Source: a virus
Taxonomy: Duplodnaviria; Caudoviricetes
Direction: 5' to 3' (one strand)
IMG/VR virus record: IMGVR_UViG_3300025892_000008
Length of the DNA: 64,000 nt
The notes under the pieces are model-generated. The model ran no database searches and had not been told where the DNA came from. It saw nothing but the letters and a program-made list of their open reading frames with translations. Below are positions 1 to 64,000 of the stretch, piece by piece; position 1 is the first letter of the stretch; the number at the start of each line of letters is the position of its first letter. The position numbers were made by a program, and so were the translations under genes.

Positions 1-337
1 AACTTAACAAATATGTATTTGTGTATGCTAAGTTGAACGGTTCAAATACTGTACCACCTGTTCCACTACCTGTACGTGATCCTACACTTCTACGATAAAT
101 TTGCCTAACTTGTTGTATTTCTTTAGGCAATATATATTCGTTTTGATTCTCTTCTAAACTTAAAGTTATGTAACTTTCTTCCACAGAATTATCGCTACGC
201 TGTCTAAAAACGCCTAGTGATCTCTGTAATGCTGTTTCATAATGGCCAGGATCAAGCTCGACATCAATCATACCATCGCCTAGCATTAGTCTTACATAAT
301 CAAATACTTCTTGTTTTGCTTTATCTATTTGGCTCAT
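1..337 (-). CDS. gp13: Neck protein gp13-like (N-terminal part; runs off the window start, absent from the ORF track)
   Basis: Manual translation from ATG at 337: MSQIDKAKQEVFDYVRLMLGDGMIDVELDPGHYETALQRSLGVFRQRSDNSVEESY..., resembling T4-family gp13 N-termini; ATAAATA late promoter at 343-349; adjacent to gp14/gp15. Confidence 0.75.
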   Translation of the reverse strand, partial: MSQIDKAKQEVFDYVRLMLGDGMIDVELDPGHYETALQRSLGVFRQRSDNSVEESYITLSLEENQNEYILPKEIQQVRQIYRRSVGSRTGSGTGGTVFEPFNLAYTNTYLLS

Positions 338-342
338 GTAAG

Positions 343-373
343 TATTTATGCCTTGTGACGGATTAGGTAAATA
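343..373. promoter_or_regulatory. Back-to-back late promoters (ATAAATA on minus 343-349; GTAAATA on plus 367-373)
   Basis: T4 gp55-type TATAAATA-like boxes just upstream of the divergent gp13 and gp14 starts. Confidence 0.7.
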
Positions 374-381
374 CATATACT

Positions 382-1710
382 ATGCCAAGACTGAGTTTAT
401 ACCGTCCCGAGAAGGGAAACGATTACAAGTTTATTGATAAAACTGCCTGGGAAATGTTTCAGGTAGGTGGTACCGATGTGCTTATGCACAAGTATTTAGG
501 TACCGAAGCATCAAGCAAAGAAGCAACTCCAAGCGAGCCTAAATACGATACTCTAAGTCCTACTAATATACAGGATATGCTATTCCTTGAAAATAGAGAT
601 AGAAAATATGATTCTGATGTTTTTGTTATGCGTGGAGTATACAATGTACAAGACATTGATTTTAATCTAAGCCAATTTGGTTTGTTCTTACAGAACGATA
701 CGGTTTTTATTACATTCCATATTTCAGATACTGTTGAGAAACTTGGTAGAAAAATTATTCCTGGTGATGTAATAGAATTACCTCACTTAAAAGATGAGTA
801 TGCTCTTAATGATTTAAATTATGCACTGAAAAGATTTTATGTTGTAGAAGATGTAAACAGAGCGGCAGAAGGATTTTCTGTAACATGGTATCCTCATTTA
901 TACAGAGCAAAGTGTAAACCACTAGTAGACTCACAAGAGTTCAAAGGTATACTGGATCAAATTGCAGATTCAGAAAACTTCAAAGGAACCTGGAATCCAG
1001 ATTCAACATATTATCCTGGAGATACAGTAACAGCACCTAATGGTCAACAGTATACAGTAACACAAGAAGTTACAGGTACTGCTCCACCTGATACAACATA
1101 TTATAAACTTGCAGATACACTCAAAGATATTATGTCTACGTATGAGAAAGAAATGCAAATTACCAAGGCTGTTGAAGATCAGGCAAATGCAGATACTCCG
1201 CAAAGCGGTTATGACACTACAAAATTATACACACTACAGCAAGACGAAACTGGTAAAACAGAACTTGTTACTGCTGATGGTACAATAGATGATGCAGACA
1301 TTGATACTGTAACTGCTGATACTGTATTCCAATCAGCAGAAGCAAACGGATACAAAGGTTACTTAATAGGAGATGGTATTCCACCTAACGGAGCACCATT
1401 TACTCAAGGTATTGCATTTCCGATGGGACCTGCAGAAGGACAATTCCATCTTAGAACGGATTATAAACCAACCAGACTGTTTAGATTTGCTAAAGGTAGA
1501 TGGAGCAAAGTTGAGGATGATGTGAGAACAAATATTACAAACTTAGGACCAAGTGATACAGCAGCAGGTAAAGATTTTGCTGGTGACGAAAAACGAGAAA
1601 CACAAAAAACTTCATTTATTAATAATACAAACCAACAAGTTATTGATGGTCAAACAGTAAAAGAAAGACAAAGTCTTTCTAAAGCACTAAAACCAAAGGC
1701 GGATGAATAA
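382..1710 (+). CDS. gp14: Neck/head-completion protein gp14-like, with extensions and a small CBM5/12-like insert
   Basis: 442 aa; lies between gp13 and gp15; insert TWNPDSTYYPGDTVT resembles the W..Y..GD.V repeats of the giant fibres. Confidence 0.6.
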   Translation: MPRLSLYRPEKGNDYKFIDKTAWEMFQVGGTDVLMHKYLGTEASSKEATPSEPKYDTLSPTNIQDMLFLENRDRKYDSDVFVMRGVYNVQDIDFNLSQFGLFLQNDTVFITFHISDTVEKLGRKIIPGDVIELPHLKDEYALNDLNYALKRFYVVEDVNRAAEGFSVTWYPHLYRAKCKPLVDSQEFKGILDQIADSENFKGTWNPDSTYYPGDTVTAPNGQQYTVTQEVTGTAPPDTTYYKLADTLKDIMSTYEKEMQITKAVEDQANADTPQSGYDTTKLYTLQQDETGKTELVTADGTIDDADIDTVTADTVFQSAEANGYKGYLIGDGIPPNGAPFTQGIAFPMGPAEGQFHLRTDYKPTRLFRFAKGRWSKVEDDVRTNITNLGPSDTAAGKDFAGDEKRETQKTSFINNTNQQVIDGQTVKERQSLSKALKPKADE

Positions 1711-1889
1711 TGCGTATAGATGAAATATTAGGGTTTGCATCAAAAACTCCAAAGAGAACTACAATTAAGAAAAAAGTACGCAGAGATGATGACGAGCCTC
1801 TTGCAATTAAGTTACAGCAACGAAGAGCTGCTGCTGCAAAAGGTGATAAAAATGCATACACACATAATTTTAAGAAGGCAAGTAACTAA
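1710..1889 (+). CDS. Small basic protein (59 aa, MRIDEILGFASKTPKR...), not in the ORF track
   Basis: Open frame coupled by TAATG overlaps to both gp14 and gp15; N-terminus resembles MRLNEIL/MRLEQL of other ORFs here. Confidence 0.65.
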   Translation: MRIDEILGFASKTPKRTTIKKKVRRDDDEPLAIKLQQRRAAAAKGDKNAYTHNFKKASN

Positions 1890-3319
1890 TGGATTTTTTC
1901 TACGACGGACAGATTAGAAGATATGTAACACAGTTTATGCGTATCTTTATCGGCTTTAAATATGAAGCAGGTAACGGCGATCAGCAATCTGTTCCTGTAA
2001 TGTACGGCGATTTGACACGCCAGGTAGCAAACATTATTAGAGAAAACTCTGAAAACAAATTGCCAACAGTACCTAGAATGGCAGCATATATTACTGGAAT
2101 GGACATTGATACAAGTAGATTAACTGATCCTACATTTGTAAGTAAAGTAAACATACGTGAAAGAAACTATAATGTAGACGAATCAGGAAATAGAGAATAT
2201 ACAGGCGCTCCAGGAAAGAATGTAACCGTAGAAAGATTGATGCCAACACCATATATGATGACATGTAAACTAGATATATGGACAAGTAATACAGATCAAA
2301 AATTACAATTGCTAGAACAAATAATGGTCTTGTTTAATCCTGCATTTGAAATACAAACTAACGACAACTACATTGACTGGACTAGTTTAAGTGTAGTAAG
2401 AATGACTGGAATGAATTTTAGTTCTAGAAGTATACCTGCTGGAACTGAGTCAGAAATTGACATTTGCTCAATAGATTTTGAAATACCAATGTATGTTTCT
2501 CCTCCTGCCAAAGTAAAAAAACTAGGTGTTGTAAGAAGCATAATAGCAAACATATTTACAGAAGAAGGTGATATACAAAACTTATCAAGTCTAGTTTACA
2601 ATCAGAAAGTTTCAAATGATGTATATGTAAATCCAAGATACCCTGTATTGTTATTCAAAGCAAATAATGGTAATCCTAATGATTATGACTTATCTATATT
2701 AGATCAGAATGCTGCAATACAAAGTTTAGGACTAGATAAAAAAGAATTTACAGATGATAAAAAACTTGACTGGAATGCTGTATTAGCAGCACTAGGAAGT
2801 TTTACAGAAGGTACTAGTACAATACATTTCCGTCAACCTAATGGTGAAGACATCACAGGAACATTTGCAATCAATCCTGTTGATAACTATATTCTCTTAG
2901 TAACAATTGATAAAGATTCTCCAGGATGGACAGAAAATACTTTACTTGTAAGTCCTCAATATCCTGACGGCAAGGGAACGTTTGATGCAATTGTAGATCC
3001 AACTACCTATAATCCTATTGCTAGATTAGGTACTATTCCAACAGGACATAGATTACTAATCTTAGAAGATGTAGCAGATAATGCTGATGGCTGGAAAAAC
3101 AACGACAGCACTAATACATCTATCAAAGCAAACAGTGTTGCTGAATGGAATGGAGCAAGTTGGGCAGTGGTATTTGATCCGGCTACTGTCGAAAATTTTA
3201 CATATCTCAGTAATATTACTACAGGAATACAGTATAAGTGGGATGGTATACAGTGGATTAAATCTTTCGAAGGCGAGTATGCACCAGGTTATTGGAGACT
3301 AGATCCTGAAGGTGCATAA
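1889..3319 (+). CDS. gp15: Tail terminator / sheath stabiliser gp15-like with C-terminal extension
   Basis: FFYDGQIRRYVTQF...VPVMYG...LPTVPRMA and PTPYMMTCKLDIWT..TDQKLQLLEQI motifs typical of T4 gp15 homologues. Confidence 0.8.
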   Translation: MDFFYDGQIRRYVTQFMRIFIGFKYEAGNGDQQSVPVMYGDLTRQVANIIRENSENKLPTVPRMAAYITGMDIDTSRLTDPTFVSKVNIRERNYNVDESGNREYTGAPGKNVTVERLMPTPYMMTCKLDIWTSNTDQKLQLLEQIMVLFNPAFEIQTNDNYIDWTSLSVVRMTGMNFSSRSIPAGTESEIDICSIDFEIPMYVSPPAKVKKLGVVRSIIANIFTEEGDIQNLSSLVYNQKVSNDVYVNPRYPVLLFKANNGNPNDYDLSILDQNAAIQSLGLDKKEFTDDKKLDWNAVLAALGSFTEGTSTIHFRQPNGEDITGTFAINPVDNYILLVTIDKDSPGWTENTLLVSPQYPDGKGTFDAIVDPTTYNPIARLGTIPTGHRLLILEDVADNADGWKNNDSTNTSIKANSVAEWNGASWAVVFDPATVENFTYLSNITTGIQYKWDGIQWIKSFEGEYAPGYWRLDPEGA

Positions 3320-3327
3320 GTAGTTTT

Positions 3328-3714
3328 ATGCAAAAGAGAGTAGGACTATTATATCTATCTAGAGATTCGCACAGAATACTTCTTATTTTAGAAAACGAAA
3401 AATGGACCGTACCAACATTTTCACTTGAAAATAGTGTAATACAAGATAGTGAAGATTTACAACAAAAATTTTCTAGAGGTAAAATAATACCTATAGAATT
3501 GTATCTTTCAAAAGACAAAGGTTTTGAGTACGGAACGTATATTTGTCTTGTAAAAGAAGAATTTATTACTGAAGAAATACCAACATTTTGTTGGGCTGAT
3601 TTAGGTTACCTGCCCAAGAATGTACACACTGGACTACGAAGTACATTAAATAATAGTCTTATACGTACAAAAATAGAAACTGTACTGGAGTTAGAAGATG
3701 CTGTCAATATATGA
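3328..3714 (+). CDS. Nudix-fold-like protein lacking a Nudix box
   Basis: VGLLYL...RILLIL...WTVP and C-terminal W..L..LP..VHTGL pattern resemble phage Nudix proteins; GGx5Ex7REUxEE is absent. ATAAGTA at 3316-3322. Confidence 0.4.
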   Translation: MQKRVGLLYLSRDSHRILLILENEKWTVPTFSLENSVIQDSEDLQQKFSRGKIIPIELYLSKDKGFEYGTYICLVKEEFITEEIPTFCWADLGYLPKNVHTGLRSTLNNSLIRTKIETVLELEDAVNI

Positions 3715-3970
3715 GTCTGAATCATTTCAAAATGATTATAACAATTACAAAAATAAAATTGAAAAAATTACAGATGAAAGTCTTAAAAATCAATTACAAA
3801 ATTTTCTTAATAAGTTAGTTGCACATGTAAAAGCATTTGACAAAGAGCATTCTGAAATGATATATTCTAAAAGTATCAGATTAGGAAACGATCACAAAGA
3901 CGGAATTGCTGAAGTAAGAAAAGTTATTGAGAGAAAACTTCGTGATTGGGATCAAATACAAAAAACTTAG
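3698..3970 (+). CDS. Hypothetical helical protein (90 aa)
   Basis: Overlaps the upstream gene; no recognisable motif. Confidence 0.55.
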   Translation: MLSIYESESFQNDYNNYKNKIEKITDESLKNQLQNFLNKLVAHVKAFDKEHSEMIYSKSIRLGNDHKDGIAEVRKVIERKLRDWDQIQKT

Positions 3971-5547
3971 ATTGAACCAAAGTTCTTAACAATTATTGCT
4001 CCTACCATTGCACCATGTAATGAACACTGATATCTATAAGTACCACTAATAGCAGATGGTATTTTCCAATATAACGTACCGCTTTCCTTACCTTGTGCAG
4101 CAGAACCAACACTACATGTTCCGTTAGTTGCTACATGAATCAATCCAGTACTGTAGTTAACACCTGACGAATTTTGAATAAGGAACGGATGACTAGAATC
4201 CATAGCACTAAGATTAAATGCAATAGTAGTTCCGTTAATTCCATATATTGTAGGATTGTCAGTAGATCCGTATTGATCAAATCTATATGAAGATGTACCA
4301 TTTGCAGTTACATCTAATCTAGTAATTGCTGGAAGATATAATTTATCTATTGTAAGTTGAGCAGTAATTGCATCTGACAATCCGCTAAACGCAGTAATAA
4401 TTGTTCCCGGTCCAGTAAATGTTACAATGTCCGATGCAGCGTTAGTTGTAATAGTAATGCCGCTGGCGCCTGCAAAGGTTACTGTATCAGTTGTTGTGTC
4501 AGCCTCTACATCACTTTGCCCTGTAACAGAAATTGTACTAAATGCATTTTGATTTGCATCGCCACCACCTGCTGACGCAGAAGGCACCCAATTAGATCCG
4601 TTCCATTGTAAAACATCGTCTGATGATGCTCCTGATGTATCTACATCACTAAGTGCATTTATGCTTGAACTACCAGTTAGATATGTTCCTAAATCACTTA
4701 TTTGACTTTCAGTAATACTTAATGCTGCTTGGTGCTGTGTTACACTTGACTCAGTAATATTTGTATTTGGTACATTTGCCCACGTAACTGCTGCTGTTAA
4801 GTCATTTGTTTCTGCAGATAGTGCACCAATACCTGCGGCAGTGGGAGGTGTAAATTTAAATTCTCCAGTACTATTGTTGTAACTAATTGCACCGTTACCA
4901 CTAGCACTGTTCTCAACACCTACACTTAAAGCCGATAACGCTAAAATTGTAGGTTTGTTATTTAAATTATTGTAATTAAGATAGTATGATCCGTCTTGAC
5001 CGTCAAGAGTATCTGCATCAGTACCACCGCCACCAGTAGTAGCATCAGTTCCTGGTGCCCACTTTGCTCCGTCCCATTTTAATACACTACCTGTACTTGG
5101 TGGTGATGTTGTTGTATCAACATCTGATAAAAAGTCTACACTAAATGTACTCATATTAACTGTTACAATATCTGAGTCTGTAGCAATAGCAGTTGCTATG
5201 TTAGTACCGCCTACTATATTAAGTGTATCATTTATACTTGCCGCTGCTGTTGAACCTTCATCAGCAGTTATAGTGCCAAATGCATTTCCGCCGCCGGCTG
5301 TACCATTAATCGTAATTGTATCGCCGCTAATTTCAGTAGTAATATTAGAACCACCAGTTACTGTTAAACTATCTGTAGGAATGTTAGCAATAGTAAATCC
5401 TGTATCAGCATTAAATCTTGTAAACACATTCGGGGCTGCTGCCGGAGAAGAAGTTACATTCCAAGTAGTACCATCATACTGCCAGGTAGTACTACCTTCT
5501 GTAAATGTTTCATTAAGTGCCGGTGTACCCGGAAAATTTATTGCCAT
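3967..5547 (-). CDS. Tail-fibre-like virion protein with C-terminal cupredoxin-like domain
   Basis: Thr/Ser/Gly-rich; repeated LSDVDT...VL(K/Q)W(D/N)G..W.P fibre segments; C-terminal SHPF...YRYQCSLHGAM. Confidence 0.65.
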   Translation of the reverse strand: MAINFPGTPALNETFTEGSTTWQYDGTTWNVTSSPAAAPNVFTRFNADTGFTIANIPTDSLTVTGGSNITTEISGDTITINGTAGGGNAFGTITADEGSTAAASINDTLNIVGGTNIATAIATDSDIVTVNMSTFSVDFLSDVDTTTSPPSTGSVLKWDGAKWAPGTDATTGGGGTDADTLDGQDGSYYLNYNNLNNKPTILALSALSVGVENSASGNGAISYNNSTGEFKFTPPTAAGIGALSAETNDLTAAVTWANVPNTNITESSVTQHQAALSITESQISDLGTYLTGSSSINALSDVDTSGASSDDVLQWNGSNWVPSASAGGGDANQNAFSTISVTGQSDVEADTTTDTVTFAGASGITITTNAASDIVTFTGPGTIITAFSGLSDAITAQLTIDKLYLPAITRLDVTANGTSSYRFDQYGSTDNPTIYGINGTTIAFNLSAMDSSHPFLIQNSSGVNYSTGLIHVATNGTCSVGSAAQGKESGTLYWKIPSAISGTYRYQCSLHGAMVGAIIVKNFGSI

Positions 5548-5558
5548 GTTCCTGCCCT

Positions 5559-8063
5559 CTATTCCTTTGTTATAGCAAATGCATTTGCACTTGCATATCT
5601 ACTATATATTATTTTTAAATCTTGTCCAAATGTACTTGTACTTATCTGATTATAGTCGGCATTTTGGCCTGTACTATACACAACACTTTTTGCATCTGCT
5701 AAAATTTTTGATTTTAATTGTGCCGGAGTAAGTGTTGAATCTGATTCTAGATGTAAACATAATAGTCCTGCAACTTGTGGTGCTGCCATAGATGTTCCGC
5801 TTATGCTCATTTGGTAAAAACTGCCATTGTCAAAATATGCTATCGGCGCAAACTTAGTGTTATTATATGGAGTACTACAAGCACTCATGATATCTGAACC
5901 TGGTGCCCATATATTACATCCTGGTCCTCTACTTGAAAAAATACTTGTTCTATCTTTTTCAGCACCGCTATCGTCTTGTGTAGTGCTATCTAAACTAGCA
6001 ACCATGTATGCATTTGAGCTATACGGTGAACTGCCTCTATGATAAGTTGTTGTACTTCCCTGCCATAATACATCATTATCATAATCAGTACCGCCAGATG
6101 CTTCTATTTTGTTATAGTTATTACCTGCTGCAATTACTACATGTATTCCTGCTGATACCATATCTTCTATTTCAGCATCGACTGATGCTACTCTGACACT
6201 CAGTTTACATGCTGACGAAGCGCCTAAGGTTGTTCTATTTTCATTTACTCCAGTTGCTGCTTCTAACGCTGCTCGAGTACTATATTCAACACCATATGTC
6301 CAGGCTGTTCCCCTGTATGTTCCGCTTGTTGGATCTCCTGTCCTTGTAGTTCCGTATCCCCAACTCATGTTAACAACCGTGGGCCTATTGTTTGATTTAT
6401 TATTGTGCCAAAGTCTAATTGTATCAAATGCGTTAGTGATACTAATGCCATCATTTGGATCTAATGTACCTTCTAGTCCACCTAATTTTTGAGCATATAT
6501 TCTTGCATTTTTTGCCCAGCCAAATGTTTTACCTACGGAAATACCTGCACAATGAGTGCCGTGGCCGTCATAGTCTGTGTAAAAGTTTGAGTCTTGTGTT
6601 TCACCTACAATACCACTGTCAGCAAACCAATCAATTTCTTGCACTCGTGATGCAGACGGTTGTGCTACATAGCCAGATACTCCAGCATCATTATCTTGAA
6701 ATATACGTTTTAGTATATTAAAATCTGGTTTACTAAGTACTGGTGCAAAGTATTTGTTAAACATGGCATAACCTAGTGGATTATTTGCTAACATACCTGC
6801 AGGTGTTTTTAAAGTATCATCCCATTCAGGACTAAGACTTTCTCCGTCCCAAAACTCACTCATATCCCACATTGACCAATTTACTAAGTAAGTATATTCT
6901 TTATATGCTACTACGGCTGCATCAGAATCTGTTGCCCAATCAGTAGCATAACCACTTGGATCATATAACCCTGCGTCAATTGCTTCTTTCATAGCAAGAT
7001 GTAATTCTGTAGTCGTCCAAGAAAAACTTGGGTTACCATTTAATATCATCAGCAATGTTTCCATTGGAACTTGTGTTGCACTTCCTTCTACAGCCCCCGG
7101 AATACCAAAGTTGTGTATTGTATGGAACAAGTGTTCCATAATTTCTTCAATGTCTCTATCACTCTCACTAGGATCAGGACCGCTTGTGTTTTTATACCAA
7201 ACCATATCATTAACTGCATGACTGTCTAAAAAATCTGTATATCCAGAGTACTGTGCCGCGCCAGCATCTGTCAACCAATTTGGTGTATATGATGCTCCGC
7301 CACCATAACCAATTCGTTGTGCTGTTGGAGTTCCTGCATGTGTTGTTCCTGCATCACCTTTAAGTGTTGCAATTAAATTTTTCTGTTGTGTAATATCAAT
7401 GCTATCTCCGTTAGGATCAATTAATAACTTTACAGCCTGCGCTGTTTTCTTTACCCATTCATCTGGTACAGTTGTTTGTCCGCCGACCGCTCCTGCTGCT
7501 ACAAGTTTTACACCCCTTACAGTTAAACTTCTGTCAAAAACTGCTCCATTGGTTGCATCACTTCCTAATGCACCACTAGCATATTCAGTTGTGTTAGGCA
7601 TGTAAAACTCAGGATGGTCTGCTTGTATTCCGCTATCTTGTACAATAAAGTCTACACCTGTTCCGTCTAAAGCGTAAAGATGATCTCCTGATAATGTAGT
7701 TGCATCAGCAAACGTATTTGTTGCTTCATCGCATCTACGCAATCCCCAGTTTACCCAAGTTGCGTTATTTCCAGACTGTCTTTGAAAAGTTGCTGTTTGA
7801 CTTGCATGAAGTCCTATACTAATATCATCTCTTTGATCTGGTGGAATCTCTACAGCAACAACTCTTTCGTCTTGTTCTAAAGTTTCTGCTTCTTCGTCTG
7901 TGAGCATCCAATGTGTCATACGCTTTGATCCAATTCTTGGATTGGCTACTGTAACAGCTCTATTAGGTATCTGTCCTGAACCTGTATCTGCGGCTACTTC
8001 AGCATCAAATGCTTCAAGATCAACATCGGCTTTTACAATTACTACGTATTCTTTTTCACTCAT
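5559..8063 (-). CDS. Subtilisin-like S8 serine protease with I9-like prodomain and ~315-aa inserted domain
   Basis: Catalytic motifs QDSG (Asp), GHGTHCAG (His), AAGN (oxyanion Asn) and GTSMAAPQVAG (Ser). Confidence 0.9.
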   Translation of the reverse strand: MSEKEYVVIVKADVDLEAFDAEVAADTGSGQIPNRAVTVANPRIGSKRMTHWMLTDEEAETLEQDERVVAVEIPPDQRDDISIGLHASQTATFQRQSGNNATWVNWGLRRCDEATNTFADATTLSGDHLYALDGTGVDFIVQDSGIQADHPEFYMPNTTEYASGALGSDATNGAVFDRSLTVRGVKLVAAGAVGGQTTVPDEWVKKTAQAVKLLIDPNGDSIDITQQKNLIATLKGDAGTTHAGTPTAQRIGYGGGASYTPNWLTDAGAAQYSGYTDFLDSHAVNDMVWYKNTSGPDPSESDRDIEEIMEHLFHTIHNFGIPGAVEGSATQVPMETLLMILNGNPSFSWTTTELHLAMKEAIDAGLYDPSGYATDWATDSDAAVVAYKEYTYLVNWSMWDMSEFWDGESLSPEWDDTLKTPAGMLANNPLGYAMFNKYFAPVLSKPDFNILKRIFQDNDAGVSGYVAQPSASRVQEIDWFADSGIVGETQDSNFYTDYDGHGTHCAGISVGKTFGWAKNARIYAQKLGGLEGTLDPNDGISITNAFDTIRLWHNNKSNNRPTVVNMSWGYGTTRTGDPTSGTYRGTAWTYGVEYSTRAALEAATGVNENRTTLGASSACKLSVRVASVDAEIEDMVSAGIHVVIAAGNNYNKIEASGGTDYDNDVLWQGSTTTYHRGSSPYSSNAYMVASLDSTTQDDSGAEKDRTSIFSSRGPGCNIWAPGSDIMSACSTPYNNTKFAPIAYFDNGSFYQMSISGTSMAAPQVAGLLCLHLESDSTLTPAQLKSKILADAKSVVYSTGQNADYNQISTSTFGQDLKIIYSRYASANAFAITKE

Positions 8064-9586
8064 TATACTAAGCTCGCCCAGCCACCGTTTTCGTATACCT
8101 GTGCTTTGTTCAACGTAGTGTCATATATCATATCACCGTTTGCAGATGTTAATGCATTCTTTTCTGTTGTAGTAAAACTTGGTAATCTAAATGGAGCACC
8201 GGTAACTCTTACACCGTCTGTGGTTGTAAGTGTTATTGTACTTGCACTTGTTAAGTTAGTAACACCAAGTCCAGCAGTTAATGATGCACTTATGTTAGGA
8301 ACAGTTAATGTATTAGTAGTACTGTTGTACGTAAAATCACTGTCGCCGGTAAATGCACCTGCATTATTAAATTGTACTTCAGTTGTACTGCCGCCTGGTG
8401 CACCTGTGTTTGCCGCCCAGGCATAATCTGAACCGTTCCAACTTAGTACATAACCACTTGTAGGGTTTGATTGATTTAGATGTGCATCAACATCTGTGTT
8501 TGCATATCCATCTGTGATACCATACCCTGCGAGTGTAGTTGGTTTAGTTGTTAATGAAGCAAACGCTCCATCAAACGCATCTGTGATACCATACCCTGCT
8601 ATTGTAGTTGGTTTACTAGTAATTGCAGAGAAAGCAGGAATAGCATCTGTTATTCCATATCCTGCTATTGTAGTAGGCTTACCTGTTAAATCAGCAAAGG
8701 CTGTCGATGCCGACACATCGCCAAACGAGAAGTTACCAGCACCGTCTGTTTTCAGTGCCTGTCCGTTTGTTCCGTCTGCAATACCTAATCCTAATAGTGT
8801 TCCTGGAGCAGGAGCAGCAGGTTGTACCCATTGACTGCTATCAGTATCTTGTACATACACATATAGTTTTGCACTTGTGCTATTATACCAAATATCTCCT
8901 TGTGTAGGACTGCTAGGAGCAGTATCAGACACTGCAAGACTTGCGCCTCCGCCGCCGGCACCTGGCTCGGCTACAGTTACACTATTCCCCATACCACTAT
9001 GATTTTTACACCATATATAAAGTGTTGATGGAGTGTTACTTGTAATTGTTATCTGTACAGAACGTGTAGTTGCAGTGGCAAACTTTGCCCAATATTGTGT
9101 TTTGTTTACAGTAACTCCATCTATTATATAAAGAACGTTATTAAGATATGCAGTACCGCTACCTAATTCGCCGTTAGCATCATCTGAACTAAAGTTTAAA
9201 GGATGTTGGTTTAATGTTGTTCCGTTACTGTTAGGAAAATATAAATTTGTTAAATCTGTTTGATCAAATACATATGTATAACCAACAACTAGTGTTAGTT
9301 CAGGATTTTCAACTCCGTTATAATAATATACATTTGCTGTATCTCCAGCATTTCTTGCAACTGTTGTACTAAAAGTAACTGTTGCAACACCTGAAGATGT
9401 AATTTGTTTTGCTACGTTTGTAGGTGTTAGAATATGTGTTCCGCCAATGTTGGAACCATCGAATATTCTAAGTGATTGATTATCCTTATCGAAGAAAATT
9501 TCACCTCGAGAGCCTGATTTTCTATCAAGATAATCTTCATCTCTAGGTACTATTCTTACGCCAGGAAAAATTGGAATTAGTGACAT
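8063..9586 (-). CDS. Tail-fibre-like virion protein with cupredoxin-like domain and three KPTT(I/L)AGYGITD repeats
   Basis: QHPL...LYIWCKNHSGMG; PTTLAGYGITD repeats known from tail-fibre shafts; SDTAP....GDIWYNS fibre motif. Confidence 0.65.
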   Translation of the reverse strand: MSLIPIFPGVRIVPRDEDYLDRKSGSRGEIFFDKDNQSLRIFDGSNIGGTHILTPTNVAKQITSSGVATVTFSTTVARNAGDTANVYYYNGVENPELTLVVGYTYVFDQTDLTNLYFPNSNGTTLNQHPLNFSSDDANGELGSGTAYLNNVLYIIDGVTVNKTQYWAKFATATTRSVQITITSNTPSTLYIWCKNHSGMGNSVTVAEPGAGGGGASLAVSDTAPSSPTQGDIWYNSTSAKLYVYVQDTDSSQWVQPAAPAPGTLLGLGIADGTNGQALKTDGAGNFSFGDVSASTAFADLTGKPTTIAGYGITDAIPAFSAITSKPTTIAGYGITDAFDGAFASLTTKPTTLAGYGITDGYANTDVDAHLNQSNPTSGYVLSWNGSDYAWAANTGAPGGSTTEVQFNNAGAFTGDSDFTYNSTTNTLTVPNISASLTAGLGVTNLTSASTITLTTTDGVRVTGAPFRLPSFTTTEKNALTSANGDMIYDTTLNKAQVYENGGWASLV

Positions 9587-9612
9587 ATTTTATATTCTCT
9601 CCGTTACCATAA

Positions 9613-9668
9613 TATTTATCCATATGCGTCATTATTATTTTTTGTGGGTTACAGTAACTAGATAAATA
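9613..9668. promoter_or_regulatory. Divergent late promoters (ATAAATA minus 9613-9619; plus 9662-9668)
   Basis: Exact ATAAATA boxes upstream of the fibre/protease operon and of the heptose operon. Confidence 0.75.
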
Positions 9669-9684
9669 ATAAACTACACATATA

Positions 9685-10464
9685 ATGGATAAAATGCATA
9701 CACGTTTAGAAGGAAAAATTAAAAAAGGTTGGGGCTATGAATTAATATGGGCCACTAATGAAAAGTACTGTGGAAAAATTATGGTATTTGAAAAAGTAGG
9801 TGCTAAATTTAGCATGCATTTTCATAAAGAAAAAGAAGAAACATGGTTTGTAAATTCGGGTAAATTTTTGCTTAAATGGATTGATACTAAAGATGCAACG
9901 GTACACACAAAAGAATTAGTAGAAGGCGACAAATGGCATAATCCTCCTTTACAGCCACATCAACTAGAGGCACTTGAAGAAATGAGTGAGATATTTGAAG
10001 TAAGCACAGCCGACAGTGTCGAAGACAACTACAGAGTTTTTCCAGGTAGCAGTCAGCAGTCAGACAAAAAAATTATTGTAAATGGTAGTTTTGATATTAT
10101 TCATAAAGGGCATATTGAATTATTAAACTATGCAAAATCATTAGGGGATCATTTGTTAGTTGCTATAGATAGTGATAATAGAATTAAACAATTAAAAGGT
10201 TCAGACAGACCTATTAATTCTTTAGATGAAAGACTAAACTTACTATCTAATCTAAAAGCAGTTGATGATATTTCTTATTTTGATTCAGAACAAGAACTAG
10301 TAGATATTATAAAAAAGTATAATCCTGATATAATGGTAAAAGGCAGTGATTATAAAAATCAAAGAATTGTTGGCAAGGAATATTGCAAAGCAATCGAATT
10401 CTATGAGATAAATGATGGTTATTCAACAACAAAAAAATTACAAGATATTATTAATCGGGGATAG
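9685..10464 (+). CDS. hldC: Fusion: cupin (PMI/lyxose-isomerase-like) + heptose-1-phosphate nucleotidyltransferase (HldE/RfaE domain II)
   Basis: N-terminal SMHFHKEKEE...H cupin metal motif; C-terminal NGSFDIIHKGH, DSD..IKQLKG..RPI, VKGSDY and GYSTT motifs. Confidence 0.85.
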   Translation: MDKMHTRLEGKIKKGWGYELIWATNEKYCGKIMVFEKVGAKFSMHFHKEKEETWFVNSGKFLLKWIDTKDATVHTKELVEGDKWHNPPLQPHQLEALEEMSEIFEVSTADSVEDNYRVFPGSSQQSDKKIIVNGSFDIIHKGHIELLNYAKSLGDHLLVAIDSDNRIKQLKGSDRPINSLDERLNLLSNLKAVDDISYFDSEQELVDIIKKYNPDIMVKGSDYKNQRIVGKEYCKAIEFYEINDGYSTTKKLQDIINRG

Positions 10465-11167
10465 TTGTACTGACGAGTACCATTATGGTAGTACCGATCG
10501 TATAAGTCCCGAAGCACCCGTTCCTGTATTTCAATATAAAAATACAAAAACAAATCCTGGCATGGCTGCTAATGTTAATGAAAACTTATTAGCATTTGGG
10601 TGCGATGTAGAGTTTGTTACCAACAAAGAACAAATAACTAAATCAAGATATATTGATTACAGATCAGGACAGCATTTAATAAGAGTTGACAAAGAAGACA
10701 AAGTCAAATCTTGCAACGTTGAATTTCATAATTTAGACTATGATGCTATAATAATAAGTGACTATAACAAAGGATTTGTAACTGAAGATTTAATTATAAG
10801 TCTACGTAGTAAATTTAAAGGACCTGTATTTGTTGATACTAAAAAACTTTATCTTGATAAATTTGAAGGCTGCATACTTAAAATAAACGATCTTGAATAT
10901 AATCGTGCAAAAACCTTTTGTAGCGATTTAATAGTAACAAAAGGTAAACAAGGTGCTACATACAAAGGTAATACTTATAATGCACCTGTAGTTGAAGTTC
11001 ACGATGTATGCGGTGCCGGTGATACATTTTTATCTGTGCTTGCATATTCATATTTAAACTGCAACAACATTGAACAGTCAATTATGCACGCTAACAATGC
11101 CGCTGCACTATCTGTACAGCATAGCGGAGTATACGTGCTTACAGAAGAGGATTTAAAACAAATATGA
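10412..11167 (+). CDS. hldA: PfkB-family heptose-7-phosphate kinase (HldE/RfaE domain I)
   Basis: IGDSCTDEY.YG...RISPEAPVPV, GMAANV..NL and DVCGAGDTF motifs. Confidence 0.88.
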   Translation: MMVIQQQKNYKILLIGDSCTDEYHYGSTDRISPEAPVPVFQYKNTKTNPGMAANVNENLLAFGCDVEFVTNKEQITKSRYIDYRSGQHLIRVDKEDKVKSCNVEFHNLDYDAIIISDYNKGFVTEDLIISLRSKFKGPVFVDTKKLYLDKFEGCILKINDLEYNRAKTFCSDLIVTKGKQGATYKGNTYNAPVVEVHDVCGAGDTFLSVLAYSYLNCNNIEQSIMHANNAAALSVQHSGVYVLTEEDLKQI

Positions 11168-11976
11168 TAATATTAGTTACAGGAGATACTGGGTTTATTG
11201 GAAGACATCTAATTGATAAACTAAAAACAGAACACGAAGTTCATGGCTATGATTATAATGAAAATCATAAACCTTGTATTGACGGATATGATTGGGTAAT
11301 ACATCTAGGAGCAATATCAGATACTACAGAAAGAGATGTTGACAAGATTATGTTACAAAACTATGAATTTTCTAAATGGATATTCAAAGAATGTAATTCT
11401 AAAGGTGTAAATTTTCAATATGCATCTAGTGCAAGTGTATATGGACCATATGAAAAGTTTGGAGAAGATGATCCTAAACAACCTCAGAGCCCTTATGCTT
11501 GGAGCAAGTATCTATTTGATAGATGGATATTGCAGCAAAAACATAACGTATGTGTACAGGGTATGAGATATTTTAATGTATACGGACCTAGAGAAGAACA
11601 CAAGGGCACACAGGCAAGTCCTGTAACAAAGTTTACAAAACAAGCAAAGGAAGAAGGTGTTATTACTTTGTTTGAAAACAGTGACAAGTACCTAAGAGAT
11701 TTTATCTTTGTAGGCGATGTGTGTGACATACATGAGCAAATGATGCTGCATGTTAAAAAGTCTGGCTTGTACAATATTGGTACAGGCTCTGCAACTAGTT
11801 TCCAAACAGTTGCAGAAATAATTGCAAAAAAATATAATGCAGATATAAAGTATATTCCAATGCCAGAGGAATTACAAGGGCAATATCAAGAATATACCTG
11901 TGCAGATATAACTAAGTTACTAAATATTTTTGATATACAGTTTAAAACTGTAAAAGAATATATTGAAGGTGTCTAA
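11164..11976 (+). CDS. hldD: ADP-L-glycero-D-manno-heptose 6-epimerase
   Basis: VTGDTGFIG, HLGAISDTTE, YASSASVYG, YAWSK and RYFNVYGPRE.HKG.QAS motifs. Confidence 0.88.
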   Translation: MIILVTGDTGFIGRHLIDKLKTEHEVHGYDYNENHKPCIDGYDWVIHLGAISDTTERDVDKIMLQNYEFSKWIFKECNSKGVNFQYASSASVYGPYEKFGEDDPKQPQSPYAWSKYLFDRWILQQKHNVCVQGMRYFNVYGPREEHKGTQASPVTKFTKQAKEEGVITLFENSDKYLRDFIFVGDVCDIHEQMMLHVKKSGLYNIGTGSATSFQTVAEIIAKKYNADIKYIPMPEELQGQYQEYTCADITKLLNIFDIQFKTVKEYIEGV

Positions 11977-12596
11977 ACAAAAGATGCTTTTATACCTGCA
12001 GACGATGTAATTTCTTTACATGCTGCATTTTCTATTTCAGGATCTGGTAAAGAACTAGCAAATGCCCACAAGTTATCAAACACCATAACTTTTCTTGCAA
12101 GGTTTTTGTAGGTAAATTTCTTTAACTTTTTTTCTGTTTCTTCTCCATACCCGGTACGAACTAATATAGGTGTTGCTCCTATTTTTTCTGCTGCTTTTAA
12201 ATCTGTTAATTTATCTCCAACATAAAATCCGCCTTTAAATTTTAAGTTGCATTCAGATTCTGCTTTTTTAAACATACCAATATTTGGTTTAGCAAACATA
12301 TCGTTCTTCTGGCTTGTATGACTATAGTAAATTCCATCTATGCTATCACAACCTGCTTCTCCTAGTAAATTAAGCATGTAATCATGTACAACAGCAACTT
12401 CTTCAGTAGTCATTATACCTTTACTAACTCCGGCTTGATTAGTTAGTACAACAATATTGTAACCTTTTTTTCTAAGAAGTGTTACCGCTTCTATACTATT
12501 TTCTATAGGTTTAAATTGCATAGGATGAGTAACATAAGTTCCAAGATCTTCGTTTATTGTTCCGTCTCTATCTAATCCTATAGTAATATTATTCAT
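11973..12596 (-). CDS. gmhB: D,D-heptose-1,7-bisphosphate phosphatase (HAD family)
   Basis: LDRDGTIN, VVLTNQAG, KPNIGM and VGDKLTDL motifs. Confidence 0.88.
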   Translation of the reverse strand: MNNITIGLDRDGTINEDLGTYVTHPMQFKPIENSIEAVTLLRKKGYNIVVLTNQAGVSKGIMTTEEVAVVHDYMLNLLGEAGCDSIDGIYYSHTSQKNDMFAKPNIGMFKKAESECNLKFKGGFYVGDKLTDLKAAEKIGATPILVRTGYGEETEKKLKKFTYKNLARKVMVFDNLWAFASSLPDPEIENAACKEITSSAGIKASFV

Positions 12597-13119
12597 CTAT
12601 TGATATATCCATGTTCCATGAAATAATTGTTTTTGTTTCTTCTGTATTATTAACAGGAGCTCTATGTATAACCCAACTAGGAAATGTAACTATATCTCCT
12701 TCGTGTACGTCAAATGTATGTGTATCTTTAGTTAACGGATTAATCCATTCTGTTTGTGCATCTTCTGGCAAGTTTACGTAATAAACATTTGTAAAGTTGT
12801 TACTGTGTGTATGCCATGCGTGCTTGCCGCCTTTTGCATATTGTTGAAACCAAATTTCAGTAATGCCAAATGTTTTATATCCCATTTCTTCACACCACTT
12901 ATTAATGTGCGTAGAAAGAGAAGGATTTATTAGTTTCAACCACTCTCTATCTCCATCATATCTTGCAGTATTCCAATCACATTTAACAATATCACTGTCG
13001 GGTGCAGTCATATGTTCTGCATTTTCTTGTGCATGAATAGCATCTAGTACTTGCTGTTTTAGTTGATTGTGTTCCTTAAATGGTCTTACAGTAATAGGAA
13101 ACGGAATAATATCATCCAT
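12589..13119 (-). CDS. 2OG-Fe(II) oxygenase (marine-phage type)
   Basis: WFQQY..GG.HAWHTH...VYY...EGDIVTFPSWVIH; the usual distal Arg position reads KTIISWN. Confidence 0.7.
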   Translation of the reverse strand: MDDIIPFPITVRPFKEHNQLKQQVLDAIHAQENAEHMTAPDSDIVKCDWNTARYDGDREWLKLINPSLSTHINKWCEEMGYKTFGITEIWFQQYAKGGKHAWHTHSNNFTNVYYVNLPEDAQTEWINPLTKDTHTFDVHEGDIVTFPSWVIHRAPVNNTEETKTIISWNMDISIDE

Positions 13120-13733
13120 TAGTATAAGTTACCTTTTCTTTTAACAATTATATTTGATGAAAACACAACTCTAGGTTCAGATGTTTGATTAAAATGTACA
13201 TAGTGTTCTAAACAAGAAGGAAACATTAGTAATAATCCTTCTTTCATTTCAGGGTAGAAAGCATTAGGATAATCATTCATAGGATCTAATTCTAAATACT
13301 TTAAATGGTTTGATAAGTTAGGTGTCCTAAAAACAAATTGTCCTGCTTCTGGACTAGGCTGTTTTAAAATTACAACACAAGAAAACGCTGGCACGTTAGT
13401 TGTAATATGATCATGTAATTGTTGATGATCGTGTTGCTCATGTACGTTATACCAAGTCTCTATGTCTACACTATAAGGAAATTTAAACAAATATGAATCA
13501 ATATAATCTTGTATATAAGGTGATGGTAGTAATGTATCATTCCATTTTTTAAAAAAATCTGAATCGTCCCAACGTTGAGATAGATTCTTAGAAATTTTAC
13601 TAGCATTATTAGAACTTCCTGTATTACTTCCATCTAAAATTAACGGTAGGTAATAATCCTGTAAACTTTTAAGATCCTGTGGTTCTAATTCTTTTATACC
13701 AACTGGATATCCTTCAAGTGAAAGTTTTAACAT
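13119..13733 (-). CDS. 2OG-Fe(II) oxygenase
   Basis: WYN...HDH...FSCVVIL...EGLLLMFPSCLEH.V...RVVFSSN. Confidence 0.8.
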   Translation of the reverse strand: MLKLSLEGYPVGIKELEPQDLKSLQDYYLPLILDGSNTGSSNNASKISKNLSQRWDDSDFFKKWNDTLLPSPYIQDYIDSYLFKFPYSVDIETWYNVHEQHDHQQLHDHITTNVPAFSCVVILKQPSPEAGQFVFRTPNLSNHLKYLELDPMNDYPNAFYPEMKEGLLLMFPSCLEHYVHFNQTSEPRVVFSSNIIVKRKGNLY

Positions 13734-14461
13734 GTTTCTAATATTTCCTTTGTCATTATACTAGTTTTAAATCCAGATGTTAAGTCAATACTTTCGCCTG
13801 TATTAAAAAAATTAATTATTTTACTTGCTAAAATTTTATGATTAACTTCAGAAAAATGATTAAATCTATTGTCACCGGTTTTTTCATGGTATGCTATAGA
13901 AGTTTTTTCATTGTCAAATTCTGATCCGGATGCTTCACACAAATTCCCTTCTATACCTTGAATATTGTGAAAGCCTGGTAAAATTAAGCACTTAATATTT
14001 TGTTCTCCATATAATTTTGTTCTAAGAGTTAATGCATCAAGTAGTGTATGATAATGCAAAATGAGGCGCCTTTCTGAATATAAATGTCGTTTATACATTT
14101 CTAATGCAGCATACTCTTGTTCAGTAATATCTACACCTGGAGTCATTTGTGTTGCCATATGAACAGCCATATATGGTTTATTTTCAAAGAACCATTCTCT
14201 ATATAAATTAGTTAATTGTATTATAACACAGTCTCCTGATTTGAACAACAATTCTTTTTCACGTAATTGCTGATAAATGTAATCATTAGAGCAGCCTAAA
14301 ATAGCATAGTTAGTATGAGGATCGTTACTTATAGCATCACTTACTATAGTTGTCCAACTTTTTTCTAAAGGTAGATATGTTACTTCAGTCTTATCTGGAC
14401 CAAATACTTCGTCCATATGGTTCTGGGGGATTGAAAAACTATCTCCAAAAATATGCAACAT
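13727..14461 (-). CDS. SGNH/GDSL-like protein
   Basis: N-terminal IFGDSFS, G.SNDYI block and C-terminal NHFS..NH. Confidence 0.5.
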   Translation of the reverse strand: MLHIFGDSFSIPQNHMDEVFGPDKTEVTYLPLEKSWTTIVSDAISNDPHTNYAILGCSNDYIYQQLREKELLFKSGDCVIIQLTNLYREWFFENKPYMAVHMATQMTPGVDITEQEYAALEMYKRHLYSERRLILHYHTLLDALTLRTKLYGEQNIKCLILPGFHNIQGIEGNLCEASGSEFDNEKTSIAYHEKTGDNRFNHFSEVNHKILASKIINFFNTGESIDLTSGFKTSIMTKEILETC

Positions 14462-15081
14462 TATACTGCGCCTGTTTCTAACAAGATATTAAAAGACATA
14501 CTAATTCTATCTCCGTTAGTTTTGTTTTCATTAACACTGTGGTCTAAAAATCCTGGAAACAAAATTAGTCTACCTTGCTCAGGCGAAAAAGAATTTTCAT
14601 GTGCAATAGAACTTCCAATAGGATTGCATTTTAACGCTTTCAGTGTATTTCTAAAAACAATATCTCCGTCATCTCCACTAGTTTTAAACCAATATACTCC
14701 ACTAATATGGGCATTACCATGATCATGAATATGCGAGGAAAGTCCAGGCTTGTTTAAAGTTAACCATGAAGAAGTCATCGCTGCTTTGTAGGCAGGTTGG
14801 ACATTCATTGCTGCCATATAATTTACACAGTGGTGCATAATAGTTTCACCAGTTGTTTTCATATTTTCTAATTGCAATAAATGCTCAAAAAAGTCGCCTT
14901 GGTTAGATAGATATTGTGAAGATGAACCCCAATTTGGATTTTGTCCCCAACTTCCTTCGTTATATAGTTTATCAACTATAGGCTGTAATTCGTTTTGCAC
15001 ATCTGTATATGCTTGGTTTTCTAATTTATAGGTATATAGAGGTGTTGGAAATAATTGAAAAATTTGTCCTTCGACATCCAT
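14461..15081 (-). CDS. 2OG-Fe(II) oxygenase
   Basis: SWLTLNKPG...HIHDH...ISGVYW...GRLILFPGFLDHSV...DRISMSFN. Confidence 0.85.
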   Translation of the reverse strand: MDVEGQIFQLFPTPLYTYKLENQAYTDVQNELQPIVDKLYNEGSWGQNPNWGSSSQYLSNQGDFFEHLLQLENMKTTGETIMHHCVNYMAAMNVQPAYKAAMTSSWLTLNKPGLSSHIHDHGNAHISGVYWFKTSGDDGDIVFRNTLKALKCNPIGSSIAHENSFSPEQGRLILFPGFLDHSVNENKTNGDRISMSFNILLETGAV

Positions 15082-15083
15082 AG

Positions 15084-16910
15084 TTACTGCCTTTCATTAT
15101 GATCTATATTTACTAGCATTTTCGTTGCAGGAAAATAGATATAATTTATTCCTGAATTATAAAGAGTACGCATAGCATCGTCAATAGTTTCAACTAGTGG
15201 CTCGCCGCCTAAATTAAAACTAGTATTAAACAATGCAGGTACTCCTGTTTGGTTTTTAAATTCTTTAATCAAATTGTACCAATGTTTGTTTTGTTCTTTA
15301 GTAACTGTTTGTATTCTACATGTATCGTCTACGTGTATAACTGCTGGTATTTTTTCTTTTACGCCAGGCTGACAATTGACAGCATACATCATACTAGGTG
15401 AATCTTCCATCCCACGTAAATCAAACCAATCATGTACATCATCCTGTAATACAGTTGCAGCAAACGGTCTAAAATATTCACGCTTCTTAACCAAGTTAAC
15501 AAAATCTTTGCCGTTTGGATCTGTTGGGTCATACATTAAAGAACGATTACCTAATGCACGAGGACCGCTTTCTCCTCTTTCTTGATATAGTGCTACAATA
15601 TTTTTGTTTCTAATAGTATCTATAACTTGTTTATAATCTACATCTGTTGTTACATTACCATTGTATTTCTTTGCAGTTTCTCTAATTATATCTTCAGTAA
15701 TATTTTGTACTGGTCCTAAAAATAAGTTTTCATCTTTAGTTCTTAATTTGTTATCTTGAGATGTAAGATAATAATGATAAAATGCTGCGCCCATTGCAGT
15801 ACCTGCATCATTGCTAACAGGTTCTACATATATTTTTACACCTTCTGGTAAATGTTTTAAAAAGAAATAATTAGCAACACAATTTAAAGCATAGCCGCCG
15901 CTGATAACAATATTTTTATTACCAGTGCGTTCAATTGATTTTAATATTAAATCAAGTACTAGTTGTTGAGATTCTACTTGAACATTATATGCCATGTTTC
16001 TGCGTGATGGAAGTAGTGTAACATCTTCTCTGTCAGATTTTCTAAGCAGTTCTTGAATTCTGTCTTGTTCATCTTGGTTGTCTGGATCTTTAGCAGATCG
16101 AATTATATCACTCGGATCATATATTCTATCTCTAATCTCTGGAAATTCAGATTCATCTACCCATGCTCCATTAGGATATGTACAAGTAAATAAATCTTTG
16201 TTGCCACCAAAAGCATTAGTGTAAATCTTAGGTGCTTTGTTTGGTTCACCATATGGAAATAGTCCCATTGTTTTACCGGCTTCAATTGAATCAAATCCGC
16301 AAAATCTAGTTACTGCTTCGTATGCTTTAACAATACCTGCTTTATCGTTTATCATTACTTCTGTAGCACTACCGTCGGCATTATAGTGCTCAGTTCTCCA
16401 AGGCCCGTTTCCTCCAAAATGCTTATAAATTTCTGTAAACGTTGCAGGATATGCGCAATCGTATATACTTTCAACCTCAAACATAGTTTGTCCATCTGGT
16501 CGTTCTACAAATGTTCCTGCTCCATCAACAATTATAGCACTTGCCTTTTCAAATCCTGATCTATAAAATGCTAGTGCAGCATGACTTCTGTGATGTTGCG
16601 CATGATATTTAACAACCTGTGTTTCAGGGTCTTCAATTAATCTTAATTTTCTAGCAAGTGCAGTATATACATCTTGACGGACGTAATCGTTTAGAGGTTC
16701 GTCTGCGTCTTGCGTATGAGATATTGCAAGATAATCAATCTTATCTGTATAATCTAAAATTTTAATCATACTTGCAAGAGGTCCTCCGTCGTATTTGTAA
16801 CGGGATAATCTTTCTTCTTCAATTGCAAATACAATTTCGCCGTCTTTTAAAAGACAAACACCTGCATTGTGCCCTCTAGCAATTCCTGCAATGTAGCCTG
16901 TTTTTCTCAT
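15084..16910 (-). CDS. O-carbamoyltransferase (CmcH/NodU/TobZ family)
   Basis: GHN...EEERLSR.K, HHRSHA, VDGAG, GKTMGL..YG, SGGYALNCVAN, NDAGTAMGAA, ESGPRALGNRS, KREYFRPFA, HVDDTCRIQTV and NTSFN motifs. Confidence 0.92.
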   Translation of the reverse strand: MRKTGYIAGIARGHNAGVCLLKDGEIVFAIEEERLSRYKYDGGPLASMIKILDYTDKIDYLAISHTQDADEPLNDYVRQDVYTALARKLRLIEDPETQVVKYHAQHHRSHAALAFYRSGFEKASAIIVDGAGTFVERPDGQTMFEVESIYDCAYPATFTEIYKHFGGNGPWRTEHYNADGSATEVMINDKAGIVKAYEAVTRFCGFDSIEAGKTMGLFPYGEPNKAPKIYTNAFGGNKDLFTCTYPNGAWVDESEFPEIRDRIYDPSDIIRSAKDPDNQDEQDRIQELLRKSDREDVTLLPSRRNMAYNVQVESQQLVLDLILKSIERTGNKNIVISGGYALNCVANYFFLKHLPEGVKIYVEPVSNDAGTAMGAAFYHYYLTSQDNKLRTKDENLFLGPVQNITEDIIRETAKKYNGNVTTDVDYKQVIDTIRNKNIVALYQERGESGPRALGNRSLMYDPTDPNGKDFVNLVKKREYFRPFAATVLQDDVHDWFDLRGMEDSPSMMYAVNCQPGVKEKIPAVIHVDDTCRIQTVTKEQNKHWYNLIKEFKNQTGVPALFNTSFNLGGEPLVETIDDAMRTLYNSGINYIYFPATKMLVNIDHNERQ

Positions 16911-17842
16911 TATTGTTTTCCTAAAGTATCTTTAATTTGTTTTACAATTTTTTTCTTAGTGTCTGAGCTCAGTTTCATTAAGTTTTCATTCTGTCTATCA
17001 ATCCTAATATCTATTGCTACTCTTAAAGGAGAATATTTTCTTTCACCTATTCCGTTGTCTATAATTTTTAGTGTAGTGCTTTCCGGATAGGAAATGTTTT
17101 CAGGAAATGTACTACCTATAACTACTGTGCCAGGTTTTTTAAGAGCGTGAACAACATGTTGTCCTACTGAATCACAACCTAAGAAATAATCCGCAGCATT
17201 GATAATTGCAGTCCATTGTAATAAACTTACTTCTTCTGGAAACATTACATTAAGATTTTTATCAGTTGGTATTTTCATAGAGCTCATTAGTATGACAGCA
17301 TAATCTTTATTCAATTCTTCAAGTAAGTCTATAATATCATCTACTTCAAACGACCTGCCGCTTTCATCAACAATTACACCGCCATGTATTGTAGCAGTAG
17401 ATCCAAATGGTTGAAATATTATAACTTTATCTTTTTTGAAATGTCTTTTTGCTTCTGCTACTAGCTCTTCTCCTGTTGCAATATCTTTTTTTCCTACAAA
17501 GAGTTCGTTATATTCTTTTGTTTCTGGAATTGTTTCAGGTGGATAATCATAGTTAATCAACATGTCAAAGGATTGAACTAGATTGGCTCGTTGAGTAAAA
17601 TACGCATTAAGTTTGTAAGGTTCAGGTGTAATGATTTCTCTATCTTTCAATTTGTCAAAAAGATTAGGATCATTAGCAGGAAAGGTATTGTTTACTAATA
17701 TTTTGCTAGTAAGATATAAATCAATCCAACCTTCTACAATAATAGGTGCTGTTGGATCTATATTTTTTAAATGATATTCTAGTGCTGGAATCGCACAAAG
17801 AACGCGACCTGCGCCACCGTTAATAAAGAATGCTTTTTTCAT
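16910..17842 (-). CDS. GT-B glycosyltransferase, family 9 (heptosyltransferase-like)
   Basis: GGAGRVLCAIPAL N-terminus; IIFQPFGS; SLLQWTAIINAADYFLGCDSVGQHVVHALKKPGTVVIG matches the GT9 C-terminal signature. Confidence 0.75.
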   Translation of the reverse strand: MKKAFFINGGAGRVLCAIPALEYHLKNIDPTAPIIVEGWIDLYLTSKILVNNTFPANDPNLFDKLKDREIITPEPYKLNAYFTQRANLVQSFDMLINYDYPPETIPETKEYNELFVGKKDIATGEELVAEAKRHFKKDKVIIFQPFGSTATIHGGVIVDESGRSFEVDDIIDLLEELNKDYAVILMSSMKIPTDKNLNVMFPEEVSLLQWTAIINAADYFLGCDSVGQHVVHALKKPGTVVIGSTFPENISYPESTTLKIIDNGIGERKYSPLRVAIDIRIDRQNENLMKLSSDTKKKIVKQIKDTLGKQ

Positions 17843-17878
17843 TAATATTATAACCTTTGCTAAATGCTGTAGTTATAA

Positions 17879-17885
17879 TATTTAT
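17879..17885 (-). promoter_or_regulatory. Late promoter ATAAATA for the GT9-carbamoyltransferase-oxygenase-gmhB operon
   Basis: Exact box 36 nt upstream of the GT9 start. Confidence 0.7.
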
Positions 17886-17921
17886 TTTATAGATTTATGC
17901 TAAGGTAGTAATGTGAATAGT

Positions 17922-18647
17922 TTAATTTACACCGTTTGGAAGCATGCTAATAGCATCATCATCGTCACTAGTTCTTTCAGCGATCATTGTAACTCTAACA
18001 TTTTCATCATTAAAGTTTGGATCAGGAGCATCGTCAGGTGCTAATGGAAATCTTACCAAATTTCCAGGAACTCCATCCCACGTTACTGGCATATCTCTTA
18101 GTTTTTGTCTATATTCTCGCCATTGAGTTTTTAATGAGTCTGGCATATCTTCTGCTAGTTTGCCATCGGTGTTTGCTAATCGCAGATTTCTTTCTTGTCT
18201 TAAGAAATCCCAACCTTCAACATAGGCTGCTCTATCCATCGGTGCCCATTCTAAAGGTTTTTTATAATCATCGTATAATGCATATTCGTTATAAACTTCA
18301 CAAATGTGTGTAGGATCAGGAATGATAGCGTTTGGTTGATCACTAGGACCAACTGCTACTTCGTATACTTTTGGTTCTTCTATACCGCCCCACAATAAAG
18401 CAATTTTAATTGTGTTAACATCAGTATCTGCCTTTAATATTTCTCTTCTTAGGTTTTGTGGAAGTGGACAATCAGGCTCTTCTTCATGTGAATGACACTG
18501 TTCTAAGTATCCTGTTTCTTTATCAATCCATAGTACGATCTCTGCCGGACCGTTATAATGCATAGTACTAGTTTTACCCAGATCAGTTGTTGATGAATAC
18601 ATAGTATCTGGTAAACTGTAAGTTAGTGTTTTTTGTATATTTGCCAT
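17922..18647 (-). CDS. Tail-fibre assembly chaperone-like protein
   Basis: WDFLRQERNLRLANTD....D.P......WREYRQKLRDMP motif of phage tail assembly chaperones. Confidence 0.7.
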   Translation of the reverse strand: MANIQKTLTYSLPDTMYSSTTDLGKTSTMHYNGPAEIVLWIDKETGYLEQCHSHEEEPDCPLPQNLRREILKADTDVNTIKIALLWGGIEEPKVYEVAVGPSDQPNAIIPDPTHICEVYNEYALYDDYKKPLEWAPMDRAAYVEGWDFLRQERNLRLANTDGKLAEDMPDSLKTQWREYRQKLRDMPVTWDGVPGNLVRFPLAPDDAPDPNFNDENVRVTMIAERTSDDDDAISMLPNGVN

Positions 18648-18656
18648 GTTTAATCC

Positions 18657-19484
18657 TTAACTGTATGTTACTCTTACTAATCCGCCTGCACCGAATGATC
18701 CCCAACAAGCATTACTTGAACCAGTACCGTGTCCTGCTCCACCACCGCCTGGAAATGCTGCGTGTGCTGAACAACAAGCCAAGTTACCTGTACACCAGTG
18801 TTTGCCGCCTACTCCGTGTGGTGCTGCAAATGGTCCTGAAGGGCCGCCTGCTACCGAGAAGTAATCAGCACAACAGTTGTACTGTCTGTTCATTGAACCT
18901 GCTGTTCCTCTAAATGACATATCAGCGCCATAAGTTGCTTCGTTACATGCATTTGCTTGCCAACTACTGTTATATAAACCTCTGTTACACTGAACGTTAC
19001 CAATATGACAGTTATAACAGTTTGAAGATTTATCCCAAACTGTAGGACCGCCCATGCCGCCTGTTGCACAGAAATTACTTAAACCTGTACCATTAACATA
19101 ACTTCTGCAACCATGACGGTTGTTTACGTTACATCTACAACAACAACTACATGCTGAAGATCCAGCAGCACAAATTGTGTATGATGTGCCATCGCTAAAT
19201 CCGTGTACTGATTTTTGTAGTGTTTTTACAGCGTAGTTTCCGCCCTGTCCACCAATTCCGTTATCATAGTCACCACCTGATGAGCCACCTGGGCCTCCAC
19301 CTGATAGTATTTCAAATTTAATTGATGTAGTTCCTGCTGGTACAGACCAACTACAACATCTTCCGCCATTACATGGTGTCCACCAATCGCCGTCATATAC
19401 ATAAAATTCGTAACCTTCGGCAATTTTACATTGATGTTGATTGTTTGAATAAACTATACCTTTGTCTGATAATTGTACTGGCAT
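18657..19484 (-). CDS. Gly/Cys-rich fibre-tip protein (gp38-adhesin-like)
   Basis: Several GGxGG stretches and 22 Cys in 275 aa; directly downstream of the fibre with an intramolecular chaperone. Confidence 0.55.
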   Translation of the reverse strand: MPVQLSDKGIVYSNNQHQCKIAEGYEFYVYDGDWWTPCNGGRCCSWSVPAGTTSIKFEILSGGGPGGSSGGDYDNGIGGQGGNYAVKTLQKSVHGFSDGTSYTICAAGSSACSCCCRCNVNNRHGCRSYVNGTGLSNFCATGGMGGPTVWDKSSNCYNCHIGNVQCNRGLYNSSWQANACNEATYGADMSFRGTAGSMNRQYNCCADYFSVAGGPSGPFAAPHGVGGKHWCTGNLACCSAHAAFPGGGGAGHGTGSSNACWGSFGAGGLVRVTYS

Positions 19485-20356
19485 TATGCGTCTCCTCGTT
19501 TAATCATATCTAATTCTTCTTTTAAACTTTTTATAGATTCTATTAGCAGTGGAATAATTCTCTCATAATTTACAGCAAGATATCCATCTTCTCTTTCTAC
19601 TACTGCTGATGGAAGAACTTCTTGTACTTCTTGGGCAACAACCCCGTAGTCACGTTCTGTTCTTTCTGGATGCATCTCTTGCGCAATACTGTTCCAGTTA
19701 TATTCGTATCCTGAAATCTTTGCAATTTTTTCTAAACTGCCATCAATTTTTTCAAGGTTTTCTTTTAGTCTTTTGTCTGAAGATGCATATGAATATATAT
19801 CTCCACCTACATACATTGCTCCTGAAACTCCAACGCCGCCTGTTACTACTAATGTTCCAGTAGTTTTACTTGTTGACGCTGTGTTACCACCTAGTGTCAT
19901 TTTTCCTGTACTTGGCTGGAATGCTAATTTTGTTGTTGATACGTCTGTAACTGTTAGAAACCCTGAAGTTTGTGTTGTGATAACAGGGTAATATGTTGCA
20001 CTTGCTGCTGTTTCGTCAGTGTGTGTTGCACCTGCTGCTTGCCATGATAACACTCCACTACCGTTTGATACTAGAGCATATCCTGATACTGCTGCATCTG
20101 CTGCTGGTAAAGTCCATGTAACATCACTTGCAATAGTTGTAGGTGCTTTAAAAGCAACATAGTTTGAATCATCTGAGTCACCAAATCTTAAATCTGATTG
20201 TAACCCTAAATGCGTATTTGCTTGTATGTTAACTCTACCAGATCCTTGAGGATCAATAGTAATGTCTAGACCTGGTGCTGCGCTAATAGTAGTATTCGTA
20301 ATGTTAATTCCACCGAATGCACCACCAACTTCACCTGTTGTTATCTTTCTTGCCAT
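19484..20356 (-). CDS. Short tail fibre with C-terminal intramolecular chaperone (peptidase S74)
   Basis: SSDKRLKEN...GYEYNW...YGVVAQEV..VLP.AV...GYLAVNYE.IIPLLIESIK.L. Confidence 0.85.
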   Translation of the reverse strand: MARKITTGEVGGAFGGINITNTTISAAPGLDITIDPQGSGRVNIQANTHLGLQSDLRFGDSDDSNYVAFKAPTTIASDVTWTLPAADAAVSGYALVSNGSGVLSWQAAGATHTDETAASATYYPVITTQTSGFLTVTDVSTTKLAFQPSTGKMTLGGNTASTSKTTGTLVVTGGVGVSGAMYVGGDIYSYASSDKRLKENLEKIDGSLEKIAKISGYEYNWNSIAQEMHPERTERDYGVVAQEVQEVLPSAVVEREDGYLAVNYERIIPLLIESIKSLKEELDMIKRGDA

Positions 20357-20385
20357 TTAGTTTTCCTCTTAGTTACGACCTATCA

Positions 20386-20715
20386 TTATACAGTTGCTGT
20401 CTCAATACCCATTGCCACTGCGCTGATTCCAACGGTAGCAGCATAGATACTAATAATTTTACCTGTGTCTAAAACAAGTCCTGTTCTTTCTAACACACCA
20501 TTTGCTGCAATGCTTGTACCGTATTCGATAAACTCGCTATTTGCTGGTGCACCTGGACCTGCTGTTGTTGTAATTGCTACTCTAACTTGAATAGCACTAC
20601 TAGTTCTATTAGCAAGGCTAATTGAAGCCACTGCAAATGTATCTGCCGGAACTGTGTATAAATCAGTGTACGCTAACGCACCTAAATCTACTGCTCCTAA
20701 TCTTCCTGTTGCCAT
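20386..20715 (-). CDS. Small beta-rich virion protein (paralogue family A)
   Basis: 109 aa; LYTVP...S...ANR...I.V.VAI pattern shared with 34565-34897 and 38329-38697. Confidence 0.55.
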   Translation of the reverse strand: MATGRLGAVDLGALAYTDLYTVPADTFAVASISLANRTSSAIQVRVAITTTAGPGAPANSEFIEYGTSIAANGVLERTGLVLDTGKIISIYAATVGISAVAMGIETATV

Positions 20716-20737
20716 TTTATTTGTTCTCCACTGTTAT

Positions 20738-23700
20738 TTAGTTCAAAAAGTAATTATATGCTAAAGGAAGGCCCACAACGCCACCTTTAAAGTTGAATTT
20801 AGCATTCATTTCAATTACACCGCCTGTTGTAGTAGTAATAGTGTTGTTTTGGATTGTAATAAATCCAGCCGTTACACTGTTAACGTTAAGAGAAGCACCA
20901 CCGCCACCAATTTGTGAACTGATGTACGATTTAATTGCTCTCTGCGTTGGAACAATATTATCACTATTAGCACTAAAGAATGGATCTGTACTAAACTCTT
21001 GTACACTTGCTGAGTTACCACCTAGTGTAACTTCACCTAGTGTAAGTTCTTGTAGTCCTGAAATATTAAATGCATCAGCATTCAATGTTGCAACACCAGT
21101 TGATTGTTCAATTGTAAACAAGTCGCCAACTCTAAAGTTACCGTCTTGGTCAGTTGATGTAAAGAATACTCTACCACCGTTGTTATCTTTTGTTTCATTT
21201 GCTTGATCTGGCAACTGAGTTGGTGTATTAGGATAGTTAGTAGTAGTAAATCCACCAGTACCAACATCTAGGAAATCGTGTCCTGTCAAACGTACCTGTG
21301 AATATCTAATTCTAGTAGTTACTGTTGCTCCATCTGGTGGTGTATCAAATACTGTTACATCTGGTGCAATTTGTAAGAATGCTGTATAACTTCCATCATA
21401 TGAACCTAGTAGTGAAATAACCTGTACCAGTTTAAATGTTCTTTCTGGCAAGTGTCCAAACACAACGTTTGATCCTACTGCTGGAATTTTTGAAAGTCTT
21501 CTTACAGCAACAAACTGTCCGCTTTGGAATAAGTCTGCAAAACCGTTACCACTTAACAAGTCTGCACTTGCTGAAGTATATCCTGTTCCTCTATTAGTAA
21601 AGGATGGGCAACCTAATGCACCTTTACCGATTCTAACTTGTGTAGGTGCTTCGTATGTATTATTAGGATCTGTAATAGTTAATGTAGGTGCTGTGCTATA
21701 TCCACTGCCTGGCTCTACAAGTCTAATTGCAAATATTTTTTCAGTTGCAACAAATGCTCTACCAGTAGTAGTTGCACCTGCTTTAATTTGCATTGCTCCG
21801 TTACCACTTCCTTGTCTAACTCCTAAGAAACTACCTACTTGCTGTGGATTACCAAATGCTGTTGCTACTAATCCATTGCTTTCTGCATGTGTTCTTGCAG
21901 TCCAAACAATACCATCTGGTGATGTAGCATAATTTGCACCGTTACTTACTGCTACAAACATACCTTGTCCGTATTCAATATTAGACCATTGTGCTGTAGC
22001 CGGAAGTGTACTTGCTATCCATGTTACTCCACCGTCAATACTTACTGCGGCTACTGTTCCGTTTGTTGATGAAACTGCAACGAATCTGTTATTACCATAA
22101 GTTACACTGCTCCAGTTTGAGCTGCTTGGTAAAGTTGCTGCTGTCCATGTTACTCCAAGATCGCTGGAGTATGCTGCTGCTGTGCCGCCACTTGCTACTG
22201 CTACCCAGTATCCTTGACCGTATGCAATGCTTTCCCAAGTTGTTGCACTAGGTAATGTTCCTGGGGAAGTCCATGATACGCCGTTAGTTATTGACAGTGC
22301 AACTGCGTTTGTACCAGTTTTGATTGCCATAAAGTTACCAGCACCGTATCCAATTGCGTTCCAAGTTCCTGTGCTTGGTAAATTACCACCTGCTACATAA
22401 GTTGCACCAGCGTCTAATGAATAAGCAACATCATCAACACCACTGCCTCCTGCTATAGCAACTATTGCTGCTGCATTTTCTCTTGCTTCACCTGCAATTG
22501 TTGTAAATGATCCTACACCAGTAGCAACAAATGTTGTTCCTGTAACAATTGAAGTTGATCCAATTGATAACCAAGGTGTGTCACCTGGTGTTGTAATTGT
22601 GTAAGAACGTCCTACAACAAAATTTCCTGCACTAATAACTCTTTGTAAGCGTCCTGCAGCAATTCCTGTCCAAGTTGTACTTACTGGTAATGCTGTGCCT
22701 GCAGTAAATGTAGATGCATCTAATGATGCGTTTGTAGTTGTACCACTTGCACTACTAATTGCAACAAATGTTCCACCTCGTGCTGTACCATCCTTATCAA
22801 ATGCTAGGATTGCACCAGAGGAAGCATTAACTGATGTAATTGTAATTGTAATGTTGTTTGCGCCGGTTGTTCCGCCAACTGCTGCACCGTTAAATGTTAA
22901 AACTTCATTTGCAGCATAGCCAGTTCCGCCAGCAATTAAATCAACTCTATACTTGGTACCTTTTGCAGTAACATTAAATGTTGCGCCAGATCCAGATCCT
23001 GTTGTTGAGTTTTGTGAAATAGTTGCATAAGTGTTATAGAACTCACTATATGTAATTCCTGTCCAAGTTGTACTTCCATTAGTAGTTCTAGCAGTAGTAC
23101 TATGAGTTGGTGCAGTAAACGCTACTTGAGGTTCAATTGTATAAGTTGTTGATGCATCAGGTGCTGCAATAGTAGTACCTGGTACTATATGATCCCAGCC
23201 TGCTGCGCCTGTTGAAGGTTTTGTAACAGTTGCTACTTTAGTACCTGAGTTATATGTTGCAATATTACCAAACTGCCCAACACCTGTACCGCCATCTAGG
23301 TAAACTCTCATACCTATATAAGCCAAAGATGTTTCAGAGTCAGTTGCAGCAATTGTAATTTGTGATGTTGTTCCGCCCTGTGCAGTGTTTGAATTTGTAA
23401 TGTATCCAAACCCACCGTAGTTTCCTGCTGCTTCTGGTGCTGATGTTGAATCATCAACATTATCAAGAAGTCTTACTTCGAATACAGAGTCATCTCTAAA
23501 TTCTTTATCTTGTTCTGCTGTTGCATTTGATCCTGCACCAAACAGTCCCCATTGAGTTTCAGTGTATTCTGAACCAGCATTAGTAAATTCAAAGTTAAGA
23601 ATTTTATTAGCAGCGTCAGTCATAACACTTCCAACTGTTGATTCAAACTGTAATCTGTTATCAACAATCGCTGTTCCAGGAGTTTCAGTTGAATCAAAAC

Positions 23701-26700
23701 CTTCTGCTACTGAACCAAACGATCCGTATGAGTTGTTACCGTTTGTACCTCTAATTCTTCCACCTTCTGTAGCCAAGTAACCAATGTGTGAGTAATATGT
23801 AAACACTGATACAAGCTCTGCTCTACCATTGTTTGCTACCCAAGCACCAATACCATCACTAATTAATTGTGTAAAGTCGTTTGATACTATTGAATCGTTA
23901 CCGCCTGCGTGTAATGCTCCATCAATTTTTTGTCCAATTGCAGCATTACCAAATGTTGCAACGTTTTGTACATATGGTGAACGTGCAATAATCCAAGTAC
24001 GGAAGTCATCTACTCCCCAACCTGGATCTAATGAAGCGTAAGCACCTGCTGATACTCTAGATGTTCCATATTCGTTTGGTGGTAATACGTCTCCACGTAA
24101 TCCGTCAAGTGTCATATTACGTAAACCAGTTCCGTTACGTAAGTAGAAGAAATCTTCTTCCATGCTACCTGTAACTGAATTGGCATAATATCTTGCGCAA
24201 TATCTTGATTTATAATTTGAAGACCATTGTAAATCCCATTTCATTGCATCAATATATTTGTCTACATCTCTAGCACATGCTGTTTCGCTATAAACTATTT
24301 CAACACCCATTGTACCGCCTGATGCTGTTGATAATCCAAGAGCATTAGCACCGTATCTAGTTGTGCTTACAGTAAACGATGTTGCATTAATAATTTCTTT
24401 TACATAATAAGTTGTGCCTGTTGCTAATCCACCAATTACAGTTCCTGTAAATTGTATTGCAACATTTCTTACTAGCCAACTAGTATCAGTTATTGTTAAA
24501 GAATTTGTACCAGCGTCTGTTGCTGTTGCAGTATCGCTAAATGTTTGATCGATATATGCAGCAACTTCTGCTTTAATAAATGCTCTATTTTCTTCAAGTT
24601 TTAATCTAGCATAGTCTCTGTTTCTAACATCAGTTGCACAAACATCTCCTTCGTTTGTTGCACTAAAGAATATTGTGTCTAATTTATCCATCAATAATAC
24701 AACTCTTGCTGCGGCTGTTGCATCACTGTTTAAGTATGTTGCAGTATCAGCAGCAATTATTCTTGCTAGTTCTTTGAAAGACGCTCTAGTAGCGGCTTTT
24801 TGTCCTTTAGTGTATACATCGCTTGAAGTACTACGCAAATATGCTATTGCTGCAATGTGTGTTGCAAAATTTGTTGAGTCTGCGTTAGATGCTCCAGCAC
24901 CTAACATAAAGTCAAACATAACTGCTTCGAGAATTAATCTTGTATCTCTTTTACACTTAGCAGAATCATATGTAAGTGTAGGAAAGTTGTTAGTAATGTA
25001 AGTAGTAACCAGTGTTGCAAGGGCCTCTTGCTGCGCATCTAAGGTCTCTGCAGCGGTGATAAGTGCTGTTGTTGAACTTACAGCATTAGTAACTGCTGGA
25101 TAGTTCTCAACGTGAGCTGGTACACTTAGTCCTGTTGCATCTGTTAATGTAACAACACTTCCACCAAATGTTAAACTAACTGTGAAAGTAGTTGCTGCTG
25201 GTGTGCTTATAATCCAATATTTTGTATTTGCTACTAAGTTATTTGAACTTTCTAAAGGAATAAATGCATCGCCAACTTGTAATCCGTGTGCTGCACTTGT
25301 TGTAATAACATTTGATGCTGTTGTAGTTACAGTAACAAACGGTAAGTCTGCTCCTGTTGAATCTCCAGCAAGTGTATTAAGTATAATATCAAAGTTATCT
25401 GATACAAATGTTGCGGGTGTAGCACCTGCATCTGAATTCAGATAACGTGGAGTATTAGTTTGTAAAGGTGTAATTGCTTGGTTCCTTACAATTTGTCCTA
25501 ATAATGTTTTTAAGTAATTGTATGCTGCAATAGTCTGTGTAACTGCATTACTATTCAATGCACTTGTAGAACTTTCTCCATCCCAATATGCTTTTGCTGC
25601 ATTTAGTGTTTGATAATTTCCACCATAAGTTAAATCATAACTTAAAGCATCTACAATGTAACCAACATCTTGTCTACATTTAGTTTTACTGTATTTTAAA
25701 GTTGAATAGTTATTTGTAATATACTGAATAACTTCTTCTTGTAGGAATTTTTTATTTTCAGTAACGTTTTCTTTAGCGGTACCATAACCTGCCAAGTAAC
25801 CCGCATTGTATCCTGTTGGCTCTGTTAAATTGGTTGTATGTTTTACACCAAGTTTAAAATCAATTTGCTCCATGATTACATCGGCTAACTTCGCTGTAAG
25901 TGCTGGTGTTTCGGTATCGTCTGCTACAGGCCATGTTTGGTCTTGTGTAGTTGTGTTTCCTGTAGTAGGAGTTACTGTTGTACCTTGTACAACATTGTCA
26001 ATGAATCCTTTCAAGTGTTTCAAAGTTTCTATAGAGTAGTATGAATCAGTTATGTCAGTACCGCTTTCAGTTGCGTCAGCCGCATCAACGTTTACTGTTC
26101 TAACTTCATCACCTAATATACAAACTTCTGCTGGAACAATGATAGGTAATATTTCTTTGTACTGTCCTGCTTTTACATACACTAATGCATTAGGTACAAT
26201 TCTTTCTGGAATTGCACTTGTGTCGCCTGCTGTGACAGTATCTGTTACAATCTTTAATAGTGATGCTACAGATGTAGTAACACCTGTTTCAGTTACAAGA
26301 GTAGTGTTAAAGTATTGGTCTGCAACTGCTGTTGAGTCAGTACCATCTTGATATGCAACTGCTGGTGCTGTATTTGCTAATACATTACCCATAATTGTTT
26401 CTAGGTATGTGTATGCTGCTACAGACTGTTGAGCTTCTGCTGCAAGTCCTGCACCACCATAAACTTTATCTTCTGATGCTGCTGAAAATTCGCCATCTGC
26501 ACTAAATCCGTTAACAAAAGATAGTGCTGCTGCACGTACTTTTAAATTTCCGCCGTGTCCAAGATCCCAAATAATTCTATCAATTATAAAACCAACGTCT
26601 CTTTCACATTTGTATTCGTCGAAATCAAAACCGTTCCAAATACCAGAGCCGCCTGCGTTAGCAACTTGATATTGGATCCAACTTGAAGTTTCTCTTTGTA

Positions 26701-28477
26701 AGAATACTCTATTTCTTTCTAACAAATGCTGTGCGTTAGGATTTCTTGGTCCATCTTCTATTTGTTCACAAGCATATCTAATTGTTTTAAATGGTCTATC
26801 AAGTGATGAACCGTGAACTGGTGAAAGTCCATCTGTTCCGTGCGGAGCAACGTAATAGATTTGATCTGTTTTTCCTAATGATTTCCATTCTGGAAGTGTT
26901 CCTGTTGATACTAGAACTTGTCCTTCTTCTCCAATCGGAAGTCTTGTTGGTCCAGCACCTGAGTAGTAAACCATATCACCTTCAGTTGTCAATACTGAAA
27001 CATCACTACCAATTGTAAATGCATTCCAATACGTTCCTGAAATATCTTGATCTGGTCTTGAATTGTCTGCGCCGCCACCTGCTGCGCCTACTGTTGATCC
27101 ATCGTCACCTTCTGATCTATGATTTAGTATACAGATATAACTGTTTGAACCAAAGCGTACAACGTCACCTACAAAATATCCATTGTCATCAGTCCATGTA
27201 CCTTGCCAAGCAAAACCGCTGGCTACTTGATACCAATATGTTGTGTTAGGAGCAATTGCTGCTGCTCTACCAACCATAGTTCCTGTAGCAGTTGTAGGAA
27301 CAAATTCAGTTCCTGCTGGCGCTATAGAAATAGTAAACTTCGTTGCGTTAGTAACTGTTTTAATATAATATGTTGCACCTTCAAATACATTTCCAATTGT
27401 ACCTGATGTAAATCTAACAGCCATGTTTGCAACAAGTGCAGAAGTATCTGCTACTGTAAATGTGTTATCAACTGCAGATGTTGCAGTAACACTTAGTACA
27501 GTTGAAGGAGAATCCTTAACTGCTCTGTATGTATATCCGTTTAATCTAACAGCATCACCAATCTTATATGATGTGTTAATAGACCAATCGCCTTGGTATG
27601 TAAAGTTTTCGCTTAATAAATCCCAATCAGTTTGACTTGATGCTGTAGGAACTGTTCCTGTGTGTTGTGTTTTTGATACATATTGGTTACCACCATATCT
27701 TACAATATCGCCTGACTGATAAGGAGTACCAATGTTCCAATTATTTTCGTATTCAAAACCTTCTACAAACTGTTCCCAGTATCCGCTAGTTACGTCTGCT
27801 GCAAAATCTGTTGTTGAAGTATGACTCTGAGCTGCCTTGACTATCCATAAGCCAGCGCCTCTCTTAACAACATCATTAACTTTATATCTAGTTGCTGGTG
27901 CCCAATCGGCTTTGTATTCAATTCCTTGATTGAAATAATCCCAATAACTTTGTTGTGCTTCTAAACCATCTGCAACTGTAGCAGTTGAAGTATGTGCTGT
28001 TTTACAAACATAAGTTGTTCCGCCATACTTGACTAAATCGTTTACTTTGTATCTTGTTAATACAGTCCAATCAGTTTTCCAATCAAAACCTTCAGCAAAT
28101 AAATCCCACTTGGTTGTGTCTACTTCTAATCCAGTTGTAGTTTCAGCGCCTGCGGCTCCTGTTCCTAAACTTGAATTTGATGTGTGAGAATCATTACAAA
28201 GGTATAGTAAACCACCATATTTAACAACGTCGTTAATTTTGTAAAATGTAGATACTGCCCAATCGCCTTTCCAGGATTGACCATCGCTCATTTGATTCCA
28301 TTTAGTCGGACTATACTCTAAATCTGTGTTAAAATCTGTTGAGTCTGATGTATGTCCTACCGCACAAATGTAAGTACGGCCGCCATATCGTATAACGTCA
28401 TCGACGTAGTACGTTGAAGAAGGTGCCCAAGAGTCCTTCCAAACAAATCTAATTCTACCTAGTTTAAATTCAGCCAT
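20738..28477 (-). CDS. Giant fibre/spike virion protein (2579 aa)
   Basis: Seven N-terminal W..Y...D.V..GG..Y.C...HTS repeats; YYVAPHG.D...RPFKTIRYA beta-helix entry motif; CxRD helical repeats; Asp-box S.DG.TW repeats; C-terminus GHDFLDVGTG...GGRVFFTSTDQ.GNFR shared with the next gene. Confidence 0.75.
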   Translation of the reverse strand: MAEFKLGRIRFVWKDSWAPSSTYYVDDVIRYGGRTYICAVGHTSDSTDFNTDLEYSPTKWNQMSDGQSWKGDWAVSTFYKINDVVKYGGLLYLCNDSHTSNSSLGTGAAGAETTTGLEVDTTKWDLFAEGFDWKTDWTVLTRYKVNDLVKYGGTTYVCKTAHTSTATVADGLEAQQSYWDYFNQGIEYKADWAPATRYKVNDVVKRGAGLWIVKAAQSHTSTTDFAADVTSGYWEQFVEGFEYENNWNIGTPYQSGDIVRYGGNQYVSKTQHTGTVPTASSQTDWDLLSENFTYQGDWSINTSYKIGDAVRLNGYTYRAVKDSPSTVLSVTATSAVDNTFTVADTSALVANMAVRFTSGTIGNVFEGATYYIKTVTNATKFTISIAPAGTEFVPTTATGTMVGRAAAIAPNTTYWYQVASGFAWQGTWTDDNGYFVGDVVRFGSNSYICILNHRSEGDDGSTVGAAGGGADNSRPDQDISGTYWNAFTIGSDVSVLTTEGDMVYYSGAGPTRLPIGEEGQVLVSTGTLPEWKSLGKTDQIYYVAPHGTDGLSPVHGSSLDRPFKTIRYACEQIEDGPRNPNAQHLLERNRVFLQRETSSWIQYQVANAGGSGIWNGFDFDEYKCERDVGFIIDRIIWDLGHGGNLKVRAAALSFVNGFSADGEFSAASEDKVYGGAGLAAEAQQSVAAYTYLETIMGNVLANTAPAVAYQDGTDSTAVADQYFNTTLVTETGVTTSVASLLKIVTDTVTAGDTSAIPERIVPNALVYVKAGQYKEILPIIVPAEVCILGDEVRTVNVDAADATESGTDITDSYYSIETLKHLKGFIDNVVQGTTVTPTTGNTTTQDQTWPVADDTETPALTAKLADVIMEQIDFKLGVKHTTNLTEPTGYNAGYLAGYGTAKENVTENKKFLQEEVIQYITNNYSTLKYSKTKCRQDVGYIVDALSYDLTYGGNYQTLNAAKAYWDGESSTSALNSNAVTQTIAAYNYLKTLLGQIVRNQAITPLQTNTPRYLNSDAGATPATFVSDNFDIILNTLAGDSTGADLPFVTVTTTASNVITTSAAHGLQVGDAFIPLESSNNLVANTKYWIISTPAATTFTVSLTFGGSVVTLTDATGLSVPAHVENYPAVTNAVSSTTALITAAETLDAQQEALATLVTTYITNNFPTLTYDSAKCKRDTRLILEAVMFDFMLGAGASNADSTNFATHIAAIAYLRSTSSDVYTKGQKAATRASFKELARIIAADTATYLNSDATAAARVVLLMDKLDTIFFSATNEGDVCATDVRNRDYARLKLEENRAFIKAEVAAYIDQTFSDTATATDAGTNSLTITDTSWLVRNVAIQFTGTVIGGLATGTTYYVKEIINATSFTVSTTRYGANALGLSTASGGTMGVEIVYSETACARDVDKYIDAMKWDLQWSSNYKSRYCARYYANSVTGSMEEDFFYLRNGTGLRNMTLDGLRGDVLPPNEYGTSRVSAGAYASLDPGWGVDDFRTWIIARSPYVQNVATFGNAAIGQKIDGALHAGGNDSIVSNDFTQLISDGIGAWVANNGRAELVSVFTYYSHIGYLATEGGRIRGTNGNNSYGSFGSVAEGFDSTETPGTAIVDNRLQFESTVGSVMTDAANKILNFEFTNAGSEYTETQWGLFGAGSNATAEQDKEFRDDSVFEVRLLDNVDDSTSAPEAAGNYGGFGYITNSNTAQGGTTSQITIAATDSETSLAYIGMRVYLDGGTGVGQFGNIATYNSGTKVATVTKPSTGAAGWDHIVPGTTIAAPDASTTYTIEPQVAFTAPTHSTTARTTNGSTTWTGITYSEFYNTYATISQNSTTGSGSGATFNVTAKGTKYRVDLIAGGTGYAANEVLTFNGAAVGGTTGANNITITITSVNASSGAILAFDKDGTARGGTFVAISSASGTTTNASLDASTFTAGTALPVSTTWTGIAAGRLQRVISAGNFVVGRSYTITTPGDTPWLSIGSTSIVTGTTFVATGVGSFTTIAGEARENAAAIVAIAGGSGVDDVAYSLDAGATYVAGGNLPSTGTWNAIGYGAGNFMAIKTGTNAVALSITNGVSWTSPGTLPSATTWESIAYGQGYWVAVASGGTAAAYSSDLGVTWTAATLPSSSNWSSVTYGNNRFVAVSSTNGTVAAVSIDGGVTWIASTLPATAQWSNIEYGQGMFVAVSNGANYATSPDGIVWTARTHAESNGLVATAFGNPQQVGSFLGVRQGSGNGAMQIKAGATTTGRAFVATEKIFAIRLVEPGSGYSTAPTLTITDPNNTYEAPTQVRIGKGALGCPSFTNRGTGYTSASADLLSGNGFADLFQSGQFVAVRRLSKIPAVGSNVVFGHLPERTFKLVQVISLLGSYDGSYTAFLQIAPDVTVFDTPPDGATVTTRIRYSQVRLTGHDFLDVGTGGFTTTNYPNTPTQLPDQANETKDNNGGRVFFTSTDQDGNFRVGDLFTIEQSTGVATLNADAFNISGLQELTLGEVTLGGNSASVQEFSTDPFFSANSDNIVPTQRAIKSYISSQIGGGGASLNVNSVTAGFITIQNNTITTTTGGVIEMNAKFNFKGGVVGLPLAYNYFLN

Positions 28478-28500
28478 TGTATCTTTCCATTGTTATATTA

Positions 28501-28507
28501 TATTTAT
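28501..28507 (-). promoter_or_regulatory. Late promoter ATAAATA
   Basis: Exact box upstream of the 2579-aa gene. Confidence 0.7.
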
Positions 28508-28527
28508 CCATGTTACTATAGTTCTCC

Positions 28528-31500
28528 CTAAAGATCCTCTTCTCTTCTTAAAAATAGTTGTTGTCCTACTAACGTTCCGCTAATATTTGCATCAGATCCT
28601 CTAAACGCTACAGGTCCTGGGAACAATACTTCGAGGCTAGCAACGTTGTCAATTAGATTAGGTCCTACCTTAATAGTACCAGCAATAAAGCTCGCTGTTA
28701 GTAGATCAGATCCACCAACATTTAATCTATTTTGTAAGTATGCTTTAATTGCTCTTTGTGTTGGTACAACATTATTACTATCTTGTGTAAATGCAGGATC
28801 TGTTGAAAATTCTCTAACAACTGCTCCTGAACCACCTAGTCTAACACCACCAAGTGCTAGTTCAGTTAATCCACCTAGATCAAAGAAGTCAGCACTAATA
28901 GTTACAATACCTGTTGCCTGTTCAACAGCAAATAATTCTCCACATCTAAAGTTACCGTTTTGGTCTGTTGATGTATAGAATACACGTCCACCGTTAAGTT
29001 CTACAACTTCATTTTCTGGTGCACCTGTATAAATTCCTGTTGAATAAAGTACAGGATAGTTTGTTTGTACTGCGTTTCCTGTTCCTACGTCAAGGAAGTC
29101 GTGTCCAGTAATCCTAACCTGTGAATATCTTTCTCTAATTTCTACTTGTGACGTATGTTCTAAGAAATCACTTAGTGTTAGTTTAGGAGTTATTCTAAAT
29201 AATACTGTTTGGCTTCCGTTACTATCAGTGTTTTCAAGTGTTGAAGTTTGAGTAGTATAAAATTCTGTTGCACCACGGAATCTTAACTGTGTTCCAGGAC
29301 CTGGTACTGGACCAATTATTCCTGAAATAGTTACAAACTGTCCTTTTGGTATAACATCTGCAAAACCATCTCCTAATACGCTTACCTGTGTGCTTGAAGT
29401 TCTATAACCTGCGCCTCTGTTTACCCAACTAGGTTGGCCAAGTACAGCATCGCCCATTCTTATTTCAACATATGCATCAATTGTATTACCAGGATCAGTA
29501 ATTGTAAGTGTTGGTTGACTATCGTTGTATCCGCTACCTACGTCCCACATTCTTACTTCAGAAATATTTCTGCTTTCAACAATAATTCTTCCTTTTGCTC
29601 TTGATCCTGTTAAAATTTTATTACCAGTAGCAACATCTTTAGCAACTGCAATCCATGTGCCTGTGCTGTTTGATTGTGTAGTTGAGTCACCAGTTGAAAT
29701 ATCAGGATTTCCAAAACCTATTCCTGTCCAATTAGATGTTTGTGTTAATGTTCTCTCTGTCCATGTTACTCCATCTTCTGATGATGCAGCATAATTAGAA
29801 GTAGCATCTACAGGGTCGTCTCCACCAATAGTACGTTGATCAGTATCACCAATTGCAATGAAAACACCTTGTCCGTATCTAACCATTTTCCAGTCATGTG
29901 CTGTTGAACCATCTTGTGTTGGCATTACAGATCCATACCATATCGTTCCGTCGAAACTGTATGCAATTTCGCCAGTTCCTGATATAGTAACAAATCTGTT
30001 ATTACCATATGTGATTGTTTTCCAATCCTTAGTTGATGAATCATCAATCACGTCCATAATTTCTGGATTCCATGTCCAAGCATCTGTAACTGAATTATAT
30101 TCGCCTACTGCTACAAAGTTACCACTGTTTGCAACTGCTACAAATCTTCCTGCACCATAAGCAACATCAACCCATTCGTTAAATGTTGAATCACCTATGT
30201 CAGGTAATGTAGTTGCTTTCCAAGTTTGACCGCCGTCTGTACTATATACACCTGCATCAGTATTTGCTGCAACTGCTAGGAATACTCCGTTGCCGGTGCC
30301 GTTAGATGATTTACCATATACAACTGAATTCCAATTTCTATCATAAGGCAAACTAACAGAAGTCCAACTAGTTCCATTTGTACTGTATGCTGCAAAACTA
30401 GTACCTCTAGATAATGTAACAAAAGCATTTCCGCCTGCTGCAACACATTTCCAATTTCCAGACAGTGGAAGTGTTCCTACTGTCCAAGTTTCGCCATCGG
30501 AACTGTATGTAAAATCTGCTCCAGCGGTTGGTGTTACTACAAATTTTCCACTATCTGCTGTTCCTGTATGTTCCCATCTTACTAATGTATTTGTACTATC
30601 TTCAGAAACTTCTAATACAGTAATAACTAAATCATGTTCACCGGCTGTTCCGCCCAGTGCAGCGCCGTCGATAGTAATTTCTTGGCCAACTTCGTATCCT
30701 GACCCTACTTCAACATTTGTTATTGTATATTTTCTTGCAACTTTTGTAACATTCCATGTTGCTTCTGCAATAGGTGTACCTGTTCCGCCTGTTGTTGTTC
30801 CTTGAACAGCACTAAAAGATGCTGTAGTTTCTCCATATGCAACATTTGCCCATGCGTTAGTAGCACCCATGTTAATATCGCCTACTGTAAACCCTGGATG
30901 GCTAAATGTTGGTCTTGGTTCTAATCTGTAAGTATTGTCTGTGAACAATGATGTTTGTGCTGGTGTTCCTGGAATAACATGATCCCAGCCTGCAACGTCA
31001 TCTGATTCTCTTGACACATTACAAACTTTTGAAGTAGGATTATAAGAAGTTACGTAACCGTACTGCCCAGCACCTTTTCCGCTTGTAATAATTAATCTTA
31101 AACCTAGTATTTCTGCTTCTGTACTATCATCATTAGTTGCTAGTGTTAGTGATGTTGTTGTTCCTGTCTGTGCATTGTTACCTTTGTTAGTATAACCGCC
31201 AGCACCTACAGTTCCGCCTGGATCTGTTGGAGCATTTTTTACTAATGCTTCAAAAACTGCATCATCGCGGAAATCTTCTTGTTTAACTTGTGCATTAACA
31301 CCAGACCCAACAAATGTGTAATCAGCCTGGGTATAATTTTCGCCTGCGTTTGTATATTCAAGTATTAGTATTTCGTCATTTACTTCTCCAGCAAACGCTG
31401 ATGCAACTATTGCTTGTCCTGTTCTGTTGTCAACTTCTGCAAATGCAGGTGTTTCTGTAGGATCGTTACCATCTGAAACTGCACCAAAGTCACCATATGA

Positions 31501-34191
31501 ACTGTTACCGTTAGTAGCACGAATAACTCCGCCTTTCTCTGCAAACATACCAATCTGATTGTAGTATGTAAACACTGATACTAGTTCTCCTCTACCATTG
31601 TTTAACACCCATGCACCTATACCATCACTGATAACCTGTGTAAAGTCATTTGATGTAATTGATTTGTTTCCGCCGTTATGTAATGCACCATCAATTTTCT
31701 GTCCTATACAATTTGCTCCAAATGTTGTACAGTTTTGTATGTATGGTGAACGCTTCATAATCCAACATCTTGTATCGGCCGGACCCCAACCTGGATCAAG
31801 TGAAATATATGCACCGCCGGTTGGTCTTTTATATAATTCAAAAACTTCTGGTGGATTAAGTGTTCCTGATAAGTTTTTAAGTGTAAAATCTTTTATGCCT
31901 GTAGCATTTCTAACATAAAACATGTCTTCAGTGTCAGACCCGTTAACTTTATTTTTATAATATCTTGCAGCCTGAAAAGAAGCATAATTTCCAACGTAAG
32001 TAGTATCGTATATAAAAGCGTCTATATATCTATTCAGCATATCTGTTAATACTGCTTCATCAAAAGTGTAAGTTGGCTGCGTTACTTTCATAAACGCAAT
32101 TACTTCAGCAATTACAAAAAGTCTATTTGCTTCGAATATTCGTCTAGCATTTTCGACAGCATAATCTTGTGCGATCGCTTCAGTCCCAACATGATCAGTT
32201 CTAGTATTTGAACCAGTTATAACTGGATTGCTGCCTACACTTGAAAGGTAATAATCTAAATAAGGTACAACGTCGTCAACAATCAAATCTTGTATCTGTG
32301 TACCTATAGTGGTATCTATATAAGGAGTTTGGAAAAGCTCTGGGCCATATAATCCATTCTCATCAGGACCAAATTCATATTGCGGTGGAACATAAGGAAC
32401 TGTTTGAAATACTATATTAGTAGTTACTTGAGATACAGTGTTTCCTACACTCGGTGAAACTGTTGTTCTTTGAATAACTGCCTCAACTATATCTGAAATT
32501 CTATCTAATGCAATTTTATGGAAAGGTAAATCAGTTGCTAATGATGCATCTGGCTTACATGGTCTAACTGTAGTTGTTCTAAGTTCTGCTCCATTAATTG
32601 CAGTACCTTCCGGTACTACGATAGGTAATACTTCATCATATGTTCCTGCATTTACTCTAATTATAGTTTCGTTGGTATCGGCTCTGCCTGCTACTCTTTC
32701 AGCAGCGTATCTAATAGTTTTGTAAGGTTTTTCTGGATTTATTCCTCTATTAGCATTTAAATCATCTATACCATCATTGCTAACATATATAAGTTTTTGA
32801 ACATTACCATAGGTTTTATATTCTATACTGTCACTAGTGTTAACAGCAACTAATTGACCTTCTGTTCCAATTGGTAAAGAAGTTGCTCCAAATGTTGAAC
32901 CGTCTCCTACTAATCCGCGTGTTAAATCAAAAGTTAATAAATCACCTTGAACACTTAATCCTACACCTTCGCCTGCTAGAGATAGAATATCCCAGTATGA
33001 AAATCCACTACCGTTATCTCCTGGAAAGTTTTCGCTACTAGAAGTGTGTGCAACATTACAAGTATATGCTGTACCTCTATATAGTGCAATATCACCAATT
33101 TCAAATTGACTACCTGATGTCCAAGCATTTCTCCATGCTTGACCTGGCAAAACAATTTCCCAGTTACTGTCATCTAAATAATCTAAAGAACTACCGTCAT
33201 CAGTTATTGCTGTATCTAAAATTGCTACATAAACATATCCGCCTCTACGAACAACGTCTCCTGTTTTATAACTCTGTCCTACTGCCCAATCGCCTACTAG
33301 ATTTATACCTTTTGCTAATAATTTCCATTCGTCATTTGGTACACTTCTATCAGGTGTAGCATATAAACTTGTTGTAGGATTTATATCATTGTTATTTTTA
33401 TTTGCAATAAAGATATGTCCACCGTGTCTGACAACATCGCCAACAGCATACATAACATCATCTGCCCATGTTTGGTAAAAATTATTACCTGGCAATTCTG
33501 TAACAAAGTATGTGCTATCTATAGTTGAGGCACTAGTATGCCCAATAGTACATCTTAATAAACTTCCACCATACTTCATTAAATCATTTGGTCTGTATCG
33601 TGTTGCGGCAGTAAATGTTCCTACGTATTGAATTCCTTCATTTACAATTTCCCATAATTCTTTTGTACTATCATCTAGTCCGTCACTGTTTCCAATTTCA
33701 GCACCTTGTGCAACTGAGCCTGAAGTATGTTCTGCGATACATTTATAAACAAATCCGTTGTATCTTACAACATCACCTATTCCGTATCTTGTTGCTGCTG
33801 CCCAATCGGCTGTCCAGGCATAAAGCGATACATATTCTGCTACCTTATCAGCATTTGTAATAAAATTTGTGTCTGATGTATGACTAGTTGCTACTAGATA
33901 AACTACACCGCCGTATAATACTAAGTCTCCAGAAGCATAAAGTGTACTACCTGCCCAATTACCTCTCCAGTAATATCCGTCGGTCATCTTTAACCAAGCA
34001 ACTGTAGGAGCAGTATCTCCTGGGTTTGCTAAGTAGTCTTGATCTGTTTGGAAGGCTGAAGATGTATGTTGTCTAACACATACATATGTTGAACCGCCAT
34101 ATCGAACAACATCATCTTTGTTATAAGATGTTGACGTATTCCAAATATTTCTCCAGGTATACCTAAGTCTGCTTATTTTAAATTCTGCCAT
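28528..34191 (-). CDS. Giant fibre/spike virion protein (1887 aa), paralogue of 20738-28477
   Basis: Same start MAEFK(L/I).R.R, seven CBM-like repeats, SPY.QN motif, Asp-box repeats and VPTQRAIK.Y C-terminus. Confidence 0.75.
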   Translation of the reverse strand: MAEFKISRLRYTWRNIWNTSTSYNKDDVVRYGGSTYVCVRQHTSSAFQTDQDYLANPGDTAPTVAWLKMTDGYYWRGNWAGSTLYASGDLVLYGGVVYLVATSHTSDTNFITNADKVAEYVSLYAWTADWAAATRYGIGDVVRYNGFVYKCIAEHTSGSVAQGAEIGNSDGLDDSTKELWEIVNEGIQYVGTFTAATRYRPNDLMKYGGSLLRCTIGHTSASTIDSTYFVTELPGNNFYQTWADDVMYAVGDVVRHGGHIFIANKNNNDINPTTSLYATPDRSVPNDEWKLLAKGINLVGDWAVGQSYKTGDVVRRGGYVYVAILDTAITDDGSSLDYLDDSNWEIVLPGQAWRNAWTSGSQFEIGDIALYRGTAYTCNVAHTSSSENFPGDNGSGFSYWDILSLAGEGVGLSVQGDLLTFDLTRGLVGDGSTFGATSLPIGTEGQLVAVNTSDSIEYKTYGNVQKLIYVSNDGIDDLNANRGINPEKPYKTIRYAAERVAGRADTNETIIRVNAGTYDEVLPIVVPEGTAINGAELRTTTVRPCKPDASLATDLPFHKIALDRISDIVEAVIQRTTVSPSVGNTVSQVTTNIVFQTVPYVPPQYEFGPDENGLYGPELFQTPYIDTTIGTQIQDLIVDDVVPYLDYYLSSVGSNPVITGSNTRTDHVGTEAIAQDYAVENARRIFEANRLFVIAEVIAFMKVTQPTYTFDEAVLTDMLNRYIDAFIYDTTYVGNYASFQAARYYKNKVNGSDTEDMFYVRNATGIKDFTLKNLSGTLNPPEVFELYKRPTGGAYISLDPGWGPADTRCWIMKRSPYIQNCTTFGANCIGQKIDGALHNGGNKSITSNDFTQVISDGIGAWVLNNGRGELVSVFTYYNQIGMFAEKGGVIRATNGNSSYGDFGAVSDGNDPTETPAFAEVDNRTGQAIVASAFAGEVNDEILILEYTNAGENYTQADYTFVGSGVNAQVKQEDFRDDAVFEALVKNAPTDPGGTVGAGGYTNKGNNAQTGTTTSLTLATNDDSTEAEILGLRLIITSGKGAGQYGYVTSYNPTSKVCNVSRESDDVAGWDHVIPGTPAQTSLFTDNTYRLEPRPTFSHPGFTVGDINMGATNAWANVAYGETTASFSAVQGTTTGGTGTPIAEATWNVTKVARKYTITNVEVGSGYEVGQEITIDGAALGGTAGEHDLVITVLEVSEDSTNTLVRWEHTGTADSGKFVVTPTAGADFTYSSDGETWTVGTLPLSGNWKCVAAGGNAFVTLSRGTSFAAYSTNGTSWTSVSLPYDRNWNSVVYGKSSNGTGNGVFLAVAANTDAGVYSTDGGQTWKATTLPDIGDSTFNEWVDVAYGAGRFVAVANSGNFVAVGEYNSVTDAWTWNPEIMDVIDDSSTKDWKTITYGNNRFVTISGTGEIAYSFDGTIWYGSVMPTQDGSTAHDWKMVRYGQGVFIAIGDTDQRTIGGDDPVDATSNYAASSEDGVTWTERTLTQTSNWTGIGFGNPDISTGDSTTQSNSTGTWIAVAKDVATGNKILTGSRAKGRIIVESRNISEVRMWDVGSGYNDSQPTLTITDPGNTIDAYVEIRMGDAVLGQPSWVNRGAGYRTSSTQVSVLGDGFADVIPKGQFVTISGIIGPVPGPGTQLRFRGATEFYTTQTSTLENTDSNGSQTVLFRITPKLTLSDFLEHTSQVEIRERYSQVRITGHDFLDVGTGNAVQTNYPVLYSTGIYTGAPENEVVELNGGRVFYTSTDQNGNFRCGELFAVEQATGIVTISADFFDLGGLTELALGGVRLGGSGAVVREFSTDPAFTQDSNNVVPTQRAIKAYLQNRLNVGGSDLLTASFIAGTIKVGPNLIDNVASLEVLFPGPVAFRGSDANISGTLVGQQLFLRREEDL

Positions 34192-34202
34192 TTTCTATCC
34201 TA

Positions 34203-34565
34203 TTAGCTCGATGTACCTTGCGGGTATTGATAATTTTGATTAATTCTTTGTACTAGCATTCCTTCGCTATCTACATAATACAAAATACTTCTTTGATCCC
34301 AACGATATTGTGACCATCTTAAATTTTCATAATTAGTTTCGTGATTGGCTGCTATACCGTCAAAGTAATCAATGCCAGGTTCGAAATCTTCAAATGTCTG
34401 TTCTGGTACTCCAGGATAATTTAAGTCTACAGTGTCCTTGTCTACTAAGTTATCAATTCGACGTAAAAATATTTCGCCATCGTCGTTTCGTCTAACCATA
34501 TATAGATAACGAGGACTATCGCCTAGTGCATTATCTGGACTTTGACCAAAGTAATATGTACTCAT
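34203..34565 (-). CDS. Hypothetical protein in the tail operon (120 aa)
   Basis: Tightly packed ORF; no recognisable motif. Confidence 0.6.
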   Translation of the reverse strand: MSTYYFGQSPDNALGDSPRYLYMVRRNDDGEIFLRRIDNLVDKDTVDLNYPGVPEQTFEDFEPGIDYFDGIAANHETNYENLRWSQYRWDQRSILYYVDSEGMLVQRINQNYQYPQGTSS

Positions 34566-34897
34566 TATGATATCTCCACGTAACTGATACTAGCGTCAAT
34601 ACAATCGTCTGTATCACATTCTAATCTTAATCCTGCTGTTTCAGGAAGTATTAATCTTTCACCGTTGGTAATAACTTTTGCACTAGATCCTGGGGGTATT
34701 GGAATTTGTCTAGCATAGTTTGCAACGGTAGATGACTCATCTATTACGTAAACATTCACTACAGCCATATCATAGTCTGATGTGTTTGCTAAGTTCAAAC
34801 CTACTATTGTTGCTCTTACACCTGAGATAATCTGTAATATATCTACAGGAGTTTTTCCTACTCCAGTTACTACTTCGTTTTTAAATACTGTTGGCAT
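34565..34897 (-). CDS. Small beta-rich virion protein (paralogue family A)
   Basis: 110 aa; GLNLANT...V.V.VID...IP.......LIL pattern. Confidence 0.55.
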   Translation of the reverse strand: MPTVFKNEVVTGVGKTPVDILQIISGVRATIVGLNLANTSDYDMAVVNVYVIDESSTVANYARQIPIPPGSSAKVITNGERLILPETAGLRLECDTDDCIDASISYVEIS

Positions 34898-34901
34898 CCT
34901 A

Positions 34902-35969
34902 TTATCCTAACATTAGTGCAAACGATGCTGAAATATCATTTGCTAAAATTTCTGATACAGCACCTGAAGCACCTGCAGGTGATGCCCATGACGTCCCTGC
35001 CCAAACTTCTAATGCGTTTGTATCTGTGTTAAATCTTGTCATACCTATTACTGCGTATGTACTTGGTCTTTGTGCTGTGTTACCTCTGGGAGGAACAAAG
35101 CCGTTTGTACCTGCAATTTTAAAATATCCGTTACCAGTTTGTGCAATTTGTGTAATAGCATTTGGTTCAACGTTTGTAATAACATTTCCGGTAATTTTTA
35201 AATTTCCTAATCTTACACCACCAGTACCATTAGCATCAATGTGTAAGTCTTGATTTGTTGTTGTTGTAATCTGGTTATCGCGAAATATTAAGTTACCTAC
35301 ATCTAATGTAGACAATGTAAGCAGGTCTGCATTCAAGTTATTGACATGTAAATTTTTCCATCTAAATGCTGCACTACCTAAATCAAATGTGTTGTCTTGT
35401 TCAGGTATAAGGTTACTTTTAATCGCAGCATTAATTTGTATTGAATCTGTAAGTGCGTCACCAATTGTAATATTGCCGCCTATTGTAACATTGCCGTCTA
35501 CATTTACATTGCCGCTAACATATAAGTCACCGTCTATGTTTGTTGATGCAAATACTTCTAGTGTTCCTGTTCCGTTTGGTCTAAATTCTAATGTTGCATT
35601 TGAATTAGTTGTTGAAATTGTATTACCTTCAATTTGTAAATCATCTACGTTTACTACTGAATGATAAATTACTGGATCTGAACCAGCAGGCGCAAAGTTA
35701 ATTGTGTCTAAATCGCTTGAAATTGTATTGCCAGTAATATTTAAATTACCAACATCAATGTCGTTTTCAACTCTTAGTGTTGTTGTTCTTGTTGTACCTG
35801 TTACGTGTAAATCGGTTGTAGGCGCTGAATTGTTGACACCAATGCGAGCATTGTTTACATCAACATACAAAATATCAGGGTCTGTTGCTCCATTTCTAAA
35901 AGTTAAATCCACGCCGTTACGCACTAGATTTGCTTTTAAGAGCGGCCCACTTATACGACCAATCGCCAT
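34902..35969 (-). CDS. Fibre/baseplate-associated structural protein; probable true start MAIGRISGPLL at 35969
   Basis: AAGGAG RBS precedes ATG 35969 (the track's 36005 start falls inside a structured leader); PRGNTAQRP...GM.RFNT motif; C-terminal LMLG. Confidence 0.65.
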   Translation of the reverse strand: MAIGRISGPLLKANLVRNGVDLTFRNGATDPDILYVDVNNARIGVNNSAPTTDLHVTGTTRTTTLRVENDIDVGNLNITGNTISSDLDTINFAPAGSDPVIYHSVVNVDDLQIEGNTISTTNSNATLEFRPNGTGTLEVFASTNIDGDLYVSGNVNVDGNVTIGGNITIGDALTDSIQINAAIKSNLIPEQDNTFDLGSAAFRWKNLHVNNLNADLLTLSTLDVGNLIFRDNQITTTTNQDLHIDANGTGGVRLGNLKITGNVITNVEPNAITQIAQTGNGYFKIAGTNGFVPPRGNTAQRPSTYAVIGMTRFNTDTNALEVWAGTSWASPAGASGAVSEILANDISASFALMLG

Positions 35970-36065
35970 TTGCTCTCCTTTTACACGGGGATCCTGTCCC
36001 TCCAACTACCTTACATTGCGAGTTGACCACAGTAAAAAGTTAACGCCGGTCCTCGTTAACAATAG
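35970..36065 (-). ncRNA. Structured 5' leader (candidate cis-regulatory RNA)
   Basis: After CTAAATA (36066-36072): GTTAACG/CGTTAAC hairpin, CAACT/AGTTG, GGG-ACAGGAT-CCC, and TTTTAC/GTAAAA closing onto the RBS. Confidence 0.5.
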
Positions 36066-36085
36066 TATTTAGCAAAAAGGAAAAA

Positions 36086-37759
36086 TTACCCAAGCATAAG
36101 GCTATATACGTCACTAAGATCTTCCATAAGAGGAACGTCTACTTCAGCACCACCACCAGTTGATAATTGATATCCTTCGTCGGTTTGTGCGCCTACAGTT
36201 AGTATAATATCGTTAGCAGGTGTTGAGCCACCTGTAAGAGAACTTCCTAGAATTGTAATTAAATCACCGGTAATATAACCTTGCCCTACTGTGGTAATTG
36301 TTATAGTAGTTAATGCTCCAGATGCTATACTAATAGTAAATTCAGCATCAACTCCACTCCCGTTTGTTGTACCTGTAAGTCCTGCTGTTATTTGATTGGG
36401 TAATCCTGTAACAACTGCAATTCCTGTAACAGATTCTATTGTTCCTGCAAATACTTCTAAAATATTTCTATCGGTATTCCATCTACTATCACCAAGTTCA
36501 GGGCGTGCTGGTCTATCTGCATTACCAGCAGCAGGAACTAAAAATGTGTTAGTATCAGTAAATCGTAAATAACCTATTCCTGTACCAGCAAATGTCAATG
36601 GAGTTTCTGGATATTCTCTAGGTCCACCACCTATATCAGTAAGATTTGTTATTGCATCAGTAGCACCTGATACGGATATTGTTCCTGTAGGTGCAGGTCT
36701 TGATCCTGATCCGTCATAATTAAAGTTAACCGTATACGTTCCTGCACTATCGCTTCCTGTTGAAGTGCCAGTAATAATAGTTCCTGGTATAATACCTACT
36801 CCAGTTAACAACATTCCCGGTACAAATGTACCTACAATTGTTCCACTTATTGTAAGTGTGGACCCGCTTATACTGGCTGACGTACTTGTAGCAGTAATCT
36901 CGTTCCACTGAGTCCATTCAATTATATTGATACCTGTGTCAGGTGCAAGAACTAAATCATCGTTACTTTGTAACGAAAAGATTTCATTATTTACACCGTC
37001 TAACTTTTGCTGATCGCTTACTCTTATTTCTAATGGTAACGGAGTATCTACATTTACTAGATTATCTGTAATATAAGCATTGTTCCATCTTCTTACAGAA
37101 CTATCAACAAGTGTTCCTGTTCCTAAATCCCATGTGTTGTCATCACCCGGTATAATTGATTGAGAAAAGTCTGGTATAATCTCAACAACATCTCCTGAGC
37201 CGCCTCCCACATCAGGATTATATAATTCATCTCCAATAGTAAGGTCGCCAAGTTTTGTTAAGTTTCCATCCATAGTAATATTTCCAGTAACTCCTAAGGT
37301 ACCGTAAATATTTGAAGAAGCCGTAAATTCAACTGTTCCTGTCCCGCTTGGATCTAATTCTATAGTTTGATTAGATATGATTCCACTTATTGTATTATCA
37401 TTAAATTCTAAATCGTCTGAACGCATTCTTTGGAAGTTCATGTAACTTCCAGCAGTTTTTGTTGGTAAAATATGTAACGGGCCAACAACTGTTGAAAAAG
37501 TATTAGGTGCTTTAATTAAAACGTTATCTATTTTTGCTGTATCATCTACCTGAAGTCTAGTTGTTAAGGTATCAGTTCTTACATCAAGTGCAAAGTCAGA
37601 ATTAGGATCATCAGTTTTAATACCTACAGTAGAAGTTCCAACATCAAAAAATAATACTGGAGTAGCATCAAACGTTGTGTTTGAAATTTTAAGATCAATA
37701 TCGTCACGGTGTAGGTTTGCGTTTAGTAACGGACCAGTGATTCGCCCCAATTGTGACAT
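36086..37759 (-). CDS. Fibre/baseplate-associated structural protein, paralogue of 34902-35969
   Basis: MSQLGRITGPLL.ANL.R start, P.GN..RP...G..R.NT motif and C-terminal LMLG. Confidence 0.65.
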   Translation of the reverse strand: MSQLGRITGPLLNANLHRDDIDLKISNTTFDATPVLFFDVGTSTVGIKTDDPNSDFALDVRTDTLTTRLQVDDTAKIDNVLIKAPNTFSTVVGPLHILPTKTAGSYMNFQRMRSDDLEFNDNTISGIISNQTIELDPSGTGTVEFTASSNIYGTLGVTGNITMDGNLTKLGDLTIGDELYNPDVGGGSGDVVEIIPDFSQSIIPGDDNTWDLGTGTLVDSSVRRWNNAYITDNLVNVDTPLPLEIRVSDQQKLDGVNNEIFSLQSNDDLVLAPDTGINIIEWTQWNEITATSTSASISGSTLTISGTIVGTFVPGMLLTGVGIIPGTIITGTSTGSDSAGTYTVNFNYDGSGSRPAPTGTISVSGATDAITNLTDIGGGPREYPETPLTFAGTGIGYLRFTDTNTFLVPAAGNADRPARPELGDSRWNTDRNILEVFAGTIESVTGIAVVTGLPNQITAGLTGTTNGSGVDAEFTISIASGALTTITITTVGQGYITGDLITILGSSLTGGSTPANDIILTVGAQTDEGYQLSTGGGAEVDVPLMEDLSDVYSLMLG

Positions 37760-37769
37760 TTACTACCCC

Positions 37770-38318
37770 CTAGTTAGCAAAACCAGTAAACACTGTTACA
37801 TTCTTAGCAAGTGGAACTGGTGAGGTAAATTTTAAATACCATCCGTCAGCATATGGGCTGCCCGGTCCTGCAAGACTTCCGCCTGCACTCTGTTCTAATG
37901 TAAAGTTTGTTGTAGGTATCTGCATTACGTTTTCTACAAGCACAATAATATTGTTTGCACTTGCAGGAACTTTTGATAATGGACCAAACACTGTTTCTGT
38001 AGCGTCTCCAGGTCCTAGTGTTTCTATTGATACTGCTCCAACTGCTGGACCTCTTACAACTTGCCAAGCACCACCAACATATGCTTCTATTCCAATAGGC
38101 TGTCCAGTTACTGCATCATTATCAATGTTGTATCTTATATAACCGTTACCATCAATTGGATGCCTAACACCTGTCAATTGTGGTCTCTGTGCAGTTGTTC
38201 CTTTTGGAATCATTACAGCACCGTTAAAATCCATTACGCCTCTACCATAAGAATTTACTCTAACAGTATTATCGTTAGGACTATATTTTGATACGTATTG
38301 TGATTTTAAAAATCTCAT
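37770..38318 (-). CDS. Structural protein with IPKGTTAQRP motif
   Basis: P.G.TAQRP...G.IRYN...E.Y.G..W motif common in myovirus tail/baseplate proteins. Confidence 0.55.
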   Translation of the reverse strand: MRFLKSQYVSKYSPNDNTVRVNSYGRGVMDFNGAVMIPKGTTAQRPQLTGVRHPIDGNGYIRYNIDNDAVTGQPIGIEAYVGGAWQVVRGPAVGAVSIETLGPGDATETVFGPLSKVPASANNIIVLVENVMQIPTTNFTLEQSAGGSLAGPGSPYADGWYLKFTSPVPLAKNVTVFTGFAN

Positions 38319-38328
38319 CTATTCATCC

Positions 38329-38697
38329 TTATACAGGTAATGAACTTACGGTAACTGTGATTAGATTTGCATCTGCCGCCTTTACCCATACTTCATCGCC
38401 GCCGTCTAATATAATTTTCTCATCGCTAAAAAATACAGTTTCACCTGCAGGAACAGTTACACTTGATACTATTTTATTTGCGTCAACAGGTGCATCACCT
38501 AGTTTTACTAGATATAAATCAACTTCAGTTCTGTTAATTGATTCGTCTGTAATAGTAACTGCGCCTGTATTACAAAGTATAATGTTTGTTACAGCCCTAT
38601 TTTGTGCTGTGACTGCACCGCCAAGAGCGGCACCTGTAGTTGATGCTGTAAAAACTTTTGTGTCACTTGTAGTAGTTAATTGTTGGTTATTAATCAT
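38329..38697 (-). CDS. Small beta-rich virion protein (paralogue family A)
   Basis: 122 aa; IILCNT...VDLYLV...VPAGET...EKIIL..GD pattern. Confidence 0.55.
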   Translation of the reverse strand: MINNQQLTTTSDTKVFTASTTGAALGGAVTAQNRAVTNIILCNTGAVTITDESINRTEVDLYLVKLGDAPVDANKIVSSVTVPAGETVFFSDEKIILDGGDEVWVKAADANLITVTVSSLPV

Positions 38698-38706
38698 TTG
38701 TTTTTC

Positions 38707-39687
38707 CTAAAATATCATGCTAAACAGCAATGCTTTATTTTTACTTATCAATTCATCAGTGTCATTATTAGTATTTCTATAGTATAAACCAGTATTACCA
38801 ATACCAGGTTGCTTAGAATATTGTACTGTTGAATCTGGAATATATGCAGGATCAACAGCAATTTGATCTAACTGTAAACCGTAATTTAATCTTACTTTAC
38901 CTGTTCCGTTTGTCTGTAAAAATATACTATCATTGGTGTTGTTTACAGTAATAGTAGGACTTCCTGGTTCACTTTGATTAAATTCTAATCCTTGTATTAA
39001 TGCTCTATTTGCATAGAATTGTGTGTTAAGTGTGTTATCAACCAATACGCTTACAGCACTTTCGCTATATGAACTGTAACCTGTATTGTCAATTAAGTAT
39101 TGTAATGATCCTGTTACTTCTTTATCTGTAACAATAACTCTTGTATTATCATCGATAATTTGGAAAGTTGGATTGTCTCTAATAGAATCATCTACATATT
39201 TTTTATTTGGAATATCGTCATCATCAGTAATTTGATTTTCGTAATCTGTAGTTCCTGTAACTGTAATAACACCTTGGCCATAACCTATTAGTTCTAGATC
39301 AGGACTAGACGTATCTGTTGTAATTTTTTTTAATCTTAAAGTAGTATTGTAATTAAATGTTGATTCAGGACTACCTGTTGCTAAATTAAATGAATCGTCA
39401 TTTTCATCCCAAAAGAATGAAGCAGGATTAAGACTGCCTCTATCTACTTGTAAACCTGAATATCTTAAAGATACACCTGCGCCTGTTTCACCAAAATTTA
39501 ATTGTATTATATTATCTTTTACGTTTAGGTTTTCTGCTTCTACAGTAAGTGTGTCACCTTCAACGATAAGATCAGAAGTAACAATTACTTGTCCGCCTGA
39601 ACTTGGAGGACCAACGTCTAGTCTAACAACGCCGCCTTCTTTAGTTTTGATGTTATAATCACCGTTTGTTTGTAGAAACTGTCCCAT
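38707..39687 (-). CDS. Tail/baseplate structural protein
   Basis: DLIVEGDTLTVEAENLNVKDNIIQLNFGETGAG...GLQVDRG motif of fibre-type proteins; ends ALLFSMIF. Confidence 0.55.
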   Translation of the reverse strand: MGQFLQTNGDYNIKTKEGGVVRLDVGPPSSGGQVIVTSDLIVEGDTLTVEAENLNVKDNIIQLNFGETGAGVSLRYSGLQVDRGSLNPASFFWDENDDSFNLATGSPESTFNYNTTLRLKKITTDTSSPDLELIGYGQGVITVTGTTDYENQITDDDDIPNKKYVDDSIRDNPTFQIIDDNTRVIVTDKEVTGSLQYLIDNTGYSSYSESAVSVLVDNTLNTQFYANRALIQGLEFNQSEPGSPTITVNNTNDSIFLQTNGTGKVRLNYGLQLDQIAVDPAYIPDSTVQYSKQPGIGNTGLYYRNTNNDTDELISKNKALLFSMIF

Positions 39688-40050
39688 CTAAATACCTTTA
39701 AGTAAAACTATACGTTGAGATGAATCATCATCAACTTCCCAGTTATAGTTTATATTTACAAAATCTTTCATTACGTTATCAATAATTTCTTTTATAAAAA
39801 CCCAAACACTTGATTCTAATACTAATCCTGATAATGTCATTTCATTATCTTTTAATTCACTTGTTTGTTTTTTAACAAGTTTACAAACGCCTACGTTTCC
39901 TTCTTTATCTTCTACCTTAAACTCTGAGTTTGAAATTTGTGCTAAGACGTTACCGTTATGGCACGCCTTAGCACTTTCAATTTTAACTGAAACAACCAAG
40001 TTTTTTAGATTTTTTAAGAAATCCCAAAATACATTAATTGGTGGTTCCAT
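39688..40050 (-). CDS. Hypothetical protein, distant paralogue of 40063-40512
   Basis: G.V..Q.....F.V......C.L......L...EM..S pattern shared with the neighbour. Confidence 0.5.
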   Translation of the reverse strand: MEPPINVFWDFLKNLKNLVVSVKIESAKACHNGNVLAQISNSEFKVEDKEGNVGVCKLVKKQTSELKDNEMTLSGLVLESSVWVFIKEIIDNVMKDFVNINYNWEVDDDSSQRIVLLKGI

Positions 40051-40062
40051 CCTCAGTTATCC

Positions 40063-40512
40063 TTATGCGTCTTCTGTGAAGTCGTCGTCATCAGTGCCGA
40101 TCAATGTGTTGTCGTCACCTGCTTCTTCAACTTGTGCTGCGCCATCTGAAGTAGATGCTGCAAAGTTCCAAGGAACAGTAACACCGTCATACAAGTTAGT
40201 ACCTGTTGCACTAGGTGCTGATAGTGTTGCTTTCTTCCCAGAAATTTTACTTACTGTGTATGTTTCTGCATCGTCCATTTTGAATGAAATTGACATTTCG
40301 CCTGCTGCTAATGCTGCTGGTAATTTACCAGTTGTTAGCACACAAGTATATTCGCCTGCTGTTTCAATTTCTTCGCATACAAATTTCTTTGAACCTTTTT
40401 GCTTTACGATATAACCTTCTTTAACTGCTGTGTCGTTATGAAAGTTGACTTTGATTTCAGATCCAGCCGCTGTTGGCGTTCCGAATAATCTTTTGTTAAG
40501 TGGTCTTCCCAT
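40063..40512 (-). CDS. Probable virion protein downstream of the major capsid gene (MGRPLNKRLFG...)
   Basis: Strong AGGAG RBS, own late promoter and leader; function unknown. Confidence 0.55.
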   Translation of the reverse strand: MGRPLNKRLFGTPTAAGSEIKVNFHNDTAVKEGYIVKQKGSKKFVCEEIETAGEYTCVLTTGKLPAALAAGEMSISFKMDDAETYTVSKISGKKATLSAPSATGTNLYDGVTVPWNFAASTSDGAAQVEEAGDDNTLIGTDDDDFTEDA

Positions 40513-40616
40513 TTGTTTTCTCCTATAAAAAGTAGTCCCATCCGGGTTCTATCCGGTACGCTGTGGGTTAAACAGCATAAGTCCGCCACATTATGCGGCT
40601 CGCTATCTGACACAAG
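40513..40616 (-). ncRNA. Structured 5' leader (candidate cis-regulatory RNA)
   Basis: GC-rich ~100 nt after ATAAATA (40617-40623): GCATAA/TTATGC, ATGCTGT/ACAGCGT and CCGG-ATAGAAC-CCGG stems. Confidence 0.5.
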
Positions 40617-40619
40617 TAT

Positions 40620-40907
40620 TTATCCTTTACTCAGTAAAGCCATTAGTTCAACTTTACTAATAGTGTTCATTAGCGTATTGATTTTATCTATTTCGCTTTG
40701 TGCAGATTCTATATATCTGTCTTTCTTTGTTTGTTTGTACTTGATCAAAAAATCCATATAGTTTTTCATATGAACTTCTATTGAGTTTTGTATTGACCGT
40801 ATATCATGTGTAAACATAGGAAAGCGTTTACGCCATTTAGTTAATTGGTCTCGTAATTTGTTAAAGTCTTCATGACTTTTTATTTCAAGCATATGTATAT
40901 TTAACAC
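40620..40907 (-). CDS. Hypothetical helical protein (~95 aa)
   Basis: ORF after the capsid-gene terminator; no recognisable motif. Confidence 0.55.
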   Translation of the reverse strand: MLNIHMLEIKSHEDFNKLRDQLTKWRKRFPMFTHDIRSIQNSIEVHMKNYMDFLIKYKQTKKDRYIESAQSEIDKINTLMNTISKVELMALLSKG

Positions 40908-40922
40908 TCAAAGTCAAGTCAT

Positions 40923-40953
40923 AAAAAAAGGGCGACATAAATGCCGCCCTTTT
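40923..40953 (-). terminator. Rho-independent terminator after gp23
   Basis: Minus strand AAGGGCGGCAT-TT-ATGTCGCCCTT followed by a U-run. Confidence 0.85.
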
Positions 40954-40979
40954 AAACACTGTAAAGTGTAGTTTATTGC

Positions 40980-42152
40980 TTACGCAAATCTTAGGTTCGC
41001 TGATGTTACAGCCACTTTACCTAAGTAGTCTGCCGCATTACCAAGAGATGATGCAGTGTTTGTTAACTCTACATAACCATATCTTGTCATGAAACTTACT
41101 ACTGGCTCAAAAGTGCCTGGATCAAGAACCACACCGCTTGACATCAATGGGATGTATGGGCAGTAAAACGCTGCTGCGTCTGATTCGCTTGAACCTTTGT
41201 AACCAACAATTACATCGTCTGATGTAGCATAACCGTTAACATACACTTTCATCGCACTGTTTAAAGTTCCTACAAACTTAGTGTTTGTTGGTGCTTCAAA
41301 AGTACCTTCAGTTGTTCTTGCAAACGCTGAAGTTGTAGCAGATTGTAACAAAGTTAATACTGTTGGTGAAACAACAGCCCAGTTACCTGCGCCACGACGT
41401 GTACGCTGTGCAATCAAGTTAGCAACTCTGTTGATTTGAACTGCAAGTGCTGCGTGTTCATCACCAACGAAAGTAGCAGTACCTGACACTGCGCCTTGGT
41501 CGTATGTTAATGCGGCTGTACCAGCCAATGTTGATAAAGAAGTAATCACTTCCTGATCGATCTCAGCAGTAATTTCCTGCGCTAACGCAGCCATTACTTC
41601 AGCCTCGATATCAATCCCTTGCTGTGCTTGTGCATCCTGAGCAGCCTCAAAAGTCCAGCGAGCTGATAACTTACGAGTTTTGGCTTCAACAGTTTGCTTC
41701 AAGATTTGAATTGACAGTCTGTTTCCTGCTTCACCTTCTAGAGATGCAGTAGAACCAGCCTTGATGTCATCATTTCCTGAATAACCTTCAGCAATTTTGA
41801 AAGGTGATAATGCTTCTTCACCTGCAGTAGCATTCGTTCCAGACGCTGAAGTAAAGTTATCTGCATAACGTACTCTTAACGTGTGGATCTGTCCTACTGG
41901 TCCAGTCATTGGTTGAACACCAACTAATTCATTTGCGATGACAGTTGGCATTACACGTCTGATAACTGGTAAAATGACGCGATTTAGTGTTGCGACGTTG
42001 CCGGCAGAAGTTGCACCTGCTGTAGCACTCTCTGACAAATACTTACGGGTATTTTCCAGAGTGGTTGCCATAACAGTACGCTTGTTACCATTTAACCCTT
42101 CTAAAAGGGCGTCTTTGGTTTCTGACCAGCGTGACTCTAATAGTTGTGACAT
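40980..42152 (-). CDS. gp23: Major capsid protein (T4 gp23 family)
   Basis: LPVIRRVMPTVIANELVGVQPMTGPVGQI, KTRKLSARWTFEAAQD, EITAEIDQE and FYCPYIPL...TRYG motifs. Confidence 0.95.
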   Translation of the reverse strand: MSQLLESRWSETKDALLEGLNGNKRTVMATTLENTRKYLSESATAGATSAGNVATLNRVILPVIRRVMPTVIANELVGVQPMTGPVGQIHTLRVRYADNFTSASGTNATAGEEALSPFKIAEGYSGNDDIKAGSTASLEGEAGNRLSIQILKQTVEAKTRKLSARWTFEAAQDAQAQQGIDIEAEVMAALAQEITAEIDQEVITSLSTLAGTAALTYDQGAVSGTATFVGDEHAALAVQINRVANLIAQRTRRGAGNWAVVSPTVLTLLQSATTSAFARTTEGTFEAPTNTKFVGTLNSAMKVYVNGYATSDDVIVGYKGSSESDAAAFYCPYIPLMSSGVVLDPGTFEPVVSFMTRYGYVELTNTASSLGNAADYLGKVAVTSANLRFA

Positions 42153-42164
42153 TGTTTGTTCTCC

Positions 42165-43268
42165 TTAAACTTTTAGTCCCGCAAGCCTGCGGATGTCAAA
42201 AATCTCAGCGGTTTTTTGCTCTGATCCGCCGATTGCTTGTGCCTGTGTTTTATCGCCTGTTACTTCTTTGCCTTCTGTCAGCGCCACCTTTTTCATTTGA
42301 GGTACATTTCCTTCCATTACGGCAGAAATATACTTGTCAAAGGTTGCGTGTAGTTTATCTGTCTGCACAGATTCTAAAAGTTCGCCCATAACTTCACGCT
42401 TTTCTTTTGAAAGCGGTGACATAAGTTCTGCCATTGCTTCCTTTCTTTGCGCTGAGTTATTCATACGAGTTATTTCAGTATCTTTGCTTTCAACTAGTTT
42501 CTCAGCATCAGCCGCTTTGGCTTCTGCTTCTTTAACTGCTTCTTCTTTCTGTTTTACAACTTTAAGAAGTTTGGCTGTTTCAGATTTTTCATTAAGATGG
42601 CTAGTTGCATATTCGCTTGCAAAACTTTCAAAAATTCTGCGACCAAAATCATTCGTGCGTGCAGCCTCGATATCTTCTTTTAATTGAGTCATTTCAGAAC
42701 GCAGTCCTTTTGAAACTGTTTCCTGAATTGCTTCAGATGCTTTGTTGATAAATTGTTTCTTAACATCTTCAAATTTAGCCTTGCTATCTCTAACAAGTTT
42801 AACTTTGGTTTCAGCAAGATCCTTTTTATCAGCATGGAATTCTGCGATTTCTTTCGCCAATGAATTCACTATAAAAGATTCTAACTTGGCAACATTGCCC
42901 GCTACATTCTTACGGTCTTCACGAAGTTCACCTAGTTCCTTTTTAAGGTTGTTAAGAACGAATGATTCCATTGCTTTGGAATCGTCTTTAATCTTCTTAG
43001 CATACTTGGCTCTAGCCTCGATAAGTCCTTGACGGTCTTCAGCAAATTCAGATAATTCAGCAGTAATTCTGTCTGAAAGCATCTTATCTACTGCTTCAAC
43101 CATTGCAGTTTTATCGTGCTCATACTTCGATGCAAATTCTTCACGTAATTGTGTAGAGATTGTGTCGCGGTTTTCTTGAACAGCAGTTCCCCAAGCGGAT
43201 TCAATCTCCGACTTAGTTTCCTCGGAAATCACATTGTTTTCAAACAATTGTTTAACAAAGTCTAGCAT
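42165..43268 (-). CDS. gp22: Prohead core scaffold protein
   Basis: Coiled-coil, charged, located between protease and capsid genes. Confidence 0.8.
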   Translation of the reverse strand: MLDFVKQLFENNVISEETKSEIESAWGTAVQENRDTISTQLREEFASKYEHDKTAMVEAVDKMLSDRITAELSEFAEDRQGLIEARAKYAKKIKDDSKAMESFVLNNLKKELGELREDRKNVAGNVAKLESFIVNSLAKEIAEFHADKKDLAETKVKLVRDSKAKFEDVKKQFINKASEAIQETVSKGLRSEMTQLKEDIEAARTNDFGRRIFESFASEYATSHLNEKSETAKLLKVVKQKEEAVKEAEAKAADAEKLVESKDTEITRMNNSAQRKEAMAELMSPLSKEKREVMGELLESVQTDKLHATFDKYISAVMEGNVPQMKKVALTEGKEVTGDKTQAQAIGGSEQKTAEIFDIRRLAGLKV

Positions 43269-43280
43269 GTGATATTCTCC

Positions 43281-43907
43281 TTAAGATTTAAGACCTTGAA
43301 TTAAATTTTTCAAGCTCTCTGCTATATAACGTTGTGCCTGTGCGTCGCCTTGTACTTCTTGTGCTACTTTAAATGCCTCGTAACCACCTTTATTATTCAT
43401 AAGGTGTTCATAAACTGGTGTTGGATAGGCGCCTGGAGCACTTGGTTGTGCTACCACATCCACAGTAATAATTTCAAATCCTTGAACATTACCACTTGGA
43501 TCTACTTCGCCTGATCCTCGACTAGAAACTCCTAACTTAACTCCCGAATCCAACATGGTCGAAACTAATTGACCCATTGGAGTTGGAAGCATTTTAAGTT
43601 TTCCGTAGCCGTTAGGACCGTCCATCCACATTTTTGTAATCATGTGAGATACACGGTCGAGGTTGATACGTAAATCTTGAGGATGATCAACTTCACCTAG
43701 CACTGAATACCCCCCAGAAATCTGTTCGTTGAGCGTCTTGACAGCCCTATCAATTTCTTTCGAAGAATAAACACGCTGGTTAGCATTACGAATGTCACCT
43801 TGAATACAGATGCCACTTAAATGTAATGTTTTACCCTCGCCTTCATCACGTTCTACGACGATTTTAGCCTGGTCGAAGCTCAGATGTTCTTGTAGGTTAG
43901 TTTTCAA
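43281..43907 (-). CDS. gp21: Prohead protease
   Basis: GICIQGDIRNANQRVY, GEVDHP, RVSHMI, GVSSRGSG and DVVAQPSAPGAY motifs. Confidence 0.92.
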   Translation of the reverse strand: MKTNLQEHLSFDQAKIVVERDEGEGKTLHLSGICIQGDIRNANQRVYSSKEIDRAVKTLNEQISGGYSVLGEVDHPQDLRINLDRVSHMITKMWMDGPNGYGKLKMLPTPMGQLVSTMLDSGVKLGVSSRGSGEVDPSGNVQGFEIITVDVVAQPSAPGAYPTPVYEHLMNNKGGYEAFKVAQEVQGDAQAQRYIAESLKNLIQGLKS

Positions 43908-43922
43908 CCTTAGTCTCCTCTA

Positions 43923-44819
43923 TTATCTACGACCACGGAAAATTGATTGCTTGTTGTCAGCAGTCTCAGCAGCGCCTTTCTTTTCTGCACCGTGTCCTTT
44001 TTCATTGGACATCTTCGTTGCATTTTTGCTACCTGGAGTGTTAACATTGCCGCTTGCAATATCTTTAGGTGTAATATCTGCTAATCCGCCGTCATTTTTA
44101 CCTGACTCTTCACCACCTTTTAAGATGTTAGCACTTGTTCCACCCATGTCGTTCTTCATGTTATCAACAACTGATTTTTTGTTGTCTGCTGTGTCTGCGC
44201 TACCTTTTGTTTCAGCACCGTGTCCACCTGCAACTTTTTCAACATACTCACGCATTGTTGCTAATTCAGCATCGCCTTCTGGGTCAGCAGATGATTCTGG
44301 AGCAAACATTTCTTCTTCTTTTTCTGCATCCATGTCCATCTCATCGCCTTCTTCGCCTTTAATTTCGTCGAATTTTGACTGTAGTTCATCAACGATTGAA
44401 TCTAAATCCTGGAATAACTCTTCTGGCTCTTTATCACCTTCTTCGCTATCACCTGTAATGTCTGTTTCTAGATCGTCGGTTTTATCGCCGCCCATAGCAT
44501 CCATTGGATCTTCGTCGTCTGCTTCTATAGCAACTTCTTCAAATTCTTCGTCAACTTCTTCGTCTTTATCAGATGCTTCATCTACTTTTTCGTCTTCTGC
44601 ATCGTCATCTTTTGACGCTTCGTCTACTTCTTTGTCTTCTGCATCGTCATCTTTAGATGCTTCGTCAACTTCCTCATCTTTTACTTCTTCTTCGATAAGG
44701 TCTTCATAAATTTCTCTTGATTTTGATACCACGTACTCGTGGAATAACTCTTCTGCTTTCGCAGCATCGTCGTTAACCAAATGCTCAAGCATTTGCTCTA
44801 ATGTTGTTTTATCTGCCAT
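43923..44819 (-). CDS. Highly acidic prohead core protein (gp67/gp68-like position)
   Basis: D/E-rich with tandem EVDEASKDDDAED repeats; GTAAATA at 44861-44867; upstream of gp21. Confidence 0.6.
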   Translation of the reverse strand: MADKTTLEQMLEHLVNDDAAKAEELFHEYVVSKSREIYEDLIEEEVKDEEVDEASKDDDAEDKEVDEASKDDDAEDEKVDEASDKDEEVDEEFEEVAIEADDEDPMDAMGGDKTDDLETDITGDSEEGDKEPEELFQDLDSIVDELQSKFDEIKGEEGDEMDMDAEKEEEMFAPESSADPEGDAELATMREYVEKVAGGHGAETKGSADTADNKKSVVDNMKNDMGGTSANILKGGEESGKNDGGLADITPKDIASGNVNTPGSKNATKMSNEKGHGAEKKGAAETADNKQSIFRGRR

Positions 44820-44915
44820 TGTATTCTCCTATATATAATTGGTAAGGCTGTTTGTTAATGTATTTACATTTTACTTATAAAATTGGGGTAAAAAGGGTGT
44901 TTTTTGATTCATTTG

Positions 44916-45554
44916 TTATTGATATATAGTTCCTTCGAAGGTTTTACCAAATTCTTCGATAGAAAGGTGTTTTAAGTTAGAATATTGTGGTCCTAACTTA
45001 TCAGGTATATATGCTCCTGAAGTTATTACTCTATGAAACTGTGTATGTGGAAATTCTTTGATTACTTTTTCTGTTTGTGATAACCAATTACCAAAGAAAG
45101 TAGCAGAATCAGTACTTTTTTTGTAATTATGTGTGTCTGCGTACACATTATTAAACTTTCCTTGCAGTCCTTGATAGTCAAAACCGTGAATATAAATGTT
45201 TTTATGGCCGTTCTTTGCAGCAAACCATAGTGCTGTAGGCCCACTACTCCAACCTTTATGTGGATTAAATAGGTTTATTTTTTGTCGATCTTTGATACCT
45301 TTGTTAGGATTTGTCCATACAGTACCTTTGTTTGCATACCCTGAATCAATTAATTCATTAACCATCTTAACATCAACAGCAACAATATAATGAGGATCGA
45401 ATTCTCTATACTGGGCATTGCACCCGTATACTGTTCCTATATCTAAAAGAGATTCACACTTCACATGTAATCTGCTCTTGCCATTGCCAAGAACAAATGC
45501 TATATCTTTGTGTACAGATTTTGGTTTATTCTTCTTGCTCAACTGGTGTTCCAT
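44916..45554 (-). CDS. Maf/DUF115-like putative glycosyltransferase-fold protein
   Basis: AFVLGNGKSR, YGCNA, YIVAVD and SSGPTALWFAA..GHKNIYIHGFD motifs. Confidence 0.5.
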   Translation of the reverse strand: MEHQLSKKNKPKSVHKDIAFVLGNGKSRLHVKCESLLDIGTVYGCNAQYREFDPHYIVAVDVKMVNELIDSGYANKGTVWTNPNKGIKDRQKINLFNPHKGWSSGPTALWFAAKNGHKNIYIHGFDYQGLQGKFNNVYADTHNYKKSTDSATFFGNWLSQTEKVIKEFPHTQFHRVITSGAYIPDKLGPQYSNLKHLSIEEFGKTFEGTIYQ

Positions 45555-45765
45555 ACATTTGACTTATGAAACCCGCTTCGCTTTGCTTTTCTGCATCATG
45601 GGCTTCTGCTTGCAAGCGCAGTTGATTTATTTGACCCAAAGTAAGTTTAATTTTTCTAGTATCATCTAATTCAACAACAGATGAATCTTCTTTGTTGTCG
45701 TATCTACGATCAACAGCAAAGTCGTTTATCTCATCGTTAAAATAAAAAAATTCTTTCAAAAGCAT
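45526..45765 (-). CDS. Small head-module protein (79 aa, MLLKEFF...)
   Basis: Late promoter ATAAATA at 45771-45777; follows the portal gene. Confidence 0.6.
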   Translation of the reverse strand: MLLKEFFYFNDEINDFAVDRRYDNKEDSSVVELDDTRKIKLTLGQINQLRLQAEAHDAEKQSEAGFISQMYGTPVEQEE

Positions 45766-45777
45766 ACTTGTATTTAT

Positions 45778-47475
45778 CTATGCAGGAGTTTCTGCTCCGG
45801 CATCTCCCTCTGGTTGCTCTGCTGCGGCTGCAACTTCTTCTGGTGCTTCAGCATCTTGTGTTGCGGCATCTGCTGCTATACCACCTGGGGTAATACCTGC
45901 GCCTCTTAACTCACCAGCAGCATCTTTGTCAACTCCGACAAGATTACTTCCGTTTTCTTCACGCCATAGTCTTTCGTTTTCTTTTATCTCTTCTTCAGTT
46001 AAACCTAAGTAACGTTTTAGTGCAAAACGTTTTGATAAGTGCGGAACTTGTTGTAGTGTTCCAAAAATATTTGCTCTTGTTGTATCTAACTCTGCTTGTC
46101 TGTATGCTGCAAAGTTTTGTGGTGGATTAAATTTTAATTCAAATAAACTTGGATCAATATTGTATCCGTTTTTAGACAACCAAAATTTAAATTCGTGATC
46201 AAAAGATTCTACAATATTACTTTGTAGTCTTTCGCAATATCTATTAAATCTTAGTTCTTGAATATATGCTGTTCCTACTTTACCATCTGAAACTGTATTT
46301 GCTTGTTCATCAACTGATGTTGGCAAATAACTTGCTGGAATACGTAAAGCTCTAAACAGTTTATTAGTAAAGTATTTTAAATCTGTAATTTCGCCTAGGT
46401 TAGTTCCACCTGGTAATGTTTCAACTTTAGAACCTCTTCCTTCTGCTGTTTGTGGAAAGAAGTAATCTTCGTTAGTTGATAGTGGATTATAACTTGCGTC
46501 AATAACACTAGTTCCGCCACCTGTTGAACTAGGAATACGTCTTTGTTGTATTTCGTTTTTAACTTTTTCAACAAAACTCATTGCCATGTGTGCAGGCATG
46601 TTACCTACATCAACATAAAAAATTCTTCTTTCAGGAGCACGTTGTATTCTATAAATGATAATTGCGTCTTCTAGTAATTCTTTTTGCTTGTAAACTTTAA
46701 ACACACTTTCAAGTAATGAATTACCAAATGGATAGTTACCGTCTAATCCTTCTGATAAACTGATGTGCATAATATGTTCTGCATCTACAGTTACTTCATT
46801 TTGTGCATTTTGAAAACGTGTACCTGGCGGTTGTGCTGCATCGCCAACCATTCCTCTACCAAATCCACCGCCGCTTGTGTATGAACTTGTTCCGCTTGGT
46901 GATGTGTTTGTTGTACCGTGTGGTGTAGTTGCTACTAAATTTTTAAAGTTAAAGTTAATATCTTTTACAACATACTGCTCAGGAAGTTTTCCTTCGGATT
47001 CGTTAACAATAATTTTAGAGACTTTTGCTTGATCCACATATAACAACTTTCTAGTTTCTGGATCACGCATGAAAAAACAATCGCCATATTTGAATACATT
47101 TCTTACTATTCTAAAAATTCTATTTTCTAACTGTTGTATTTTACACCATTTTTGTAATGCTTCTTTTATAAGTTTTGTTTCTACTCCTGTCGGAGCATTT
47201 CTAAAGAAGCAATGGAAAGGAGTAGCATTTTCTTTATCTTTACCTGTACAAAATTCTGCAAGAATATCTAATGCTGCATTTACTTCTGAATCCATATCCA
47301 TTGTGTCGTACTGCATATATTTTTCAATACGATTTGGACTTCCTGCATATACGTCAGGTAAGTATGATGAGTAGTTAGACCGTGCAGGACCGGGACGTCC
47401 ACCGCCACTAATTGGGCTGTATGATCCTGATTGGTTTTCGGTATTAACCGGTGTAAAGTATTTTTTCCAACTCAT
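45778..47475 (-). CDS. gp20: Portal protein
   Basis: MDMDSEVNAALD, LEDAIIIYRIQRAPERRIFYVDVGNMP, EDYFFP...GRGSKVETLPGG and YF..KL.RAL.IP.S motifs. Confidence 0.95.
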   Translation of the reverse strand: MSWKKYFTPVNTENQSGSYSPISGGGRPGPARSNYSSYLPDVYAGSPNRIEKYMQYDTMDMDSEVNAALDILAEFCTGKDKENATPFHCFFRNAPTGVETKLIKEALQKWCKIQQLENRIFRIVRNVFKYGDCFFMRDPETRKLLYVDQAKVSKIIVNESEGKLPEQYVVKDINFNFKNLVATTPHGTTNTSPSGTSSYTSGGGFGRGMVGDAAQPPGTRFQNAQNEVTVDAEHIMHISLSEGLDGNYPFGNSLLESVFKVYKQKELLEDAIIIYRIQRAPERRIFYVDVGNMPAHMAMSFVEKVKNEIQQRRIPSSTGGGTSVIDASYNPLSTNEDYFFPQTAEGRGSKVETLPGGTNLGEITDLKYFTNKLFRALRIPASYLPTSVDEQANTVSDGKVGTAYIQELRFNRYCERLQSNIVESFDHEFKFWLSKNGYNIDPSLFELKFNPPQNFAAYRQAELDTTRANIFGTLQQVPHLSKRFALKRYLGLTEEEIKENERLWREENGSNLVGVDKDAAGELRGAGITPGGIAADAATQDAEAPEEVAAAAEQPEGDAGAETPA

Positions 47476-47487
47476 AACTTATCCTTT

Positions 47488-47517
47488 ATTATACAGTCTG
47501 TATATATTGTTTGTCAA
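47488..47517 (-). promoter_or_regulatory. Sigma70-type promoter TTGACA-N18-TATAAT upstream of the portal gene, with a 7-bp inverted repeat
   Basis: -35 at 47512-47517, -10 at 47488-47493; TATACAG-T-CTGTATA at 47490-47504. Confidence 0.6.
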
Positions 47518-47520
47518 CCA

Positions 47521-64000: not shown

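Follow-up and report, generated by a model that had tools for sequence, protein, structure and literature searches.

The HldC protein encoded in the stretch of phage DNA that was analysed here (64 kb in length, hereafter the window) carries a cupin domain at its N-terminus, and it is quite probable from our comparative analysis that this domain is a metal-dependent aldose-ketose isomerase which performs the reaction of GmhA (EC 5.3.1.28) on an unrelated fold. At the level of the family, i.e. an unnamed group of cupins of about 120 aa that resemble phosphomannose isomerase (PMI), we consider it likely that the members constitute a non-homologous phosphoheptose isomerase, which would enable marine T4-like phages (including cyanophages), DPANN archaea and further microbes of small genome size to synthesise ADP- or GDP-heptose from sedoheptulose-7-phosphate (S7P) on their own. 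Activated heptoses are building blocks of the LPS core and of glycoproteins, and the innate immune system of mammals recognises ADP-heptose. To our knowledge, GmhA is regarded as the sole entry to the nucleotide-activated heptoses. Full-text literature searches yielded no description of a cupin as S7P isomerase or as a replacement of GmhA, and the only paper found that connects cupins and heptose concerns RmlC-like GDP-heptose epimerases (PMC7949155). New for the window is the fusion of the cupin with HldC in a marine phage lineage, in parallel to the PMI-GMP enzymes of GDP-mannose synthesis. If our reading is true, annotation that is based on GmhA badly undercounts heptose producers and pathway predictions would be corrected for thousands of sequences from marine phages and small-genome microbes; abundant ocean phages would carry the full route from an intermediate of the Calvin cycle and pentose-phosphate pathway to ADP-heptose, in hosts with LPS that is devoid of heptose; and the joining of an isomerase to a nucleotidyltransferase would represent an enzyme logic that has arisen twice.

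The fusion gene and the other relevant features of the window are the following:

9662-9668, plus strand: putative T4-late-promoter-like box (ATAAATA), read from the sequence, 17 nt 5' of the ATG
9685-10050, plus strand: cupin domain (aa 1-122), candidate S7P isomerase (Pfam, AF2, hhalign, ligands)
10051-10068, plus strand: linker SQQSDK between cupin and HldC (comparison with the unfused relative L019)
10069-10464, plus strand: HldC domain, D-glycero-beta-D-manno-heptose 1-phosphate adenylyltransferase (TIGR02199, PF01467)
10412-11167, plus strand: HldA, heptose-7-phosphate kinase (TIGR02198, E 5e-44; PfkB, E 1e-14)
11164-11976, plus strand: HldD, ADP-glyceromanno-heptose 6-epimerase (TIGR02197, E 8e-75)
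11973-12596, minus strand: GmhB, heptose 1,7-bisphosphate 7-phosphatase of the full-size HAD-IIIA type (NF006506, E 3e-41)
16910-17842, minus strand: possible GT9-like heptosyltransferase of 310 aa (PF01075, E 0.0099; 15.7 bits, below the cut-off of 22)

Positions 9685-10464 on the plus strand translate as one uninterrupted open reading frame of 259 aa, in which residues 1-122 form the cupin and residues 129-259 form HldC. Pfam recovers Cupin_2 at residues 38-97 (E 9e-5) and CTP_transf_like (PF01467) at residues 131-226 (E 8e-19), and the NCBIfam model rfaE_dom_II/HldC (TIGR02199) matches residues 125-255 over profile positions 8-142 of 144 (E 2e-36); the score of 124.9 bits is under the strict equivalog cut-off of 181.5 and the match is full-length. 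The HxGH-type motif of the nucleotidyltransferase reads GSFDIIHKGH. In the case of the cupin, the metal ligands are found in the string H45-F-H47-K-E-K50-E-E52 and in H92 (codons at 9817-9819 for H45, 9823-9825 for H47, 9838-9840 for E52 and 9958-9960 for H92), and all four are kept in 44 of 60 diverse members of the family. The AF2 model of the domain (pLDDT 95) is a small all-beta barrel. The preliminary description had stated that HldC carries an N-terminal metal cupin and that the window encodes every step of the ADP-heptose pathway except GmhA. Both statements hold: the Cupin_2 match is accompanied by a full metal site, and HldA, HldC, HldD and GmhB were all recovered, without an SIS-fold GmhA. 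HldA and HldD directly follow the fusion gene, the 3' end of which is overlapped by the start of HldA (10412), and GmhB converges from the minus strand; the HldD score against TIGR02197 is 252 bits (cut-off 274.6). A tblastn search with E. coli GmhA found no counterpart in the 64-kb window (best E 11), which represents part of a genome.

Among the other products of the window, which derives from a marine T4-like phage, are a gp15-type sheath stabiliser, chaperones for tail fibres and numerous 2OG-Fe(II) oxygenases. The closest cultured relatives of the heptose genes are found in cyanomyophages, at 40-50% identity; a megablast search of positions 9000-13000 against phages gave no match. The product of 16910-17842 is a possible user of ADP-heptose, as judged from its sub-threshold match to GT9, and tail-fibre chaperone genes adjoin its gene. 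The minus-strand region that separates GmhB from a NodU/CmcH-type carbamoyltransferase (15084-16910) contains, at 12589-15081, three paralogous genes for 2OG-Fe(II) oxygenases (PF13759) together with a gene for a 244-aa protein without known family; these oxygenases could decorate heptose or a fibre protein. Within the tail/fibre region, an 834-aa protein (5559-8063, minus strand) contains a subtilase domain (Peptidase_S8) at residues 483-794.

Kinship of the cupin with the manno-specific cupin isomerases, to which the preliminary description had appealed, is borne out at the profile level for type II PMI and is suggested for D-lyxose isomerase. As reference for type II PMI served the C-terminal cupin of E. 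coli CpsB/ManC, a protein that is annotated in K-12 only as guanylyltransferase. The profile of the cupin family aligns end to end, over 100 columns, with CpsB residues 368-470 (hhalign; Prob 78%, E 1.8e-5), such that H45 pairs with Gln, H47 with His, E52 with Glu and H92 with His. Motifs that do not belong to the generic cupin signature agree as well (WG, K31, EV, D114 and R117), and type II PMI is matched both by the WG.E motif near the N-terminus and by the EVST..D.YR motif near the C-terminus. Within a set of 60 diverse family members, PF01050 matches 26 (E <= 0.01) and the D-lyxose isomerase family PF07385 matches 24. The window protein has no PF01050 match at E 0.01; two fusion relatives exceed the cut-off of this Pfam family (31 and 24.8 bits versus 23.6). 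The NCBIfam models return WbuC (TIGR04366) for 40 of 60 members at E <= 0.01 (best E 3.8e-8) and GMP_PMI for 27 of 60; the window cupin scores 18.4 bits against TIGR04366, under the cut-off of 42. The PDB matches to the cupin profile include the lyxose isomerases 2y0o (E 6e-5, 41 residues only) and 7nzo (E 8e-4), and the best PDB matches by sequence are the cupins of oxalate decarboxylase and quercetinase, which share generic cupin motifs only. A relation with RmlC is absent (hhalign to E. coli RfbC, Prob 0.2).

Structural comparison ranks the CapF cupin highest (Z 15.9; rmsd 2.1 over 111 residues), followed by KdgF (14.8), the phosphomannose isomerase of Thermococcus (14.7) and D-lyxose isomerase (13.3-13.5). 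As many cupin families lie within 1-2 Z of each other (Foldseek, VIA-align), the fold has no discriminating power, and the comparison of profiles tells more about the kinship of the cupin than the structure searches do.

The likeness to the type II PMI domain (PF01050, TIGR01479) thus comprises end-to-end homology with aligned ligands, an analogous presumed chemistry (i.e. the conversion of a ketose phosphate to a manno-configured aldose phosphate) and a junction with the nucleotidyl-transfer enzyme of the own pathway. Nevertheless, the window cupin belongs to a separate family: its first ligand is His instead of Gln, its presumed substrate has seven carbons instead of six, and its partner is the HIGH-motif cytidylyltransferase-type HldC, whereas that of the PMI-GMP enzymes is a GT-A-type GMP, with the domains in reversed order. 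The D-lyxose/D-mannose isomerases (PF07385; 2Y0O, 7NZO, 3KMH), which show the top identity among solved structures (23-25%), are likewise metal cupins with lyxo- or manno-configured aldoses as products, but they act on unphosphorylated sugars, occur outside heptose operons and have a length of 170-230 aa with extra elements, the window domain being 50-100 aa shorter. CapF/WbuC, finally, where the cupin is the domain of a nucleotide-sugar C3-epimerase, superposes best with the window cupin, but at 15% identity; here, too, a metal cupin acts in a sugar-nucleotide pathway beside an SDR enzyme.

Both PMI and lyxose isomerase convert a ketose to a manno- or lyxo-configured aldose via a metal-bound enediolate, and GmhA catalyses the homologous reaction on a seven-carbon sugar. 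By analogy, we infer that the cupin depends on a metal and converts S7P to D-glycero-D-manno-heptose-7-phosphate. A divalent metal on H45, H47, E52 and H92 would bind O1 and O2 of the open-chain sugar and stabilise a cis-enediolate, as in the type II phosphomannose isomerases and D-lyxose isomerases, and the conserved residues K31, K50 and R117 are candidate holders of the phosphate. HldA would then add the 1-phosphate and GmhB take off the 7-phosphate, after which the HldC half of the same polypeptide would adenylylate the sugar and HldD epimerise C6. Since these remaining steps are encoded beside the cupin, we propose that the phage may make ADP-heptose without heptose enzymes of the host. 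The fusion would in this respect resemble the bifunctional PMI-GMP enzymes of GDP-mannose synthesis, which also combine step 1 with nucleotidyl transfer, on a different nucleotidyltransferase fold.

The genomic association of the cupin in phages is in line with such a role. HldA is present in 31 cyanophage records of the phage isolate collection, each of which also contains the cupin, and none of the 35 phage records in that collection that carry the cupin has a GmhA-like match; true GmhA is present in other phages, e.g. Cr30. Moreover, the SIS_2 model found no match in the complete genomes of five cupin-bearing phages (P-TIM68, Bellamy, S-T4, S-CAM1 and P-SSM2), so that the absence of gmhA elsewhere in the genome, proposed in the preliminary description as a check, was found in five of five complete genomes and in every one of the 35 records. 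In each of 80 related IMG/VR loci the cupin sits among heptose genes, with HldD in 80, HldA in 79 and HldC in 79 of them, and with GmhA within 10 kb of the cupin in none (0/80). The cassettes occur in at least seven gene orders, and on archaeal-MAG contigs the order is cupin-HldD-HldA-GmhB-HldC. In its minimal form the cyanophage cassette consists of HldC, HldA, a mini-HAD protein, the cupin and HldD, that is, five genes for five steps, with no isomerase candidate besides the cupin. A further marine T4-like cassette, which is related (L008-L011, 3495-7405), comprises genes for a NUDIX protein, an HldA::HldC fusion (407 aa), a 104-aa protein, HldD, a 233-aa protein of unknown function and the cupin.

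In the Synechococcus phage Bellamy, the cupin is flanked by HddA (E 7e-83) on one side and on the other by an HddC-like guanylyltransferase, beyond which lie a GMD-like dehydratase and an RmlD-like reductase. The cassette corresponds to a GDP-heptose-type route, which has only the isomerase and phosphatase steps in common with the ADP route. It spans positions 2844-8774 of its locus (L003) and resembles a GDP-6-deoxyheptose cassette, in a genome without an SIS protein; its full content is a class II aldolase, a mini-HAD protein, two unknowns, HddA, the cupin and the HddC-like, RmlD-like and GMD-like proteins. Cyanobacterial LPS has been reported, in a review, to lack heptose (PMC4390846), and the hosts of cyanophages are therefore unlikely to supply the isomerase step, for which the phages would need an enzyme of their own. 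Two MAGs with a cupin cassette also hold SIS proteins on other contigs, namely G003 (E 1e-33) and G006 (an SIS_2 protein of 206 aa, E 7e-15); the explanation may lie in phage contigs that were mis-binned or in other SIS paralogues.

The relation between the cupin and GmhA can be followed across the phylum of one cassette-bearing archaeal MAG, for which 151 genomes were searched with the cupin profile and with models of HldA and GmhA. A strong HldA is present in 36 of the 151 genomes, of which 11 have the cupin but not GmhA, 18 have GmhA but not the cupin, seven have neither and none has both. The mutual exclusion is associated with a one-sided Fisher p of 5.3e-5, and the restriction of the cupin to HldA-positive genomes (11 of 11) with a p of 4e-8, both of which overstate the independence of the observations because the genomes are related; even so, the pattern as such is clean. 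One genome (G101) combines the cupin with a weak SIS protein (87 bits). The archaeal GmhA mostly adjoins HldA or is fused to its C-terminus (proteins of 506-510 aa), and in two genomes the cupin is fused at the same position of the kinase, yielding HldA::cupin proteins of 446 and 448 aa. The two families, which are mutually exclusive in the sampled archaeal genomes, thus share their place in the pathway and in the operon as well as the fusion partner and position, i.e. the C-terminus of HldA. Nevertheless, they are not related in fold: GmhA (LpcA; TIGR00441, PF13580) is an alpha/beta SIS domain, whereas the window domain adopts an all-beta cupin barrel in which the metal site comprises three His and one Glu; it lacks sequence similarity to GmhA and, given its all-beta AF2 model, falls outside the SIS fold. 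The proposal in the preliminary description of a non-orthologous GmhA is strengthened accordingly by a cupin that is constant in heptose cassettes of various gene orders, excludes GmhA and is found fused to the kinase at the position where GmhA otherwise is. The interpretation of the cupin as a substitute for GmhA is thereby well supported by comparison, the action on S7P being its predicted component.

The main rival explanation holds that the cupin is a CapF/WbjC- or WbuC-like metal-dependent nucleotide-sugar epimerase or keto-isomerase on ADP- or GDP-heptose, which makes a modified heptose, possibly together with the SDR enzyme HldD, while the isomerase step is provided by the host. This is a serious alternative because the CapF cupin tops the structural ranking and because WbuC matches were obtained, in fact for more family members than GMP_PMI matches; in addition, the neighbourhood of a GMD-like dehydratase and an RmlD-like reductase in Bellamy is a setting as in Campylobacter, where RmlC-like cupin C3/C5 epimerases are used on GDP-heptose (PMC7949155). 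Yet an RmlC-type relation is what the profile comparison fails to detect, and the WbuC matches are all far under the cut-off. An epimerase would leave unexplained why none of the 36 HldA-containing archaeal genomes has both the cupin and GmhA and why HldA::cupin and HldA::GmhA fusions occur in parallel, observations that point to a step before nucleotide activation. It would also require that one and the same cupin serves ADP-beta- and GDP-alpha-heptose routes, that the minimal five-gene cassettes do without any isomerase candidate of their own, and that the missing step is supplied by cyanobacterial hosts that lack LPS heptose. On balance, we regard an epimerase as improbable.

The two other rivals fit the genomic context even less. 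That type II PMI and D-lyxose/D-mannose isomerase are the nearest families with a name, and that many relatives bear the JGI label 'mannose-6-phosphate isomerase-like', would be expected if the cupin were a plain phosphomannose, lyxose or mannose isomerase which feeds or drains pools of C6 or C5 sugars, with an incidental link to heptose. Such an incidental link is very unlikely, given that HldA, HldC and HldD accompany the cupin in 79-80 of the 80 viral loci, that it has been fused to HldC, HldA and a phosphatase, that it is confined to HldA-positive genomes in the sampled archaeal phylum and that no adjoining phosphomannomutase or GDP-mannose pyrophosphorylase was seen in any locus read. A role outside the chemistry of the pathway, either as a module for regulation or scaffolding that binds a sugar or a metal, or as an oxygenase, has the lowest probability of all. 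It could be suggested by the 'cysteine dioxygenase' labels in RefSeq, by the oxalate decarboxylase and quercetinase cupins at the top of the PDB matches and by one relative that is joined to an Asp/Asn hydroxylase-type domain, but those PDB matches span the generic motifs only, the extra motifs align with type II PMI, and the exclusion of GmhA and the equivalence of the fusion slot would be left without explanation.

Regarding the origin of the fusion, a stand-alone cupin is the ancestral state, and the junction with HldC is young and confined to the lineage of the window. About 3,385 clusters (at 90% identity) match the cupin domain, and the great majority of its close homologues are stand-alone proteins with a length of about 125-135 aa. 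The cupin::HldC fusion is retained in only three of the 80 nearest IMG/VR loci (L049-L051, 94-99% identical), to which can be added record G001, a 31-kb fragment of 96% identity that keeps the same open frame. In the unfused locus L019, which has the same gene order, the stop codon of the cupin and the ATG of HldC overlap in different frames at the position of the linker. By this comparison, the linker SQQSDK is the merged stop/start overlap of two formerly separate genes, and the fusion a recent merger of coupled neighbour genes into one frame. Although an A7 run is present at the cupin/HldC junction of the window, an artefact of this homopolymer can be rejected, since the three IMG/VR contigs and G001 keep the frame with different junction codons; by the same token, the run is not the cause of the fusion. 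More distant relatives include cupin::HldC, HldC::cupin, HAD-phosphatase::cupin and HldA::cupin fusions.

The analysis also bears on current annotations. The cyanophage genes labelled 'phosphoheptose isomerase' encode mini-HAD phosphatases of about 100-115 aa with the motifs DxDGT, T/S, K and DD, and were for that reason rejected as the true isomerase of these phages; they are probably stand-ins for GmhB, as their motifs suggest. The following loci encode such proteins, with lengths of 102-115 aa:

L002:6748-7086, mini-HAD gene labelled 'phosphoheptose isomerase'
L003:3434-3742, same label
L004:9915-10262, same label
L005:8104-8427, same label
L006:8089-8433, same label

The cyanophage homologues of the cupin are in turn mislabelled in RefSeq as 'cysteine dioxygenase', and both errors would be fixed if the proposed function is true. 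Lastly, a sub-clade of the family (P0133, P0156, P0179, P0193, P0198 and P0216) has Lys in place of E52 and has lost H45 and/or H92. It was considered as a counter-example and rejected, as its members neighbour NUDIX or glycosyltransferase genes and are not found in heptose cassettes; the sub-clade seems to be a paralogue. The ligand-less P0198 also follows a NUDIX gene, in L012 and L013.
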